A stretch of DNA of 40,828 nucleotides. Origin: a virus. The stretch is from UHGV virus genome UHGV-0352991; one strand, 5' to 3'. Shown here in pieces: positions 1 through 40,828 of the stretch (positions within the stretch are counted from its first letter, which is position 1; the number at the start of each line of letters is the position of its first letter). The translations under genes and the position numbers were made by a program. The notes under the pieces are model-generated. The model saw nothing but the letters and a program-made list of their open reading frames with translations, had not been told where the DNA came from and ran no database searches.

Positions 1-15
1 TTCCAAAATCCATAT

Positions 16-357
16 CTATACCTCCTGTTCTGCCGGCTCATATGGTAAAGCCAGACATCTGTTATAAAGATCTTCTCCGGTTCCATTTCCACCCAATGCT
101 TTATATGGCCTGAACATATACTCCAGATTGTCTCTGTCTTCCAAGGTACAATATTTCCTTTTTAAATAAAATGTACATGCCTGGTAAAGACGGTCATGGA
201 GGAGTGCCAGAACTCCTGCGTTAATAGCATTTGTTCTGGCACGATCAGCCTTTAACTGTTTGGATAATTTATGATATGCTCCGGAAAGCAATACAGAGAT
301 GATCCCAAGCACCCATGAAACCCAATGCACAGATATGTACTGCATGATTGATTCCAT
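16..357 (-). CDS. Holin-like membrane protein (single N-terminal TM, LL-H-holin-like architecture)
   Basis: N-terminal hydrophobic helix HWVSWVLGIISVLLSGAY followed by a charged soluble tail. It lies downstream of the tail-fibre genes, where lysis genes usually sit. Confidence 0.35.
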   Translation of the reverse strand: MESIMQYISVHWVSWVLGIISVLLSGAYHKLSKQLKADRARTNAINAGVLALLHDRLYQACTFYLKRKYCTLEDRDNLEYMFRPYKALGGNGTGEDLYNRCLALPYEPAEQEV

Positions 358-360
358 GAC

Positions 361-492
361 TTACTCCTCCGTGATCAGATCTTCGCACTCCAGGTCGATC
401 AAGACCTGCTTTACCTGTGGCTTGATCTTTTCTGGTACCTGTGCGTAGGTTTTCTTTCCCTTAACAATAAGGGTTGCATAAATGATTGCCAT
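361..492 (-). CDS. Small phage protein (43 aa), paralog A of a tandem pair
   Basis: Manually found ORF MAIIYATLIVKGKKTYAQVPEKIKPQVKQVLIDLECEDLITEE. It shares the A-x-LI-x-GKK...VPEKI motif with the next ORF, so is probably XkdX-like. Confidence 0.3.
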   Translation of the reverse strand: MAIIYATLIVKGKKTYAQVPEKIKPQVKQVLIDLECEDLITEE

Positions 493-532
493 AGTCTCCA
501 CCTCCTTCCTCAGTAATAAAAAGAGCAGCAGT

Positions 533-646
533 CTAAGCATTTAATAATTCCTCGACTTCCGCTCTGATTTTCTCTGGTACCTCTTCGATTTTTTTCTTTC
601 CATTACGAATCAGATTTGCATATACTTTTGCCATGTAGCTTGCCAT
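533..646 (-). CDS. Small phage protein (37 aa), paralog B of a tandem pair
   Basis: ORF MASYMAKVYANLIRNGKKKIEEVPEKIRAEVEELLNA preceded by AAGGAGG RBS. It is a paralog of the 361..492 ORF. Confidence 0.35.
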   Translation of the reverse strand: MASYMAKVYANLIRNGKKKIEEVPEKIRAEVEELLNA

Positions 647-648
647 GA

Positions 649-1023
649 TTAAGCCTCCTTTGTGGTTGTAGTGGTTTGGGTTGCTTCGTAAAGTTCAGTC
701 AATGCTAACTGGGTGTTAGTGACTTCATCTTCCAGTGCCAGATTAGCTTCATACTGCTCGGTAAGAGCTAACTGGGCTTCGGTGAGCTGGTTTTCCAAAT
801 CTGTTACCCGGTTCTGTAATTTTCCAATATCTGACTCTGGTAAGTAAGTGAATACCGGCTTTGGATCGTCTGGATTTGTAACATCAATACGTTCCAGCTG
901 ACCTCCGTCCGGTATGTCCACAAATAATGCCAGAAGCCCCTGTGGAACCTGGTCTTCCCCATAAAAAATTGACCATATTTTTCCGGTTGCATCATAAATT
1001 ACTAATGCTTTCATTTTCATCAC
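649..1023 (-). CDS. Tail-fibre-associated protein with C-terminal coiled coil / heptad repeats
   Basis: The ORF lies in the tail-fibre gene block. The C-terminus carries repeated LxxQLALTE heptad-like motifs. Confidence 0.45.
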   Translation of the reverse strand: MMKMKALVIYDATGKIWSIFYGEDQVPQGLLALFVDIPDGGQLERIDVTNPDDPKPVFTYLPESDIGKLQNRVTDLENQLTEAQLALTEQYEANLALEDEVTNTQLALTELYEATQTTTTTKEA

Positions 1024-1038
1024 CTCTTTTATGTAGTT

Positions 1039-1242
1039 TTATGGCACGAATATACTGTTACTTCTTGACGTAAACTCTACGATATACGCTTTTTTACCTA
1101 TAATATTATCTGGATTAAGAAGATTATGCTGTTCAGTTACTTTTACTGCAAAACCTTCATTTCTGATTTTATCTGTAAAAGCCATACCAAGCGCTACGTC
1201 CCCTTCGCCAATGAATACTCCTCTTCCACTTATTTCAAACAT
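1039..1242 (-). CDS. Hypothetical small tail-region protein
   Basis: Track ORF 1039..1308 trimmed to the internal start MFEISG, which is preceded by GGGGGTGTG RBS. The longer form overlaps the upstream gene by 50 nt. Confidence 0.35.
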   Translation of the reverse strand: MFEISGRGVFIGEGDVALGMAFTDKIRNEGFAVKVTEQHNLLNPDNIIGKKAYIVEFTSRSNSIFVP

Positions 1243-1258
1243 TTTTTCACACCCCCAC

Positions 1259-1957
1259 TTAGTAATATCCACCGACACAGCCATCCATCGTATAACCTGT
1301 AGTTCCACATGGTAAATACAGATTCGTACCGTTTACAAGTGCAGTGTTACTGATAATATCATACATTGAACTGCCTGCATGAGTTCTAAAAGTCCCATAA
1401 TTATCCATAATCCCATTGTAAGATGGTGCTTGGTAGCACACATAACCATATGCTTTAGGATAAAACCCCACATTCAGATTTAGTGGGTAGAGTGATACTG
1501 AATTATTCGGATAGTAAGTATATGTTTTTCTATTACCACTTGGACCGCTAGCAAAAGATGCATATCCATATTTTCTTACATTTCCTGCCACACCAAAAAT
1601 GGATTTACCATTCAAAATATTCCCCGCAACCAGATTCCCATCACCTTTAATAATGATATCACCCGTCATTTTCTTGCCGCTACACGAAACGGTCTGCTGA
1701 GCTGCCTTAGGCGTATAAGTCCCACCGCCCATCGTACCCATGGTGCCGGTCTGCTTGCTTTTGGGATTAGTTGTATAGAAAGTTTTACCTGACAACACAT
1801 CACTGGCTCCAGCATCGCCACTGAGGGTTAGTGTACCTGTTAAAGGATTGCCATCCTTATCTACGATCACTTTCCCAGATAAGATATCATCTGCTTCAGC
1901 TGTGATCACATCTAAATCGGCACCTCCGCCTCCGCCAGTCATTAATATTCTTCCCAT
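1259..1957 (-). CDS. Gly-rich tail fibre / receptor-binding-like protein
   Basis: N-terminal GGGGGADLD followed by a Gly-rich beta-like repeat composition. It lies distal to the tape-measure and hub genes. Confidence 0.5.
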   Translation of the reverse strand: MGRILMTGGGGGADLDVITAEADDILSGKVIVDKDGNPLTGTLTLSGDAGASDVLSGKTFYTTNPKSKQTGTMGTMGGGTYTPKAAQQTVSCSGKKMTGDIIIKGDGNLVAGNILNGKSIFGVAGNVRKYGYASFASGPSGNRKTYTYYPNNSVSLYPLNLNVGFYPKAYGYVCYQAPSYNGIMDNYGTFRTHAGSSMYDIISNTALVNGTNLYLPCGTTGYTMDGCVGGYY

Positions 1958-1959
1958 TG

Positions 1960-2409
1960 CTACACTCCTTTTAGCCCGATCATAATGTCAGTTTCCGGCT
2001 TTTTGTAAACCTTAAAAGTCACGCTGCCGGCTGCCGTTGTCCCCGTACCAGAAGCGATGATACCAAAAGCTTTCATATATGCCTTCTGGGTTTCTGCAGG
2101 AGCCCCATCTTCCAGCAGACTTACAAAGATGGGATTATCTTCTGCTGTAACACCTTCTACCTCAACTGTCTGGCTATATGGGGCTGCATCTCCCGTCCAG
2201 CCGCTTGCTGTAAGTGTTACATTAGCAGGTTCACCATTTATACGGTTGATAGCTTTGTTTGTGGAATTGATATCGTTTGCTCCAAAGGGATCCCCTTCCT
2301 GCGTATAGACTGTTTCATCTGTAATACCGGAAGTCCCATCGGCATTCGATGTGATCTTATATTTCCGTGCGCCATCATACATGGCATCTTTATAATCCGT
2401 TTTTAACAT
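1960..2409 (-). CDS. Tail fibre / baseplate-associated protein
   Basis: The ORF is in the tail-fibre block and is translationally coupled to its neighbours. Confidence 0.45.
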   Translation of the reverse strand: MLKTDYKDAMYDGARKYKITSNADGTSGITDETVYTQEGDPFGANDINSTNKAINRINGEPANVTLTASGWTGDAAPYSQTVEVEGVTAEDNPIFVSLLEDGAPAETQKAYMKAFGIIASGTGTTAAGSVTFKVYKKPETDIMIGLKGV

Positions 2410-2804
2410 ATCTCTCCTCCGTTTAGGGTAAATGCAAGCTTACGCCTCCCTGTGATCCGGCTCTGGATATTACTGTACATCAGTCTGCAGGCCTCTTCGA
2501 TACGGTTCAGTTCCTTCCAGTCAATAAAAGGCTGGTTCTCGTAAAACGTCTTCCGTTCACCTACATTAAAAGGGAACACACCTACACAGATATGTTCCAC
2601 ATTGGCTTCAAACCGGTTGATCTCATCTGCATAAAAGCCATAATCCGTATAGGCTTTATCCCCGCCCATATCTTCAAACGTAAAATCCGGCCACAGGATA
2701 AGCGCCTGCCGCCGGATCTCATTCAGATTTCCTTTTATGCGGTTATAATCCTTGATATTAAAATAATCACTGGCCTGCCAGTCTGTTTTTGGCTGTTGCC
2801 ACAT
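2403..2804 (-). CDS. Tail-associated protein
   Basis: The ORF overlaps both flanking tail genes on the same strand. Confidence 0.45.
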   Translation of the reverse strand: MWQQPKTDWQASDYFNIKDYNRIKGNLNEIRRQALILWPDFTFEDMGGDKAYTDYGFYADEINRFEANVEHICVGVFPFNVGERKTFYENQPFIDWKELNRIEEACRLMYSNIQSRITGRRKLAFTLNGGEIC

Positions 2805-4998
2805 TGCTCATATCCCTCCTTGCCTTTATGGTGCCGGACAATGCCCCATTAAACTTCAATGTATGTTCATATATCCGCAACAGCAGATCCGGAACGTATT
2901 TATTTTCCAGGAATACAATATCATTTGCATCAATACGCGGTTCTCCACGATATTCCAGATCATATTCCCGGTCAGAACGCAGATAATCTCCGATCCATTC
3001 AGCAAGATCTGCTGCATGATTTGACGTAGATACAAGCGGATTTTCCCACGTTTCAACAGTTCCTGTGGGATTTAACTGTCTGGTCACAAGCGCCTGTGTT
3101 ACATTGTATTCATATCCATTTATGGTCACTTCCGTATCTGCTCCACCGTCAACCTCTACCGTAACGTAATATGCGCTGCTATCAATGATCTGGACATTTG
3201 TGCCACCAGCTGCATCTATTTCATAATCATAAGCCGCTGCATTAAGATAAAACGTATGCCTGGTTTCGTCTGCCGGGACAGCCTCCCTGACTAATTGTCT
3301 CTTTTCAGTCCCTGATGTATAAATTGTCCTGGTCATCTGCAACTCTCTGACTCTTGATAACTGTGTACCCTTTGGCGTCTTAGTAAGCTCCTTGCCGTAA
3401 GACAGTTCATAATCAGTACTGTCCCCAAATGTGATCTGTTTCAGGTTTACCCTGTTAAACGGTACTCCCTTTAAAAATTCAAGCTGCAGCTTATCAAATT
3501 CCGGGAATTCATGATTGACCACAGTAACTTCAGAAAGAGAAGATATTTTATACTCTTCCACCAGTTCCTCTCCCAAATAGGAACGGAATACCATACCAGA
3601 CGGATGATTACCTCCAAATTCCAATGTAAGGCCAAAGCACTTGTACCGCGCTTCCAGAACGATAGTCACCAATGAATCTTCTGTAAATGCCCCATCTTCA
3701 TCAGCTACTGCTTCCGATACATATCCCACATCCAGATAGTTTTTATCCTGATATGGTAAAAAGAACTGTACAGCTGATGCTTCTGTATGATCCTTTTCCG
3801 GTGTGGCATAAGTGCTTTTTTCTGTTGCATCCAGTACTGAAGCCGTATTAGAAAAGTAAGTTTCATTTGCTGAACTTGCCTGCATGTCCGGTATAAAACT
3901 GGACTTCATAAATATATTTCCGTTCCGGTCCTGGTAAAGAATACAGCGTCCGGCATTTGCGATCAGCTGCAGTGCTTCTTTATGGGATACTACTGGCATT
4001 GGATTATAAACCATAACATCTTTTAGATAATTATCAAGCCAATAGGTACGGCTGTCTATTCCGGCATCGCCAAAGACATCAACTGCAAGATCATACAGGC
4101 TTATTCCATCAGGATAATATTTTCCGCAGCGGTAAGTTCCGTCCATGCCATCAAAACGATCTGTAGCAGTAAAACTCATTTCTTCATCATCTGCAGACCA
4201 TTCCCGCAGATATACCGTGGTACCGGGCATCCACTCCACATTTCCATCATCCAGCTCCTGACCGTAAATTACATTGATCTCCTGGCCATTTTCCAGGAAA
4301 TTTACCGTACTCTCTTCATTTTCAATGTCATATGCACGGTTTTTATTATCAATGGTTATGTTCAGATCAATGGATGGCAGATCTTCCATAACAGGACTGA
4401 TCCGCTCTTTCTTTGTGGCTGACAATATCTTCTGGTTATCAAAGTAGATGCCGATCCCCATCGTGATACGGTGGATCCGCAGCCGGCTTTGCCCATTGAC
4501 CATATCCTTTGGCACAAACCGGAGAAATGTTGCACCAGGAAAGATCTCTTCCGTCACAAAATGCCCTGTATCATTCCCTGTGATCTCAACCGTATGTTCA
4601 TCTGATACAATGGAAAAATCCACAGGATACGCTTTGCCAAATTCTACTGTGAGACCTTTTATATCGTGCTGTACCGGAAAACAGATCTCAACCTCACCTA
4701 AAAGATCATCTGTAACGATCCCCTGGTTAAGGACTGCATCCTGACGTTCCCTTGGCAAAAAATACATACTCCCATCTACGGTACTGTAATCCTGGTCACA
4801 GGTTTCATACAGTTCCGAAACCTCATAGTTGTTGAGTGGCCAGGTCAGATTGCTATAATAAGCATATTTCTCCTGGTCAGGTATATAAGCAGATGCCTGG
4901 GCCTCCTGATTGATCAGGCCAATACTGACGCGCATATAGGAATGATCACGATACTGCTTTTTCATTTCCTGTTTATATGCATTGCTTACAGCTTGCAT
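2767..4998 (-). CDS. Large tail structural protein (tail tip / hub-like, 743 aa)
   Basis: A large ORF two genes downstream of the tape measure, which is the typical position of a tail tip or tail-associated protein. Confidence 0.6.
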   Translation of the reverse strand: MQAVSNAYKQEMKKQYRDHSYMRVSIGLINQEAQASAYIPDQEKYAYYSNLTWPLNNYEVSELYETCDQDYSTVDGSMYFLPRERQDAVLNQGIVTDDLLGEVEICFPVQHDIKGLTVEFGKAYPVDFSIVSDEHTVEITGNDTGHFVTEEIFPGATFLRFVPKDMVNGQSRLRIHRITMGIGIYFDNQKILSATKKERISPVMEDLPSIDLNITIDNKNRAYDIENEESTVNFLENGQEINVIYGQELDDGNVEWMPGTTVYLREWSADDEEMSFTATDRFDGMDGTYRCGKYYPDGISLYDLAVDVFGDAGIDSRTYWLDNYLKDVMVYNPMPVVSHKEALQLIANAGRCILYQDRNGNIFMKSSFIPDMQASSANETYFSNTASVLDATEKSTYATPEKDHTEASAVQFFLPYQDKNYLDVGYVSEAVADEDGAFTEDSLVTIVLEARYKCFGLTLEFGGNHPSGMVFRSYLGEELVEEYKISSLSEVTVVNHEFPEFDKLQLEFLKGVPFNRVNLKQITFGDSTDYELSYGKELTKTPKGTQLSRVRELQMTRTIYTSGTEKRQLVREAVPADETRHTFYLNAAAYDYEIDAAGGTNVQIIDSSAYYVTVEVDGGADTEVTINGYEYNVTQALVTRQLNPTGTVETWENPLVSTSNHAADLAEWIGDYLRSDREYDLEYRGEPRIDANDIVFLENKYVPDLLLRIYEHTLKFNGALSGTIKARRDMSNVATAKNRLAGQ

Positions 4999-5375
4999 TA
5001 TTCTATCACCCCGCAGTCTATGATGTTGACCTTACAGTCCCGGTACTTTGTAGGAAGCCCTGATCCATTAAATTCGACCGGCGTGGCTGTACGGTTTCCC
5101 GGATACATGCGGATCGTCTGGAAACGATTGTTTACCATATCCGGGATCCGGGCGGTAACTACAAATTTGTCAAATTCCTGCAACATAGCTGACCAGGTAG
5201 CTGCGTCCAGGAATTTCCACTGCAATGCATCGAATTTATACTGATCCCTGCCAACCTTCTGTCCAACAAATTCGCCATTTGCGTTTTTTCCGGAGCTGAC
5301 ATTGGTTGCGACCACAAGATTACCACCTACATCAGGAGCCGGGAACTCCCGGCCATTGATCGTTATTACTGCCAT
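4998..5375 (-). CDS. Minor tail protein (125 aa) immediately after the tape measure
   Basis: Its position mirrors lambda gpM-like or distal tail proteins. It is translationally coupled to its neighbours. Confidence 0.5.
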   Translation of the reverse strand: MAVITINGREFPAPDVGGNLVVATNVSSGKNANGEFVGQKVGRDQYKFDALQWKFLDAATWSAMLQEFDKFVVTARIPDMVNNRFQTIRMYPGNRTATPVEFNGSGLPTKYRDCKVNIIDCGVIE

Positions 5376-5389
5376 TTGTTGCCGCCTCC

Positions 5390-8300
5390 TTACGTTGTTC
5401 TTAACGTGTAACCGCTTCTCTTTTCCAGATCCGTCAGTTTCTTCTTTACATCACGGATATCAATGCTCACTGTCAGGTCCATGGCTTCGATCAGGTCCAC
5501 AATGCGCTCTAAGAGTTCCTGGATGCGCGCGATACGTGAATCATCCATACCGGTACCATTCTGTGATAATGCCACAGCACGGCTTACCAGGTTCATAAGC
5601 CTGTCATCATCATTTTCATAAACAGCTGCACGGCCTGTTACTGCCAGCGGCGGTGCTGCATTACCTGCTACACTTGACATCATGGATACAAGCGGAGCCA
5701 TGCAGGAACACATGCCGTTCTGGACTGCCTGGGTAATGCCCTGGGTGATCTGCTGGTTATTGGCAACTGCAGCACGGCCGCCCCAGCTTCCAACCATCTC
5801 CGGGATACCGTCTTCACGGGCGATAAACATCTGACCAGATTTAGGGAAGCCACCGGAAGCATGACCTGATACCGGTGAATTGGTACCATAATCCCAATCA
5901 TCACTGTCATCTGCTTCCTCATCATCTTCTGCATCTTCTTTAGCACTCTTGAAAATACTCTTTGCACCTTCTACAATGCCATCCCAGACACCACCGACAA
6001 AATCAGCACAGCCCTGTAGCCATCCGGCAATGGAACCCCAGACGGATTTTAAGCCGTCCCAGAGTTTGTTCATGATGCTCTTTCCGACCTCGATCATTGC
6101 ATCCGGTTTAAACACTTCTTTGATCTTTTTCCAGATATCTTCAAACCAATCCTTGATAGCGTTCCATTTTTCTTCAATAGTCCTTTTTACACTGTCCCAG
6201 ATCTCGGAAAGCTTGTCTCTGATCGCTTCGAAAATAGATGTCGCAAGAGCTTTGATCGTATTCCATAGATTAGATGCAAATGCCTTGATCTGGTTCCACT
6301 TAGTTTCCCAGGCTGTTTTTATCAGTTCAAGCGTACTGGATATGAACACCTTAACCGCATCGATGGCATTATTTATTGTCTTTTTAATTGCTTCCCAGGC
6401 TTCGGCTGCAAACTTTTTGACTTCATCCCAATGCTGATACAGAAGAACTCCAGCCGTAATCAGCGCTGTTATAGCAATGATAACAAAACCGATCGGACTG
6501 GTAAGGAATGCAATAGCCGCACCTAAAGCAGTAGTAACCGTTGTTGCGATCGCACATACAGCATTCCAAGCCACTGTAGCTGCAGTCATGGCAATCTGAG
6601 CTGCGGTATCTGCTATCTTTGCTGCTGTATTGATAACAAACTGGGCCGCCTGCTGCACCAGGGCCGCTGTTCCTTGCGCCAGGTTTACTACAAAATCTTT
6701 GGCATACATAGCAACAATAGCGGCTGTCTCCAGCTTATCTGCTATAAGCGCTGCTGTATGTGTTGCAATAGCAGCCGCATTTGCTACAAAACCAGCTACC
6801 ATTCCAGAAAGCATTGATACGACGCCACCAGCATTAATGATGAATTCACCAAGTTTTACAACTTCCCATGCCCCAAAGAAAGCAGCAACAACTCCAATAG
6901 CTCCGTCAAAGCGTGTCTGAGTTTCTGTTATCCAGTCCACAACTGAAGATATCGCTTCTGTAAATGCATCAAATACTGGCTTTGCAACAGTATCATAAGC
7001 TGTATTCAGGCCATCCCATATCTTATCAATTAATTCTTTCAGCTTATCAAATATAGGCTGCAGTTCGTCTAATAGCCCCTGTATCCGTTCTTTGATCTGA
7101 CCAGCATTATCGGTTATAGGCTTTGTTATAACCTGCATCAGATCCCGGACAAATTTACTGCCTAATTTTGTAACTCCCATAAAGGAACTACTGAAAATAC
7201 CTATTATATCAGCTGTGATCTGTTTCGCTGAGTCACTGCGAAATACAGTAAAGATCCCTGCAATGGAACTTGTGAAATTTCCAACTAATGTCGCAATCTC
7301 ACCGCCAATATTAAACATCTGGATCAGATAATCTTTAATACGGTCCTTATTCTGTTCAAGGTACCTGCTGATACCTCCCAGAAGATTATCTGCAATACTC
7401 GCACCGATGCTTGCAATGGAACCTGTAACCTGTCCTAATGACTGGGCCAGTGTATTGGCAAAACCTAAAGCCGCTGTCTGCACATCAGAATCAGTAAAAA
7501 TATTCCCAAGGCTGTCTTTTATGGACTGGATGCTGCTTTGGATCGAATCAAATACAGATGTGTCGCCAAAAGCATCCCAAAAACCACTTGTAAAAGAATC
7601 TTTTAACTGGTTCAGCAGGTCAGCTATCTTCCGCAGCTTACCACTGACTATATCTTCCTGTTCCGGAAGTGTTCCCATATCAAAGTCATCTGCATTGTAG
7701 CCGCCTGCTCCACTACCGCCAGATCCGCTTCCGCTATCTGAACCACTATCCGGGTTTAAGATATTAAGCTCATCAATACCAGTGGTAGCCGTTTTGATAT
7801 CCTTAGCAGCTTTCTTTGCAGCATTCCCAGCACCGGAAGCAGCCGTTCCAGCTTTATCTGCTGCGACAGCTACAGCTTCCATACCAGCTGCAGTTGCGGA
7901 TGCTCCTGAATCTTTACCACCAGACATCAAGGCAAAAAAAGCTTTAAATGCATTCGCCAGGCTGAGTATTTTACCAATGACTGCGTTGATCACCTGGATG
8001 ACCGGGGATAATGCAGCTATAAGCCCCTGTCCTATGGTTGCCTTTAAGCTGTCAAACTGCAGCTGTAAGATACGGGCCTGGTTCGCCCAGCCAGTGGATG
8101 TCCTGGAGAAGTCACCTGCTGCCGTTGTCAGCTGATCCTGTACAAACTTATACCGCAGGGCAACCTTTTCCATTTCCGACATCTTTGCTGTAGTCTTTCC
8201 GAAGCCATTTGCCATAGCATAGCTGTCAAGAGCCGTCTGGGTCATAACAATGCCCAGGTCTTTCAGGCTTTCTGTTTCACCAGTGAATACAGACTTTAAC

Positions 8301-8881
8301 TTCGTGTATGCCTCATCCTGACTGATGTTGTAGAAAGATGCCACATCTCCGGCAAGACCAGTAAGAGTTGTGGACATGTCATATGCAGCTTTCTCACTGA
8401 AGCCAAATGCCTTTGCCATAGCTCCAAAAGTACCGGTAAACCGCTTTGCCATGGTCTCAGACAATCCAAACTGAATGGCTGCATTCTGGGCAAACTTATC
8501 TACCTGTTTGCTCATCTGGGAAAATGTAACATCAACTACGTTCTGGACTTCTGCCAGATCAGAGCCTAATTCTATACAGGACTTTCCAAAGTCAAATACT
8601 TTTTTGACTGCAAAAGCTCCTGCCAGCATAGCTCCCAGCTTTTTCAGCGTACCGCCTAGGCCTTGAACCTGCACAGCGGCAACTTTTGACTGCCGTCCTA
8701 TGTTACTGACTCCCTTACTGGCAGTCTTGGAAGACTCTTCTCCCTCATGCCCCATCTCTGAGAAAGCCCGTACTAATTTTTTACTGATCAGTTCAGCTGC
8801 TACCTGGGTTACTTCTTCAATCTGCTGTAAATCCAGTGCTACTTCAAACCTGAGCTGTGCATCCGCTGCCATATATATCAC
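5390..8881 (-). CDS. Tail tape measure protein (1163 aa)
   Basis: Very long Ala/Gly-rich alpha-helical ORF with a GSGSGSGGSGAGG linker and hydrophobic segments. It follows the G/T chaperones. The start codon appears to be GTG. Confidence 0.85.
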   Translation of the reverse strand: MIYMAADAQLRFEVALDLQQIEEVTQVAAELISKKLVRAFSEMGHEGEESSKTASKGVSNIGRQSKVAAVQVQGLGGTLKKLGAMLAGAFAVKKVFDFGKSCIELGSDLAEVQNVVDVTFSQMSKQVDKFAQNAAIQFGLSETMAKRFTGTFGAMAKAFGFSEKAAYDMSTTLTGLAGDVASFYNISQDEAYTKLKSVFTGETESLKDLGIVMTQTALDSYAMANGFGKTTAKMSEMEKVALRYKFVQDQLTTAAGDFSRTSTGWANQARILQLQFDSLKATIGQGLIAALSPVIQVINAVIGKILSLANAFKAFFALMSGGKDSGASATAAGMEAVAVAADKAGTAASGAGNAAKKAAKDIKTATTGIDELNILNPDSGSDSGSGSGGSGAGGYNADDFDMGTLPEQEDIVSGKLRKIADLLNQLKDSFTSGFWDAFGDTSVFDSIQSSIQSIKDSLGNIFTDSDVQTAALGFANTLAQSLGQVTGSIASIGASIADNLLGGISRYLEQNKDRIKDYLIQMFNIGGEIATLVGNFTSSIAGIFTVFRSDSAKQITADIIGIFSSSFMGVTKLGSKFVRDLMQVITKPITDNAGQIKERIQGLLDELQPIFDKLKELIDKIWDGLNTAYDTVAKPVFDAFTEAISSVVDWITETQTRFDGAIGVVAAFFGAWEVVKLGEFIINAGGVVSMLSGMVAGFVANAAAIATHTAALIADKLETAAIVAMYAKDFVVNLAQGTAALVQQAAQFVINTAAKIADTAAQIAMTAATVAWNAVCAIATTVTTALGAAIAFLTSPIGFVIIAITALITAGVLLYQHWDEVKKFAAEAWEAIKKTINNAIDAVKVFISSTLELIKTAWETKWNQIKAFASNLWNTIKALATSIFEAIRDKLSEIWDSVKRTIEEKWNAIKDWFEDIWKKIKEVFKPDAMIEVGKSIMNKLWDGLKSVWGSIAGWLQGCADFVGGVWDGIVEGAKSIFKSAKEDAEDDEEADDSDDWDYGTNSPVSGHASGGFPKSGQMFIAREDGIPEMVGSWGGRAAVANNQQITQGITQAVQNGMCSCMAPLVSMMSSVAGNAAPPLAVTGRAAVYENDDDRLMNLVSRAVALSQNGTGMDDSRIARIQELLERIVDLIEAMDLTVSIDIRDVKKKLTDLEKRSGYTLRTT

Positions 8882-8920
8882 CTGCCCTTTTCGTTAAGAC
8901 AGGCACATCGGCACAGCGTC

Positions 8921-9127
8921 TTAGATCTTTAACTCAAATATTTTCCTGCATTCCTTATTTTTGCATTTAAAAAAGATGCCCTTGCATTTGGCATCTTCTG
9001 ACTTCATGGCATTGACCGGATACCCGCAATACGGACACCGGACTTTTTCATGCTTTACTTTTTCAATTTCAACCACCTCCGCATAATGCAGCGAACATCC
9101 TTTCCAGACCTTCCATTTCCCTGTCAT
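8921..9127 (-). CDS. Small zinc-ribbon protein (CxxC ... CxxC)
   Basis: Motifs CPYCGYP ... CKNKEC. It has a GGAGG RBS and overlaps the 3' end of the T-frame ORF by about 59 nt. Confidence 0.3.
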   Translation of the reverse strand: MTGKWKVWKGCSLHYAEVVEIEKVKHEKVRCPYCGYPVNAMKSEDAKCKGIFFKCKNKECRKIFELKI

Positions 9128-9419
9128 AAGCCTCCGGAGTCATCTGCTCCATCTGATGTTTACGCCAGCTGTCATAGATCCTTTGCTGATCAATGGTAAA
9201 ATGTTTGATCACATTATCATCTGTTTCAGAACGTATCGCTACCACCCGGCCCAGGGGAGTTTCCGGTCCAAGTCCGGCCAGCAGGGAACGGAACTCATCC
9301 CAGCTGACCGTTTCAAACTCTTTCGTCCTTATACGCAACCCGTACTGCGTCATGAAACTGGAAATGATCAGGTCCCAGTCTTCAAACAGGTCGTAGTACG
9401 GGTCAGTGCTCTCCCTGGC
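9069..9419 (-). CDS. Tail assembly chaperone T-segment (possible frameshift extension of G)
   Basis: This reading frame is open from 9419, so it overlaps the last five codons of the upstream chaperone ORF. The first ATG is at 9353. Confidence 0.45.
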   Translation of the reverse strand, partial: ARESTDPYYDLFEDWDLIISSFMTQYGLRIRTKEFETVSWDEFRSLLAGLGPETPLGRVVAIRSETDDNVIKHFTIDQQRIYDSWRKHQMEQMTPEAYDREMEGLERMFAALCGGG

Positions 9420-9699
9420 TCACATCTCCTGTAGCAACAGAAACTGCTTCCTGGATAATGATCAACAGATCTGAAAACATAGGTTTCATTTTATCGATTT
9501 CTTTGCGGGACTTTTCTGGAAATATCAGATTGTATGCATCCATAATCTCTTTTGGTCCTGGCTGCTCATTTCCAAACAGCCCCATGACCTTAAGTAAAGT
9601 TGGGGCATCTGCAGCTACCTCAAGTTCTTTATCCCTGATCTTCAGTTTTGGATTTTCGTCAAAACTCAGCTTATCTGTAATATCTACTACTTTAGCCAT
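9403..9699 (-). CDS. Tail assembly chaperone (G-like)
   Basis: A 98-aa acidic protein between the major tail protein and the tape measure. Confidence 0.55.
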   Translation of the reverse strand: MAKVVDITDKLSFDENPKLKIRDKELEVAADAPTLLKVMGLFGNEQPGPKEIMDAYNLIFPEKSRKEIDKMKPMFSDLLIIIQEAVSVATGDVSQGEH

Positions 9700-9718
9700 T
9701 GCTTATATCCTCCTACTT

Positions 9719-10174
9719 TTACGCTGCCACTACCGGTGTATAGCTTGGTTTTCCATAACAGGTAACCTCAAACTCCAGGGCATCGATATTCGTTGTATCA
9801 CCGCCTCCTGGGGTAGTCACATTTACTACTACATCACAAGCCAGCTTCGCCCCGGATGTCATGGTCCACTCAAACTTGGTCATTACATCCTGGCCAAATT
9901 TCCATGCAAGGCCTGCGATATAATCATTTCCGGCATCACCTACGGAACGCTTTCCCTTAAAAGCAAAGCTGAGTTTTTTGCCAGTCATAGCAGATTTGGC
10001 CCAGCCTTCTGCGTCCATGGCATACCATTCTTCTGTGGTGCCGTCAATGGTTGGCGCAAAGTTCTCCAGATCCGCAGGCATTACCATATCGCCGTCCACG
10101 CTGTCCATACCCTTTGTACCAAATTTAAACACGTTATTGTGTACAGGATATACTTTTCCTCCTACTTCACTCAT
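9719..10174 (-). CDS. Major tail (tube) protein
   Basis: A 151-aa protein directly upstream of the chaperone pair, with a Gly/Thr-rich composition. Confidence 0.65.
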   Translation of the reverse strand: MSEVGGKVYPVHNNVFKFGTKGMDSVDGDMVMPADLENFAPTIDGTTEEWYAMDAEGWAKSAMTGKKLSFAFKGKRSVGDAGNDYIAGLAWKFGQDVMTKFEWTMTSGAKLACDVVVNVTTPGGGDTTNIDALEFEVTCYGKPSYTPVVAA

Positions 10175-10184
10175 TACACATTCC

Positions 10185-10592
10185 TCACTTTCTCTGATAG
10201 ATAAGATCCAGCCAGATCACATATTCATATACCCCATTATCATCCGTTCCTACGTCCTGGGGTTCAGGAACCATTAAACGCAGATAATTAATGTGGGTAT
10301 CTCCTATGTCCAAGCTGGATATGTTTCTAAGTTTCTCAAATAGTTGATAAGCTGCTTCTTCACTTTCCGGTTTGTCCCTGTTCCAATGGACCAGAAGAGA
10401 GAGCTGCTTTGTATCATAGGTAGTGTATTCAAGACCTCCCAAGGCAATATTGGGTGGTCCGGATCCACTGCGGTTATAAATACCTATGGATTTCTGCTGC
10501 TTATTATCCAGCTTACCGATATAAACATGGCTCTTTTCTGCAATTCCAAGAGAAATGATCCAGTCCTGTATGTCCGTTAACCGCAGCATCAT
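10185..10592 (-). CDS. Tail terminator / tail-completion-like protein (by position)
   Basis: It lies between the head-tail connector genes and the major tail protein. Confidence 0.45.
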   Translation of the reverse strand: MMLRLTDIQDWIISLGIAEKSHVYIGKLDNKQQKSIGIYNRSGSGPPNIALGGLEYTTYDTKQLSLLVHWNRDKPESEEAAYQLFEKLRNISSLDIGDTHINYLRLMVPEPQDVGTDDNGVYEYVIWLDLIYQRK

Positions 10593-11026
10593 ACACCACC
10601 TGCCTTTTTATAAAACTTCTTAAAGGCTTCCCTGCAAAAACCGGAGCTGACACCTCCCGGAAGCCATGGCTCAAGCCATTTACCGCCTGCAAAAGGATTT
10701 TCATACTTCTGGAACTGATATTCCAGATGGTAATACAGCCGCCTTGCATATGGCGTGCTGGATACCAAGCTTACTTTTCCGCTAGAAGCTTCACTGGTGT
10801 CCACGAAGGTGCTTTCATTCTGCAGGTTCCCAGTATCAAACGGCATGACCTGTGCCTGTACCACTTCCGTATGCAGCGCTTCCGCCGTCTGCTCCAAAGC
10901 AACTACTGCTGCACGGGTCAGTTGGCTGATACGGGGCATGTTCAGCTTTATAGTTGACTTTACCTGCATCAGATCACCTCCAGACTGCAATAATTTACCG
11001 TACCGTCCGGATTCCTGTTCTTGCAT
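10589..11026 (-). CDS. Head-tail joining protein (HK97 gp10-like, by position)
   Basis: Its position and size are typical of this class. It is coupled to neighbours by ATGA overlaps. Confidence 0.45.
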   Translation of the reverse strand: MQEQESGRYGKLLQSGGDLMQVKSTIKLNMPRISQLTRAAVVALEQTAEALHTEVVQAQVMPFDTGNLQNESTFVDTSEASSGKVSLVSSTPYARRLYYHLEYQFQKYENPFAGGKWLEPWLPGGVSSGFCREAFKKFYKKAGGV

Positions 11027-11307
11027 CCCTGCTCGATCCGGCGTTCTTCACCAAATACCGTTACTGTTCCGCCACTTAAAGACGGCATATCTGGTGCAAT
11101 GTCTCCCGTAAAAAGCGCTGTACCAGTGATCTGCACCAGCTTCTTTTCCGCTGTCAGAATGGTCTTGGCTTTATCCTGGAAGTTGCACATCAGATCTGCA
11201 TCCAGGCTGTACTTCGGCCTTCCCTTATTATCCAGTTCTTCCGATTCCAGGTGGACATGCACAGGCATCTTACAGAGCCTTTTAGGTACTAAACATGGAT
11301 ATTTCAT
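10969..11307 (-). CDS. Head closure protein (by position)
   Basis: A 112-aa protein in the head-tail connector block. Confidence 0.45.
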   Translation of the reverse strand: MKYPCLVPKRLCKMPVHVHLESEELDNKGRPKYSLDADLMCNFQDKAKTILTAEKKLVQITGTALFTGDIAPDMPSLSGGTVTVFGEERRIEQGCKNRNPDGTVNYCSLEVI

Positions 11308-11311
11308 AGTC

Positions 11312-11698
11312 TCACCTCGCTAAACGGCAGCAAAGGCCCGTCTGGCACAGCATAGCGTATACATCCCGTTTCATGGCAACGCCTTTATCTGTAAACACGT
11401 TCCAGGAATTACCAAACTGCATGGACACACCGTTGATGCTGTAGCTCTGCAAAACCGTGTTGATCTCATCTGCATTTTCTGTCTCAAAATCAGCCTGCTG
11501 GCAGACCACTTCCCGGATCAGGTCCTGCTGGAATGGTGTCAGGTTAGAAAATCCCTGACCTACGATACGGTTGTAAGTCAAGGAATCAATGTGGCGGCTG
11601 GCCTGCCGGAGAGCCTTTTTAAGCTCATCCGCTGGCACAGCACTGCCTTCATATTCAGTCTGGTAATATTCCGGGGTTACATACGGCTCATAAGCCAT
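11312..11698 (-). CDS. Head-tail connector / DNA-packaging adaptor (gp6-like)
   Basis: Its N-terminus YVTPEYYQTEYEG...ELKKALRQASRHIDSLT resembles gp6-type head-tail adaptors. It lies directly after the capsid gene. Confidence 0.55.
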   Translation of the reverse strand: MAYEPYVTPEYYQTEYEGSAVPADELKKALRQASRHIDSLTYNRIVGQGFSNLTPFQQDLIREVVCQQADFETENADEINTVLQSYSINGVSMQFGNSWNVFTDKGVAMKRDVYAMLCQTGLCCRLAR

Positions 11699-11712
11699 AA
11701 GACCACCTCCGA

Positions 11713-12696
11713 TCAGGCTCCGGTATACTCTGTAGTATCCACATCTACGTAGATGCTGTCTACCTTACCATCACGTCCATTCGGGAATACAAACACATCA
11801 GACAGGGAACGGTTCTGATACAGGTATCCGTCACCCTCTGTATGTGCTCCTGGTTCAAAGTAGTAGATGCTGGAGATCTTCGGAACGATCTTGCAGGTCT
11901 GACCGCACGCTACCAAAACATTGATCCTGTGCGCTCCTGTTACAGCAGCTACATGGTTTTCGGTATCCTCTGTCACCTTTTTCAGTGGTGCAAAACCGCC
12001 GTTCTCCGGCTCCCAGTCAAAGGCGTCATAGAAACGCTCATCATCCACTACTTCCATGATTGGCACGCCGTCAATGTCGGTTACACGGGTCTCAATTCCC
12101 ATGCCGCCCTCTGCAACCTGGGTCATCTCGATCTTACGTGTAAATTCGGTAGACTGCTCCAGGGCATCCATAATGGCACTGGATACATACATCATCAACG
12201 TACCATTTGCTTTGTATCTTCTCAGCTTGCCCTTCGCCAGGATATCCTTCAGCATTCCGAATACTTTTGCCTTGGTATAGGTAGCAGCTGCTGTAGCACT
12301 ATGGTATCCCTCTGCCTTCTGTGCTGCCTGCGCTACCTTTGCAAAGAACAGCGCATCTGTTTCCGGAACGACCTGGGTCTGTTCAAAGGTGCGGGAAATG
12401 TTCTGGATGGATGCAGTCGCATTGGTCTCATCCACATCTGCCTTATCCACCAGGAAAGAAATGTCACGGTCATGGGTAAGGGTAAACGGTACATCCTTCT
12501 GGGTATAATCGCCCTTATTCCAGCCGCCATTTCTGTTGTGATTTTTATATCCGGAAGTGGACATCTGGGTAAAGTGGAATGTCTTGGCATCTAACCACTT
12601 TACGTTACTTGTTACAAAGGGAGAAGTTAAAGTCCCCTGCATGAGGATCTCTAATAATTCAGGCTCCCATACCTGTGCATAGTTTAAATTTGGCAT
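11713..12696 (-). CDS. Major capsid protein
   Basis: A 327-aa protein after the scaffold gene, as expected in a head module. Confidence 0.7.
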   Translation of the reverse strand: MPNLNYAQVWEPELLEILMQGTLTSPFVTSNVKWLDAKTFHFTQMSTSGYKNHNRNGGWNKGDYTQKDVPFTLTHDRDISFLVDKADVDETNATASIQNISRTFEQTQVVPETDALFFAKVAQAAQKAEGYHSATAAATYTKAKVFGMLKDILAKGKLRRYKANGTLMMYVSSAIMDALEQSTEFTRKIEMTQVAEGGMGIETRVTDIDGVPIMEVVDDERFYDAFDWEPENGGFAPLKKVTEDTENHVAAVTGAHRINVLVACGQTCKIVPKISSIYYFEPGAHTEGDGYLYQNRSLSDVFVFPNGRDGKVDSIYVDVDTTEYTGA

Positions 12697-12727
12697 ATGA
12701 TCACCTTGTCCTTTCTTAAATCATTTG

Positions 12728-13366
12728 TTAGTTGTTCCAACGGTTCCAGCGTTTAGCCGGGACCCCTGTCTGCTGGGTCTGTGTTGCCTGCTGTGCCTGG
12801 CCCGCACCAGCATTTCCGCTTGCAGCTCCTACCTGTACAAAACCAGTAGTGCCCGCAGCCTGTGGCTTCAATCCCGGAACGTCTTCCAGGACTTTATTCA
12901 GGGCTGCTTTTAAGTTCTCTTCATTGACCTTTCCATCCTGTCCTACTGCCTGACTGAGATCTGCCATTTTGAGGATGTATGGAATTGTTTTGGCATCAAT
13001 ACCCAGGCTTACTGCAGCAAGTATAGCAACATTCTGGATCTGTGCCTGTTTGGCTGCCTCCTGTGCCTGTGTTAGCTGGGTCTGCATAGCTCCCACATCT
13101 GGAGTATTAGCGGCTTTCTGCTGCTTAAAAGCTGCGATCGCCTGCTCTACTTCCTGCTGAGAAAGTCCCTGCTGCTTAAAATAGGCTTTCAGTGCGGTAT
13201 CTTCCTTGGCTGCCAGTGTTCCATCAAGCATCTGTTGGATCTTGCCATAGTCAATAGCTGGTGTTGATGCCTGCTGGGAATTCTGGTTCTGCTGTGTAGT
13301 CTGCCCACTACCGTCTCCTGTGCCCTGCTGATTCTGCTGTGCCTGGTTTTGATTTGTTTCTGCCAT
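12728..13366 (-). CDS. Scaffolding protein
   Basis: It is Gln/Ala-rich and alpha-helical with an aromatic C-terminus (KRWNRWNN). It lies immediately upstream of the capsid gene. Confidence 0.6.
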   Translation of the reverse strand: MAETNQNQAQQNQQGTGDGSGQTTQQNQNSQQASTPAIDYGKIQQMLDGTLAAKEDTALKAYFKQQGLSQQEVEQAIAAFKQQKAANTPDVGAMQTQLTQAQEAAKQAQIQNVAILAAVSLGIDAKTIPYILKMADLSQAVGQDGKVNEENLKAALNKVLEDVPGLKPQAAGTTGFVQVGAASGNAGAGQAQQATQTQQTGVPAKRWNRWNN

Positions 13367-13469
13367 GTTAATAGTCTCCTTTCCATTTTGGGAGTGTCAC
13401 TCCTGTTACTGATCCATTCTCATCGGTGTCACCGGCCGCGCAGAGTTTAATGCCATGCTCGCGTTTGGG

Positions 13470-13500
13470 CATAAAAATAACACGCAGGGCTTTCCTGCGT
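13470..13500 (-). terminator. Rho-independent terminator (CACGCAGG-loop-CCTGCGTG + T-tract)
   Basis: An 8-bp GC-rich stem followed by TTATTTTTAT on the minus strand, right after the 47-aa ORF. Confidence 0.5.
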
Positions 13501-13502
13501 GC

Positions 13503-13646
13503 TTACTGCTCGATCTTATTACATTTGGTACACCGTCTTACATAACCGCCATAAGGACCGGAAGCCCGGCTCCAATGCTTCCGGTAGTGGTGGCAGCACT
13601 CTTTCTTTTTGAAGAACCTCTGCCTGATCCATGATAAAAGCCCCAT
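13503..13646 (-). CDS. Small basic Cys/His-rich (zinc-finger-like) protein, 47 aa
   Basis: Manual ORF MGLLSWIRQRFFKKKECCHHYRKHW...RRCTKCNKIEQ with AAGGTGA RBS. An intrinsic terminator follows it. The 16-bp palindrome sits at its 5' end. Confidence 0.3.
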   Translation of the reverse strand: MGLLSWIRQRFFKKKECCHHYRKHWSRASGPYGGYVRRCTKCNKIEQ

Positions 13647-13678
13647 AAGATCACCTTCTTTCATTTGCGACGTCGCAA

Positions 13679-14002
13679 TTATTCTTCATAAATCACATCT
13701 AACCCATATGCTACCGCTGCATCATGCTCAATCCGGCACCCTCTGGCATTTTCCCAACCCTTACAGAAATAAGCTGCATGACAAAGGGACATATTTTCCA
13801 GACTTTTAGCAAGAAAGCAAAGAGGAATCTGTACCACTCCGCGTTCTTTCATCTTTTCATTGCTGTACCATTCATCAGTAAACAACGTATTCACAATTTC
13901 ATAGCCTTTGGCTTCCAGTGCCTTGATTGCCTGTTCCCTGGTTGCAATAATCTCCTCATCTGTTTTCCCAGCCATTGGCTGACTAAGCATTGCTTTCTTC
14001 AT
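13679..14002 (-). CDS. DUF4406-like (nucleoside 2-deoxyribosyltransferase-like fold) protein
   Basis: C-terminal CHAAYFCKGWENARGCRIEHDAAVAYGLDVIYE matches the DUF4406 GWE-S-G...E...A signature as I recall it. The likely true start is the internal MAGKTDEE. Confidence 0.45.
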   Translation of the reverse strand: MKKAMLSQPMAGKTDEEIIATREQAIKALEAKGYEIVNTLFTDEWYSNEKMKERGVVQIPLCFLAKSLENMSLCHAAYFCKGWENARGCRIEHDAAVAYGLDVIYEE

Positions 14003-14066
14003 CTTCTTATCCTCTCTTTCCTAAAAATGGGTACAAAAATACCACCGGCCTACTGACTGGTGGTAT

Positions 14067-14225
14067 TTACTGACCTTGTTCCCAAGCCCAATTCTTCACT
14101 TTTTTAAACGCCTCTACAGCTTCCTGTGGAACACCTTCAAGCTCGCCATCATGAATACATTTTGCATACGGCTTATAAGTTTCCATCGCCTTTTGAATCT
14201 CCTCCGGATACTTGCGAATTACCAT
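14067..14225 (-). CDS. Hypothetical small protein (52 aa)
   Basis: Manual ORF MVIRKYPEEIQKAMETYKPYAKCIHDGELEGVPQEAVEAFKKVKNWAWEQGQ. It overlaps the end of the minor head ORF in another frame. Confidence 0.2.
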   Translation of the reverse strand: MVIRKYPEEIQKAMETYKPYAKCIHDGELEGVPQEAVEAFKKVKNWAWEQGQ

Positions 14226-15876
14226 GTTTCTTCCCTCTTCGATGTTTTACCATATATTCAGCTTCAACTTCATCATACCTATCAATCCAGAACATTTGAT
14301 CTGCGTAACTACTTATGTCGCTTACATTGTACTCCGTGATACCTGCTCTGTCAATTGTCTTCTTTGCTTCTTTACAAGCATTCTCTATATACTTACCATA
14401 GTTTTCTCTTGTAATTTCACCGTATCGTTTTCTAAAGTTTTCAGCCTGCTTCATATGCCACATCTCATGAAATTCAACATTTCCTTGATCTTTAATCACT
14501 TTACTGTCTGCAATCTGAGGGATATAGAAAACTACATTTTGTATGGCGTCATACTTCCCATACGCTGTAGGCATTTCATCTGGCGAAACTATAATAATTT
14601 TAGGCCTTCTCTCCAGCGAAACTTCCCACTCTTTTAAAGCCTGCTCCGTTCTCTGATTCAATGTATGTAACGCACGAGGTTTTATATTCGTCTGATTGGA
14701 AATGTAAATCTCTGAATAGCTTTCAACTCGCTTAATGTTTATTTTCTGCTGCTGTTTAATAAATATTGTTGATGCTTCACCTCTGGTAACTGGTCTGTAC
14801 GCCTGGTCTTTCCACTCTTCCGCTTTTATCTGGTATTCTTTTTGATTCTCCTTATCCAGCGAATACTCTGCCAGTCTCCCATACTTTTCCACCTGGCGCT
14901 CTGCATACTGTTGCCTGGCTTCCTGCTGGTTCTGAAGTCCAATCTCTTCCAGATCTTCTTTAGTCCAGGTATCATCTGCGGTAGAAATACCAGGGAAATA
15001 TGTAGTATGGCTGTCCTTGCATCTTGGATGATAAAGCCCTTTGCTGATTGCATAACTCATCAGCGGATATTTCTTCCCAGTCTCCGGATCCACGCCGTCC
15101 TTGCTACCACCGCTCCACACATCATCGATCAGGACCTTACCAACAAAAGGAAGGCACTTAGGACACGGGTTTCCACGCTTGGCCATGATAACTGTTGTAA
15201 CTCCCCACTCCTGACGTTTTTCGCCTTCTCCCTGCAGGTAAGCTCTTTTACTGGCTGTCCGGATCGCCATATCTGCATAGTCTGAAAGCGTATGTCTGGC
15301 ACCGTTGGCATACTCCACGCAGTTAAGACCACGGGACAGCATATCTTTGGTAGCCATGTCCACAGCCTTTTCATAGGTCCCGGCACCTGTATTGGCATAT
15401 ACCTGGGCATTGAAGATCGCTTTTCGGTAATCATCGTTAGCCTTGCGAAGCACCGCTGTTTCCACTTTCTCCATATCGTCTCTGGTGGCTTTGATCAGCG
15501 CTTCCAGTTTACGGTCATTCAGCTTAAAAAACTCTGCCGTAGCTCCCGAGCCAGTTTTCTTAGCCCCCTTAAAGCCTTTCTTAATCGCCTGAAGTATACG
15601 CCTTTCCTGCTGCATACCGCCTTTTGACCGTGACATCCGGATCAGACTGTCAATCTGGTCATTAATACTTTTAAACTGCTTACTGTATTTCTGCTGGTTG
15701 CGGACTTTGTACTTTTCCAGGGCTTTTAGCTGCTCTGTCTGCCACATGGACCAGTTATAACCCTCTTTGGTTTCCTCTGCCCTGTGCCGGTCCATATTCC
15801 GGATCATAGAAGCTATCAGCTCATCCTCTATCTTCTGGAAAGCTGCAGCAAGATCATATTCATTCTTCCTTGGCAT
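14173..15876 (-). CDS. Minor head / head morphogenesis protein (SPP1 gp7 / Mu F-like, by position)
   Basis: A 567-aa ORF directly downstream of the portal, which is the usual location of this protein. Confidence 0.55.
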   Translation of the reverse strand: MPRKNEYDLAAAFQKIEDELIASMIRNMDRHRAEETKEGYNWSMWQTEQLKALEKYKVRNQQKYSKQFKSINDQIDSLIRMSRSKGGMQQERRILQAIKKGFKGAKKTGSGATAEFFKLNDRKLEALIKATRDDMEKVETAVLRKANDDYRKAIFNAQVYANTGAGTYEKAVDMATKDMLSRGLNCVEYANGARHTLSDYADMAIRTASKRAYLQGEGEKRQEWGVTTVIMAKRGNPCPKCLPFVGKVLIDDVWSGGSKDGVDPETGKKYPLMSYAISKGLYHPRCKDSHTTYFPGISTADDTWTKEDLEEIGLQNQQEARQQYAERQVEKYGRLAEYSLDKENQKEYQIKAEEWKDQAYRPVTRGEASTIFIKQQQKINIKRVESYSEIYISNQTNIKPRALHTLNQRTEQALKEWEVSLERRPKIIIVSPDEMPTAYGKYDAIQNVVFYIPQIADSKVIKDQGNVEFHEMWHMKQAENFRKRYGEITRENYGKYIENACKEAKKTIDRAGITEYNVSDISSYADQMFWIDRYDEVEAEYMVKHRRGKKHGNSQVSGGDSKGDGNL

Positions 15877-16087
15877 CAGTATTCACCCGTTTCTGAATAT
15901 TAGCTGCAATCCTTGCACAGCGCTTTCTGTTTATGCAACGGATATTATTCTGGCAGTTGGGTGCTCTCATAACGCAGCTATACTCGATTTTCTCTAACTC
16001 CGGTTCAAAATCCGGACAGTATGCGCAAAAGTCCTGCAATAATAACGTAAATCCTGGAATATCCATACTACTATCTCCTGTTCGCAT
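15860..16087 (-). CDS. Hypothetical Cys-rich small protein
   Basis: It contains CAYCPDF...CVMRAPNC...CINRKRC. It sits in the gap between the portal and minor head genes. Confidence 0.25.
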   Translation of the reverse strand: MRTGDSSMDIPGFTLLLQDFCAYCPDFEPELEKIEYSCVMRAPNCQNNIRCINRKRCARIAANIQKRVNTDAKEE

Positions 16088-16316
16088 ATACCTTATAGCC
16101 TTGTGCCTTAAAGTTACGGGTAAGATCTTTAAGCTGAGTCATGCTGCTACAACGGTCCACCCTTAATTCTGCATAGCCTTTTTTCTCAATCGCATATATT
16201 CCAAAAGGTACCTGCTCACTGGCTATTTCCAGCAGCCCCTGATACTCCTTCTGGCTCATTCGGTAAACCCGGTTCATTACCTTCACCTGCATTGCCTTCA
16301 CCCCCAAGATTGACAT
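16071..16316 (-). CDS. Hypothetical small protein
   Basis: An ORF with non-repetitive composition. It overlaps the portal 3' end, so the true start is probably internal. Confidence 0.25.
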   Translation of the reverse strand: MSILGVKAMQVKVMNRVYRMSQKEYQGLLEIASEQVPFGIYAIEKKGYAELRVDRCSSMTQLKDLTRNFKAQGYKVYANRR

Positions 16317-17802
16317 TAAAAAGCCCGGCAGCCATATTGACTCCCGGTTCTTCTACCTCTGTAATACCCTGTTCTGCTTTCAGACGTGCTATTTCTTCCT
16401 GTTTCCACTGATCATCCCTGGAATCTCCATACAGTTCTTCCACTTGGGCTTCCACACTCATCAGTGCGACGCCAGGCCGCGCTTTTGCCATTGTCTCAAC
16501 CTGACTTTCAAAAGAAGGATTTGCGTACTCACCGAACGGAATATCCACCTTTACCTCTTCAATTGGATTTTTTAAGAGAATATTGTAGGCATTAATGGCA
16601 GCACTGACCAGTTTCGGAAGCTTCTCCTGCAAGGCTTCCACGATAGCATTCCTGGTGTAAAGAGTTGTCTTTTCCTTCTCTCGCTGTGCTTCTGCATTAT
16701 CCAGCTTCTTAACATCAATTCCCAGTGTACTTGGGCTGATGATTCCCTGCAGGCAGAGATCCAATGCGGTCACATAAGAGGCCAGATAACTGTCATGAGG
16801 GATTGTTGGCTGATCTGTCTGTATCTTATTTTCAGCCTTTTCTGACATGTCATTGTCACCAGCAAAAAAGCGGCAGTCAAAGGAATTAGCCTTGAGTGGT
16901 GCGCCGGTCTCTGGGTTTTTAGGAACCAGGCATTCAGGGATATATGTCTTAGCCCTTCCTGCTCTTAAAGCATCCATCCACTGGGACCATACCTCATCCA
17001 GCGCGTCGAAGCTGTCCAGTTTACCATCAAAGACTGATCCACCTCTGCCTTCATACTTCGCTGACTCGTATACGTTGATCGGTACTGCAAGGATCATCTG
17101 CTTATCAAATGAAACATCCTGAAGCGCTTCTGTTTCCCTAAGAAGGGCTTTATTCACAAGCGTATTGCCCTGATACAGTTCATTGGTTATATAACCATAT
17201 CCGTATCTTTCATTTAATACATAAGTTTTTCCACCGCTTTTGTACGGCGTCTTAAAGATCACTTCCTGTATACGGTCACGTCTGCGTATGATCTCGATCC
17301 GTTCTCCCGGATACCATTCCAGGATAGGGAATTCACTTACCTGCGTATCAATAGTCACTTTAAATGCACCATCTCCGATACAAAGGATCTCTTTTAAGGC
17401 TTTTTCCATTTTCTTACGGAAATCATTTGCCTGTGCTATGCTTTCCCACAGCTGTTCCTGCTGGTCACTGTCAAAATCAAAATCATTCATATCCGCCATG
17501 GTAATAGCTGCCAGTGTGCGGACGATCAGCCCTGGAAGGCCTGTATGTACCTTACGCATTTCCAAACCAGGCGTACACTTACTTGCCCAGAACTTATATT
17601 GATCAGCACAATCACGCACTTCCCTGTACAGCTGCTCCAGCTCATTGCTGTCACCTCTGTACCAGATCCGGTTACGGATCGCACTTGTCTCAAAGTCTAA
17701 TAATTCATTGATCTGTATGTTATATGGACTGGCTGGAATCACATTCAACCAGCTTCGTATCCCCCGCTTGATATTCTCGTTCATTTGTTCCAACCACCTC
17801 AT
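16216..17802 (-). CDS. Portal protein
   Basis: A 528-aa ORF between terminase large subunit and the head genes, with an acidic, Gly-rich C-terminus. Confidence 0.75.
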   Translation of the reverse strand: MRWLEQMNENIKRGIRSWLNVIPASPYNIQINELLDFETSAIRNRIWYRGDSNELEQLYREVRDCADQYKFWASKCTPGLEMRKVHTGLPGLIVRTLAAITMADMNDFDFDSDQQEQLWESIAQANDFRKKMEKALKEILCIGDGAFKVTIDTQVSEFPILEWYPGERIEIIRRRDRIQEVIFKTPYKSGGKTYVLNERYGYGYITNELYQGNTLVNKALLRETEALQDVSFDKQMILAVPINVYESAKYEGRGGSVFDGKLDSFDALDEVWSQWMDALRAGRAKTYIPECLVPKNPETGAPLKANSFDCRFFAGDNDMSEKAENKIQTDQPTIPHDSYLASYVTALDLCLQGIISPSTLGIDVKKLDNAEAQREKEKTTLYTRNAIVEALQEKLPKLVSAAINAYNILLKNPIEEVKVDIPFGEYANPSFESQVETMAKARPGVALMSVEAQVEELYGDSRDDQWKQEEIARLKAEQGITEVEEPGVNMAAGLFNVNLGGEGNAGEGNEPGLPNEPEGVSGAAGNSQ

Positions 17803-19163
17803 TTCTTATCCTCCTCAAACCCGATCATGTTGCGATACGGTATCCAGCTATACTGTCCCGCATTGATCGTATGGTCATTTCTGTCTTCCGGCTTATCCTT
17901 GTCTTCTTCCCAACTATATTTTTCAAGCTCAGCTAAATGTTCCGGGCACTCATCAACCACCAGGTAACAATCCTGCTGGATCCAGCCAAGCTGCAGTTTG
18001 ATACGGTCCAGGATCTCCAGTTTCTTGTAAGCATCCCAGAAGTTATAAATGCAGCCATTCAGACGCCTGTATTTTTTAAGCTCCGTCATGGTTGCCTGGT
18101 CAGCATTGTCTATGTATACATCTTTTGCAAATCCCCACTCCTTCCGGCAGCGTTCCAAAAATCCCACAAACTTTACAGCTGTATCGCTGGGAGCAATGGG
18201 ATTTTCCAGTTCTGCATTGTTGTAAACCTTTTCTGCCAGCGTGATCAGCCGTCTGTCTTCTGTGATTCCCTGAAAGATCATTGAGATCGTATCTGGTGAC
18301 TTGCTGGAATAAGCTGTATCCAGTCCGCAGGAAAACTTCTTCCAACGGATCCGGCCCGCCTTTACCTCTGCTCTTACCCAGGTGGCGGTGACAACATGCT
18401 TTTTTCGGTCGAAGTTTGGAAATACCAATCCGGTGGCTTTACCGCGAATCCCCAGAATTTTATTCTTCCAGATTTTCGTGCCTTTCGGTGTGTTAGCCAA
18501 GATCTTGTCCAGCTTTTCCTTTGGCAGACCCAGATTATGGGCAAAAGAAAAGAACCAATGCACCCAGCCGTGCTTTGGCTCTTCTTTCAATTCATCTTTG
18601 ATTTCCTGTGGTGTTTCCTCTTCCCACTCTGGCAGAGGCCGGGAGCAGTTGATGTACTCTTTATACACCGGTAATGACGGATCATCCGGATTAAGCGTAG
18701 CCATGAGATAATCACAACGCATAGCCGCCTCTCGTACAAAGTCTATATCAGCTGTGTTGATCTCATCAATATACAGGCAGCCATACTGACCCCCCAGAGC
18801 CTTCTGCCATTTCTTCTTGTCACCGTAGCCCATCACGTATATGACTTTATCACCACCGGAAGTATGGAACAGGATATGGGGGATCTTATCGTCCTTAGTC
18901 CCGTTGCCGTTGTACTCAACGAGGACACCAAAATCATCCATGATGCCAAGATCTTTGTTGATGATGTTCTTCTCAGCAGTACCGGTATCCTTGGCTGCTA
19001 TGATGTGCAGCTTCTTGGGAGACTCTGCCACTTTCAGCATGAACTTAAACAGCCCTACTGTGGTTTTTCCGGCCGCTGTTGTCCCTTCCAGGAACTCTAC
19101 CGGTGCATCACATCTGAGAAATGCTTTGTATTTATCTGATAACAACAAACGTTCTGCACTCAC
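17799..19163 (-). CDS. terL: Terminase large subunit
   Basis: Walker A motif GTTAAGKTT near the N-terminus and a C-terminal nuclease-like region. It overlaps the portal start (ATGA). Confidence 0.85.
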   Translation of the reverse strand: MSAERLLLSDKYKAFLRCDAPVEFLEGTTAAGKTTVGLFKFMLKVAESPKKLHIIAAKDTGTAEKNIINKDLGIMDDFGVLVEYNGNGTKDDKIPHILFHTSGGDKVIYVMGYGDKKKWQKALGGQYGCLYIDEINTADIDFVREAAMRCDYLMATLNPDDPSLPVYKEYINCSRPLPEWEEETPQEIKDELKEEPKHGWVHWFFSFAHNLGLPKEKLDKILANTPKGTKIWKNKILGIRGKATGLVFPNFDRKKHVVTATWVRAEVKAGRIRWKKFSCGLDTAYSSKSPDTISMIFQGITEDRRLITLAEKVYNNAELENPIAPSDTAVKFVGFLERCRKEWGFAKDVYIDNADQATMTELKKYRRLNGCIYNFWDAYKKLEILDRIKLQLGWIQQDCYLVVDECPEHLAELEKYSWEEDKDKPEDRNDHTINAGQYSWIPYRNMIGFEEDKK

Positions 19164-19666
19164 TATCCACCACCACGCATCTGCCGGATCAGGTCATCCA
19201 GCTTAGTCTGCTCTGCTTCCAATCCTGTAACTTCCAGCTTATCCTTAAACATGCCAAGATGCCGTCCCAGAAGCTCCAGAGCCTTTTCTTTATCATTTAA
19301 CTTAAGCTCTATACCGTTCTTTCCTTCTTTGATCCCGGCAATAGCCTTGATCTGATTCTCCGACAGTTTACTGGTATCCGTCAGGATCACGTTTCCATGA
19401 GAGATCTGTACAAAGTCTGTAGCCTTGGCAAAGGCGATCGCAGCCAGTTCTTCAATCACGCGGTCCTGTGTGACCTCCGTCCGTTTCTGGCGCTCCTGCA
19501 TGCGTTCTGAGATATAAGCTGCAACCTTAACATTTCTTAACAATCTTGTGGCTGCAGCTGCTGCAACTTCATCATTCTTCACTCTTGGATAAGCGACCTT
19601 GTAAGCCCGCGTGGCATTCAGGTCAATGAGATATTCATCTGCGAAAATCTTCTGTTTTTCTGTCAT
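19163..19666 (-). CDS. terS: Terminase small subunit
   Basis: N-terminus FADEYLIDLNATRAYKVAYP is typical of terminase small subunits. It overlaps terL. Confidence 0.7.
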   Translation of the reverse strand: MTEKQKIFADEYLIDLNATRAYKVAYPRVKNDEVAAAAATRLLRNVKVAAYISERMQERQKRTEVTQDRVIEELAAIAFAKATDFVQISHGNVILTDTSKLSENQIKAIAGIKEGKNGIELKLNDKEKALELLGRHLGMFKDKLEVTGLEAEQTKLDDLIRQMRGGG

Positions 19667-19689
19667 TTTGGGCTCACCTCGCTTTCGTC

Positions 19690-19730
19690 GGTTTTAGGTA
19701 TAGAAAAGGAGCCACGCTGGGTGACTCCTC
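19690..19730 (-). terminator. Intrinsic terminator after HEPN-like moron
   Basis: Stem GGAGTCACC...GTGGCTCC followed by a TTTTCTATACC run on the minus strand. Confidence 0.4.
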
Positions 19731-19743
19731 TGCATCGAAAATG

Positions 19744-20229
19744 TCAAGCATTAATTGGTAACAATTCTTTTTCTAGTAAAATTCTCTCACATTCTGTCTT
19801 TAACGCTCTTGCATACTCAAGTACGAACGAATAATGAGATGTCTTCTTCTCATATTCAAAATTGTATCTCCAAACTTCAAACAGCTCTTCTATGTCGGAC
19901 ACATATTCTTCGAAATGCTGTTTATCATATACACTATTTTTAAGATTATTTCTCGTTTCTTTCGAAAACATCTTATAAATATCGGTTTTTAATTTATGCC
20001 CACGTATTTCACTTCGCTGGCTACACGCATATGCAATTGACTTGCTAAACAACTCACACGCAAACACACCCATCGTAATCGTCGGACTAAGCAAATGTAA
20101 TTCACAGCGTTTTGAATCCATTTTTTCTGCGGCATCCAAATATTGAAGTGCCTCTTCATAGGCACCGATGGCTCGTACTTTGTAATCTGTTATCTTCGTT
20201 TCATCTTTTCGTCTCTCTAATAACCTCAT
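19744..20229 (-). CDS. HEPN-like (Rx5H motif) hypothetical protein, moron
   Basis: RSEIRGH motif within an alpha-helical protein. The gene is AT-rich relative to its neighbours and has its own terminator. Confidence 0.45.
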   Translation of the reverse strand: MRLLERRKDETKITDYKVRAIGAYEEALQYLDAAEKMDSKRCELHLLSPTITMGVFACELFSKSIAYACSQRSEIRGHKLKTDIYKMFSKETRNNLKNSVYDKQHFEEYVSDIEELFEVWRYNFEYEKKTSHYSFVLEYARALKTECERILLEKELLPINA

Positions 20230-20269
20230 ACTTTACCCCCTCTTTTCTTTTATCATACCTCAAATTCGA

Positions 20270-20320
20270 CAAAAGAAAAGCACCTATCTCACGACAGGCG
20301 CTTTCAAAAAGGAGAAGGAA
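20270..20320 (-). terminator. Hairpin + T-tract downstream of the tRNA
   Basis: GCGCCTGTCG...AGGTGC stem followed by TTTTCTTTTG on the minus strand. Confidence 0.35.
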
Positions 20321-20342
20321 ATACTGATAGCAACTAAAATCA

Positions 20343-20416
20343 TCGGAACGGAAGGATTCGAACCCTCGACACACTGGTTATAAGCCAGCTGCTCTTACCA
20401 ACTGAGCTACGTTCCA
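20343..20416 (-). tRNA. tRNA, anticodon UAU (Ile2-like, reads AUA); 74 nt, no encoded CCA
   Basis: Manual cloverleaf: acceptor UGGAACG/CGUUCCG, D-arm GCUC-AGUUGGUAA-GAGC, anticodon stem GCUGG/CCAGU with loop CUUAUAA, T-arm GAGGG-UUCGAAU-CCUUC. Confidence 0.6.
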
Positions 20417-20532
20417 AGGGGGAGACAGCAAGCTTTCACCTGCTGCCTAGTGGGGTTTGACGTAAGCCGCCGGCCGTATGCCTTTGGCTTCCACTCTATT
20501 GTATAACGACATCACCGACTAAACCGACCTTT

Positions 20533-20958
20533 TTATTCTATGCCGTGATCTTTCAAATAGGCATCACGTATATGCAGTCTTGGATAGTCTGGACTGTTGC
20601 TGTATCCAATCTTTGCGGCGATCCTGTCCCACGTCATCCCCTCTATGTAGAACATCCTGAACACATACCGTGCTTGACCGTCTTCAATGGATCTTATCCA
20701 GTCTTCCACGGCCTTACATCGTGCCTTCTTGTTATCCAGGATCTTCTCCCGGCGATCATGTAGCTTCCAGTCAAACCCAGGAACCGCCTTCGGTTGGGGA
20801 TAGCCCTTCCGGTAGTCCATAACAACACTGACACCGATCCCGTTATCCCCTTCCATCATTTCTACCAGTTCCAATTCCAAGACTACTATCTCCCTCTTAA
20901 GCTTTCGGTAACTGCTCAGAAGCTTCCTGGTTATCTTTATCTTCGCCAACGGTATCAC
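20533..20958 (-). CDS. ArpU/RinA-family late transcriptional regulator (sigma region-4-like)
   Basis: C-terminal YVFRMFYIEGMTWDRIAAKIGYSNS helix-turn-helix. It lies just upstream of the packaging module. Confidence 0.55.
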   Translation of the reverse strand: MIPLAKIKITRKLLSSYRKLKREIVVLELELVEMMEGDNGIGVSVVMDYRKGYPQPKAVPGFDWKLHDRREKILDNKKARCKAVEDWIRSIEDGQARYVFRMFYIEGMTWDRIAAKIGYSNSPDYPRLHIRDAYLKDHGIE

Positions 20959-21332
20959 CTCATTCCTGCTCTTGGTTTGTATGTACGTTCTCCCAGAAGA
21001 TATTCCTCTTCCTTCCTCTGTTGACCTAGAAGCTGCCGTAACCGGTTTAAGGTATCCCTGTTCTTCTGATCCTCGAAAAACTTCACCAGCTTCTCGTTCA
21101 TCTTTGCCATATCTTTATTAATTCGCCTGGTTCTTCTGCTCTGTTGAAGACTTGTTGCAATCCGGTTCCTTTCGTTCCGGTCCTTGGCAAATTCCATTTC
21201 ATGAAGAAAGTCCTGGAGACGCTTGTCCTCTTCAACGACCTTATCGCAAGCATACCTGTATTCTAAAATGCTCTCATCATAGTAGCTTAGAAACTCTTCC
21301 AGAGCCTGCGCCGGTGTCTTTCTCTTACTCAT
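20955..21332 (-). CDS. Hypothetical coiled-coil protein
   Basis: A charged, helical 125-aa ORF that overlaps the ArpU-like gene start. Confidence 0.45.
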   Translation of the reverse strand: MSKRKTPAQALEEFLSYYDESILEYRYACDKVVEEDKRLQDFLHEMEFAKDRNERNRIATSLQQSRRTRRINKDMAKMNEKLVKFFEDQKNRDTLNRLRQLLGQQRKEEEYLLGERTYKPRAGMR

Positions 21333-21421
21333 CTGGTACCCTCCTTAGCTCCGGATCCACGCAGAGGCTTGTCCCCGCATAGGCTGGCATCCTGGCTGAC
21401 CAGGTTGTAGGCTTCGGCCCG

Positions 21422-21583
21422 TTAATGATCGCATGGTCTGATGCGGCTATGGCACTTTTTCTTTGCAGCTGGTTTGCCTTTCTCTGGGCCTCTGACTTTA
21501 CTAATCCCATTCTTTATGTCCTCTCCCTTCTTACGCATGACAGCTATCACATACTCCACGTTGGGATTTACTCGTTTCCACAT
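21422..21583 (-). CDS. Hypothetical Lys-rich small protein (53 aa)
   Basis: Manual ORF with AGGAGA RBS directly after the MazG-like gene. It competes with track ORF 21325..21510, which has its own RBS. Confidence 0.25.
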   Translation of the reverse strand: MWKRVNPNVEYVIAVMRKKGEDIKNGISKVRGPEKGKPAAKKKCHSRIRPCDH

Positions 21584-21595
21584 TACGATAGTCTC

Positions 21596-21880
21596 CTACA
21601 ATTTACGCACTGCTTTCGCTCTTTTTTTAAAGCGTTCTAGTTTCTCTTGCATTTGCTTAAAATCAACTCCCAGTCCCATTTCTCCCGCACATTGAACTAC
21701 GTCGGTATACTCTTCTATCACAGCTGCACAAGCCTCTGGTAACGTTACTGGAGTAGGATTATCATCGCGTAAAATCCGTGCCGCTTTTAATGCTGCCTGT
21801 GCAAGTTCAGCCGACTCTTCTGCCAGTTGCTCCAGCATCGCTGCACTTCCAATTGCTTCAATCATCATTTTATATACCAT
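21596..21880 (-). CDS. MazG-like nucleotide pyrophosphohydrolase domain protein
   Basis: Small all-alpha protein with EESAELAQAALK ... EEYTDVVQ, matching the MazG EExxE and D motifs. Confidence 0.55.
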   Translation of the reverse strand: MVYKMMIEAIGSAAMLEQLAEESAELAQAALKAARILRDDNPTPVTLPEACAAVIEEYTDVVQCAGEMGLGVDFKQMQEKLERFKKRAKAVRKL

Positions 21881-21895
21881 CCTCTAAATTTCAGT

Positions 21896-22099
21896 TTACC
21901 GATGATACCAAACCATTTTACCATCAGCCATTTTCAGTTCTACCTTATCAGGATAGTTGCCACTATCTTTACAAGCATGGAACCTCATGTCATGGATTTC
22001 CAACGCAGCCTTATGGCTACCCTCGCACTTCTTACACTCACTCTTGTCTTTATACTGTGTGCCACAATGTTCACATACATATAACTGTAAACTCTTCAT
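21896..22099 (-). CDS. Zinc-finger small protein
   Basis: CEHCG...CKKCEGSH...HACK Cys/His pattern. Confidence 0.45.
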   Translation of the reverse strand: MKSLQLYVCEHCGTQYKDKSECKKCEGSHKAALEIHDMRFHACKDSGNYPDKVELKMADGKMVWYHR

Positions 22100-22126
22100 T
22101 GTTTACTTTCTCCTAAATCTTAACTT

Positions 22127-22366
22127 TCAGTTTACATCATTTGGCAATTGTGTTCCCTTCTTCTCATACAAAGCACAGCTAGACACATGGTGATGGATCC
22201 AGCCTGATCCGCATGTCCTCCGTTCTTTCCACGGTTCAAGATATACGAGGTTTCCGCCCATGCCACAGATGCCATATCTTACGCCATGTTTTAGACCGTC
22301 TTGTGGCTTACATCTCGGACATTCTGTACAATCCAGAAACTCTTTGTTCCCGATAAACACCGACAT
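22127..22366 (-). CDS. Cys-rich small protein
   Basis: CTECPRCKP...C..C...HHH pattern. Confidence 0.4.
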   Translation of the reverse strand: MSVFIGNKEFLDCTECPRCKPQDGLKHGVRYGICGMGGNLVYLEPWKERRTCGSGWIHHHVSSCALYEKKGTQLPNDVN

Positions 22367-22389
22367 TGCTTACTCCTCCAAATCTTAAT

Positions 22390-22590
22390 TTATTTTTTTT
22401 CCCATCTGATTTTTCGTTTCCATACGCCATCCATGCATCCGGTATGGAAGAACCAGCTGTCTCCTCTTTTGGTTTTTACATACTCAACATCGGTAAGGTC
22501 TCCATCCGGGCTCAGCTCCTGGCCGCATCCCTGACAAAAGACCTTTCCCGTTTGCCGGATCATGATGTTTCTTTTCTGCTTGTCTGTCAC
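22390..22590 (-). CDS. Zinc-ribbon small protein
   Basis: CQGCGQ ... HTGC motif. It overlaps the SNF2 helicase start. Confidence 0.45.
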   Translation of the reverse strand: MTDKQKRNIMIRQTGKVFCQGCGQELSPDGDLTDVEYVKTKRGDSWFFHTGCMDGVWKRKIRWEKK

Positions 22591-23975
22591 TTTGTTTCCT
22601 CCCGTATCTTACGGATCCGCGCCTTTAATGACTCCATGACCCAGTTCTGGACATCGTCCTTCCGCTGCAGGGCCTGCATGACATCCTCGTCGCGGGTTCC
22701 ACTGGTCACTAAATGATGGATGATCACCTTTTCCTGCTGCCCCTGCCGGTGCAGTCTCTTATTCGCCTGGGTGTATAACTCATAATTCCACGTCAAGCCA
22801 AACCAGATCACATGGTTCCCTCCCTGCTGCAGGTTTAACCCATAGGCACTGCTGGCCGGGTGCGCCAGGAGAACATCTACCTTTCTGGCATTCCAGTCAT
22901 CCTCATCCTGCGCATTTTTCAGTTCCCGGACACGCAGGTGCATCTTTTCCAGCGCCTGTAAGATCCGGGTCCTGTCATGCTGGTAATTATAAAACACCAG
23001 TGCCGGCTTTCCCTTCAGGGACTCGATCAGCTCTACAAACGCCTCAACCTTGCAGTTATGTATTTCGTGTACGCTGTGGGCCTCGTCATACAGGGCTCCG
23101 TTGGCCAGCTGCAGGAGTTTATTGCTGAGTGCGGCTGCACTGGTAACACTGATATCAGCCTCGTCTTCTGGAAGCTGCAGGACCATTTCGCGCTCCAGTT
23201 CGTCATAGGCTTTTCTGGATCTTACATCCAGTTCCACCGGGATTTCATGATAGGTGATATCCGGCAGCTGCAGGTAATCCTCAGCCTTCATGCTGATGCA
23301 GATATCCGAGATCTGGCCAAGGATGCTCTGTTCACTTCCAGGCTTAGCCTCGTAGCTGTACACCATGCCGTCAGCACCGCGCTTATCCGGCTGGAAGTAC
23401 CGCTCCCGAAACTGGGTGTATCTCTTTCCCAGGCGCTCCCCGCCATCCAGCAGATACACCTGGCTCCACAGATCATCCAGGCCGTTAGGTGACGGGGTAC
23501 CGGTAAGCTCTACCATGCGCTCGATCCTGTCCCCTACGCTTGCCAGAGCCTTAAACCGTTTGGCGCTGTGGCTCTTAAAACTGCTGGACTCATCCACGAT
23601 CACCATGTCAAACGGCCAGGCGTTCCGGTAATAATCTACCAGCCACACCACATTTTCCCGGTTGATGATATACAGATCCGCAGGTGTATTCAACGCCCGG
23701 ATCCTTTTTGCCTGGCTCCCCAGTACCGGGGATACCCGCAGCATACAGGTGTGGTCCCATTTTGCAGCTTCTCTCGTCCAGGTTCCTTCTGCTACCTTTT
23801 TGGGGGCAATGACCAGAACCCTGCGTACCAGGAACCGGTTGTACTTCAGTTCCTTGACTGCAGTCAGTGTTGTGACGGTCTTTCCAAGCCCCATATCCAG
23901 AAACAGGCCGATCTTTTTTACTTCCAGGATCCGGTTGATACAATGCTGCTGATACGCATGCGGCCTAAATATCAT
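22587..23975 (-). CDS. SNF2/DEAD-like family helicase
   Basis: Walker A LDMGLGKT, DExx box VIVDESS and C-terminal helicase motifs. Confidence 0.8.
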   Translation of the reverse strand: MIFRPHAYQQHCINRILEVKKIGLFLDMGLGKTVTTLTAVKELKYNRFLVRRVLVIAPKKVAEGTWTREAAKWDHTCMLRVSPVLGSQAKRIRALNTPADLYIINRENVVWLVDYYRNAWPFDMVIVDESSSFKSHSAKRFKALASVGDRIERMVELTGTPSPNGLDDLWSQVYLLDGGERLGKRYTQFRERYFQPDKRGADGMVYSYEAKPGSEQSILGQISDICISMKAEDYLQLPDITYHEIPVELDVRSRKAYDELEREMVLQLPEDEADISVTSAAALSNKLLQLANGALYDEAHSVHEIHNCKVEAFVELIESLKGKPALVFYNYQHDRTRILQALEKMHLRVRELKNAQDEDDWNARKVDVLLAHPASSAYGLNLQQGGNHVIWFGLTWNYELYTQANKRLHRQGQQEKVIIHHLVTSGTRDEDVMQALQRKDDVQNWVMESLKARIRKIREETK

Positions 23976-23992
23976 TTGTCCTCATCTCCTTC

Positions 23993-24346
23993 TCACAGAT
24001 TGAACCTGGTTGCTACTCTTGATGCCGCATCCAGATACCCATAATCCTCAAAGAACTCTCTGACACCAGACACCCCGTAAACTACTTTCACCGGCTGCCC
24101 TAATTCCCGCAGGTGTTTTATCTGTACCTGCTGCAGGGTGCTTAAAGTTCCGTTCTCCGCTTTCAGTTCTGTGAATACCGGCTGCCGTCCAGGCAGGACC
24201 ACGATCCGGTCAGGCACTCCTGCGTTGCCAGGGCTTGTCCATTTATAGGCCCGGCCGCCCAGTCTCTTAACCTCATCGACCAGGACTTTCTCAACGTCCC
24301 TTTCCCTCATAACACACCTCCGTATATTTTTATTACGCGCGCACAC
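23993..24346 (-). CDS. VRR-NUC domain nuclease
   Basis: GVPDRIVVL ... FTELKAENGTLSTLQ, matching the PD-(D/E)xK VRR-NUC signature. Confidence 0.65.
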   Translation of the reverse strand: MCARNKNIRRCVMRERDVEKVLVDEVKRLGGRAYKWTSPGNAGVPDRIVVLPGRQPVFTELKAENGTLSTLQQVQIKHLRELGQPVKVVYGVSGVREFFEDYGYLDAASRVATRFNL

Positions 24347-24364
24347 GTAACGCGTGTATATAAC

Positions 24365-24565
24365 CCTCGTATCATGTACGCCATGTACACCACGTATTCT
24401 ATATTTCTTTTATTTTTATACTCTCTATAGTAAGTTTGTAGTTTTGTAGTTATATAGTAGAAATTGCTAGGATTTATGCGGCTTTAAGGGTTCTACAAAG
24501 TCCACTACATTCTGACTACATTGAAAACTACAAAAACTACATAAACTACAAAAAATCTACAAACT
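24365..24565. repeat. Iteron-type origin of replication: CTACA(A/T) x7 with ~10-11 bp phasing plus two inverted TGTAG copies and an AT-rich tract
   Basis: CTACA copies start at 24493, 24504, 24516, 24528, 24537, 24546 and 24557. TGTAGTT copies start at 24436 and 24445. Inverted repeat ACACG-taacg-CGTGT and a CATGTAC x2 repeat lie upstream. The region is non-coding and adjacent to the primase gene. Confidence 0.5.
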
Positions 24566-24573
24566 TTTCTTTT

Positions 24574-26976
24574 CTATGTAGTCGGCCTTGAAAAACCTCT
24601 TTGTTGCCCATACGGTCCAAAATTGCGCGGTGTCCTTATCCGCTGCCATTTTCCATGCAGCAGAATGTTGTTGATCTCCATGCTGTCTGATCTCTTCATG
24701 TATTTGGGATCCCCGCCAAAACATTCCACCCATATCTCTACTGCGCATATCTTATCCCTTACGCGCAGCGTTCCTTCCGTATGCATGCCACCTGAAAGAA
24801 ACATGCGCCGCTTGATCACGTCCATCTGTTCCCAGTTTTCCGGCACCAGACGATCCAGAAAGCTCATGATCATGCCCTCTTTTCCGGATGCTTCCCTGTG
24901 CGTTTCCTGCTGTTCCACTGCCAGGACTTCTATCTCTTTTGGCATATAAAGTGCTTCACCGGCCGCCCAGTACGCATAAGCTTCAGCCCAGATCTGATCC
25001 ACTTCCTGCGACAGATCTTTCCAGACAGATCTCTTTGCTGGATTAACTCCCACGTCTACCGGCCAGAAACGCCGGTTCCCTGTCATGTCTTTTAAAAACT
25101 CGCTGTCATTGGATGTTCCGAAGAACACACACCGCCGCGGATACTTGTCCGTCCTGCGGCCGTATGCCGCCCGGTAGATATCCTCGGTCTTACTTAAAAA
25201 CTGTTTGATCACCTGGGTCTCCTGCTTCGTGAACGCGCTCAGTTCCCCTACTTCATTGATCCATGTTCCCTGGATCAGCTCCGCAGCCTCCTTCCCTTCA
25301 AAGGTCGTAAGACTGTCTGAGAACCACTGTTTACCCAGGATTGCAAGGAACGTACTCTTTCCGATCCCCTGTGGTCCGGTAAAGATCGGCATATAGTCAT
25401 ACTTCACGCCGCCGATCACGGCCCTTGCTACTGCAGCACAGAGGGATTTTCGCATGACAGCACGGGTATACGGCGTATCATCCGCGCCAAGATAATCGGA
25501 CAGCAGTGTGTCCACTCTTGGCTTTCCGTCCCACTGCAGCTCCTGCAGGTAATGCCTTACGTCATTGATCTTATTCTGGGCGCTGACGATCATCAGCGCA
25601 TGATCCAGCTTTTCCCTGCCCGTAAGGCCATAAAACACCTCCACGTAACGGTAAAAGCCCGCGTCATCCACATCCGTCCAGCGGCGCTTCTCATCCCTCT
25701 GGTCCCACGGCACACGTCCCAAGACCATGCCGCAGCTTGCAAATTCATCTGTAACGATCTTTCCCTTTAAAAGCGGGTCATTCTCCAGGACGATCACTGC
25801 ATTGTTAATGGTCTTTTCATATCGTCCATTCCCGTCCTTTGTCAGTTTGGTAAGCCATGAAAGGTCATAATCCAGTGCTGATGCTGTTTCCTGATCCGGC
25901 GTCTTAAACACTTCCCTCGCCTGCTCATAACGCTCCTTTGATAACAGATCCGATACGTTCGGATCATCCTGCGCCAGATGGCTCATCATCACAAACGAAG
26001 GCATCTTGCTGGCAGGTGTGCCCTCTTTCGCATCATTATCCTTATCCCCGAACATGTGGAGGCGGACCATGTCAAACGCGTTTACCAGCTGGCCGCTGCA
26101 CGGATCCGTTGCATGGTGGGAATACAGGAACAGATCCCCGTCATAGATCACGGCACCGCCGACTGTGGAGCCTCCTGTATAGGTGTATCGGCCGGGAATG
26201 GCTGTTTCCTCATACATCCCAGGGATGAATTTCTCCATTGCCTGGGTAATGGTATAAGTCCGGCAGAAAGCGCCGATGATGCCTCTCTTGGCTGTCGGGT
26301 TCTCCTGTCTTGCCAGGCGCCGGCGCTCGATCGCTTCCGATCCGGGGACCTGCGGCCACTGGCTTATATCGTGCCAGTCCCCATACATTCCCAGGACCCC
26401 GTCCAGGCTGCAGAACGGCTTATCGTAGACCTCAGCCACGTACTGGCTGTCACTGCTGCAGCTTGGCCAGTACATCAGCCTGGAAGCCTCAAAGGTTGTC
26501 GGATCGCAGAGCTCAATGCCGATCAGGGACGCCAGTTTTCTTGCTGCAGGTTCATATTCATCTGCGGTACCCGTCCGGTCAACCGGGATGATCACGCGCA
26601 GTCTCGGCGCATACCCGGAATGCTTCCTGGTACTGTAGACCGCAGCGGCACATCCAAGGCCGTCCACACGGCGCAGGATGTCTTCGGTCTGTCCTGTTGG
26701 TATATTGTCAAGATCAAGTGTGATCAGATCTCTTCCTGTCACGTTGGCAGCCTTGCGGCGGTCCCCGGCAAAGGTTCCTCCAACAAACCCACCGACATCC
26801 TTCAGTTCATCCTGCTGGGACTTCGGAAGGGCAAGGTACTGCTCCAGAGTCTCGGTCCCCCGGACCGGTGTTTTCAGCTTTTCCACAAACTCAGACCACA
26901 TGATCTCAGATTTCGGCCAGTGCGTGGCCTTTCTGGTCCCTGCAGTGCTGATCTGCAGTTTTCTGTTATACTGCAT
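24574..26976 (-). CDS. DNA primase/helicase (VirE-like N-terminus + P4/D5-type P-loop NTPase)
   Basis: Walker A GPQGIGKST, 800 aa, adjacent to the family-A polymerase. This is the typical phage replisome layout. Confidence 0.7.
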   Translation of the reverse strand: MQYNRKLQISTAGTRKATHWPKSEIMWSEFVEKLKTPVRGTETLEQYLALPKSQQDELKDVGGFVGGTFAGDRRKAANVTGRDLITLDLDNIPTGQTEDILRRVDGLGCAAAVYSTRKHSGYAPRLRVIIPVDRTGTADEYEPAARKLASLIGIELCDPTTFEASRLMYWPSCSSDSQYVAEVYDKPFCSLDGVLGMYGDWHDISQWPQVPGSEAIERRRLARQENPTAKRGIIGAFCRTYTITQAMEKFIPGMYEETAIPGRYTYTGGSTVGGAVIYDGDLFLYSHHATDPCSGQLVNAFDMVRLHMFGDKDNDAKEGTPASKMPSFVMMSHLAQDDPNVSDLLSKERYEQAREVFKTPDQETASALDYDLSWLTKLTKDGNGRYEKTINNAVIVLENDPLLKGKIVTDEFASCGMVLGRVPWDQRDEKRRWTDVDDAGFYRYVEVFYGLTGREKLDHALMIVSAQNKINDVRHYLQELQWDGKPRVDTLLSDYLGADDTPYTRAVMRKSLCAAVARAVIGGVKYDYMPIFTGPQGIGKSTFLAILGKQWFSDSLTTFEGKEAAELIQGTWINEVGELSAFTKQETQVIKQFLSKTEDIYRAAYGRRTDKYPRRCVFFGTSNDSEFLKDMTGNRRFWPVDVGVNPAKRSVWKDLSQEVDQIWAEAYAYWAAGEALYMPKEIEVLAVEQQETHREASGKEGMIMSFLDRLVPENWEQMDVIKRRMFLSGGMHTEGTLRVRDKICAVEIWVECFGGDPKYMKRSDSMEINNILLHGKWQRIRTPRNFGPYGQQRGFSRPTT

Positions 26977-26987
26977 CCCTTTTCCTC

Positions 26988-28991
26988 CTAGTCCTTCATG
27001 TAATAGTTACTTTCAAATCCTGCGCCTTTTAGGATCAGCCCCGGCGCCCAGGGGATCGGTTCTGCCATCAGACCGCATATCTCTTCCACTGTCGTTTCCA
27101 TGGGTGCATCAATGATCACTTCATCGTGTACATGGAATACCACCTGCAGATGCTTTGCCGCGATCCGTTCCAGCGTGACAGCCAGGCAGTCCCTTGCAAC
27201 CGCCTGGACGATGTTCTCTGTCATCTTCCCGCCATAGGTCGATGCCACTTCCCACTTTCTTGTCTGCTGGCCGACCGTATAATAATGAAGGGCCAGTTTG
27301 CCAAACTGGTTTTCCTTCAGGAACGGTTTCGGATAATACAGCTTCCTGCCGCTTGGCAGCTGAACCGTCAGGAAGGACTGGCCATAGACCAGATCCCCCT
27401 CTAATGCAAAGATCAGTCCGTAAATGGCCTGCGGCTGCGCTGTCTGCATGACCGCAAGTGCCGCGTTCTCTACGGCATACCACAGATCCCGGATCCGTGG
27501 ATTTGCCTGGCGCCATCTCTGCACGATGTCCGGAAGCTCCTCTTCCGTCAGTCCCATCTGCAGGGCCCCCATTGCGATCAACGCAGAAGTTCCACCCTGG
27601 TATCCCAGCGCAAGGGTCGCAACCTTGCCTTTCTGGCGCAGAGTGTATTCCGGATTGCCTTTTGCGATCCGGTCCACCGGCACGCCAAACATCTGGGACG
27701 CCGTGGCTTCATAGATCTTTCCATGCGTAGCAAATACCTCGTTTACCCACTGTTCCCCTGCCAGCCAAGCGATCACACGGGCCTCAATGGCAGAAAAATC
27801 AGCAACAACGAATTTATGCCCTTCAGACGGGATGAAAGCCGTCCGGATCAGCTGCGACAGCGTGTCCGGAACATTTCCATAAAGAAGCTTCAGTCCGTCA
27901 TAATTTTTTGCCTTGACAACTTTCCTTGCGTAATCCAGTGTCTTGATATAGTTTCTTGGCAGGTTCTGCATCTGTACCAGCCTCCCGGCCCATCGTCCTG
28001 TCCGGTTCGCCCCGTAATACTGGGTAAGGCCTCGCACACGGTCGCCCTCGCCCCTGGCAACTTCCATCGCTACATATTTCTTGATCGATGTCTTGCCAAG
28101 CTGCTGCCGGATTTTTAACATCCGCAGCACCTCTTCCGGGAACACATCTGTCTTTTCCAGCGCCTCCGCTACCGTGGCTTTCTGGATACCCTGGAACATA
28201 TCCGGATCTTCCGGAGATTTCCTGCTGTGATCATTCAGCCAGGGCACCAGCTGCGCCGCACTGTTTGGATTGGCAAGACCGGTTAACCGTACTGCCTCAT
28301 CCGTCAGTTTCTGCGTGCTGATCCCATCAATATACAAAGCACCATCAATCAGATCTGTATCCACACGCACGCCGTATGCATTCATGAGCACATCCATCTG
28401 CCACTGATGCTCCTCGCCCGCAGGTACCGGGAACTGCTTTAACCGTGCCAGGATCTCATGCTCTGTCACGACATCCTGCTTACAGTATTCTTTGAACAGT
28501 TTCCACTTTTTAGGATCATGCCAGGGCTGGTTCCATGTCCGGTTCCCGTTGCTCCTGGTTGGTTTGCAGGGAACGCAGAAATACCGGATCAGTGCCTTAC
28601 CTGTTGCCAGTTTCTGTTTATCCTGAGGGAGCCCGATCGCTTTACCCGTTGCATCCAGTCCCGCAGTATATCCGCAGTAAAGTCCATGGGCCATGGTGCA
28701 GCGCCACTGATCGATCGGAGTCTCAAAGCCTGCCCGGTTAAGGCAGTACCATTCGAACGCTGCATTATACGCATGCTTGATCACATCCGGATCTGACAGG
28801 GCTGCTGCCAGTTCATCCGGTAACTGTTCGCCGTTTGCCAGGTCAATGATCTCCACCGGATCCTCGCCGAACTGATAAGCAAACAGAAGGATCTGAAAGT
28901 CCGGAGACTGCGCGTATTTGTAGGCTCCTGCCTTTCCAATGTCCACGCTGCTCCGTGTCTCAATATCAATACTCAGATGTCTTGTCATCAA
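26988..28991 (-). CDS. DNA polymerase I family (family A) with 3'-5' exonuclease domain
   Basis: Exo I motif SIDIETRS; motif A VVADFSAIEARV; motif B RQKGKVATLALGYQGG; motif C HVHDEVI. Confidence 0.85.
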   Translation of the reverse strand: MMTRHLSIDIETRSSVDIGKAGAYKYAQSPDFQILLFAYQFGEDPVEIIDLANGEQLPDELAAALSDPDVIKHAYNAAFEWYCLNRAGFETPIDQWRCTMAHGLYCGYTAGLDATGKAIGLPQDKQKLATGKALIRYFCVPCKPTRSNGNRTWNQPWHDPKKWKLFKEYCKQDVVTEHEILARLKQFPVPAGEEHQWQMDVLMNAYGVRVDTDLIDGALYIDGISTQKLTDEAVRLTGLANPNSAAQLVPWLNDHSRKSPEDPDMFQGIQKATVAEALEKTDVFPEEVLRMLKIRQQLGKTSIKKYVAMEVARGEGDRVRGLTQYYGANRTGRWAGRLVQMQNLPRNYIKTLDYARKVVKAKNYDGLKLLYGNVPDTLSQLIRTAFIPSEGHKFVVADFSAIEARVIAWLAGEQWVNEVFATHGKIYEATASQMFGVPVDRIAKGNPEYTLRQKGKVATLALGYQGGTSALIAMGALQMGLTEEELPDIVQRWRQANPRIRDLWYAVENAALAVMQTAQPQAIYGLIFALEGDLVYGQSFLTVQLPSGRKLYYPKPFLKENQFGKLALHYYTVGQQTRKWEVASTYGGKMTENIVQAVARDCLAVTLERIAAKHLQVVFHVHDEVIIDAPMETTVEEICGLMAEPIPWAPGLILKGAGFESNYYMKD

Positions 28992-29037
28992 GATCCCTCC
29001 TGCTCAAAAAGGGGCTTATAAAAGCCCCGGCTATGGT

Positions 29038-29715
29038 TTAATATGGCATACCGGTCAATGGATTTATGCCTGTTCCCGGCTGTCCCCATGGTGCCTGCCC
29101 TACTGACTGATGTGGCTGTGTGTATGCTGGCTGCTGCGTCATCGTTGGTGACGGTGTCATTACCGGCTGCTGCGGAGCCCCGAAAGCCTGCGCTGCAGTC
29201 ATAGAACCACCGCCTAAGGCTTCTCCGTCCCTTAACTTCTGTACTGGTCCCAGGCCGCACCCGATGCCCTTCTTACCGCCAAACATATACGGATAAAAGG
29301 TCACGTTCACACGGCCATACATTCCACTGTACACCTCAGACTGGTTGATGATCGGGTTGCCCATACGGTCCACGACCTCCGGCGGGTAATCAACTTTCGC
29401 ACTGGCTGTGAATACCCAGTGTCCCTTACACTCTTCTCCAAACGGCATGCCGTCAGAAGGTCTCACGCCGTCACCGTCATAGACCGGTGTCGGTACGATC
29501 GGCGGGCACACCCCATTCCATTTATCGGAGATACCTCTCTGCTTTGCTGCTTCGATCGCTGCATTGATGCGGGCCATGGTATCTGCATCAGTCTTTGGCA
29601 CAAGGACTGTTACGCTGTATTTTTCCTCCTGTCCCTGCATTGCAGCATAAGGCTTAAATAAATGCACATAGCTGAATCTTACTTCTCCAGTTGTCACATT
29701 CGTCATCTCATTCAT
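29038..29715 (-). CDS. DUF2815-family phage protein (putative ssDNA-binding)
   Basis: This ORF occupies the conserved position between the DUF2800 nuclease and the family-A polymerase seen in this replication module type. I recognise the sequence style but cannot confirm the call without a search. Confidence 0.5.
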   Translation of the reverse strand: MNEMTNVTTGEVRFSYVHLFKPYAAMQGQEEKYSVTVLVPKTDADTMARINAAIEAAKQRGISDKWNGVCPPIVPTPVYDGDGVRPSDGMPFGEECKGHWVFTASAKVDYPPEVVDRMGNPIINQSEVYSGMYGRVNVTFYPYMFGGKKGIGCGLGPVQKLRDGEALGGGSMTAAQAFGAPQQPVMTPSPTMTQQPAYTQPHQSVGQAPWGQPGTGINPLTGMPY

Positions 29716-30919
29716 TTTCGTTTTCCTCCTTGAACGCCTCCGTGGCGCTGATCTTGTTTGTGATGGCCGGTCTCTTGTCTGATGCCTCCACTAGTGCCGG
29801 TTTTCCGGTCTTCTTGGTTACAAATTCGCTTACGCTTTCCGTGAATATCTTCTTGCCCACAGCCTTTTCCACCTGGGCAAGGGTGAGCGGTTTTCTTTCC
29901 CACAGGATTTCCGGCTGGATACCATCCGCCTCCAGTTTTGAAAAAGCTGCGTCCATGTCCGTCCAGTCCCTGGTCGTTCTTCCCGCAACTGCCTTCCAAC
30001 CTGGGACTTCTTTGCCTGCGAGACTTTCCTTCAGGGCCACTTCCTCGATATCCTTCAGCCACTTTGCGACATCCTTGCCTTTCTTCAGATAATCTCCCAA
30101 CTGCTTCATTGTAAGGAGCGCCGGATCCGTTCCTGCAGCAAACGCAAGTTCCACATTCTTTTCGGCACGGGCTTTGCAGAGTCCCCTGGCCCTGCAGTAC
30201 CTGCAGGTTTTCGGCCCCGGTACAAAATCCCCGATCCCCTGGATGGCAAGTACCGCACGTTCTTTCACCTCTTCTCCAAATTTCAGAAGATCTTCCAGGC
30301 TGCACTCCCACTCAGAGATACCGTCTGAAAGTCTCGGTTGTACGATGGTCATGCGAACTGTATGTATATCATACAGGATCCGGTATGCCTCATAGGCGCC
30401 CAGCGCGTAAAGCATCATCTGCGGATTATGTTCCGCACTCACGCGGCCGTCCGGACTTTTTCCATACTTGAAGTCGATCACATGGATCACGCCGTCTCCC
30501 AGCAGGATACAGTCCGCGCTTCCGGAAGCCGGGTTCTCATCCGGAAGGTTCGGGATATAAGCGGACAGATCCACACGCCGCTCGATATCAACATGGGGTG
30601 ATACCGGAAATTTCATTGCCACCGACTTAATGTACTCCAGGTAATCATCGGTGTACCCGATCATCTCATCGTCCCAGATCTCGCTTGCCTTTAACTTCTT
30701 GATCTCGGCGTTCAGCTTCCGCTTACCAAAGTCTGTAGTGAAAAAATAGTTCCGGACTTTAAGCTCCGCAAGCTCATGTGCCAGTGTCCCCTCTTCTGCC
30801 GCAGCGGATGACCGGTCCGGGAACTGCAGGCCCAGGATCACACTCGGCGTGCAGGCCATCCACTGATAGGCATTGGACGGGCTTAAGGTTGAATGCGTCC
30901 GTTCTGCGTGTCCACCCAT
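29708..30919 (-). CDS. PD-(D/E)xK nuclease, DUF2800 / Cas4-like with C-terminal Cys cluster
   Basis: VIDFKYGK (D...E/D-x-K) and CRYCRARGLC iron-sulfur-like cluster. Confidence 0.65.
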   Translation of the reverse strand: MGGHAERTHSTLSPSNAYQWMACTPSVILGLQFPDRSSAAAEEGTLAHELAELKVRNYFFTTDFGKRKLNAEIKKLKASEIWDDEMIGYTDDYLEYIKSVAMKFPVSPHVDIERRVDLSAYIPNLPDENPASGSADCILLGDGVIHVIDFKYGKSPDGRVSAEHNPQMMLYALGAYEAYRILYDIHTVRMTIVQPRLSDGISEWECSLEDLLKFGEEVKERAVLAIQGIGDFVPGPKTCRYCRARGLCKARAEKNVELAFAAGTDPALLTMKQLGDYLKKGKDVAKWLKDIEEVALKESLAGKEVPGWKAVAGRTTRDWTDMDAAFSKLEADGIQPEILWERKPLTLAQVEKAVGKKIFTESVSEFVTKKTGKPALVEASDKRPAITNKISATEAFKEENENE

Positions 30920-31419
30920 CAGATCTGTGCCCCCATTCCTCTTAAGGCTGTTGCAAAGGCTCCGTACTGGGACGGCTGCAGTAATGGGATCGAGTTTGTG
31001 CCAAACTGCTGCAGCAGGGCCAGGAGCTCATTCTGCTTTCCAGAGTCCATCAGCTGCATGGCTGCTTTTGCCAGCTCATCCGGTGTATAGGTATGGGTGC
31101 TGGTCGGAACAGCGGGCTGGGCCGGTGCTGTCGGGATCTGTGATGCCACAGGAATCTGTGACTGGGTAGGTACTGCTGCAACTGGCTGAACAGGAGCTGT
31201 AGGAACTGCAGACTGGACCGCAGTGACTGGCTGGACCGGCGCCACAGGTACTGCATGGGTAACTGGTACAGTTGGCTGCTGTGCAGTTTGTGGCATTGTA
31301 GTGTTCTGTGAGACCACCGGATCCGGTGCCTTATCCTCTGCAGTCTGTCCGCTGATCATTGCAGCAAACGCTCTTACTTCATCCAGGTCATTAAAAGTTA
31401 CTGTAATATTCATGATCAA
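30919..31419 (-). CDS. Hypothetical protein with Pro/Val/Gln-rich low-complexity linker
   Basis: Repeats VPVAPVQPVTAVQSAVPTAPVQPVAAVPT. Globular N- and C-terminal ends. Confidence 0.45.
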   Translation of the reverse strand: MIMNITVTFNDLDEVRAFAAMISGQTAEDKAPDPVVSQNTTMPQTAQQPTVPVTHAVPVAPVQPVTAVQSAVPTAPVQPVAAVPTQSQIPVASQIPTAPAQPAVPTSTHTYTPDELAKAAMQLMDSGKQNELLALLQQFGTNSIPLLQPSQYGAFATALRGMGAQI

Positions 31420-31425
31420 ATCCTC

Positions 31426-31647
31426 CTAAAATGTGATTTTTGAAAGCTCGTCCCTTAAGATGAGCAGTTCTTCTTTTGATAATGTGGCGCCTTTGGTCAT
31501 CCTGGAACGGTCTTCATTCCAACGGCGAAGGTCATACTTCGGTTCGTTTTCTCCCCATTTGACCAGGTTCAGTTCCAGATGATACCCACGGCTCTCCGGA
31601 AACTTGATAAAGTTTTCCAGGATCTCGCATTTAATGCTTTCCGACAC
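31426..31647 (-). CDS. PC4/YdbC-like ssDNA-binding protein
   Basis: LNLVKWGENEPKYDLRRW...KGATLSKEELLIL matches the bacterial PC4-like (YdbC) signature. Confidence 0.5.
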   Translation of the reverse strand: MSESIKCEILENFIKFPESRGYHLELNLVKWGENEPKYDLRRWNEDRSRMTKGATLSKEELLILRDELSKITF

Positions 31648-31684
31648 CGTTCCTCTCCCCTTTCTCCAAATTTCTGTGGACGGC

Positions 31685-32038
31685 TCATACTTCCACTTCC
31701 TTCAGGTTCTGGTCCCTGATCAGGCGCTCTTTCCATTCAGCAAGCTCTTCTGCATCCGGTGCCACGATATCTTCATGTACTGGAACCGCCAGGATAAAGT
31801 CACCTACAATGGGATACCCATAAAAACGGGATCCTGTCCTGTTTAATGGAAGCTGCTTTAAGATGCCTTCTTCATCCACCAGCATCATTACTGGCTTACC
31901 AAAGTAGTCAAACATCCTCTGCGTCTTTACTGTCTCAAACATGCCACCCACAACTTTCTGAATGGCCCTGTAATCATCAAAGTCCACATCAACAACGGAA
32001 ATTTCATTGCTACTGGTGATCTTTATTGTCTTTGCCAT
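31685..32038 (-). CDS. Hypothetical early protein
   Basis: A 117-aa ORF with a good coding-like composition in the early operon. Confidence 0.45.
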   Translation of the reverse strand: MAKTIKITSSNEISVVDVDFDDYRAIQKVVGGMFETVKTQRMFDYFGKPVMMLVDEEGILKQLPLNRTGSRFYGYPIVGDFILAVPVHEDIVAPDAEELAEWKERLIRDQNLKEVEV

Positions 32039-32218
32039 CTTGCAATTCTCCTTCTCCCTCCGTATAATGAGGGTGTGATTTATTTTTGTTACTGGACCTA
32101 TCGCAGTTGCCGCTGCCTGGGTCCTTTTTTATGTAGCCTCTGCATGCCTGTAAGCGGCTTCTCTCCATGCACCGGTTCTTCCTGATGCAGGTACCGCACT
32201 GGTCTTTCCACACAGCCA

Positions 32219-32404
32219 TCACAGCACCTGGACCGCAAGCACAGCCCCAAGCATCATGAAGACTATCACCCACATGCCACCGGCTATAAATGTCTCCGTG
32301 ATGCCTACCCAGTCCACAGTTTTCTTCTTAGGCCTGGTTGCCTGTACTGCCACATAAGACAGTTCCATGCCGGTCTGACCGTCATAGTTCTTGATCTTTG
32401 CCAT
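32219..32404 (-). CDS. Small membrane protein
   Basis: C-terminal hydrophobic helix GGMWVIVFMMLGAVLAVQVL. Confidence 0.35.
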   Translation of the reverse strand: MAKIKNYDGQTGMELSYVAVQATRPKKKTVDWVGITETFIAGGMWVIVFMMLGAVLAVQVL

Positions 32405-32428
32405 TGTTTTTCTCTCCTTTCCTGACCT

Positions 32429-32635
32429 TTATTCATATCCTGGCACACTGGATCCGGTAATCTGCTTTAACTTCTCCGGATAGATCTTGTACCGCCAGGT
32501 CTTAGTCCCCGTCTTTTGAGGACTTAATACCATTCCCAAGTCCATGCTTCCATTACGCATGTACTTTCTTACGGCCGCTGCCGACAGCCCCAGGAACGGA
32601 GCTGCATCTTCTGGTGAAAGATATCGTTTTTCCAT
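32429..32635 (-). CDS. Helix-turn-helix DNA-binding protein (excisionase/MerR-like)
   Basis: PEDAAPFLGLSAAAVRKYMRNG is a typical HTH. A GGAGGTG RBS precedes it. Confidence 0.45.
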   Translation of the reverse strand: MEKRYLSPEDAAPFLGLSAAAVRKYMRNGSMDLGMVLSPQKTGTKTWRYKIYPEKLKQITGSSVPGYE

Positions 32636-32646
32636 GTAAACACCTC

Positions 32647-32880
32647 CTACTCCAACAGGTCTTGTTTTTTCTTCCCGATCGTTATTGTTATCCCTAATGC
32701 ATTGGCCACAATTTCTGCATTTTTCAGCGATATATCATGTCGACCATTTTCCCAGTAGTAAATTACTCTGCTGGTAAATCCTGTCATTTCTGCTAATTTT
32801 GCTTTCGAAATTCCCTGCTTTTCTCGTTCATTTCGTAGAATTTTTCCGAACATACATTCTTGCACTTGCTTTTCCTCCAC
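32647..32880 (-). CDS. XRE-family HTH regulator (Cro-like)
   Basis: GISKAKLAEMTGFTSRVIYYWENG HTH. It is the first gene of the leftward early operon. Confidence 0.6.
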   Translation of the reverse strand: MEEKQVQECMFGKILRNEREKQGISKAKLAEMTGFTSRVIYYWENGRHDISLKNAEIVANALGITITIGKKKQDLLE

Positions 32881-32991
32881 TGGTTGTATACTATATATAG
32901 TGCGATGAACATTTGTTCATCATATATATGGTTCAAATGTATTGCTATAAGGTTTGTATGCGTGTCATTTTACTGAAAGGACGGTGTTTAT

Positions 32992-33201
32992 ATGCCAAAA
33001 CGTATTTCTGTAACTCGCGAATCATCTACGGGAAGAAACGAAAATTTCCGTGACAACTTTACTGGTGCAACTATGACTCGAAATCAATTTGTAAGCGAAA
33101 TCCAAAAAGGTAACTACAATCATTATCACGTTAGAAACATTAATGGTATCCCCACCCCTGTTTCTAATCCGGATAAATCTTCACGTAACAATTTAGGTTA
33201 A
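32992..33201 (+). CDS. DUF3892-like small protein
   Basis: NYNHYHVRNINGIPTPVSNPDKSSRNNL matches the yHV..r.G....R..PD...NNL signature. Confidence 0.45.
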   Translation: MPKRISVTRESSTGRNENFRDNFTGATMTRNQFVSEIQKGNYNHYHVRNINGIPTPVSNPDKSSRNNLG

Positions 33202-33332
33202 TCACTCACAGGCACGCATACCACTTTATACCCTTCCTTTTCTATGACATTCTCATCTGTGATACTTATAACCAATTCTTCATCATCTGTAAGAACCTGA
33301 AGTTCCTTGTATTCCTTTCCCGAAATTTCCAT
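33198..33332 (-). CDS. Hypothetical acidic small protein (44 aa)
   Basis: Manual ORF with GGAGGTG RBS immediately after the 67-aa XRE gene. Confidence 0.25.
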   Translation of the reverse strand: MEISGKEYKELQVLTDDEELVISITDENVIEKEGYKVVCVPVSD

Positions 33333-33345
33333 TCTTTCTCACCTC

Positions 33346-33549
33346 CTACTCCAACAGATCTTCGATTGAACACCCTAACACGTCAGCAACCTTTTTTAAA
33401 CTTCTCACTGTTGGGCTTACTGAATTCCATTTACATATACTGCCGATAGACAAACTACAGTCTTTTTCCAGTGCATTTATGGAAATTCCATTTTTTTTAG
33501 CTTCTCGGCAAATGTTGTCGTAAATCAGAACCTCACTCAAACTGTTCAC
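33346..33549 (-). CDS. XRE-family HTH regulator (second Cro-like / antirepressor-side regulator)
   Basis: ISINALEKDCSLSIGSICKWN HTH. It is transcribed divergently from the CI-like repressor. Confidence 0.55.
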   Translation of the reverse strand: MNSLSEVLIYDNICREAKKNGISINALEKDCSLSIGSICKWNSVSPTVRSLKKVADVLGCSIEDLLE

Positions 33550-33588
33550 CTCCTGTCTATGAAAGTTCTGAAAAAATCACTCAAATAT

Positions 33589-33617
33589 ATTGACTTGCTT
33601 CTGAAAATATCCTATAA
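33589..33617 (+). promoter_or_regulatory. Consensus sigma-70-type promoter TTGACT-17-TATAAT (probable repressor promoter) embedded among operator repeats
   Basis: TTGACTtgcttctgaaaatatccTATAAT read directly. The 13-mer GATTTTTTCAGAA occurs at ~33681 and ~33748, with an inverted copy at ~33566. Confidence 0.5.
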
Positions 33618-33782
33618 TCAAATTGTCAAGTAAGATTATCGAAAAATTCAGAGGCATTATTTATATCTCCGTATTTTGCGATTTTTTCAGAACCTTATGG
33701 TTACATTATACGCGATTTATTCAGAATGTCAACAGGAATTTTTGCGATTTTTTCAGAAATTAGAAAAGGACGCAAAATAGGC

Positions 33783-34202
33783 ATGAAAGAACGAATTAAA
33801 GAATTATGTAAAGTTAGAAAAATCTCCATGAATATGCTTGAGCAAGAGTTGGGATTTGGAAAAGGCTATTTAAGCAAATTAGGACAAAGCACACCAAACA
33901 CATCAAAAATAAAAAAAATTGCTGATTACTTCGGCGTTACAGTTGACTATCTTATGACCGGTCATGTTGAACCAAAAGAAAAAGACCCAGAGCTGACAGC
34001 TCGAGACGAAAGGGATATTGCCAAAGACCTCGATCGGATTATGGGCGAAATTCGTAAAGGTGATGACGGTCCTCTGTACTACAATGGCGTAGAAATTGAT
34101 AATGCTTCCCTAAGTCTACTTCAGAATGCCATTGAATATGCCCTAAGAGAAACCAAGAAGGAAAACAAAGTTAAATACAATCCAAATAAGAATAAAAAGT
34201 AG
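33783..34202 (+). CDS. CI-like XRE-family repressor
   Basis: HTH ISMNMLEQELGFGKGYLSKL. AAAGGA RBS for the MKERIKEL start. An alternative upstream start is at 33726. Confidence 0.6.
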   Translation: MKERIKELCKVRKISMNMLEQELGFGKGYLSKLGQSTPNTSKIKKIADYFGVTVDYLMTGHVEPKEKDPELTARDERDIAKDLDRIMGEIRKGDDGPLYYNGVEIDNASLSLLQNAIEYALRETKKENKVKYNPNKNKK

Positions 34203-34212
34203 GTGACGCCGT

Positions 34213-34656
34213 TTGGAGACTGTAAATCATAAGATTCGTCGTTTAATCAGGTACTATGAACATCTAACCGGCAGCCGAGATCCTGTTACCATTGCACGGT
34301 ACGCCGGGATCCAGATTGCAGTATTACCGTTAGGCAATATTTCTGGAAACTACAAACTTTTAAAAAGAAAACGTTGGATTTTTATAAATGAGGATATCCC
34401 TTCTGACAGTCCACTCTTTCGGGTCGTTGTAGCACATGAATTAGGACATGCTTTATTACATAGAAAAGAGAATTGTGCTTTTCTAAAGAATAAAACATTA
34501 CTACTTACATCCGGAATAGAAAGAGAAGCAAATTTATTTGCCGCTTCCCTTTTGATATCAGATGAAATGTTGCAAGATTATTCCTGTTATACCCAGGATC
34601 AGTTCTGTCAGTGTACAGGATATCCAAAAGAACTTATTGAATTAAGGTTAAAATGA
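34213..34656 (+). CDS. ImmA/IrrE-family metallopeptidase
   Basis: HELGHALLH (HExxH) motif. It lies immediately downstream of the repressor. Confidence 0.7.
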   Translation: METVNHKIRRLIRYYEHLTGSRDPVTIARYAGIQIAVLPLGNISGNYKLLKRKRWIFINEDIPSDSPLFRVVVAHELGHALLHRKENCAFLKNKTLLLTSGIEREANLFAASLLISDEMLQDYSCYTQDQFCQCTGYPKELIELRLK

Positions 34657-34722
34657 CTATATGCTTTCATTCAAAAAGGGCTTTGAAAAATCTATATTAA
34701 AATTTACGAAAGGGGAGTTTAT

Positions 34723-35748
34723 ATGTTTTCAGCAGATGAAACCTTAAATATTTTGACTACTTGTGGAATTCCAGTAATTGATCCTTCCACAAATTATTGG
34801 TTTATCAGGACTAACGGAGGCGATAATTTTGAAAACTTTTACTTTGGGCAATATGTTGCCATCGGTTGGGATAAAATTGATGATCTTGATTTCATAAAAC
34901 ACTGCTCTCTTAATGATTTAAAAGATGAAATCATTGAGTCATATCCAGATGATTCTAAACCTGGATCAACTGCATCGCAAATTATGCGCTTTGTAAATGA
35001 CATGAAAATCGGTGACTACGTACTGGTTCCTGGAGCAAATTGTGACCGTATTGCTATTGGACAAATTACCAGCGACCCATACATCTACGAAGCCTCTGAT
35101 CAAGAACGTATTGATGTGATGTTTTTTGATGAAGAAATATCATATTTGAAACGTAGGAATGTCAATTGGATTGCAGATCGACCGTTCGAACGACGCGAAT
35201 TAGATCCAATGCTCATACCAATTATCTATTCCTATGGTACTATCGTCAACGCTAATCCGTATTCGGGCTTTATTAACCGAACCTTATATAGCTGTTATAT
35301 TCAAGGGAAAGAAATGCACGCAATATTTGATGTAACCACTACTCAAAACATTGCTGCTGTCGATTTATATAATTTTATCGACTCTATTTTTGAAAGTGCT
35401 GATATATATTCAGAATTATATAATATACCTATTGAAAAAAATGAATTTTCCATTAAAGCTGCTATAAACTCTCCTGGCCCTGTAGAAATTATTACATGTG
35501 CGACCAGTGCTTTCCTCTTATTGACATCATTATCATTATTTATCAATGGCGCTAAAGTAAAATTTTCCTTTGATATATTTAAAATTATTAAAGGAAATGT
35601 TGATATCGATTCACCTGGATTAATTGATGAAATTAGGAACTTTCAAAAAATAGCTACTGAAAATGAAATTAAGCTAAAGGAAACCGAGGCTAAAATTGAA
35701 GAATCAAGAAAAAAGCTAAAGATAAGAAAAAAAGAAAATAAAAAATAG
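34723..35748 (+). CDS. Orphan 341-aa protein: N-terminal globular domain + single TM + Lys-rich coiled C-tail (candidate Abi/defence effector)
   Basis: AT-rich gene with hydrophobic segment VEIITCATSAFLLLTSLSLFI and tail KLKETEAKIEESRKKLKIRKKENKK. A hairpin follows its stop. Confidence 0.5.
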   Translation: MFSADETLNILTTCGIPVIDPSTNYWFIRTNGGDNFENFYFGQYVAIGWDKIDDLDFIKHCSLNDLKDEIIESYPDDSKPGSTASQIMRFVNDMKIGDYVLVPGANCDRIAIGQITSDPYIYEASDQERIDVMFFDEEISYLKRRNVNWIADRPFERRELDPMLIPIIYSYGTIVNANPYSGFINRTLYSCYIQGKEMHAIFDVTTTQNIAAVDLYNFIDSIFESADIYSELYNIPIEKNEFSIKAAINSPGPVEIITCATSAFLLLTSLSLFINGAKVKFSFDIFKIIKGNVDIDSPGLIDEIRNFQKIATENEIKLKETEAKIEESRKKLKIRKKENKK

Positions 35749-36064
35749 GGCTGGATACTTAATCCAGCCTCTCAATCATAAAACTTTTCTTTACAAATAT
35801 AAACGATGTAATCAAAAATAGGATTTCATGCAAATATATCTTTCCAGCAAATATAATTCTTGGCATATGCAGTAAAGAAATAAAGACAAGACGCTGTAAT
35901 AGATATGCAATAGAAAATAAAAATATATAAATACTATATTTTGAGGTGCAATATCTCATAACAAGACCCCCTTTCTTTATAGAACTATGATACATCACAT
36001 TGCGCCCTGTGACAACTTACGAATTCTTAATTTTAATATCCGATTATAGGGAGGAATATGTTTT

Positions 36065-36616
36065 ATGCCATTATTAAAAAACGATCAGTATACATCTGAA
36101 GACTACTGGAACCTACCGGAAGGCACCAGAGCAGAACTAATTGACGGAAAACTGTATGACATGGCACCACCCAGTCGAATCCACCAAAGACTTGTTTCTA
36201 AACTAACATCTGTTATTGATCAGTACATTAGTAATCATCACGGAAATTGTCAGGTATATCCTGCTCCATTTGCTGTTAATCTTGATGCTGATGATAAAGA
36301 CTGGGTAGAGCCAGATATTTCTGTTATCTGTGATCCTAATAAGCTTACCGATCGGGGATGCTCCGGAGCTCCTGACCTCATCTTCGAGATTGTATCCCCA
36401 TCTAGCCGCAAACTGGACTACGGGATAAAAAACGGCATTTATTCTCAGTCTGGTGTCCGCGAATACTGGATTGTGGATCCTGCGAAAGAGCGTGTCACCG
36501 TTTACCATTACGAAGATGATGCGGCTCCCGTAATCTACTCCTTCACGCAGGATATTCCGGTCGGAGTCTATCCGGGACTGACGATCAAAATTAATGATCT
36601 GTTGGAAAATTACTAA
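36065..36616 (+). CDS. Uma2/DUF820-family PD-(D/E)xK endonuclease
   Basis: PDLIFEIVSPSSRKLDYGIKNGIYSQSGVREYWIVDP matches the Uma2 signature. Confidence 0.65.
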   Translation: MPLLKNDQYTSEDYWNLPEGTRAELIDGKLYDMAPPSRIHQRLVSKLTSVIDQYISNHHGNCQVYPAPFAVNLDADDKDWVEPDISVICDPNKLTDRGCSGAPDLIFEIVSPSSRKLDYGIKNGIYSQSGVREYWIVDPAKERVTVYHYEDDAAPVIYSFTQDIPVGVYPGLTIKINDLLENY

Positions 36617-36644
36617 GCCACCTAAAAATGTTTAAACGGAGGGT

Positions 36645-37097
36645 ATGATGGACATCAATGAATATATTTCAACTCGACTTGATCCGCAAATTGAATGGTA
36701 TGATGAAAAATCAGTACACGCGCAAAAAAGATATAAACAATTTCAAGTAGTCGAAATCATTCTTGCCGCGTTCATACCTCTATTGTCCGGTTACACCTCA
36801 TTGTGTGATTTAATACCTATAATCATTGGTATTCTGGGTGCAATCATTGTGATTATCGAATCCGTTACAAAACTGTACAAGTATCATGAGAACTGGATTC
36901 AATACCGTTCCACCTGCGAAATGTTACTCTATCAAAAGCATTTGTACTTGACACGTTCTTTCCCTTACAATCCCAATGACGAGACTGTTGATAATATTTT
37001 TATCAAAAATGTGGAAGAGATCATGTCCGCAGAAAACCGCCATTGGAAAAGCATCAACACTGCAGAAAAAGGTAACTCAAAGCAGGATGCTAATTAA
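36645..37097 (+). CDS. SLATT-family (DUF4231) two-helix membrane protein
   Basis: [24 protein letters not shown], then two TM helices, then [13 protein letters not shown]. There is a 28-bp gap after Uma2 and an AGGG RBS. Confidence 0.55.
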
Positions 37098-37272
37098 TAC
37101 GCTCATAAGTCTTTTCAAAAATATCCGGCTTGCAGGGATATTTTTCCCCGTTTACACCAGTAATGATCCAGTCTCCCGGGGATGCTTTCATATCGCCTTC
37201 TAATGTGTGAATTATTTCCTCATGATCGATTTGATAAGCATCAACGATTACTGGTTTTTTACGAAATTTCAT
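37090..37272 (-). CDS. Conserved small phage protein (60 aa; [10 protein letters not shown] ... PGDWII)
   Basis: GAGGTGA RBS. It is convergent with SLATT and overlaps it by 8 nt. Confidence 0.4.
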
Positions 37273-37308
37273 ATCTAATCACCTCATAATAATTGAAAGG
37301 AGAACCAA

Positions 37309-37728
37309 ATGCCAACTTTATACGATTACAGATTATTTATCAGCCACGCATGGAAATATGGTGCCGATTACGACAATCTTGTTAAATTGCTGAATAATGC
37401 CAATTACTTTTCATATCGCAATTATTCAGCCCCACGTGAGAAACCTCTTTTCCCAGCAGGAACACCAGCCACAAATGCTGAAATCAGAAGGCTTATCACG
37501 CAAAAAATCGCCCCATCTCAAATAACAATCGTCATTGCAGGTATGTACACTTCTTATCGCGAATGGATGCAATATGAAATTGATGAATCTGTGCGAATGG
37601 GCAAGCCAATTCTCGGCATCCGTCCATGGGGCAATACTATGATGCCCGCATATGTATCTTTGTATGCCAATGAGACTGTTGGATGGAACACAGACTCCAT
37701 CGTTTCTGCTATCCGCAGGCTCGTATAA
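37309..37728 (+). CDS. TIR-like domain protein (DUF1863 / ThsB-like)
   Basis: N-terminal LFISHAWKYGADYDNLVKLL resembles the bacterial TIR-like (v)FISY..d signature. GAAAGGAGAA RBS. Confidence 0.5.
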   Translation: MPTLYDYRLFISHAWKYGADYDNLVKLLNNANYFSYRNYSAPREKPLFPAGTPATNAEIRRLITQKIAPSQITIVIAGMYTSYREWMQYEIDESVRMGKPILGIRPWGNTMMPAYVSLYANETVGWNTDSIVSAIRRLV

Positions 37729-37961
37729 TTTATTATCTATACTTATAATATCATGTCATTTAGTTATATACAACAATTTGCAAAGTAAATGAAAAACCGC
37801 CCGGTATTGGCGTACCAAACGGCTTTACATAGATTTTCTCTTGCCAGTCTCCTGGCCAGATATAAATCAGTCTGAACACCTGAATTATATCATCTCCAGG
37901 ACGTCTGTGCAAGGGGAGTCTTTTTTGTACTCATTTTTACCTCAAAACAAAGGAATTTATC

Positions 37962-37977
37962 ATTGCGACGTCGCAAT
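37962..37977. promoter_or_regulatory. 16-bp perfect palindrome ATTGCGACGTCGCAAT (copy 2 of 3) just upstream of integrase RBS
   Basis: Read directly. Identical copies are at 40512-40527, and with a 14-bp core at 13665-13678. Confidence 0.5.
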
Positions 37978-37999
37978 CCAATCAAAGGAGAAATGATAT

Positions 38000-39145
38000 A
38001 TGCCAAGAAGAAAAAAGCACAGCCGCCTTCCCAACGGCTACGGCTCCATCCGCTACCTGGGAAAAAACCGGAAGAACCCATATGCAGTCCATCCGCCTGC
38101 AAATATCGACGGTGACCGCCCTGCAGCCCTCTGTTACGTTGATGACTGGATGAAGGGCTTCATCATACTGACTGCCTACAAAGCCGGCACTTATAAGCCT
38201 GGTATGGAAAAGGACCTGCAAGTATTATCTACAGACGAAAAGGATCTGGACACTCTGGCTCAGAAGCTCATGGCAGACTACAGCCTGATCAAGGGCGTAA
38301 CTCCACCAGAAAAGCCTAAGACCTTTGCAGACGTCTACCAGCTTTTCTATGCGAGAAAATTCCGCGAAGGCAATAAACTTTCAAAAAGCAGTAAAGATTC
38401 TATGAGAGCAGCCTACAGAAACTGTTCTATTCTTCATGATCGCCCATGGAACTCTTTAAAATCAGTCGATTTTCAAAATGTTTTAGACAACTGCCCTCTT
38501 AAGTATAGTAGCATCGAACTAATACGAAACCTTTTTCGCCAAATGTGTACTTTTGCCGTAGATACCGATATTTCTGATAAGAATTACGGACAAAAACTGA
38601 TAATCAATAAAGACGATGATGATGAACATGGCGTTCCACTTACTACCAGGGATTTATTGACTTTATGGTGCCATTCAGATAATGACACTGTAGAATTGCT
38701 CTTAATACTCTGCTATTCCGGCTGGCGTATTAATGAGGTTCCTAAATTACGCGTTGATCTGGAGAATGGTTACTACGAAGGCGGCATAAAAACCAAAGCT
38801 GGCAAAGACAGGATTGTTCCTATTCATTCTTCTGTCTATCCTCTTGTAAAACGCCGATATGAAAGATATGGCACTCTTTTACCTATAAGCACATGCGCTT
38901 TCAGGCAAAACATGTACCAGGTCTTAGCACAGTTGGGAATAGAAAAACACACACCACATGACTGCCGACACACATTCTCAAAATTTTGTGAACTCTATCA
39001 TGTAAATGAAAATGACAGAAAACGCATGCTTGGACATTCCTTTGGAAATGATGTTACTAACCGTGTTTACGGTCACCGTGATTTAAAAGATCTGAAAATG
39101 GAAATTGAGAAAATAGATAAAGAATATTTTGTGACTTTATTGTGA
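38000..39145 (+). CDS. int: Tyrosine site-specific integrase
   Basis: C-terminal catalytic region HDCRHTF ... LGHS...YGH (R-H-R-Y residues). It sits at the edge of the lysogeny module. Confidence 0.85.
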   Translation: MPRRKKHSRLPNGYGSIRYLGKNRKNPYAVHPPANIDGDRPAALCYVDDWMKGFIILTAYKAGTYKPGMEKDLQVLSTDEKDLDTLAQKLMADYSLIKGVTPPEKPKTFADVYQLFYARKFREGNKLSKSSKDSMRAAYRNCSILHDRPWNSLKSVDFQNVLDNCPLKYSSIELIRNLFRQMCTFAVDTDISDKNYGQKLIINKDDDDEHGVPLTTRDLLTLWCHSDNDTVELLLILCYSGWRINEVPKLRVDLENGYYEGGIKTKAGKDRIVPIHSSVYPLVKRRYERYGTLLPISTCAFRQNMYQVLAQLGIEKHTPHDCRHTFSKFCELYHVNENDRKRMLGHSFGNDVTNRVYGHRDLKDLKMEIEKIDKEYFVTLL

Positions 39146-39396
39146 CCAATAGACCCCAAGAATACCGATTTTTTCTAAAGGATTCAAAAGGCTGGAGATT
39201 GAAAGAAACCGCATAAAACCTTGGTTTTCATGCAGTTTCCGTTCAATTCCGATTACTTTAAAACGGTAAAGTTTTTAAGTATTATTTAAATTTAATATCA
39301 AGAAAAACCTTGTATTTCCTAGTTTTCTTATTTTATTTGTGACTTTATTGTGACTAATAGGGCAAAATAAACCTAAAGTTTTTAAGAGAATTTATA
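39127..39396. repeat. attP-like region: 24-bp direct repeat TTGTGACTTTATTGTGAC(C/T)AATAG (x2, first copy overlaps int stop) plus TAAAGTTTTTAAG x2 and AAACCTTG x2
   Basis: Repeats at ~39129-39152 and ~39337-39360. Shorter repeats at ~39269 and ~39375. The AT-rich non-coding region lies between int and the endolysin. Confidence 0.4.
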
Positions 39397-40164
39397 TTAT
39401 TTTACAAGGCCCGGATAATGGAGGGCGCCGTCCTGATCCGGAGTTAGGACTACTGGTTCAGTTGCCATGCGGCCGGTCTGATCCAGGTAGTACCACTTAC
39501 CACTGATCGTCTGAAGGCCTTTGAGCATGGCACCGTCAGGGCCAAGGTAATACCAGGAACCTTTGTATTGGTACCAGGTGTCATGGACCATCATTCCGGC
39601 ACCGTCGAACCAGTACCACTTATCACCGTCCTGCTGCCATTTGTCAGAGACGTATTCCCCGGATCCATCATCTTTATAGAAACGCCAACCGCCATTTTCC
39701 TGCTGCCAGCCCGTCTTAATTGTAACAGGTGTTAAAAATAGTTTTCGTTCTTCCTGGCGTCTCCTAGTAAGGCCTGCAAGGACCTTTCCGCCAGCTTTAT
39801 TGTATTCCAGGATCTTAGCCGCTATCTCAGAACGGGTACGAGCGCCTTTAGCCGTCAATCCATCAATGCTTCCGATGTTGTACGCAAAACTTACTAAGGC
39901 ATCATACTCGTTCTGGTTCCAGTTGTAAGCACTATACTTATCCACCTTTGGACCATACTTTTTATCTACAGACTGTCTTAACCAGTCATCTGCTGTAGCC
40001 TGACTGATTTTCAAGCCCTGACAGATGGTTGTGCCGGTAATGGCTTTATCTGCGTTAGTGGTGCCATAGCCGATAGTCCAGACACCTACAGCATCCTGGT
40101 AGGCGGTCAGGCGGCAGCCTTCAAATTTTTTTATGAGATTTAATCCATTATCTGATATTTTCAT
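39397..40164 (-). CDS. Endolysin: N-terminal lysozyme domain + C-terminal cell-wall-binding (choline-binding-type YG/WY) repeats
   Basis: LIKKFEGCRLTAYQDAVGVWTIGYG lysozyme signature. Repeats KWYWFDGAGMM, GSWYYLGPDGAM and GKWYYLDQTGRM. Confidence 0.8.
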   Translation of the reverse strand: MKISDNGLNLIKKFEGCRLTAYQDAVGVWTIGYGTTNADKAITGTTICQGLKISQATADDWLRQSVDKKYGPKVDKYSAYNWNQNEYDALVSFAYNIGSIDGLTAKGARTRSEIAAKILEYNKAGGKVLAGLTRRRQEERKLFLTPVTIKTGWQQENGGWRFYKDDGSGEYVSDKWQQDGDKWYWFDGAGMMVHDTWYQYKGSWYYLGPDGAMLKGLQTISGKWYYLDQTGRMATEPVVLTPDQDGALHYPGLVK

Positions 40165-40191
40165 AGCATTTCCTTTCTTCCAAATGGTATC

Positions 40192-40221
40192 TTGAAAAGA
40201 TTTTCTGCATATGCTATAATG
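40192..40221 (+). promoter_or_regulatory. Strong sigma-70-type promoter TTGAAA-17-TATAAT driving a short antisense RNA
   Basis: TTGAAAagattttctgcatatgcTATAAT read directly. Confidence 0.5.
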
Positions 40222-40226
40222 CCGTT

Positions 40227-40305
40227 AGGCAAAAAGAAATAAGTTTCCATGTTGGACACAAAAGCGAAAGCCCCTGAGTGGTCGAGACTCAGGGGCTTTC
40301 TTCCT
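40227..40305 (+). ncRNA. Candidate antitoxin sRNA (RNA II-like) of an Fst-type type I TA
   Basis: It runs from the promoter above to the bidirectional terminator. Bases 40230-40260 directly repeat 40393-40425, the antisense of the toxin RBS and start codon. Confidence 0.4.
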
Positions 40306-40309
40306 TTTT
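40266..40309. terminator. Bidirectional intrinsic terminator (AGCCCCTGAGT-loop-ACTCAGGGGCT + T-tract)
   Basis: An 11-bp perfect stem, then TTTCTTCCTTTTTT on the plus strand and TTCGCTTTT on the minus strand. Confidence 0.55.
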
Positions 40310-40331
40310 TAGCAGTTAGGCATCTGCAGGC

Positions 40332-40418
40332 TGGTTACCGACTATTTGCCGCCGTCCAACCATTTGATGATGTAGTGGCAAACTACACCAGCCGCAACAG
40401 CGACAATAAAAGAAATAA
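40332..40418 (-). CDS. Fst/Ldr-like type I toxin peptide (28 aa: MENLISFIVAVAAGVVCHYIIKWLDGGK)
   Basis: Strong RBS AAGGAAAGGGGG. Single TM helix plus charged tail. It is similar in length and pattern to Fst (MKDLMSLVIAPIFVGLVLEMISRVLDEEDDSRK). An extended -10 TGTTATAAT lies upstream. Confidence 0.4.
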
Positions 40419-40511
40419 GATTTTCCATGTCAGACACCCCCTTTCCTTACCGGGTATAGGGGCGGTAACTTTGATATTATAACATATGCATGATTTTTAT
40501 TCTACTGATTT

Positions 40512-40527
40512 ATTGCGACGTCGCAAT
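40512..40527. promoter_or_regulatory. 16-bp perfect palindrome ATTGCGACGTCGCAAT (copy 3 of 3), ~40 bp upstream of the toxin-peptide promoter
   Basis: Read directly. Confidence 0.5.
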
Positions 40528-40577
40528 TGGCAGCCATAACCCGGACTGCCTGCGGGAGATAGTCGGATCACCTCCTT

Positions 40578-40828
40578 CTACTTCTTGCTTGCCTGTTTGA
40601 TGACCTGGTGCGCTCCGGTTGCTGCCAGCCCGGATACAATGCCAATGGCTGCAGCGTTGATCACATCTGTTGCTGGAAACTCCGGCATGAGGTACATACC
40701 TGCTACACCCAGGATACCACCGGTCACTCCGCATACTACCGGGATAACCTCATCCTTGACCTTAGTAGTTGCCTTGCAGGCCATGCCACCAAGATAACAG
40801 ATTGCTGTGATCGCTGTTACACTTCCAA
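40578..40828 (-). CDS. Holin (partial; ORF open to the window edge)
   Basis: Hydrophobic helices GVTGGILGVAGMYLM and AAIGIVSGLAATGA with a charged C-terminus. The frame stays open upstream of the annotated Met to position 40828. It lies next to the endolysin. Confidence 0.5.
   Translation of the reverse strand, partial: GSVTAITAICYLGGMACKATTKVKDEVIPVVCGVTGGILGVAGMYLMPEFPATDVINAAAIGIVSGLAATGAHQVIKQASKK

Follow-up and report, generated by a model that had tools for sequence, protein, structure and literature searches.

The virus genome UHGV-0352991 raises the question of why one short palindrome should stand beside three distant groups of genes, namely ahead of the scaffold module, ahead of the integrase gene and next to the holin gene, and of which process might have kept it there. 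The window, which is the whole stretch of 40,828 nucleotides that was analysed, encodes a temperate siphovirus as judged from ORF, Pfam and PHROG assignments. Its late genes are read from the minus strand and extend from ~20.2 kb to position 16, the replication genes occupy 22.6-31.4 kb, and a Cro-like gene and an XRE repressor with ImmA flank 32.9-34.7 kb. The immunity region is followed by a low-GC accessory block (Uma2, then SLATT/DUF4231 with a ThsB-like TIR) and then, in order, by a tyrosine integrase gene on the plus strand, an endolysin gene on the minus strand, a 28-aa peptide cassette and a Hol44 holin gene. Joining the end of the window to its start restores the holin start codon together with an AGGAGG ribosome-binding site, so that the genome is complete and either circular or circularly permuted. 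The palindrome copies and the features around them are as follows.

13664-13679, no strand: boundary palindrome copy 1, between the DUF4406 stop codon and the Zn-ribbon gene
13679-14002, minus strand: DUF4406 / nucleoside 2-deoxyribosyltransferase-like accessory gene, abutting copy 1
13503-13646, minus strand: gene for a 47-aa basic Zn-ribbon protein, Shine-Dalgarno (SD) GAAGGTGA at 13658-13651, start ATG at 13646, alternative ATG at 13664
13479-13503, minus strand: strong terminator-like hairpin directly 3' of the Zn-ribbon gene
37962-37977, no strand: boundary palindrome copy 2, 6 nt upstream of the int SD
37936-37963, plus strand: promoter-like site TTTACC-16-TATCAT, its -10 abutting copy 2
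37984-39145, plus strand: int SD (37984-37990) and tyrosine integrase gene (38000-39145), the unit after copy 2
40512-40527, no strand: boundary palindrome copy 3, between the holin gene and an inserted small-peptide cassette
40257-40469, minus strand: inserted small-peptide/sRNA cassette downstream of copy 3, matching Rfam RF02442 (SpF66) with 52.4 bits
40343-40429, minus strand: 28-aa hydrophobic peptide inside the cassette
40266-40300, both strands: bidirectional terminator inside the cassette
40192-40220, plus strand: predicted antisense promoter of the cassette
39397-40164, minus strand: endolysin, lysozyme plus choline-binding repeats, which directly follows the palindrome in cassette-less relatives
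40578-40828, minus strand: holin of the Hol44 family, its first 13 nt at positions 13-1

The 16-mer ATTGCGACGTCGCAAT occurs exactly at copies 2 and 3, while copy 1 reads TTTGCGACGTCGCAAT, with a single mismatch at its first base. The exact core common to all three is thus the 14-mer TTGCGACGTCGCAA, which occupies 13665-13678 in copy 1, and the genome contains no further copy with up to three mismatches. Dinucleotide-preserving shuffles gave a mean of 0.12 matches and none of 100 reached three, and the claim of the preliminary description that the three palindromes are not chance occurrences is therefore upheld, on two exact 16-mers and one exact 14-bp core. That description had also placed each copy at an operon boundary; this holds for copies 2 and 3, whereas copy 1 lies in an intercistronic spacer within the late gene block.

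Copy 1 is bordered on one side by the TAA of the DUF4406 gene and on the other by the SD and start codon of the Zn-ribbon gene, and is overlapped by the first ATG of the Zn-ribbon ORF (13664-13662). Behind the hairpin that ends the Zn-ribbon unit comes the scaffold gene's conserved leader (13478-13367). The DUF4406 gene is missing from relatives such as L033, in which a terminator abuts the palindrome in its place, and in relatives devoid of the Zn-ribbon gene the palindrome is directly followed by the equivalent of hairpin 13479-13503. At copy 2, the order is a terminator-like hairpin, the weak promoter-like site, the palindrome, 6 nt and the int SD. The -10 of the promoter-like site is TATAAT in the relative L021, and copy 2 would span the int transcription start if this predicted promoter is real. 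Copy 3 is located 50 nt past the holin stop codon. The TGtTATAAT promoter of the small-peptide cassette (-10 at 40481-40476) lies ~25 nt farther downstream, and beyond it comes the next SD, 75 nt from the palindrome. No Rfam family covers the palindromes. Each copy has an accessory insertion beside it, which is the DUF4406 gene for copy 1, the variable cargo upstream of int, a defence island, for copy 2 and the small-peptide cassette for copy 3.

Exact scans of IMG/VR retrieved 27 stretches with the 16-mer and at least 120 with the 14-mer; the loci compared below are partial contigs, and palindrome counts are those among the matches listed. Of 109 non-redundant contexts among these matches, 54 have G..C and 12 have A..T as the outer flanking pair, with 1/16 expected by chance for each. 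The form found here, designated type 1, can be written RTTGC-GACGTC-GCAAY, and its consensus often extends towards CTGTTGCGACGTCGCAACAG. The preliminary description had named absence of the motif from syntenic positions of related phages as a refutation of its proposal, and the motif is present there at all three places. Among 80 viral contigs that encode relatives of the capsid protein (83-100% identity), 27 have the exact core ahead of their scaffold module, where it is unchanged across at least four different upstream and at least four different downstream flanks. The int-position copy recurs in 11 loci, with ~140 bp conserved upstream and varying cargo beyond, and the palindrome also precedes two integrases that are unrelated to this one (L218 and L175). 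Furthermore, it recurs in the holin-endolysin spacer of several related loci, and in the cassette-less relatives L108 and L204 it stands directly before the endolysin SD. Decayed copies at syntenic positions are few, and all of them carry single transitions.

Outside viral collections, a scan of one genome per species with the 14-mer returned mostly chance matches from all phyla; prophage-like contexts among these matches belong to Lachnospiraceae-type MAGs (Mediterraneibacter, Eisenbergiella, Roseburia and Acetatifactor). INPHARED holds no close relatives by DNA or by Zn-ribbon protein, and the 14-mer had no match in the papers covered by a literature search. The three sites are local copies of a widespread family of short palindromes in gut Firmicute (Lachnospiraceae-type) phages, apparently undescribed so far, and not a private operator set.

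The usual layout consists of a stop codon or a terminator, the palindrome, a spacer of 1-12 nt, and then an SD and a start codon. Measured from the palindrome end, the SD is mostly 1-8 nt away (range 1-12), and distances to the start codon peak at 15-18 nt. Long ORFs do not cover ~45% of the contexts among the matches listed, a fraction that greatly exceeds the non-coding part of a phage genome. The genes directly downstream are unrelated to one another and comprise five divergent Zn-ribbon subfamilies, three integrase lineages, lysozyme-type and Amidase_3 endolysins, Xis-like and HTH proteins and a DUF3102 protein. In a further kind of context, the palindrome has a terminator on one side and a stop codon or another terminator on the other. 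Copies inside ORFs are read in frame as (V/I)ATSQ within acidic inter-domain linkers. In a ~590-aa protein (L122), two such in-frame copies enclose a central segment whose length, 567, 258 or 702 bp, depends on the contig, and relatives lose their similarity exactly at the palindrome edge. A mini-ORF ending in IATSQ after the holin gene was also considered and discarded, since its frame is not conserved in relatives.

The flanks of the palindrome are reassorted between phages. Upstream classes include genes ending in ...CCATGTAA, ...GTTAGGTG or ...AAATTAAATAA and a terminator with a GTACCC tail, downstream classes are the Zn-ribbon subfamilies and other genes, and for several upstream/downstream class pairs all four combinations are present. 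The holin-endolysin spacer of L011 contains a palindrome, the peptide cassette with two genes and a terminator, and a second palindrome with one transition just before the endolysin SD, while one palindrome stands between the same outer flanks in L108 and L204; this is the only precise pair of palindrome-X-palindrome versus single palindrome among the loci. A Chi-like role was rejected on the ground that half-sites are not enriched outside the palindromes.

Type 1 has sister families that share its arms. Type 2, TTGCACCGGTGCAA (centre ACCGGT), is found at the same syntenic spot in 31-32 capsid relatives; among the matches listed, it has G..C flanks in 64 of 103 contexts and occurs in up to three copies per stretch, which either precede the SD of a gene for a holin, an Amidase_2 protein, an integrase or a structural protein, or are read in frame within linkers to give (V/I)APVQ. 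Type 3, TTGCAACGTTGCAA (centre AACGTT), was found in small phi29-like phages of 13 kb and 33% GC that have inverted terminal repeats; they carry 8-9 copies, most of which head a cluster of overlapping genes. Rarer types include TTGCGCCGGCGCAA. All families have the arms RTTGC/GCAAY, and each type has a central hexamer of its own (GACGTC, ACCGGT, AACGTT). The types are nearly exclusive: among the matches listed, 1.03 Mb of type-2 loci contain no copy of type 1, and 1.5 Mb of type-1 loci contain a single copy of type 2.

The link that had been proposed between a zinc-finger-like gene and the palindrome is borne out by the comparison. A palindrome with at most one mismatch lies within 80 nt upstream of the Zn-ribbon gene in 46 of its 49 copies, the three exceptions having a small ORF in between, and the gene is found in none of 120 type-2 loci among the matches listed. 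On the other side of the balance, five capsid relatives have a perfect palindrome and no Zn-ribbon gene within 6 kb on either side. The invariant features of the protein are C17, H19, C39, C42 and the stretch YRKHW...GGY.RRC.KC. Its AlphaFold model (pLDDT ~84) comprises an N-terminal helix and a beta-hairpin zinc-ribbon-like core, for which the best PDB matches, ribosomal and RNA-polymerase zinc ribbons, are not significant (E >= 3). Assignment to the mini-HNH nucleases or to any known family was rejected, as Pfam gave no signal even at E = 10 and the fold search returned nothing significant. Judged from gene neighbourhoods, the association would fit a cognate binder and equally a cassette confined to moves between type-1 sites.

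Taken at a modest level of confidence that falls short of an even chance, the explanation that we favour is that the palindrome, standing where units meet, would be under selection as a dyad-symmetric recognition site or as a hairpin, which the Zn-ribbon protein may bind, and would double as a crossover point for cassettes and domains. Fourteen invariant bases beside diverged flanks, together with the scarcity of decayed copies, point to purifying selection and hence to sequence-specific recognition. The palindrome would thus be maintained for dyad-symmetric recognition by a trans-acting factor, for which the best candidate in this lineage would be the Zn-ribbon protein encoded beside copy 1; type-2 and type-3 phages have no such protein, so other factors would be needed there. 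Binding might take place on duplex DNA or on a tetraloop hairpin of 6-8 bp in the polycistronic RNA, and the bound palindrome would set the expression of the next unit, that is, the Zn-ribbon gene itself, int or the lysis cassette. Since the same 14-25 nt precede many different genes, the palindrome could also serve as crossover point for cassettes swapped between co-resident phages, which would account for the accessory insertion beside each copy in this genome. This reading nominates the 47-aa Zn-ribbon protein and the 16-bp site as a candidate nucleic-acid recognition pair. If it is correct, gut-phage mosaicism would be channelled through a defined, recognisable sequence with compatibility types, instead of random illegitimate joins plus selection; module boundaries would be predictable from sequence; the landing of accessory, defence and toxin cassettes at the same places would be accounted for; and the insertion points tolerated by evolution would be known, giving a handle for engineering these abundant human-gut phages.

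Phage-type-specific pairs of a hairpin and a protein are known. Com of phage Mu on mom mRNA and N of phage lambda on boxB are small basic or zinc-finger phage proteins that bind hairpins near the starts of their target genes, and a tiny basic Zn-protein gene paired with a short hairpin resembles them, binding being here a candidate property. However, the Zn-ribbon protein has neither sequence similarity nor significant fold similarity to Com or N, and palindromes inside ORFs and in phages without the Zn-ribbon protein are unexpected under such a model. Several observations count against the favoured reading. Regulation of the downstream cistron leaves unexplained the copies within coding sequence and those between a stop codon and a terminator; copy 3 is far from the next SD and upstream of a promoter; and the hairpin is weak and, at copy 2, would be incomplete as RNA if the prediction of the int promoter is right, because the transcript would then start within the palindrome.

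The alternative that survives best, although unlikely, dispenses with a dedicated protein: an RNA hairpin 5' of the ribosome-binding site would insulate or stabilise translation units by its structure only, for instance by blocking 5'-to-3' decay after processing, and its copies would be identical through spread by recombination. The location of the palindrome in transcribed spacers near an SD agrees with this, as do the predicted folds, in which the 16-mer forms a 6-bp tetraloop hairpin of -5.3 kcal/mol and the 20-mer reaches -11.1 kcal/mol. The sequence variants are all single transitions, mostly at central positions; among the intergenic stem variants with known sense strand, five are G.U-compatible and one is a mismatch, the others falling in the central ACGT. 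Copy 3 furthermore adjoins GAAGGAGGTGATCC, which is fully complementary to the 3' end of 16S rRNA, and a covarying hairpin. Yet 14 invariant bases and arms that are constant across families are not needed for structure, the stem of the 16-mer is weak, and the reading does not suit copies translated in frame or those with a terminator on either side. Synonymous changes that disrupt pairing are common in coding copies, although synonymous sites confound the pairing test there. An intrinsic terminator was rejected, as the 6-bp stem lacks a following T-run in the sense direction; the sole match of the terminator scan at the palindromes is on the antisense strand, at copy 1.

The preliminary description had proposed a classical operator, in which a dimeric regulator (the ArpU-like, the zinc-finger-like, Cro or CI protein) would bind the three duplex sites and coordinate the int, late and lysis promoters. 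The part of this proposal that stands is a genuine selected cis element; coordination of int, late and lysis transcription from it is improbable given the variety of positions and gene classes, and there is no evidence of a link between the ArpU-like protein and the palindrome. A perfect dyad with base-specific conservation is what such a site would look like, a conserved promoter-like site has its -10 right at the edge of copy 2, which would then cover the int start, TTGCGA in copy 3 could be a -35 for a TAGAAT -10, and the palindrome is linked to the Zn-ribbon gene. The position relative to promoters is, however, inconstant: most copies are 1-12 nt before an SD, where there is no room for a promoter, or between stop codon and terminator, or in ORFs. 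As a general reading, TTGCGA as a -35 or ECF-like -35 was rejected, because a -10 at the right spacing is missing in most contexts. In addition, the immunity switch (32880-33726) has no copy even at three mismatches and contains other inverted repeats, an identical core is found in phages with different immunity regions, before early, late, lysis and integration genes, and 8-9 copies crowd a 13-kb phi29-like phage. CI or Cro operators would be expected in the divergent switch, overlapping the early promoters, and to co-vary with repressor or immunity type; the palindrome does neither, its core being identical in contigs whose neighbouring modules are unrelated. A promoter-bound operator of one regulon is hard to reconcile with copies beside genes of every class, in spacers flanked by terminators and in linkers read in frame.

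Regulatory sites scattered through a phage genome have a precedent in the stoperators of Cluster A mycobacteriophages, which are asymmetric 13-mers oriented with transcription and bound by the immunity repressor, which also has an early-promoter operator (PMC6550527, PMC9283540). They share with the palindrome the many copies of one short lineage-specific site, mostly in short intergenic spacers. Stoperators are matched to a cognate protein, the repressor, which blocks elongation; for the palindrome, the Zn-ribbon protein is the candidate for such a partner. Moreover, the palindrome is a perfect dyad and thus has no fixed orientation or asymmetry, is absent from the switch region, and is common to phages with different immunity modules.

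It is distinctly improbable that the palindrome is the core site of a recombinase that would bind the arms RTTGC/GCAAY and use the central hexamer as an overlap deciding which sites are partners, as in lox/FRT. Inverted arms do surround a centre that is identical among partner sites, the hexamer being type-specific and nearly exclusive per locus; the L011 spacer and its single-palindrome counterparts differ precisely by a cassette; junctions fall exactly at palindrome edges, in-frame ones included; and palindromes adjoin integrase genes of four different lineages. Against this, the arms are very short, the overlap region is palindromic and hence without polarity, only one precise insertion/deletion case was seen, and no common recombinase was seen, the ORF set of the small phi29-like phages containing none. 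A genome with several active sites, such as nine in 13 kb, would destroy itself, and this speaks against a site-specific system of high activity.

A broader form of this idea, equally improbable and drawn from the sequence comparison, is a cassette-exchange code, in which the 5-7-bp arms RTTGC/GCAAY would enclose 6-bp palindromic centres (GACGTC, ACCGGT, AACGTT, GCCGGC) acting as compatibility groups, and an enzyme or hairpin-driven template switching would swap genes and, in frame, domains at the palindromes. This would be a phage counterpart of the logic of integron attC sites or lox spacers. In lox/FRT variants and in integron attC, inverted arms surround a central region that sets compatibility, and the sites bound cassettes. 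The palindrome differs from them in its arms of only 5-7 bp, its palindromic centre and the lack of any recombinase found, and it is far shorter than attC.

Finally, a site for a host factor exploited by many phages of related hosts, with palindrome types reflecting host clades, is the least credible reading: the same site does occur in phages that otherwise share little, and types correlate with base composition (type 3 in 33% GC phages), but matches in Clostridia genomes are in phage-like contexts and not in a chromosomal regulon, in a scan dominated by chance matches, and the site does not agree with LexA, parS, cre/LacI-type or ComA boxes. LexA boxes read CTGT-N8-ACAG or GAAC-N4-GTTC and parS reads TGTTNCACGTGAAACA; these as well as cre/LacI-type, ComA and MetJ boxes were rejected for differing spacing or half-sites. 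No ParB-like or LacI-like gene was seen within the 40,828-nt genome by Pfam and PHROG.

Repeated palindromes in intercistronic spacers or in frame within genes have chromosomal likenesses in REP and in Rickettsia palindromic elements, respectively, which are 35-150 bp long and imperfect. The present ones are 14-20 bp, perfect and phage-borne, and they depart from REP/RAYT elements, which are strictly extragenic, imperfect, 35-40 bp long and associated with a Y1 transposase; no transposase was found in the genome by Pfam or PHROG. According to the modular theory of lambdoid phages, short conserved linkers at module junctions permit homologous exchange. Such boundary linkers are mostly hypothetical or weakly conserved in lambdoid phages, whereas the linker here is an invariant palindrome in hundreds of contigs.

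The closest documented analogue in behaviour is provided by the promoter-early stem-loops (PeSLs) of T4-type phages, which are composites of ~50 bp with a sigma-70 promoter and a functional terminator, flank accessory genes and act as recombination points for modular shuffling (PMC2839356, PMC4122927). Like PeSLs, the palindromes are short conserved non-coding repeats that mark recombination junctions flanking accessory genes, as seen in the reassortment of flanks and in the precise insertion/deletion. They differ in being 14-20 bp long and perfect, with neither a sigma-70 promoter nor a terminating stem-loop with a U-tract, in occurring also in frame within genes, and in falling into near-exclusive types. 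The palindrome family is classed among the conserved junction/regulatory repeats of phage genomes.

Among the loci compared with the window, the 13-kb phages of 33% GC that carry inverted terminal repeats (L342, L350, L351, L362, L364, L365, L370 and L371, whole loci) are the densest example of the boundary palindrome family (RTTGC-N6-GCAAY), with 8–9 copies per phage of TTGCAACGTTGCAA, allowing at most one mismatch, and these copies are mostly found where groups of overlapping genes begin. In an Eisenbacteria MAG contig of 67% GC (L270:2823-2935), the 14-mer of the type-1 palindrome, with GACGTC at its centre, occurs three times exactly and once in degenerate form within 112 bp. This cluster looks like an unrelated operator array that coincides in sequence with the phage palindrome by chance.

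The boundary palindrome is often preceded in relatives by TTTTT(G/A)TACCC(A/T)TTTT, in type-1 and type-2 (ACCGGT centre) phages alike. Within the window, this tail motif, as TTTTT-RTRCYC, is present in four copies against 0.35 expected, three of them after a terminator-like hairpin.

Copies of TTTTT-RTRCYC: 13467-13477, 14029-14039, 24413-24423 and 37922-37932.
13367-13503, minus strand: terminator-like hairpin (10-bp stem) and leader of roughly 110 nt, ahead of the scaffold gene.

This hairpin and leader are kept across viral contigs encoding related capsid proteins, irrespective of the upstream gene, and are the late gene block's second conserved element of a junction or regulatory type. The neighboring ORF for a 47-aa Zn-ribbon protein has two in-frame ATGs (13644-13664, minus strand). 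Because the one proximal to the Shine-Dalgarno (SD) sequence reads ACG in some relatives (L030, L034, L190 and L201), translation in these may start at the ATG abutting the palindrome.

Next to int lie predicted transcription signals and defence-like cargo.

Within 37793-37911, minus strand: strong predicted promoter, TTGCAC-17-TGaTATAAT, directed away from int.
37826-37793, minus strand: predicted terminator (14-bp stem), about 85 nt past this promoter.
36065-37728, upstream of int: Uma2 nuclease-like gene, followed by a two-transmembrane SLATT/DUF4231 effector with a ThsB-like TIR protein.

Judging from sequence, the promoter and terminator delimit a candidate small RNA. Beside different integrases (L218, L021 and L165), the promoter block is conserved. 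The defence-like cargo of the window is found in only one of the 11 loci sharing the palindrome-int arrangement. A direct repeat (39128-39184 and 39336-39392; about 72% over 57 nt), nearly identical over its first 25 nt (TTTGTGACTTTATTGTGAC...), spans the int 3' end with its first unit; the second is offset from it by 208 bp in the downstream direction and falls in the spacer between int and the endolysin gene. Possible readings of the two units are attP arm sites or duplication of a target-gene end.

Directly 3' of the holin stop, within 40529-40577 (minus strand), lies GAAGGAGGTGATCC, whose complementarity to the 16S rRNA 3' end is complete and which has no usable start codon; in these features it resembles a stabilising SD.

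40550-40529, minus strand: hairpin following GAAGGAGGTGATCC.
40192-40469: small-peptide cassette between holin and endolysin.
40343-40429, minus strand: 28-aa hydrophobic peptide, with the predicted promoter TGtTATAAT ahead.
40266-40300: predicted 14-bp bidirectional terminator, in the cassette.
40192-40220, plus strand: strong predicted antisense promoter, TTGAAA-17-TATAAT, in the cassette.

The hairpin stem covaries among relatives, reading GGCAG/CTGCC, GGCAA/TTGCC or CGGTC/GACCG, and its loop is able to pair with CTCCCG upstream; the post-holin element may act in cis, as an RNA, to regulate endolysin expression. The cassette, which matches Rfam SpF66_sRNA with 52.4 bits, has an organization resembling that of a type I toxin-antitoxin system.

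Elsewhere in the window, the VRR-NUC gene and the primase (VapE-like) gene flank a spacer with about nine TGTAG-type iterons (24470-24575), a probable replication origin, and one tRNA gene separates the ArpU-like regulator gene from the late genes.

20342-20417, minus strand: tRNA-Ile (anticodon TAT).

Follow-up and report, generated by a model that had tools for sequence, protein, structure and literature searches.

The stretch of DNA analysed here (hereafter the window, UHGV-0352991, 40,828 nucleotides) is the complete siphovirus-type genome of a temperate phage whose host is a gut bacterium of the Lachnospiraceae. The phage genes for the tape measure, major head protein, portal, terminase, helicase/primase, polymerase and exonuclease are located on the minus strand. 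Across 33-38 kb, the GC content falls to 0.32-0.40, against 0.45-0.56 in most of the phage, and this AT-rich stretch is flanked by genes that Pfam identifies as XRE and ImmA/M78 on one side and a tyrosine integrase on the other. The view of this region as AT-rich prophage cargo between ImmA and the integrase, put forward in a preliminary description, is thus borne out, and the four open reading frames reported there are all present, coding for proteins of 183, 150, 60 and 139 aa. A megablast search with 33.5-39.2 kb against 50,697 GenBank phages returned no match. The features of the region are as follows:

33726-34202: XRE gene, flanking the AT-rich stretch
34213-34656: ImmA/M78 gene, flanking the AT-rich stretch
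36065-36616, plus strand: Uma2-family PD-(D/E)xK nuclease (183 aa; PADLOC PDC-S03), a facultative neighbour
36626-37799, plus strand: mobile SLATT-p60-TIR module, delimited by homology with cassettes devoid of Uma2
36645-37097, plus strand: thsH-like effector (150 aa), a single SLATT/DUF4231 domain predicted to form a two-helix membrane hairpin
37090-37272, minus strand: p60 (60 aa), a predicted PGDYG-type small beta-barrel, with its own ribosome-binding site GAGGTG at 37280-37285
37309-37728, plus strand: thsB-like stand-alone TIR protein (139 aa)
37732-37759, minus strand: predicted sigma-70-like promoter (ATGACA-16-GATAAT), immediately after the stop codon of the TIR gene and reading antisense through thsB towards p60
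37793-37826, no strand assigned: terminator-like hairpin (stem of 14 bp), located between cassette and integrase region
38000-39145: tyrosine integrase gene, flanking the AT-rich stretch

The SLATT, TIR and Uma2 assignments of the preliminary description all received strong Pfam support. The TIR protein matches ThsB_TIR (1.5e-16, 61 bits for a cutoff of 21) and the PADLOC ThsB profile (8e-15). Structure prediction, which had been suggested as a check, led to the same family, the AlphaFold model (pLDDT 82.6) matching the solved ThsB TIR structures 8fz9, 9b7d, 8wcf, 8v6t and 6lhy. The protein contains a catalytic glutamate of the SxWxxE type: W86 and E90 are invariant in 19 homologues, down to 64% identity, and E90 is aligned to the glutamate of structure 8fz9. 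Similarly, the SLATT protein matches DUF4231 (9.3e-25), SLATT_1 (5.3e-11) and SLATT_3 (3.4e-6), all above cutoff, and possesses two hydrophobic stretches (residues about 33-52 and 54-75); its match to the PADLOC CBASS 2TM effector is weak (0.0032). An exact look-up of this protein retrieved only one 1-kb contig. The Uma2 protein was correctly named as well, with matches to Pfam PF05685 (8.7e-35, 120 bits for a cutoff of 27) and, over its full length, to PADLOC PDC-S03 (1.9e-46); residues E82, D84, D104, E108 and K122 are invariant in five copies. A 341-aa gene located upstream was also considered as a component of the system and was dropped, since its homologue is absent from every related locus.

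The TIR and SLATT pair and type VII Thoeris

In the window, the SLATT gene lies beside thsB with one antisense gene in between. This association is not an isolated case, the SLATT gene adjoining the TIR gene in about 45 of 80 genome loci seeded with the TIR protein and distributed over many phyla. Conversely, p60 and TIR genes are found in essentially all of the 79 viral loci seeded with the SLATT protein that have room for both. Firmicutes show the order SLATT-p60(-)-TIR; elsewhere, TIR precedes SLATT, and the two genes often overlap. Judged from these neighbourhoods, TIR and SLATT are inherited together across many phyla.

TIR and SLATT have been named type VII Thoeris (ThsB and ThsH) and validated for phage defence in a December 2025 preprint (10.64898/2025.12.03.692087). 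It has been shown that the type VII TIR produces canonical cADPR in an infection-dependent manner and that the SLATT effector kills the cell, while added cADPR is toxic and ThsH has been modelled as a membrane oligomer (10.64898/2025.12.03.692087). The claim that the locus is not a characterised system has therefore to be abandoned for its TIR and SLATT genes. In contrast, the Thoeris-like logic which had been proposed, with a TIR signal generator and a SLATT membrane effector leading to abortive infection, gains support from the type VII homology. We estimate at about 0.75 the probability that the core of the locus is a prophage-borne type VII Thoeris composed of TIR and SLATT, with Uma2 as independent cargo and p60 as a third component. 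With respect to known systems, the locus is type VII Thoeris in a new variant form, and the Uma2-SLATT-TIR cluster is not a new system.

The window and type VII Thoeris share a stand-alone ThsB-type TIR with a catalytic glutamate, a SLATT membrane effector and the linkage of both across phyla. However, compared with the validated type VII operons, thsH comes first in the window, a conserved antisense gene of 60 aa splits thsH from thsB, and the system moves as a cassette located among the lysogeny genes of Lachnospiraceae prophages. Its effector consists of one SLATT domain of 150 aa; in proteobacteria, the partner is in many cases a SLATT_3+SLATT_1 tandem with a length of about 300 aa. The TIR protein, whose function here is predicted from genes, is also nearer in sequence to type IV than to type VII ThsB. 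Among characterised TIRs, the closest is that of type IV Thoeris from E. coli 328 (ThsB, 43% identical over 131 residues), while the window TIR shares 35% identity (E 9e-30) with the experimentally validated type VII ThsB of Pseudohongiella and only weak similarity with the other two validated type VII ThsBs; with TIRs paired with '3TM' effectors, identity is 44-48%. It resembles members of TIR cluster 2734565194 of the preprint (10.64898/2025.12.03.692087) and belongs with the TIR cluster which holds types IV, VII and VIII. Type VII membership is no guarantee of activity, since, of four Bacillus type VII operons assayed in B. subtilis, three provided no defence (Table S2 in 10.64898/2025.12.03.692087).

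The antisense gene p60

The small convergent gene mentioned in the preliminary description does exist and encodes 60 aa, but it had been passed over although it is the most conserved member of the unit. It is convergent with the SLATT gene, whose 3' end it overlaps by 8 bp, and its start codon is 36 bp from that of the TIR gene. The p60 protein matches phrog_419 (1.3e-26) and, below the cutoff, Pfam PGDYG (PF14083; 2.7e-4, 21.7 bits for a cutoff of 27, with an alignment restricted to positions 3-34 of the 102 in the profile). Among longer relatives, 87 of 95 match PGDYG at E <= 0.001, and an identical protein (UYJ45563.1) is named 'PGDYG domain-containing' by NCBI. Its AF2 model has a pLDDT of 92. 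No match was obtained with the Tad2 family PF11195 in Pfam or with PDB sequences, the match of the model with the SPO1 Tad2 structure is not significant (E 2.4), and a literature search returned no paper on PGDYG.

p60 is present in essentially every phage-borne or Firmicutes unit, always antisense, and it is antisense and abutting in three gene orders, namely SLATT-p60-TIR, SLATT-TIR-p60 and TIR-SLATT-p60. Its conservation exceeds that of TIR or SLATT at the protein level only, with an amino-acid identity of 0.72, against 0.46-0.51 for its neighbours, and equally diverged 4-fold sites. It remains intact while TIR and SLATT diverge to 37-46%, and clades of both have been shuffled around it without its loss. 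These sequence comparisons identify p60 as a true third component of the lineage carried by phages. A role of the nucleotide sequence itself, as antisense RNA or recombination linker, was considered for this conservation and rejected, since the 4-fold sites are as diverged as those of the flanking genes.

Promoter predictions were based on consensus matching in related sequences. A minus-strand promoter with a score of at least 9/12 was found within 52 nt after the TIR stop codon in 18 of 41 non-redundant units, for 3.6 expected and a maximum of 9 in 300 shuffles, and on the plus strand in 2 units. Inside p60, plus-strand promoters for thsB showed no excess over shuffles, so thsB is probably transcribed by read-through from thsH. 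Minus-strand promoters showed no excess over shuffles in the 3' part of thsB and a marginal one only in its 5' part. As the conserved promoter lies past the 3' end of thsB, the p60 mRNA would cover thsB in antisense over its full length. A promoter-like site at 37315-37286 was not favoured, as transcription would start downstream of the ribosome-binding site of p60. Excludon-type antisense arrangements are known from Listeria. The window resembles them by a predicted mRNA running antisense across an oppositely oriented neighbour, which would allow either/or expression, but its arrangement is deduced from promoter positions only. In the window phage, p60 is carried by the same strand as the lytic genes.

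The p60 domain is also found N-terminal to a Tad2-like domain in more than 100 protein clusters: in a search with one such fusion as query, 115 of the best 120 clusters carry both domains. Among 95 representatives, one p60 domain is fused to Sequestin (PF21825) and one to Lar. Sequestin has itself been found as a sponge through its fusion to Tad2/Acb4 (10.1101/2025.07.12.664507). Like Tad2 (PF11195) and Sequestin, p60 is small, phage-borne and mostly stand-alone, and its domain is fused to both. However, it matches neither family, is predicted to adopt a different small beta-barrel fold and is encoded inside a defence operon, not in the invading phage.

We tentatively propose, at somewhat less than even odds, that p60 is a negative control element which restrains or switches off the system. 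Expressed at the lytic switch of the prophage, or at a low constant level, p60 would silence thsB and thsH by convergent transcription and would also counteract the signal or the proteins. In this way, suicide would not be set off by the development of the prophage itself or by leakiness of the TIR protein. The arrangement is a possible answer to the question of how a prophage which arms its host with abortive infection avoids self-killing on induction. The fusions to sponges could nevertheless reflect a generic role such as oligomerisation, since the p60 domain is very promiscuous, with 22,236 clusters and many fusion partners.

It is also conceivable, although rather unlikely, that p60 is a hitch-hiking phage moron without functional link to the defence pair, caught between thsH and thsB in an ancestor and passed on with them since; the system would then be a type VII Thoeris of two genes only. 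Homologues with identities of up to 92% are indeed encountered in numerous phages with unrelated surroundings, where they share the orientation of the adjacent genes; about half of the closest phage homologues are not beside any TIR or SLATT gene, and the domain occurs in structural, lysis and replication modules as well. Its family is much larger than that of the TIR protein (6,099 versus 712 hits, in addition to the number of clusters given above), and p60 is missing from proteobacterial type VII loci. A trapped passenger would, however, hardly account for a gene kept intact under strong protein-level selection amid diverging and shuffled TIR and SLATT clades, for its antisense, abutting position whatever the gene order, for the positionally conserved antisense promoter beyond thsB or for the occurrence of Thoeris sponges as its fusion partners.

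A positive role, in which p60 would be a sensor or adaptor presenting a phage cue to ThsB or delivering the signal to the short SLATT protein, appears improbable. Its strict co-inheritance in the phage lineage, the bare 150-aa SLATT domain devoid of a separate sensor domain and the existence of Thoeris operons with ancillary genes (Cap2/3, Cap9-11) would fit such a function. Yet its antisense orientation and the complementarity of its predicted mRNA to thsB point to mutually exclusive rather than joint expression, and bare short SLATT partners are present without p60 in other phyla (loci L028, L041 and L039). In addition, p60 proteins of identical type work in phages lacking TIR and SLATT, and the fusion partners are Thoeris inhibitors.

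The proposal of p60 as a negative control element can be carried further, in a form that we regard as speculative and doubtful. The PGDYG-type domain may be a new anti-Thoeris module, either a sponge or hydrolase for cADPR-type signals or a direct inhibitor of ThsB or ThsH. Phages would make wide use of it in counter-defence, by itself or joined to Tad2 or Sequestin, and prophages would have installed it in reverse orientation within their own type VII operon, as a switch for self-immunity. The promoter beyond thsB would then both silence the defence genes and yield the inhibitor at the lytic turn of the prophage. To our knowledge, no inhibitor of cADPR-based Thoeris has been described, and p60 is a directly testable candidate. 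If this proposal is true, cADPR-based Thoeris, which is not blocked by Tad1 or MoTad2, would have its first inhibitor in p60, and the locus would be a clear case of a defence system with its own antidote.

Uma2 and the mobility of the cassette

The preliminary description treated Uma2, SLATT and TIR as one system. While the pairing of TIR and SLATT is conserved, Uma2 is absent from most related loci, being found in 11 of the 79 SLATT-seeded viral loci; it accompanies 1 of the 17 genome loci with this layout and none of the roughly 22 p60-seeded loci with a TIR context. Its position is variable: it precedes the system in one cassette and follows the TIR gene in others. Furthermore, blastn homology delineates two separable DNA modules, Uma2 (36065-36625) and SLATT-p60-TIR (36626-37799): in Uma2-bearing cassettes, homology starts exactly at the Uma2 ATG (36065), and cassettes without Uma2 (L176-L178 and L181) are 87-89% identical to the window over exactly 36626-37799. 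A 63%-identical Uma2 copy is found alone in the host chromosome (L008). These data do not support Uma2 as a part of the system. From its distribution, Uma2 is an independent cargo gene, placed beside the system several times and not needed by it.

That Uma2, SLATT and TIR nonetheless form a three-component system, with the nuclease as second effector or sensor, is improbable. The SLATT gene starts only 28 bp after the Uma2 gene on the same strand, the cassette travels as one block in its closest relatives, Uma2 proteins of the same subfamily are juxtaposed in at least three configurations, and rare Thoeris operons with two effectors have been reported (10.64898/2025.12.03.692087). Nevertheless, most related units and even nearly identical SLATT-p60-TIR cassettes lack the gene, its position varies, the modules are separable, a copy stands alone in the host chromosome, no nucleotide-sensor domain was detected in the protein with Pfam, and the PADLOC entry is a single-gene candidate. 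PDC-S03, which the window Uma2 matches in full, is a candidate only and without functional tie to the Thoeris pair. Literature searches returned no paper on PDC-S03 and nothing relevant on Uma2 and phage defense. Uma2 is a candidate single-gene nuclease defence.

The SLATT-p60-TIR block adjoins four different recombinases and two repressor types. As traced by nucleotide homology, this 1.2-kb cassette hops between prophages with unrelated integrases and repressors. The terminator-like hairpin is situated on the right-hand boundary of the conserved module, the homology ending at 37799 or at 37941-37955.

Predicted signalling and comparison with other systems

By extension of the published work on type VII, infection of a lysogen by another phage would activate the TIR protein, which would convert NAD+ into a cyclic ADP-ribose signal. 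In response to this signal, the SLATT protein would form oligomers that disrupt the membrane, and the infected cell would die or stop growing before the cycle of the invader ends. By analogy, the signal of the window TIR is most likely canonical cADPR, since this is the product of all three validated SLATT-linked TIRs (10.64898/2025.12.03.692087). It is a prediction only, as the window TIR is closer to type IV ThsB, which makes N7-cADPR, than to type VII ThsB. In type IV Thoeris of E. coli 328, the effector is caspase-like, whereas the partner in the window is a SLATT protein and no caspase-like effector is present.

As some bacterial TIRs are NADase effectors (10.64898/2025.12.03.692087) and the signal of the window TIR is a prediction, this protein might instead deplete NAD+ on its own beside an independent SLATT protein, e.g., a holin-like or superinfection-exclusion membrane protein, but this is very improbable given its ThsB_TIR family, its swappable partners among related loci (SLATT or a second TIR), its grouping with type IV, VII and VIII TIRs shown to make signals and the signalling via cADPR of the TIR-SLATT pairs tested so far.

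CBASS systems with SLATT/2TM effectors share with the window the effector superfamily and presumed membrane disruption. However, the adjacent signal enzyme is here a TIR protein, and none of the eight neighbouring proteins scanned (33.7-39.1 kb) matches the CD-NTase/SMODS family. Similarly, no domain of the type I or II Thoeris effectors (ThsA SIR2-SLOG, or Macro with a transmembrane segment) was found among the genes at 33.7-39.1 kb.

The split between thsH and thsB has a practical consequence, as annotation rules which demand thsB and its effector as immediate neighbours would miss the whole phage lineage. Type VII Thoeris appears to be a very common cargo in human-gut Lachnospiraceae prophages; a TIR protein identical to that of the window is indexed in 906 blocks of an assembly collection.

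The type VII Thoeris core of the lysogeny module

The window is a complete temperate siphovirus genome, in which the structural and replication genes are borne by the minus strand and the lysogeny module by the plus strand. Within this module, the four open reading frames claimed by the preliminary description were recovered. They lie in an AT-rich island, as had been reported, with a GC content of 0.32-0.40 (vs 0.45-0.56 across most of the phage) and flanked by XRE/ImmA and a tyrosine integrase. A Lachnospiraceae genome (CP107199.1) has annotated TIR and 60-aa proteins that are identical to those of the window.

Features of the cassette
36065-36616, plus strand: Uma2 gene, 183 aa
36645-37097, plus strand: SLATT gene (thsH-like), 150 aa
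37090-37272, minus strand: PGDYG-type gene (p60), 60 aa
37309-37728, plus strand: TIR gene (thsB-like), 139 aa
37759-37732, minus strand: sigma-70-like promoter ATGACA-16-GATAAT, consensus match

HMM searches bore out the proposed domain identities, with matches to Pfam Uma2 (8.7e-35), to DUF4231 (9.3e-25) and SLATT_1 (5.3e-11) for the SLATT protein, and to ThsB_TIR (1.5e-16). Two adjoining hydrophobic helices are predicted in the SLATT protein, in line with the two-helix membrane architecture suggested for it. With PADLOC, the Uma2 protein corresponds to PDC-S03 (1.9e-46) and the TIR protein to ThsB (8e-15); of the TIR/SLATT pair, the 2023 library recognises the TIR, the SLATT protein receiving only a weak 2TM match. 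The AlphaFold model of the TIR protein (pLDDT 82.6) matches solved ThsB structures (8fz9, 9b7d, 8wcf, 8v6t and 6lhy), to which a sequence-profile search also links it, and a W86...E90 motif is invariant in the family alignment.

TIR genes adjoining SLATT-domain genes have been described as type VII Thoeris (ThsB + ThsH; bioRxiv 10.64898/2025.12.03.692087). According to that preprint, phage protection is conferred by three such operons (from Pseudohongiella nitratireducens, Bacillus licheniformis and an Alteromonadales scaffold), their TIRs make canonical cADPR only upon infection, and cADPR addition is toxic to cells carrying the system, whose defence is not blocked by Tad1 or MoTad2. In AlphaFold3 models, ThsH forms a membrane-spanning oligomer with basic pockets, and ancillary Cap2/3 and Cap9-11 genes occur in some Thoeris operons. 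Neither prophages nor antisense genes are mentioned in the preprint, nor are Uma2 and PGDYG proteins (10.64898/2025.12.03.692087). The window core is a new member of this known, very recently described system. The preliminary interpretation is thus supported in part: the defence reading of TIR+SLATT has homology to a validated system in its favour, and the proposal of an uncharacterised Uma2+SLATT+TIR combination is not supported, either in the novelty of its core or, as detailed below, in the membership of Uma2.

Among the TIR domain sequences listed in Table S1 of the preprint, the window TIR shares 35% identity (E 9e-30) with the validated Pseudohongiella type VII ThsB, 33-38% with two type VIII ThsBs, also cADPR makers, 43% with the E. 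coli 328 type IV ThsB, which signals through N7-cADPR, and 44-48% with TIRs listed with "3TM" effectors. Since the three validated type VII TIRs fall in three different TIR clusters and all make cADPR (10.64898/2025.12.03.692087), the effector type predicts the signal better than the TIR does; by analogy, the signal of the window TIR is probably cADPR.

Conserved linkages and mobility of the cassette

A scan with the TIR alignment, at one genome per species, gave 80 loci from many bacterial and some archaeal phyla, whose ORFs were classified by iterated HMMs made from the window proteins. A SLATT gene adjoins the TIR gene in about 45 of them. The order is SLATT, p60 (antisense), TIR in Firmicutes and gut MAGs; in Proteobacteria, Acidobacteriota, Spirochaetota, Bacteroidota and others, TIR comes first and SLATT, frequently overlapping it, second. 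Outside Firmicutes, the partner is often a SLATT_3+SLATT_1 tandem, and short single-domain SLATT proteins also occur (loci L028, L041 and L039). A SLATT-seeded search gave 79 viral contigs, where SLATT, antisense p60 and TIR are found together in essentially every locus with room, four of these loci (L245-L247 and L250) having the order SLATT-TIR-p60 (antisense). TIR and SLATT are the system core and the 60-aa gene is the constant third member of the phage-borne lineage, which this antisense PGDYG-type gene sets apart as a new variant.

The tandem SLATT proteins are fused, of ~290-308 aa and with four helices, and overlap the TIR stop (L023, L029, L055 and others; e.g. L055:6363-7289). In Dehalococcoidia (L027, L030, L033, L036 and L045), the TIR is paired with another, divergent ThsB_TIR gene ~500 bp downstream, and SLATT is absent. 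L245-L247 and L250 carry a TIR from a more distant subfamily (ThsB_TIR 5.9e-20). Locus L040 has the order TIR-SLATT-p60 (antisense); p60 stays antisense and abutting in all these alternative orders.

Exact TIR copies are abundant (906 index blocks). In ten long contigs, the Uma2-SLATT-p60-TIR block keeps the same spacing in surroundings that differ by recombinase (four, two tyrosine and two serine), by adjacent repressor (XRE+ImmA or S24 CI) and by upstream cargo genes; the block is therefore a mobile cassette. By DNA comparison, the cassettes with Uma2 begin precisely at its ATG (36065) and end at ~37941-37955, and Uma2-less cassettes, 87-89% identical, cover 36626-37799. These distinct boundaries indicate that Uma2 and SLATT-p60-TIR are separable modules.

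Uma2 occurs in only one of 17 Firmicutes-type genome loci, there downstream of TIR, and in 11 of the 79 viral loci, four times upstream, as in the window, and seven times downstream, in two other cassette types. Its copies are 56-63% identical, with E82, D84, D104, E108 and K122 invariant. Uma2 is a facultative, recurrent neighbour of TIR+SLATT and can best be regarded as an independent single-gene cargo (PDC-S03) tending to land in the same slot. In L008 and L010, a second Uma2 (9344-9890, minus strand), 63% identical to the cassette copy, stands alone in the host chromosome, ~1.2 kb past the end of the prophage serine-recombinase gene and near cotJ spore-coat genes.

The antisense p60 gene

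The p60 gene is the sole minus-strand gene of the lysogeny module and thus shares its strand with the lytic genes. It has its own ribosome-binding site (GAGGTG), and its start codon lies 36 bp from that of TIR. The protein matches phrog_419 (1.3e-26), its Pfam PGDYG match falling below cutoff, and is modelled with high confidence as a small beta-barrel (pLDDT 92), for which structural and PDB searches returned no informative neighbour.

Selection was compared across 44 non-redundant SLATT-p60-TIR units.

Conservation of the three genes (gene; mean amino-acid identity; 4-fold sites differing)
p60; 0.72; 0.68
TIR; 0.51; 0.675
SLATT; 0.46; 0.70

As 4-fold sites differ equally in all three genes, the conservation of p60 concerns the protein rather than a recombination site or an RNA. 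TIR and SLATT clades are reshuffled around the conserved p60: relative to the window, L118 is 68% identical in SLATT and 39% in TIR, and L130 is 34% and 70% identical, respectively, which suggests frequent recombination within the unit.

The start codons of p60 and TIR are only 19-81 bp apart and p60 usually overlaps SLATT at the 3' ends, so that the transcripts must overlap. In 18 of 41 units, a minus-strand sigma-70-like promoter was found no more than 52 nt past the stop codon of TIR, where 3.6 were expected and at most 9 occurred in 300 shuffles, the plus strand giving 2. The p60 mRNA would, on this sequence signal, be antisense to the whole of thsB. No excess of plus-strand TIR promoters was found inside p60, and thsB is therefore probably co-transcribed with thsH.

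The p60 family is very large, with 6,099 matches in 90% clusters; at 50% identity, it forms 22,236 clusters. About 22 of the 50 closest viral homologues lie in a TIR/SLATT context; the rest belong to modules for tail, lysis, replication or packaging, where they run in the same direction as the adjacent genes, and none of the more distant homologues examined adjoins a TIR. Embedded and free copies are intermixed and up to 92% identical. In two divergent phage proteins, a Tad2-like domain (PF11195, Thoeris anti-defence 2) comes after p60; one such fusion used as query retrieved 3,773 proteins, both domains being present in 115 of the best 120 clusters, and this set includes proteins from Palleronia, Shewanella and Fibrobacter. 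In 95 further long representatives, the fusion partners include PF21825 (once), the restriction-alleviation protein Lar (once) and DUF551 (twice). The PF21825 domain, "Sequestin", acts as a sponge for 3'cADPR and was discovered through its fusion to Tad2 and Acb4 (10.1101/2025.07.12.664507). By the same logic, fusion to sponges makes p60 a candidate anti-signalling domain, through guilt by association and nothing more. Multi-domain members also occur: P0361 (3,743 aa) has ~30 tandem p60/PGDYG copies, and proteins of 600-1,450 aa have 4-5.

The locus anatomy, the conserved linkages, the homology to a validated system, the protein-level selection on p60, the antisense promoter signal and the sponge fusions are established, and a mechanism can be proposed. 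In a lysogen, the lysogeny-strand transcript would provide ThsH and ThsB. A superinfecting phage would activate ThsB to make a cyclic ADPR signal, probably cADPR, upon which ThsH would oligomerise and breach the membrane, aborting infection. That p60 restrains this system is a tentative reading, with a probability of about 0.35-0.4. The gene would be expressed from the promoter past thsB, either basally or upon induction; its transcription may interfere with thsB and thsH by convergence and its protein may neutralise the signal or the proteins, so that suicide would be triggered neither by the prophage's own lytic development nor by leaky TIR activity. Should p60 turn out to inhibit or switch a cADPR-based Thoeris, the locus would gain in interest.

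Other features of the phage genome

Between ImmA and the cassette, a 341-aa gene (34723-35748, plus strand) matches phrog_10226 (2.8e-70) and, in its N-terminal half, the PADLOC single-gene candidate PDC-S02 (7.6e-22). Because unrelated genes occupy this slot in other cassette-bearing prophages (choline-binding and DUF5067 proteins, a 222-aa protein without assignment), it is a variable cargo position. Directly 3' of the 341-aa gene stop, outside the conserved cassette, a GC-rich palindromic hairpin (35749-35769) scores as a minus-strand terminator; the 79-aa minus-strand ORF beside it (35759-35998) appears spurious.

The phage also encodes a tRNA-Ile (anticodon TAT; 20342-20417, minus strand) between the packaging and replication modules. 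The integrase gene (plus strand) and an endolysin gene (39397-40164, minus strand; lysozyme plus choline-binding repeats) point towards each other across a 250-bp gap (39146-39396), where attP would be expected were the window an excised or circularly permuted phage genome.

Follow-up and report, generated by a model that had tools for sequence, protein, structure and literature searches.

[quoted passage not shown]

The window analysed here, that is the whole stretch of 40,828 nt, is the UHGV virus genome UHGV-0352991, and the element is a temperate phage of gut Lachnospiraceae-type Clostridia. Close to its right end, a gene for a Hol44 family holin (40578-40828, minus strand; Pfam PF16079, 2.3e-21) is followed by an endolysin gene (39397-40164, minus strand) encoding a GH24 phage lysozyme with cell-wall-binding repeats (PF00959, 4.6e-32, and PF01473). 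As the window is circularly permuted, its end cuts through the holin gene; in relatives the holin has 87 aa. Between the two genes lies a small module, directly downstream of the holin gene and directly upstream of the endolysin gene, the start codon of which is 28 nt from the antitoxin -35 box described below. A first reading, made from the sequence only, had placed this module inside the lysis cassette; this location is right, but the module is an insertion and not an intrinsic lysis component, since some relatives in this phage group carry it and others do not and since plasmids bear it without lysis genes.

The toxin gene, encoded on the minus strand (40342-40428), starts with an ATG at 40428, ends with a stop codon at 40342-40344 and specifies a 28-aa peptide, MENLISFIVAVAAGVVCHYIIKWLDGGK, which appears in the list of open reading frames and displays a transmembrane (TM) helix, an invariant tryptophan and a short charged tail. 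The ATG is preceded, at a distance of 6 nt, by the Shine-Dalgarno (SD) sequence AAAGGGGGTG, so that the short hydrophobic gene with a strong ribosome-binding site, already pointed out in the sequence-only reading, is indeed present. A GTG at 40437 would open a longer frame of 31 aa, but is an unlikely start as it lies inside the SD; the exact 31-aa form of the peptide has been deposited as 'MAG TPA: toxin [Caudoviricetes sp.]'. Residues 4-21, the core of the peptide, have a mean hydropathy of 2.4, and the tail, KWLDGGK, is short, the relatives having D/K/N-rich tails of up to 12 residues. In the alignment of the clade (A1, 40 members), V15, Y19, W23 and L24 are invariant, W23 being found in 40/40 members.

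The succession of a hydrophobic predicted TM helix, a conserved Trp and a charged C-terminus corresponds to the layout of the Fst/Ldr toxins. The P/D/S/T-XXX-G(C) motif, found in the TM helix of the majority of Fst/Ldr members, is not present in the window peptide, which has A-VAA-G instead, with Ala at the position of the Fst proline; across the clade, the stretch starts with A, S or T and ends with G, S, E, D or N. In Fst-pAD1 and Lpt, toxicity requires the Pro of PXXXG (PMC7472228). No holin family model matched the peptide above its cut-off, the sole match being to PF09682 (E 0.12-0.16, 13 bits for a cut-off of 24.9), and a literature search retrieved no paper containing motif strings such as YICKWLD.

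Two convergent promoters, as in par loci, are recognised at the level of sequence motifs. The antitoxin promoter, TTGAAA-17-TGcTATAAT on the plus strand (40192-40220), agrees with the consensus at 11/12 positions and has a TG preceding the -10 box. Only four sigma-70-like sites reach 11/12 on both strands of the whole 40.8-kb window (mean of 1.0 in block shuffles), which confirms the near-consensus promoter proposed earlier and ranks it among the four best of the window. The putative toxin promoter, on the minus strand, consists of an extended -10 box, TGTTATAAT (40484 to 40476), likewise noticed in the sequence-only reading, with a weak -35 box, TAGAAT (3/6 consensus positions), 17 nt upstream. 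This extended -10 box and the antitoxin -10 box form an inverted repeat (pair I1).

Both transcription units run into the same bidirectional intrinsic terminator (40266-40300), a perfect stem of 14 bp (arms 40266-40279 and 40287-40300) closed by a 7-nt loop, with T-runs on both strands, whose hairpin ends the predicted folds of both RNAs. It had previously been described as common to the two transcripts, which stands, with a stem of 11 bp, which is too short. Because of this common terminator, the 3' ends of the toxin mRNA and of the sRNA are fully complementary. The loop, CUCGACC, contains CUCG, an instance of the YUNR U-turn motif, which in par loci lies in the terminator loop of the toxin mRNA and starts the interaction of the two RNAs; in the family, only 26/157 loops contain it. 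The predicted toxin mRNA, analogous to RNA I, would cover about 212 nt (40257-40469, minus strand), an Rfam match starting at 40469, 7 nt downstream of the toxin -10 box; it folds with a minimum free energy (MFE) of -82.1 kcal/mol (z = -4.8 relative to shuffles). The predicted antitoxin sRNA, analogous to RNA II, would cover about 82 nt (40227-40310, plus strand) according to its promoter and terminator; its fold (-32.3 kcal/mol, z = -4.3) combines a largely unstructured 5' end with the terminator hairpin as 3' end. The two RNAs proposed at first are thus retained, their sizes, then put at ~75 and ~190 nt, being revised to these predicted values.

In the 5' leader of the toxin mRNA (40435-40464, minus strand), MFE and centroid folds both predict a stem-loop in which the SD (GGGGGUG, 40435-40441) pairs with a C-rich anti-SD (CGCCCCU, 40458-40464). 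For the window alone, this occlusion is indistinguishable from an effect of composition, the probability of the SD being paired amounting to 0.998 in the window leader and 0.98 in shuffled leaders. Across the family, the median probability is 0.94 against 0.70 in shuffled leaders (fixed 5' end), and SD and anti-SD co-vary: a GGGGG SD goes with an upstream CCCC in 34 modules and GGAGG or GGGAGG with CCUCC in 17, with a single mismatched case. A 5' stem-loop sequestering the SD, as described for par, is thus predicted in the window and supported by co-variation across the family. RNAalifold returned no consensus 5' structure from a MAFFT alignment of 123 leaders. Another 5' hairpin, GUUACC/GGUAAC, appeared to co-vary by eye and was dropped because GTTACC goes with GGCAA as often as with GGTAA. 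The MFE fold also contains a long-range helix that joins toxin codons 4-6 to the sequence just before the terminator; in par loci, a 5' upstream helix (5'-UH) stabilises RNA I.

The translation-initiation region (TIR) of the toxin and the 5' part of the sRNA carry two copies of a direct repeat which are read in opposite directions, so that the sRNA is complementary to the SD and the initiation codon, as in par loci. The target copy (40408-40437, minus strand) comprises the 3' edge of the SD, the spacer, the AUG and codons 2-7; the sRNA copy (40232-40259, plus strand), identified by repeat comparison and duplex energy, is antisense to it as RNA. They are identical at 26/30 positions with one 2-nt gap, and the two mismatches seen in the DNA correspond to G·U pairs when the RNAs are paired. 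The sequence-only reading had rightly seen that the sRNA contains a repeat of about 30 nt of the toxin SD and start region, its second copy (40393-40425) having been placed some 12-15 nt off. The predicted duplex consists of blocks of 16, 12 and 4 bp separated by 2-nt bulges. Pairing of the sRNA 5' end with the first 90 nt of the toxin mRNA was computed at -39.1 kcal/mol, compared with -15.9 +/- 2.9 for dinucleotide shuffles (z = -8.1; best of 1000, -28.0). Of 6276 further 39-mers taken from the window, excluding the strand antisense to the toxin itself, a single unrelated one, at 9244 on the minus strand, attained -41.4. A cofold of the full-length RNAs mostly reflects their trivial 3' overlap and is uninformative on the interaction at the TIR.

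The predicted toxin mRNA matches the Rfam family RF02442 (SpF66_sRNA) over the entire model (positions 1-239 of 239) with 52.4 bits for a gathering threshold of 42 (E 2.8e-11), the alignment containing low-confidence stretches in the coding part. A related locus from an E. faecium plasmid also passes this model (45.8 bits) and three loci of gut Clostridia fall just below its threshold. The SpF66 consensus encodes a peptide ending in ...CKWLDGKE. SpF66 is F66, located in the fcsR-adcA intergenic region of S. pneumoniae, between SP2168 and SP2169 (PMC3395615); this is the pneumococcal fst locus, whose Fst homologues were validated by Fozo et al., with a toxic peptide and an antisense sRNA of ~65-75 nt (PMC2887945).

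At the protein level, hhalign aligned the 40 clade members (A1) with seven Fst toxins annotated by NCBI (A2) over their full length (33 columns; probability 96.2%, E 2.3e-9), with a one-residue deletion at the Fst proline, and BLASTP related the window peptide to an Enterococcus Fst-like toxin, unannotated in its record (E 3e-5). The comparison with curated Fst models proposed in the sequence-only reading gave no match above threshold: the window peptide was not matched by NCBIfam NF033608 (Fst) at E values up to 10 and its Pfam matches include no Fst family, while 4/40 relatives match NF033608 below threshold, at best with 24.3 bits for a cut-off of 26. NCBIfam NF047374, dedicated to C. difficile type I toxins (threshold of 60 bits), did not match the window peptide either; 13/40 clade members matched it weakly, with at most 24.6 bits and over the N-terminal 18-23 profile positions only. 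A PDB profile search with the peptide found nothing. Direct inspection of pTEF1 and of six further annotated Fst loci showed the par layout there as well. The RNA I/RNA II logic of pAD1 par, to which the module had been likened, is thus borne out by the architecture, the RF02442 score, the profile homology with Fst and the co-variation across the family, and the module belongs to the already known Fst/par family rather than being a new kind of element.

Relatives were gathered by tblastn and with a degenerate DNA pattern of the toxin, which together revealed more than 160 distinct modules of the same architecture in genomes of gut Clostridia, plasmids and phages. The toxin pattern occurs at 79 IMG/VR loci and in at least 120 species genomes, mostly of Lachnospiraceae and Oscillospiraceae, and 74 plasmid records match the peptide. 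The module is found on small Rep_1 and other plasmids, beside integrases or repressors, and in chromosomes without lysis genes. By nucleotide comparison, a blastn of the 431-bp region against the phage collection returned only two short matches, in 'bajarodino virus' records. Among the 164 distinct modules, 157 possess a terminator stem of 8 bp or more and 150 the inverted -10 box, and 132 combine the two in the expected order.

Like the homology and the anatomy, the co-variation of the pairing partners is directly observed. The mean duplex energy is -35.7 kcal/mol for cognate sRNA/TIR pairs against -16.3 for non-cognate pairs, and the cognate target ranks first in 49/58 modules. Some relatives have a holin of the same family (95.6% identical), a similar lysozyme and promoter regions that are almost the same, and yet both their TIR and their sRNA repeat have been replaced together. 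Mismatches between repeat copies comprise 149 G·U-compatible transitions against 23 in the reverse direction (78 against 7 when counted by module), statistics which rest on related, non-independent sequences. Such a strand-specific bias is expected only if these two RNAs pair.

[quoted passage not shown] By analogy with the family, from which we infer the transcription of the module, the relative stabilities of its RNAs, its toxicity and its role in maintenance, the minus strand would give rise to the ~212-nt mRNA of a 28-aa single-helix membrane peptide, whose very strong SD would be occluded by the C-rich anti-SD of the leader, and the stronger convergent promoter to the ~82-nt sRNA. The latter would pair with the toxin mRNA at two places, through the 3' ends across the terminator and, in trans, through its 5' end, where the diverged direct repeat would cover the edge of the SD, the AUG and codons 2-7 and block ribosome binding. 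As long as the element is present, the sRNA would silence the toxin; upon loss of the prophage, or of the plasmid elsewhere, the sRNA would decay and the toxin would arrest or kill the cell, which would stabilise the element. Against this reading, a lysis operon would seem to pay a price for a terminator that separates holin from endolysin, and a maintenance role leaves the recurrent position next to lysis genes unaccounted for.

A functional type I module could have been selected for defence, through abortive infection or superinfection exclusion, or for competition between co-resident prophages, and not for post-segregational stabilisation. Allelic diversity at a single site is very high, at least six toxin/sRNA alleles following near-identical holins, some of them in tandem (as retrieved with a loose pattern including H-L variants such as L247), and the recognition between sRNA and target is allele-specific, which fits diversifying selection and avoidance of cross-talk. 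A part played by prophage toxin-antitoxin systems in phage exclusion is moreover known, and is discussed in PMC8621323 and PMC7699646. We nevertheless hold such a role to be rather improbable, as the plasmid-borne members fit the classical maintenance role and the sequence does not discriminate defence from maintenance.

The recurrent neighbourhood of lysis genes could also mean that the lytic programme has the module wired into it: late transcripts coming from the holin gene would traverse the toxin gene and, in antisense, the sRNA gene, the sRNA would thereby be shut down or titrated, and the toxin, made when infection ends, would act as an auxiliary membrane-depolarising lysis factor; in a lysogen, terminator and sRNA would both contribute to the silence of the endolysin. 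At least five arrangements were found, including Hol44 holin, module and GH24 lysozyme, as here, or r1t holin, module and CHAP endolysin, or Hol44 holin, module and M15 endolysin, or holin_4_1, M15 endolysin and module, or a glucosaminidase/amidase endolysin followed by the module, and the toxin is co-oriented with the lysis genes in every case (26/26 endolysin and 32/32 holin neighbours). A late read-through transcript would also carry the full complement of the sRNA, and hokW-sokW of Sp5 offers a precedent (PMC8621323). Phage morons, however, are generally often co-oriented, and the same module exists on plasmids and in chromosomes devoid of lysis genes. Moreover, holins 100% identical to that of the window occur with and without the module, which is therefore dispensable for lysis. 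Wiring of this kind, its lysogenic part included, seems unlikely. Equally doubtful is its deliberate version, in which the module would have been placed there on purpose: in the lysogen, its terminator and an abundant sRNA with perfect complementarity to the 5' leader of the endolysin would insulate and silence the latter, and after induction late read-through would collide with the sRNA and titrate it, making the Fst-like peptide a timed auxiliary lysis trigger and the type I system a co-opted "lysis clock"; if this were true, the allele swaps at one site would reflect selection against cross-silencing between co-resident prophages.

It is very improbable that the downstream repeat copy is a mere relic, left when the 5' end of the toxin gene was partially duplicated in tandem, so that there would be an ordinary small membrane protein of the lysis cassette and no functional sRNA. 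The copy does resemble a truncated second toxin start (MSNMET... ORF, 40161-40259), and full copies stand in tandem in relatives, but it is flanked by a near-consensus convergent promoter and a common terminator, both kept in most of the 164 modules, it tracks its own toxin through extensive divergence, and its mismatch spectrum has the strand asymmetry of RNA pairing, which a decaying relic would not show. Finally, the plus-strand ORF of 77 aa antisense to the toxin (40249-40482), although the longest in the interval, is scarcely conceivable as a real gene as it has no SD, crosses the terminator hairpin and belongs to an antisense frame open across the toxin CDS in only 37/162 distinct modules.

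Beyond this phage, the par/Fst-type reading brings to light a large clade, which is common in the mobile elements of gut Clostridia from humans and animals, was met in phages, in small plasmids and in chromosomes, and is almost wholly unannotated. Most of its peptides are missed by current Pfam and NCBIfam models, so that a family profile would improve the annotation of gut phages and plasmids. The series of alleles, with identical flanks, concerted TIR/sRNA swaps and G·U-biased mismatches, constitutes a data set on the evolution of antisense specificity, and the recurrent, co-oriented placement in or at the end of lysis cassettes provides a testable link between type I systems and lysis or prophage stability.

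Among known systems, pAD1 par of E. faecalis (Fst, RNA I, RNA II), considered here through the features listed by Weaver 2020 (PMC7472228), shares with the module the convergent promoters, the common bidirectional terminator, the opposite direct repeats and the 5' stem-loop hiding the SD, together with a peptide of ~30 aa in which a W/V-L-D junction links the TM helix to a charged tail. It differs in that the window peptide is one residue short at the PXXXG proline (AVAAG) and has a very short tail (GGK), the clade of the window has a conserved HY-I-(I/C)-K-W-L-D block, the U-turn motif is not conserved in this clade, and the host element is a phage of anaerobic gut Clostridia whereas the pAD1 type is a plasmid of Lactobacillales. 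The fst-A/fst-B loci of S. pneumoniae (F66/srn502) resemble the module by the end-to-end fit of its mRNA to RF02442 and by the KWLD junction found in both; unlike it, they are chromosomal, located between fcsR and adcA, and their toxin has a DXXXG motif. The systems of C. difficile phiCD630-1 and phiCD630-2 (CD0977.1-RCd11 and others) are likewise type I, prophage-borne in gut Clostridia and near prophage ends, and stabilise the prophage phiCD630-1 (PMC7699646), which sets a precedent for a maintenance role, but the NF047374 profile of their toxins has 51 positions against the 28 aa of the window peptide. A prophage-borne type I system with a membrane peptide is also found in hokW-sokW of the E. 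coli O157 prophage Sp5, whose toxin is made on induction of Sp5 and doubles phage release (PMC8621323); it belongs to the unrelated Hok family, with mok coupling, a 5' antisense RNA and a Gram-negative host.

The window, about 40.8 kb, is the circularly permuted genome of a temperate phage. A putative type I toxin-antitoxin module (interval 40150-40580) is flanked there by two lysis genes on the minus strand. The upstream one encodes a Hol44-family holin (from 40578 up to the window end; PF16079, E 2.3e-21), the downstream one an endolysin made up of a GH24 lysozyme and cell-wall-binding repeats (39397-40164; PF00959, E 4.6e-32); a plus-strand tyrosine integrase gene (38000-39145) is convergent with the endolysin gene. 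The holin gene is split by the window ends (1-357 / 40578-40828 region) and encodes 87 aa in unpermuted relatives; the minus-strand ORF 16-357 corresponds to the gene preceding the holin in three of these relatives (L012, L024, L067). Elsewhere, where the plus-strand gene block begins, two near-consensus sigma-70-like promoters (TTGACT-17-TATAAT at 33590, plus strand; TTGACA-16-TATAAT at 33732, minus strand) form a divergent pair. The whole window has only two further sites of this quality, and the pair probably marks the lysis-lysogeny switch region. A phage-encoded tRNA-Ile gene (anticodon TAT) occupies 20342-20417 on the minus strand.

The toxin gene is preceded by an extended -10 TGTTATAAT (40484..40476, minus strand), with a predicted mRNA leader starting at about 40469, a Shine-Dalgarno (SD) sequence AAAGGGGGTG followed after 6 nt by the ATG at 40428, and a 28-aa ORF MENLISFIVAVAAGVVCHYIIKWLDGGK ending with a stop codon at 40342-40344; the GTG start of a 31-aa version of the ORF falls within the SD itself. 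Facing it, the predicted antitoxin promoter (40192-40220, plus strand) combines TTGAAA-17-TATAAT with an upstream TG and matches 11 of 12 positions, a score reached by only four sites in the whole window (shuffle mean 1.0). All these elements are as described in the sequence-only reading. Its shared, perfect bidirectional terminator was also recovered, with a stem of 14 bp instead of 11, a 7-nt loop and T-runs on both strands (40266-40300), as was the direct repeat antisense to the toxin start, the second copy of which had been placed some 12-15 nt off: the plus-strand segment 40232-40259 matches 40408-40437 at 26 of 30 positions with one 2-nt gap. A perfect palindrome of 16 nt, ATTGCGACGTCGCAAT (40512-40527), closely precedes the toxin promoter and overlaps a second minus-strand promoter-like site (TTGCGA-16-TAGAAT); it is unchanged in the related locus L247, despite a different toxin/sRNA allele there, and could be the operator of a regulator.

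The 5' end of the antitoxin sRNA is predicted to pair with the 3' edge of the toxin SD, the spacer, the AUG and codons 2-7 at -39.1 kcal/mol, beyond all dinucleotide shuffles (-15.9 +/- 2.9; best of 1000, -28.0), in line with the duplex proposed earlier; both DNA mismatches of the second pairing block become G·U in the RNA duplex. A stricter control, with 6276 other 39-mers drawn from the window, turned up one unrelated site of similar energy (-41.4), so that duplex energy alone is not unique. Both the toxin mRNA (z = -4.8) and the sRNA (z = -4.3) fold better than shuffles. The predicted mRNA fold pairs CGCCCCU (40458-40464) with GGGGGUG (40435-40441) and buries the SD; for the window leader alone, SD pairing is 0.998 against 0.98 in shuffles, the C-rich composition being already enough for occlusion.

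Homology is apparent at the RNA level. The minus-strand RNA 40469..40257 matches the Rfam family RF02442 (SpF66_sRNA) over its full length with 52.4 bits (gathering score 42), and the SpF66 consensus, read from the Rfam alignment, encodes an ORF ending in ...CKWLDGKE. F66 is a 239-nt RNA of Streptococcus pneumoniae TIGR4 located between SP2168 and SP2169 (PMC3395615). Between fcsR and adcA, Fozo et al. identified a tandem pair of Fst homologues, of which they showed Fst-B to be toxic, together with an antisense sRNA measuring about 65-75 nt (PMC2887945); F67/srn503, adjacent to F66, carries an Fst-family annotation in PneumoBrowse (PMC12323649). The encoded ORF, the map position and the validated fst locus together identify the Rfam match as a match to a par-type toxin mRNA.

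Comparison of the window peptide with protein models, as had been suggested, gave no Fst family among the Pfam hits and no NCBIfam match; a PDB profile search was likewise negative. NCBI nr does contain the exact 31-aa sequence, under the title 'MAG TPA: toxin [Caudoviricetes sp.]', and tblastn relatives comprise 8 phage and 74 plasmid records, the latter including 52 from Enterococcus, 7 from Ligilactobacillus salivarius, small plasmids of Mediterraneibacter gnavus, Waltera, Mogibacterium and Amedibacterium, and plasmids of uncultured bacteria. Some clade members cover the full Fst profile NF033608 below threshold (best 24.3 bits vs 26), and others score at most 24.6 bits vs 60 with NF047374, the Clostridioides difficile type I toxin model. 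An alignment of 40 diverse members shows invariant V15, Y19, W23 and L24 and the consensus MxxxxSFLxSVxAGVAxHYICKWLD followed by a D/K/N-rich tail; aligned by hhalign with seven NCBI-annotated Fst toxins (probability 96.2%, E 2.3e-9), it requires a single one-residue gap, precisely at the Pro of the Fst PXXXG motif.

Related loci, retrieved with a degenerate DNA pattern for the conserved block, comprise 79 IMG/VR loci and at least 120 species genomes, which among the matches listed belong overwhelmingly to Lachnospiraceae (Blautia, Dorea, Roseburia, Enterocloster, Mediterraneibacter, Acetatifactor), together with Oscillospiraceae and Faecalibacterium. All loci inspected are built alike: a promoter is followed by a C-rich leader with the SD, the peptide ORF and the bidirectional terminator, after which come a second version of the module's own translation-initiation region (TIR) and an inverted TGCTATAAT with a TTGAAA/TTGCAA promoter. 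The terminator stem has at least 8 bp in 157 of 164 distinct modules and the inverted -10 box is found in 150, both occurring in the correct order in 132. Only 26 of 157 family loops contain the YUNR motif known from par, so that it is not a conserved feature, although the window loop has CUCG. Tandem module arrays occur in several loci (L151, L016/L025, L028, L073, L091, L209, L218/L229/L238), each copy being a different toxin and TIR allele; L151, from an uncultured Faecalibacterium MAG, has four copies within 8 kb of contig, and several phage and plasmid-like contigs have two each. The module is also present, unannotated, in three small circular records from rodent faeces classified as Inoviridae: PQ006100.1 (L001, 'bajarodino virus 68'), PQ006166 and PQ006183. 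The toxin tail of PQ006100 (last codons and stop, ~27 nt) overlaps the opposite-strand end of a CDS annotated 'DNA binding protein'. A C. perfringens plasmid carrying the module (L009) also has, unrelated to it, a THF riboswitch (RF01831, 91 bits; 390-491, minus strand) upstream of a folate ECF transporter S component.

The pairing partners have changed together, in sequences that are related to one another, so that the modules counted here do not represent independent events. The mean sRNA/TIR duplex energy is -35.7 kcal/mol for cognate and -16.3 for non-cognate pairs, and the cognate TIR ranks best among 58 targets in 49 cases. A natural swap is found in L247-L253, where the holin is 95.6% identical to that of the window, the promoter regions on both sides are near-identical and the lysozyme is similar; the toxin TIR, sRNA repeat and terminator stem all differ from the window, changed in concert. 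Of 270 mismatches between repeat copies in 134 modules, 149 belong to the two kinds of transition that yield G·U in the predicted RNA duplex and 23 to the two reverse kinds, which yield A·C (78 vs 7 by module). An asymmetry in this direction is what pairing of the toxin sense strand with an opposite-strand RNA across the repeat would predict. SD and anti-SD also co-vary: leaders with GGGGG have CCCC upstream (34 modules), those with GGAGG or GGGAGG have CCUCC or CUCCC (17 modules), and only one module is mismatched. Family-wide, the median SD paired probability is 0.94 vs 0.70 for shuffled leaders; RNAalifold on the raw leader alignment found no consensus structure. In none of the 134 modules do the two repeat copies match exactly; mismatches that form G·U are common, and a 1-4-nt bulge is constant just after the start codon; this imperfection may itself be selected, e.g. 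for RNase III cleavage avoidance or affinity tuning.

At least five lysis-gene arrangements were found, all with the toxin co-oriented with the lysis genes: Hol44 holin, module, GH24 lysozyme (as in the window); r1t-type holin, module, CHAP endolysin; Hol44 holin, module, M15 peptidase endolysin; holin_4_1, M15 endolysin, module; and glucosaminidase/amidase endolysin, module. Other sites are Rep_1 rolling-circle plasmids, other small plasmids, chromosomes, and positions beside integrases and repressors. A window-like holin with sufficient sequence beyond it was available in 65 phage loci. In 30 of these a toxin gene lies about 210 nt past the holin stop codon (at least six alleles, some in tandem pairs); the other 35 have none, some with a holin 100% identical to that of the window, and holin-endolysin spacing is then 10 or 108 nt. 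The position inside the lysis cassette noted previously is correct; the module is therefore an insertion, found in some relatives and missing from others, and dispensable for lysis. It separates holin from endolysin by a strong terminator and a promoter of opposite direction. Transcription has to read through to reach the endolysin gene; the minus strand from 40300 to 40164 showed no sigma-70-like promoter. Four loci (L064, ~4980-7000; L071; L236; L242) share the holin and the toxin 5' part with the window, but after ...KWLDG they have a response-regulator and histidine-kinase-like gene pair in place of the toxin tail, terminator and entire sRNA gene, leaving an apparently orphan toxin ORF MENLISFIVAVAAGVVCHYIIKWLDGVSHS.

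A par/Fst-type type I toxin-antitoxin system, as the sequence-only reading had rightly proposed, is the best-supported identity of the locus, given its anatomy, the RNA and peptide homology to validated family members, the co-evolution of the pairing partners and the SD/anti-SD co-variation. As in the family, both RNAs would be transcribed, the sRNA in excess over the toxin mRNA and less stable, and the peptide would be toxic to the membrane, the carrier being stabilised by post-segregational killing; such a maintenance role has a direct precedent in the C. difficile prophage phiCD630-1 (PMC7699646). The rival explanations differ on function, not on the identity of the module. Participation in the lytic programme, with hokW-sokW of Sp5 as precedent (PMC8621323), would account for the recurrent, co-oriented position, but the plasmid-borne members and the toxin-antitoxin-free sister phages speak against it as a general function; defence or exclusion is the other role considered. 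A duplication relic as the origin of the repeat is rejected in view of promoter conservation, co-variation and the asymmetric mismatches. A plus-strand 77-aa ORF is rejected as a gene, being not conserved: only 37 of 162 modules keep such a frame free of stops along the toxin CDS.

With respect to Weaver's family definition (PMC7472228), the window peptide shares the TM helix, the conserved Trp and the short charged tail, but lacks the proline of the P/D/S/T-XXX-G motif, with A-VAA-G instead. The Fst/Ldr family and its par-type regulation were already known, including in Clostridium bolteae and C. asparagiforme (PMC2887945; PMC6563280), as were type I systems on prophages. Not found in the literature searched are the size of the clostridial clade, largely missed by current protein models, the set of naturally occurring alleles in which toxin and sRNA are exchanged together at a single phage site, and the repeated placement of the module within lysis cassettes.
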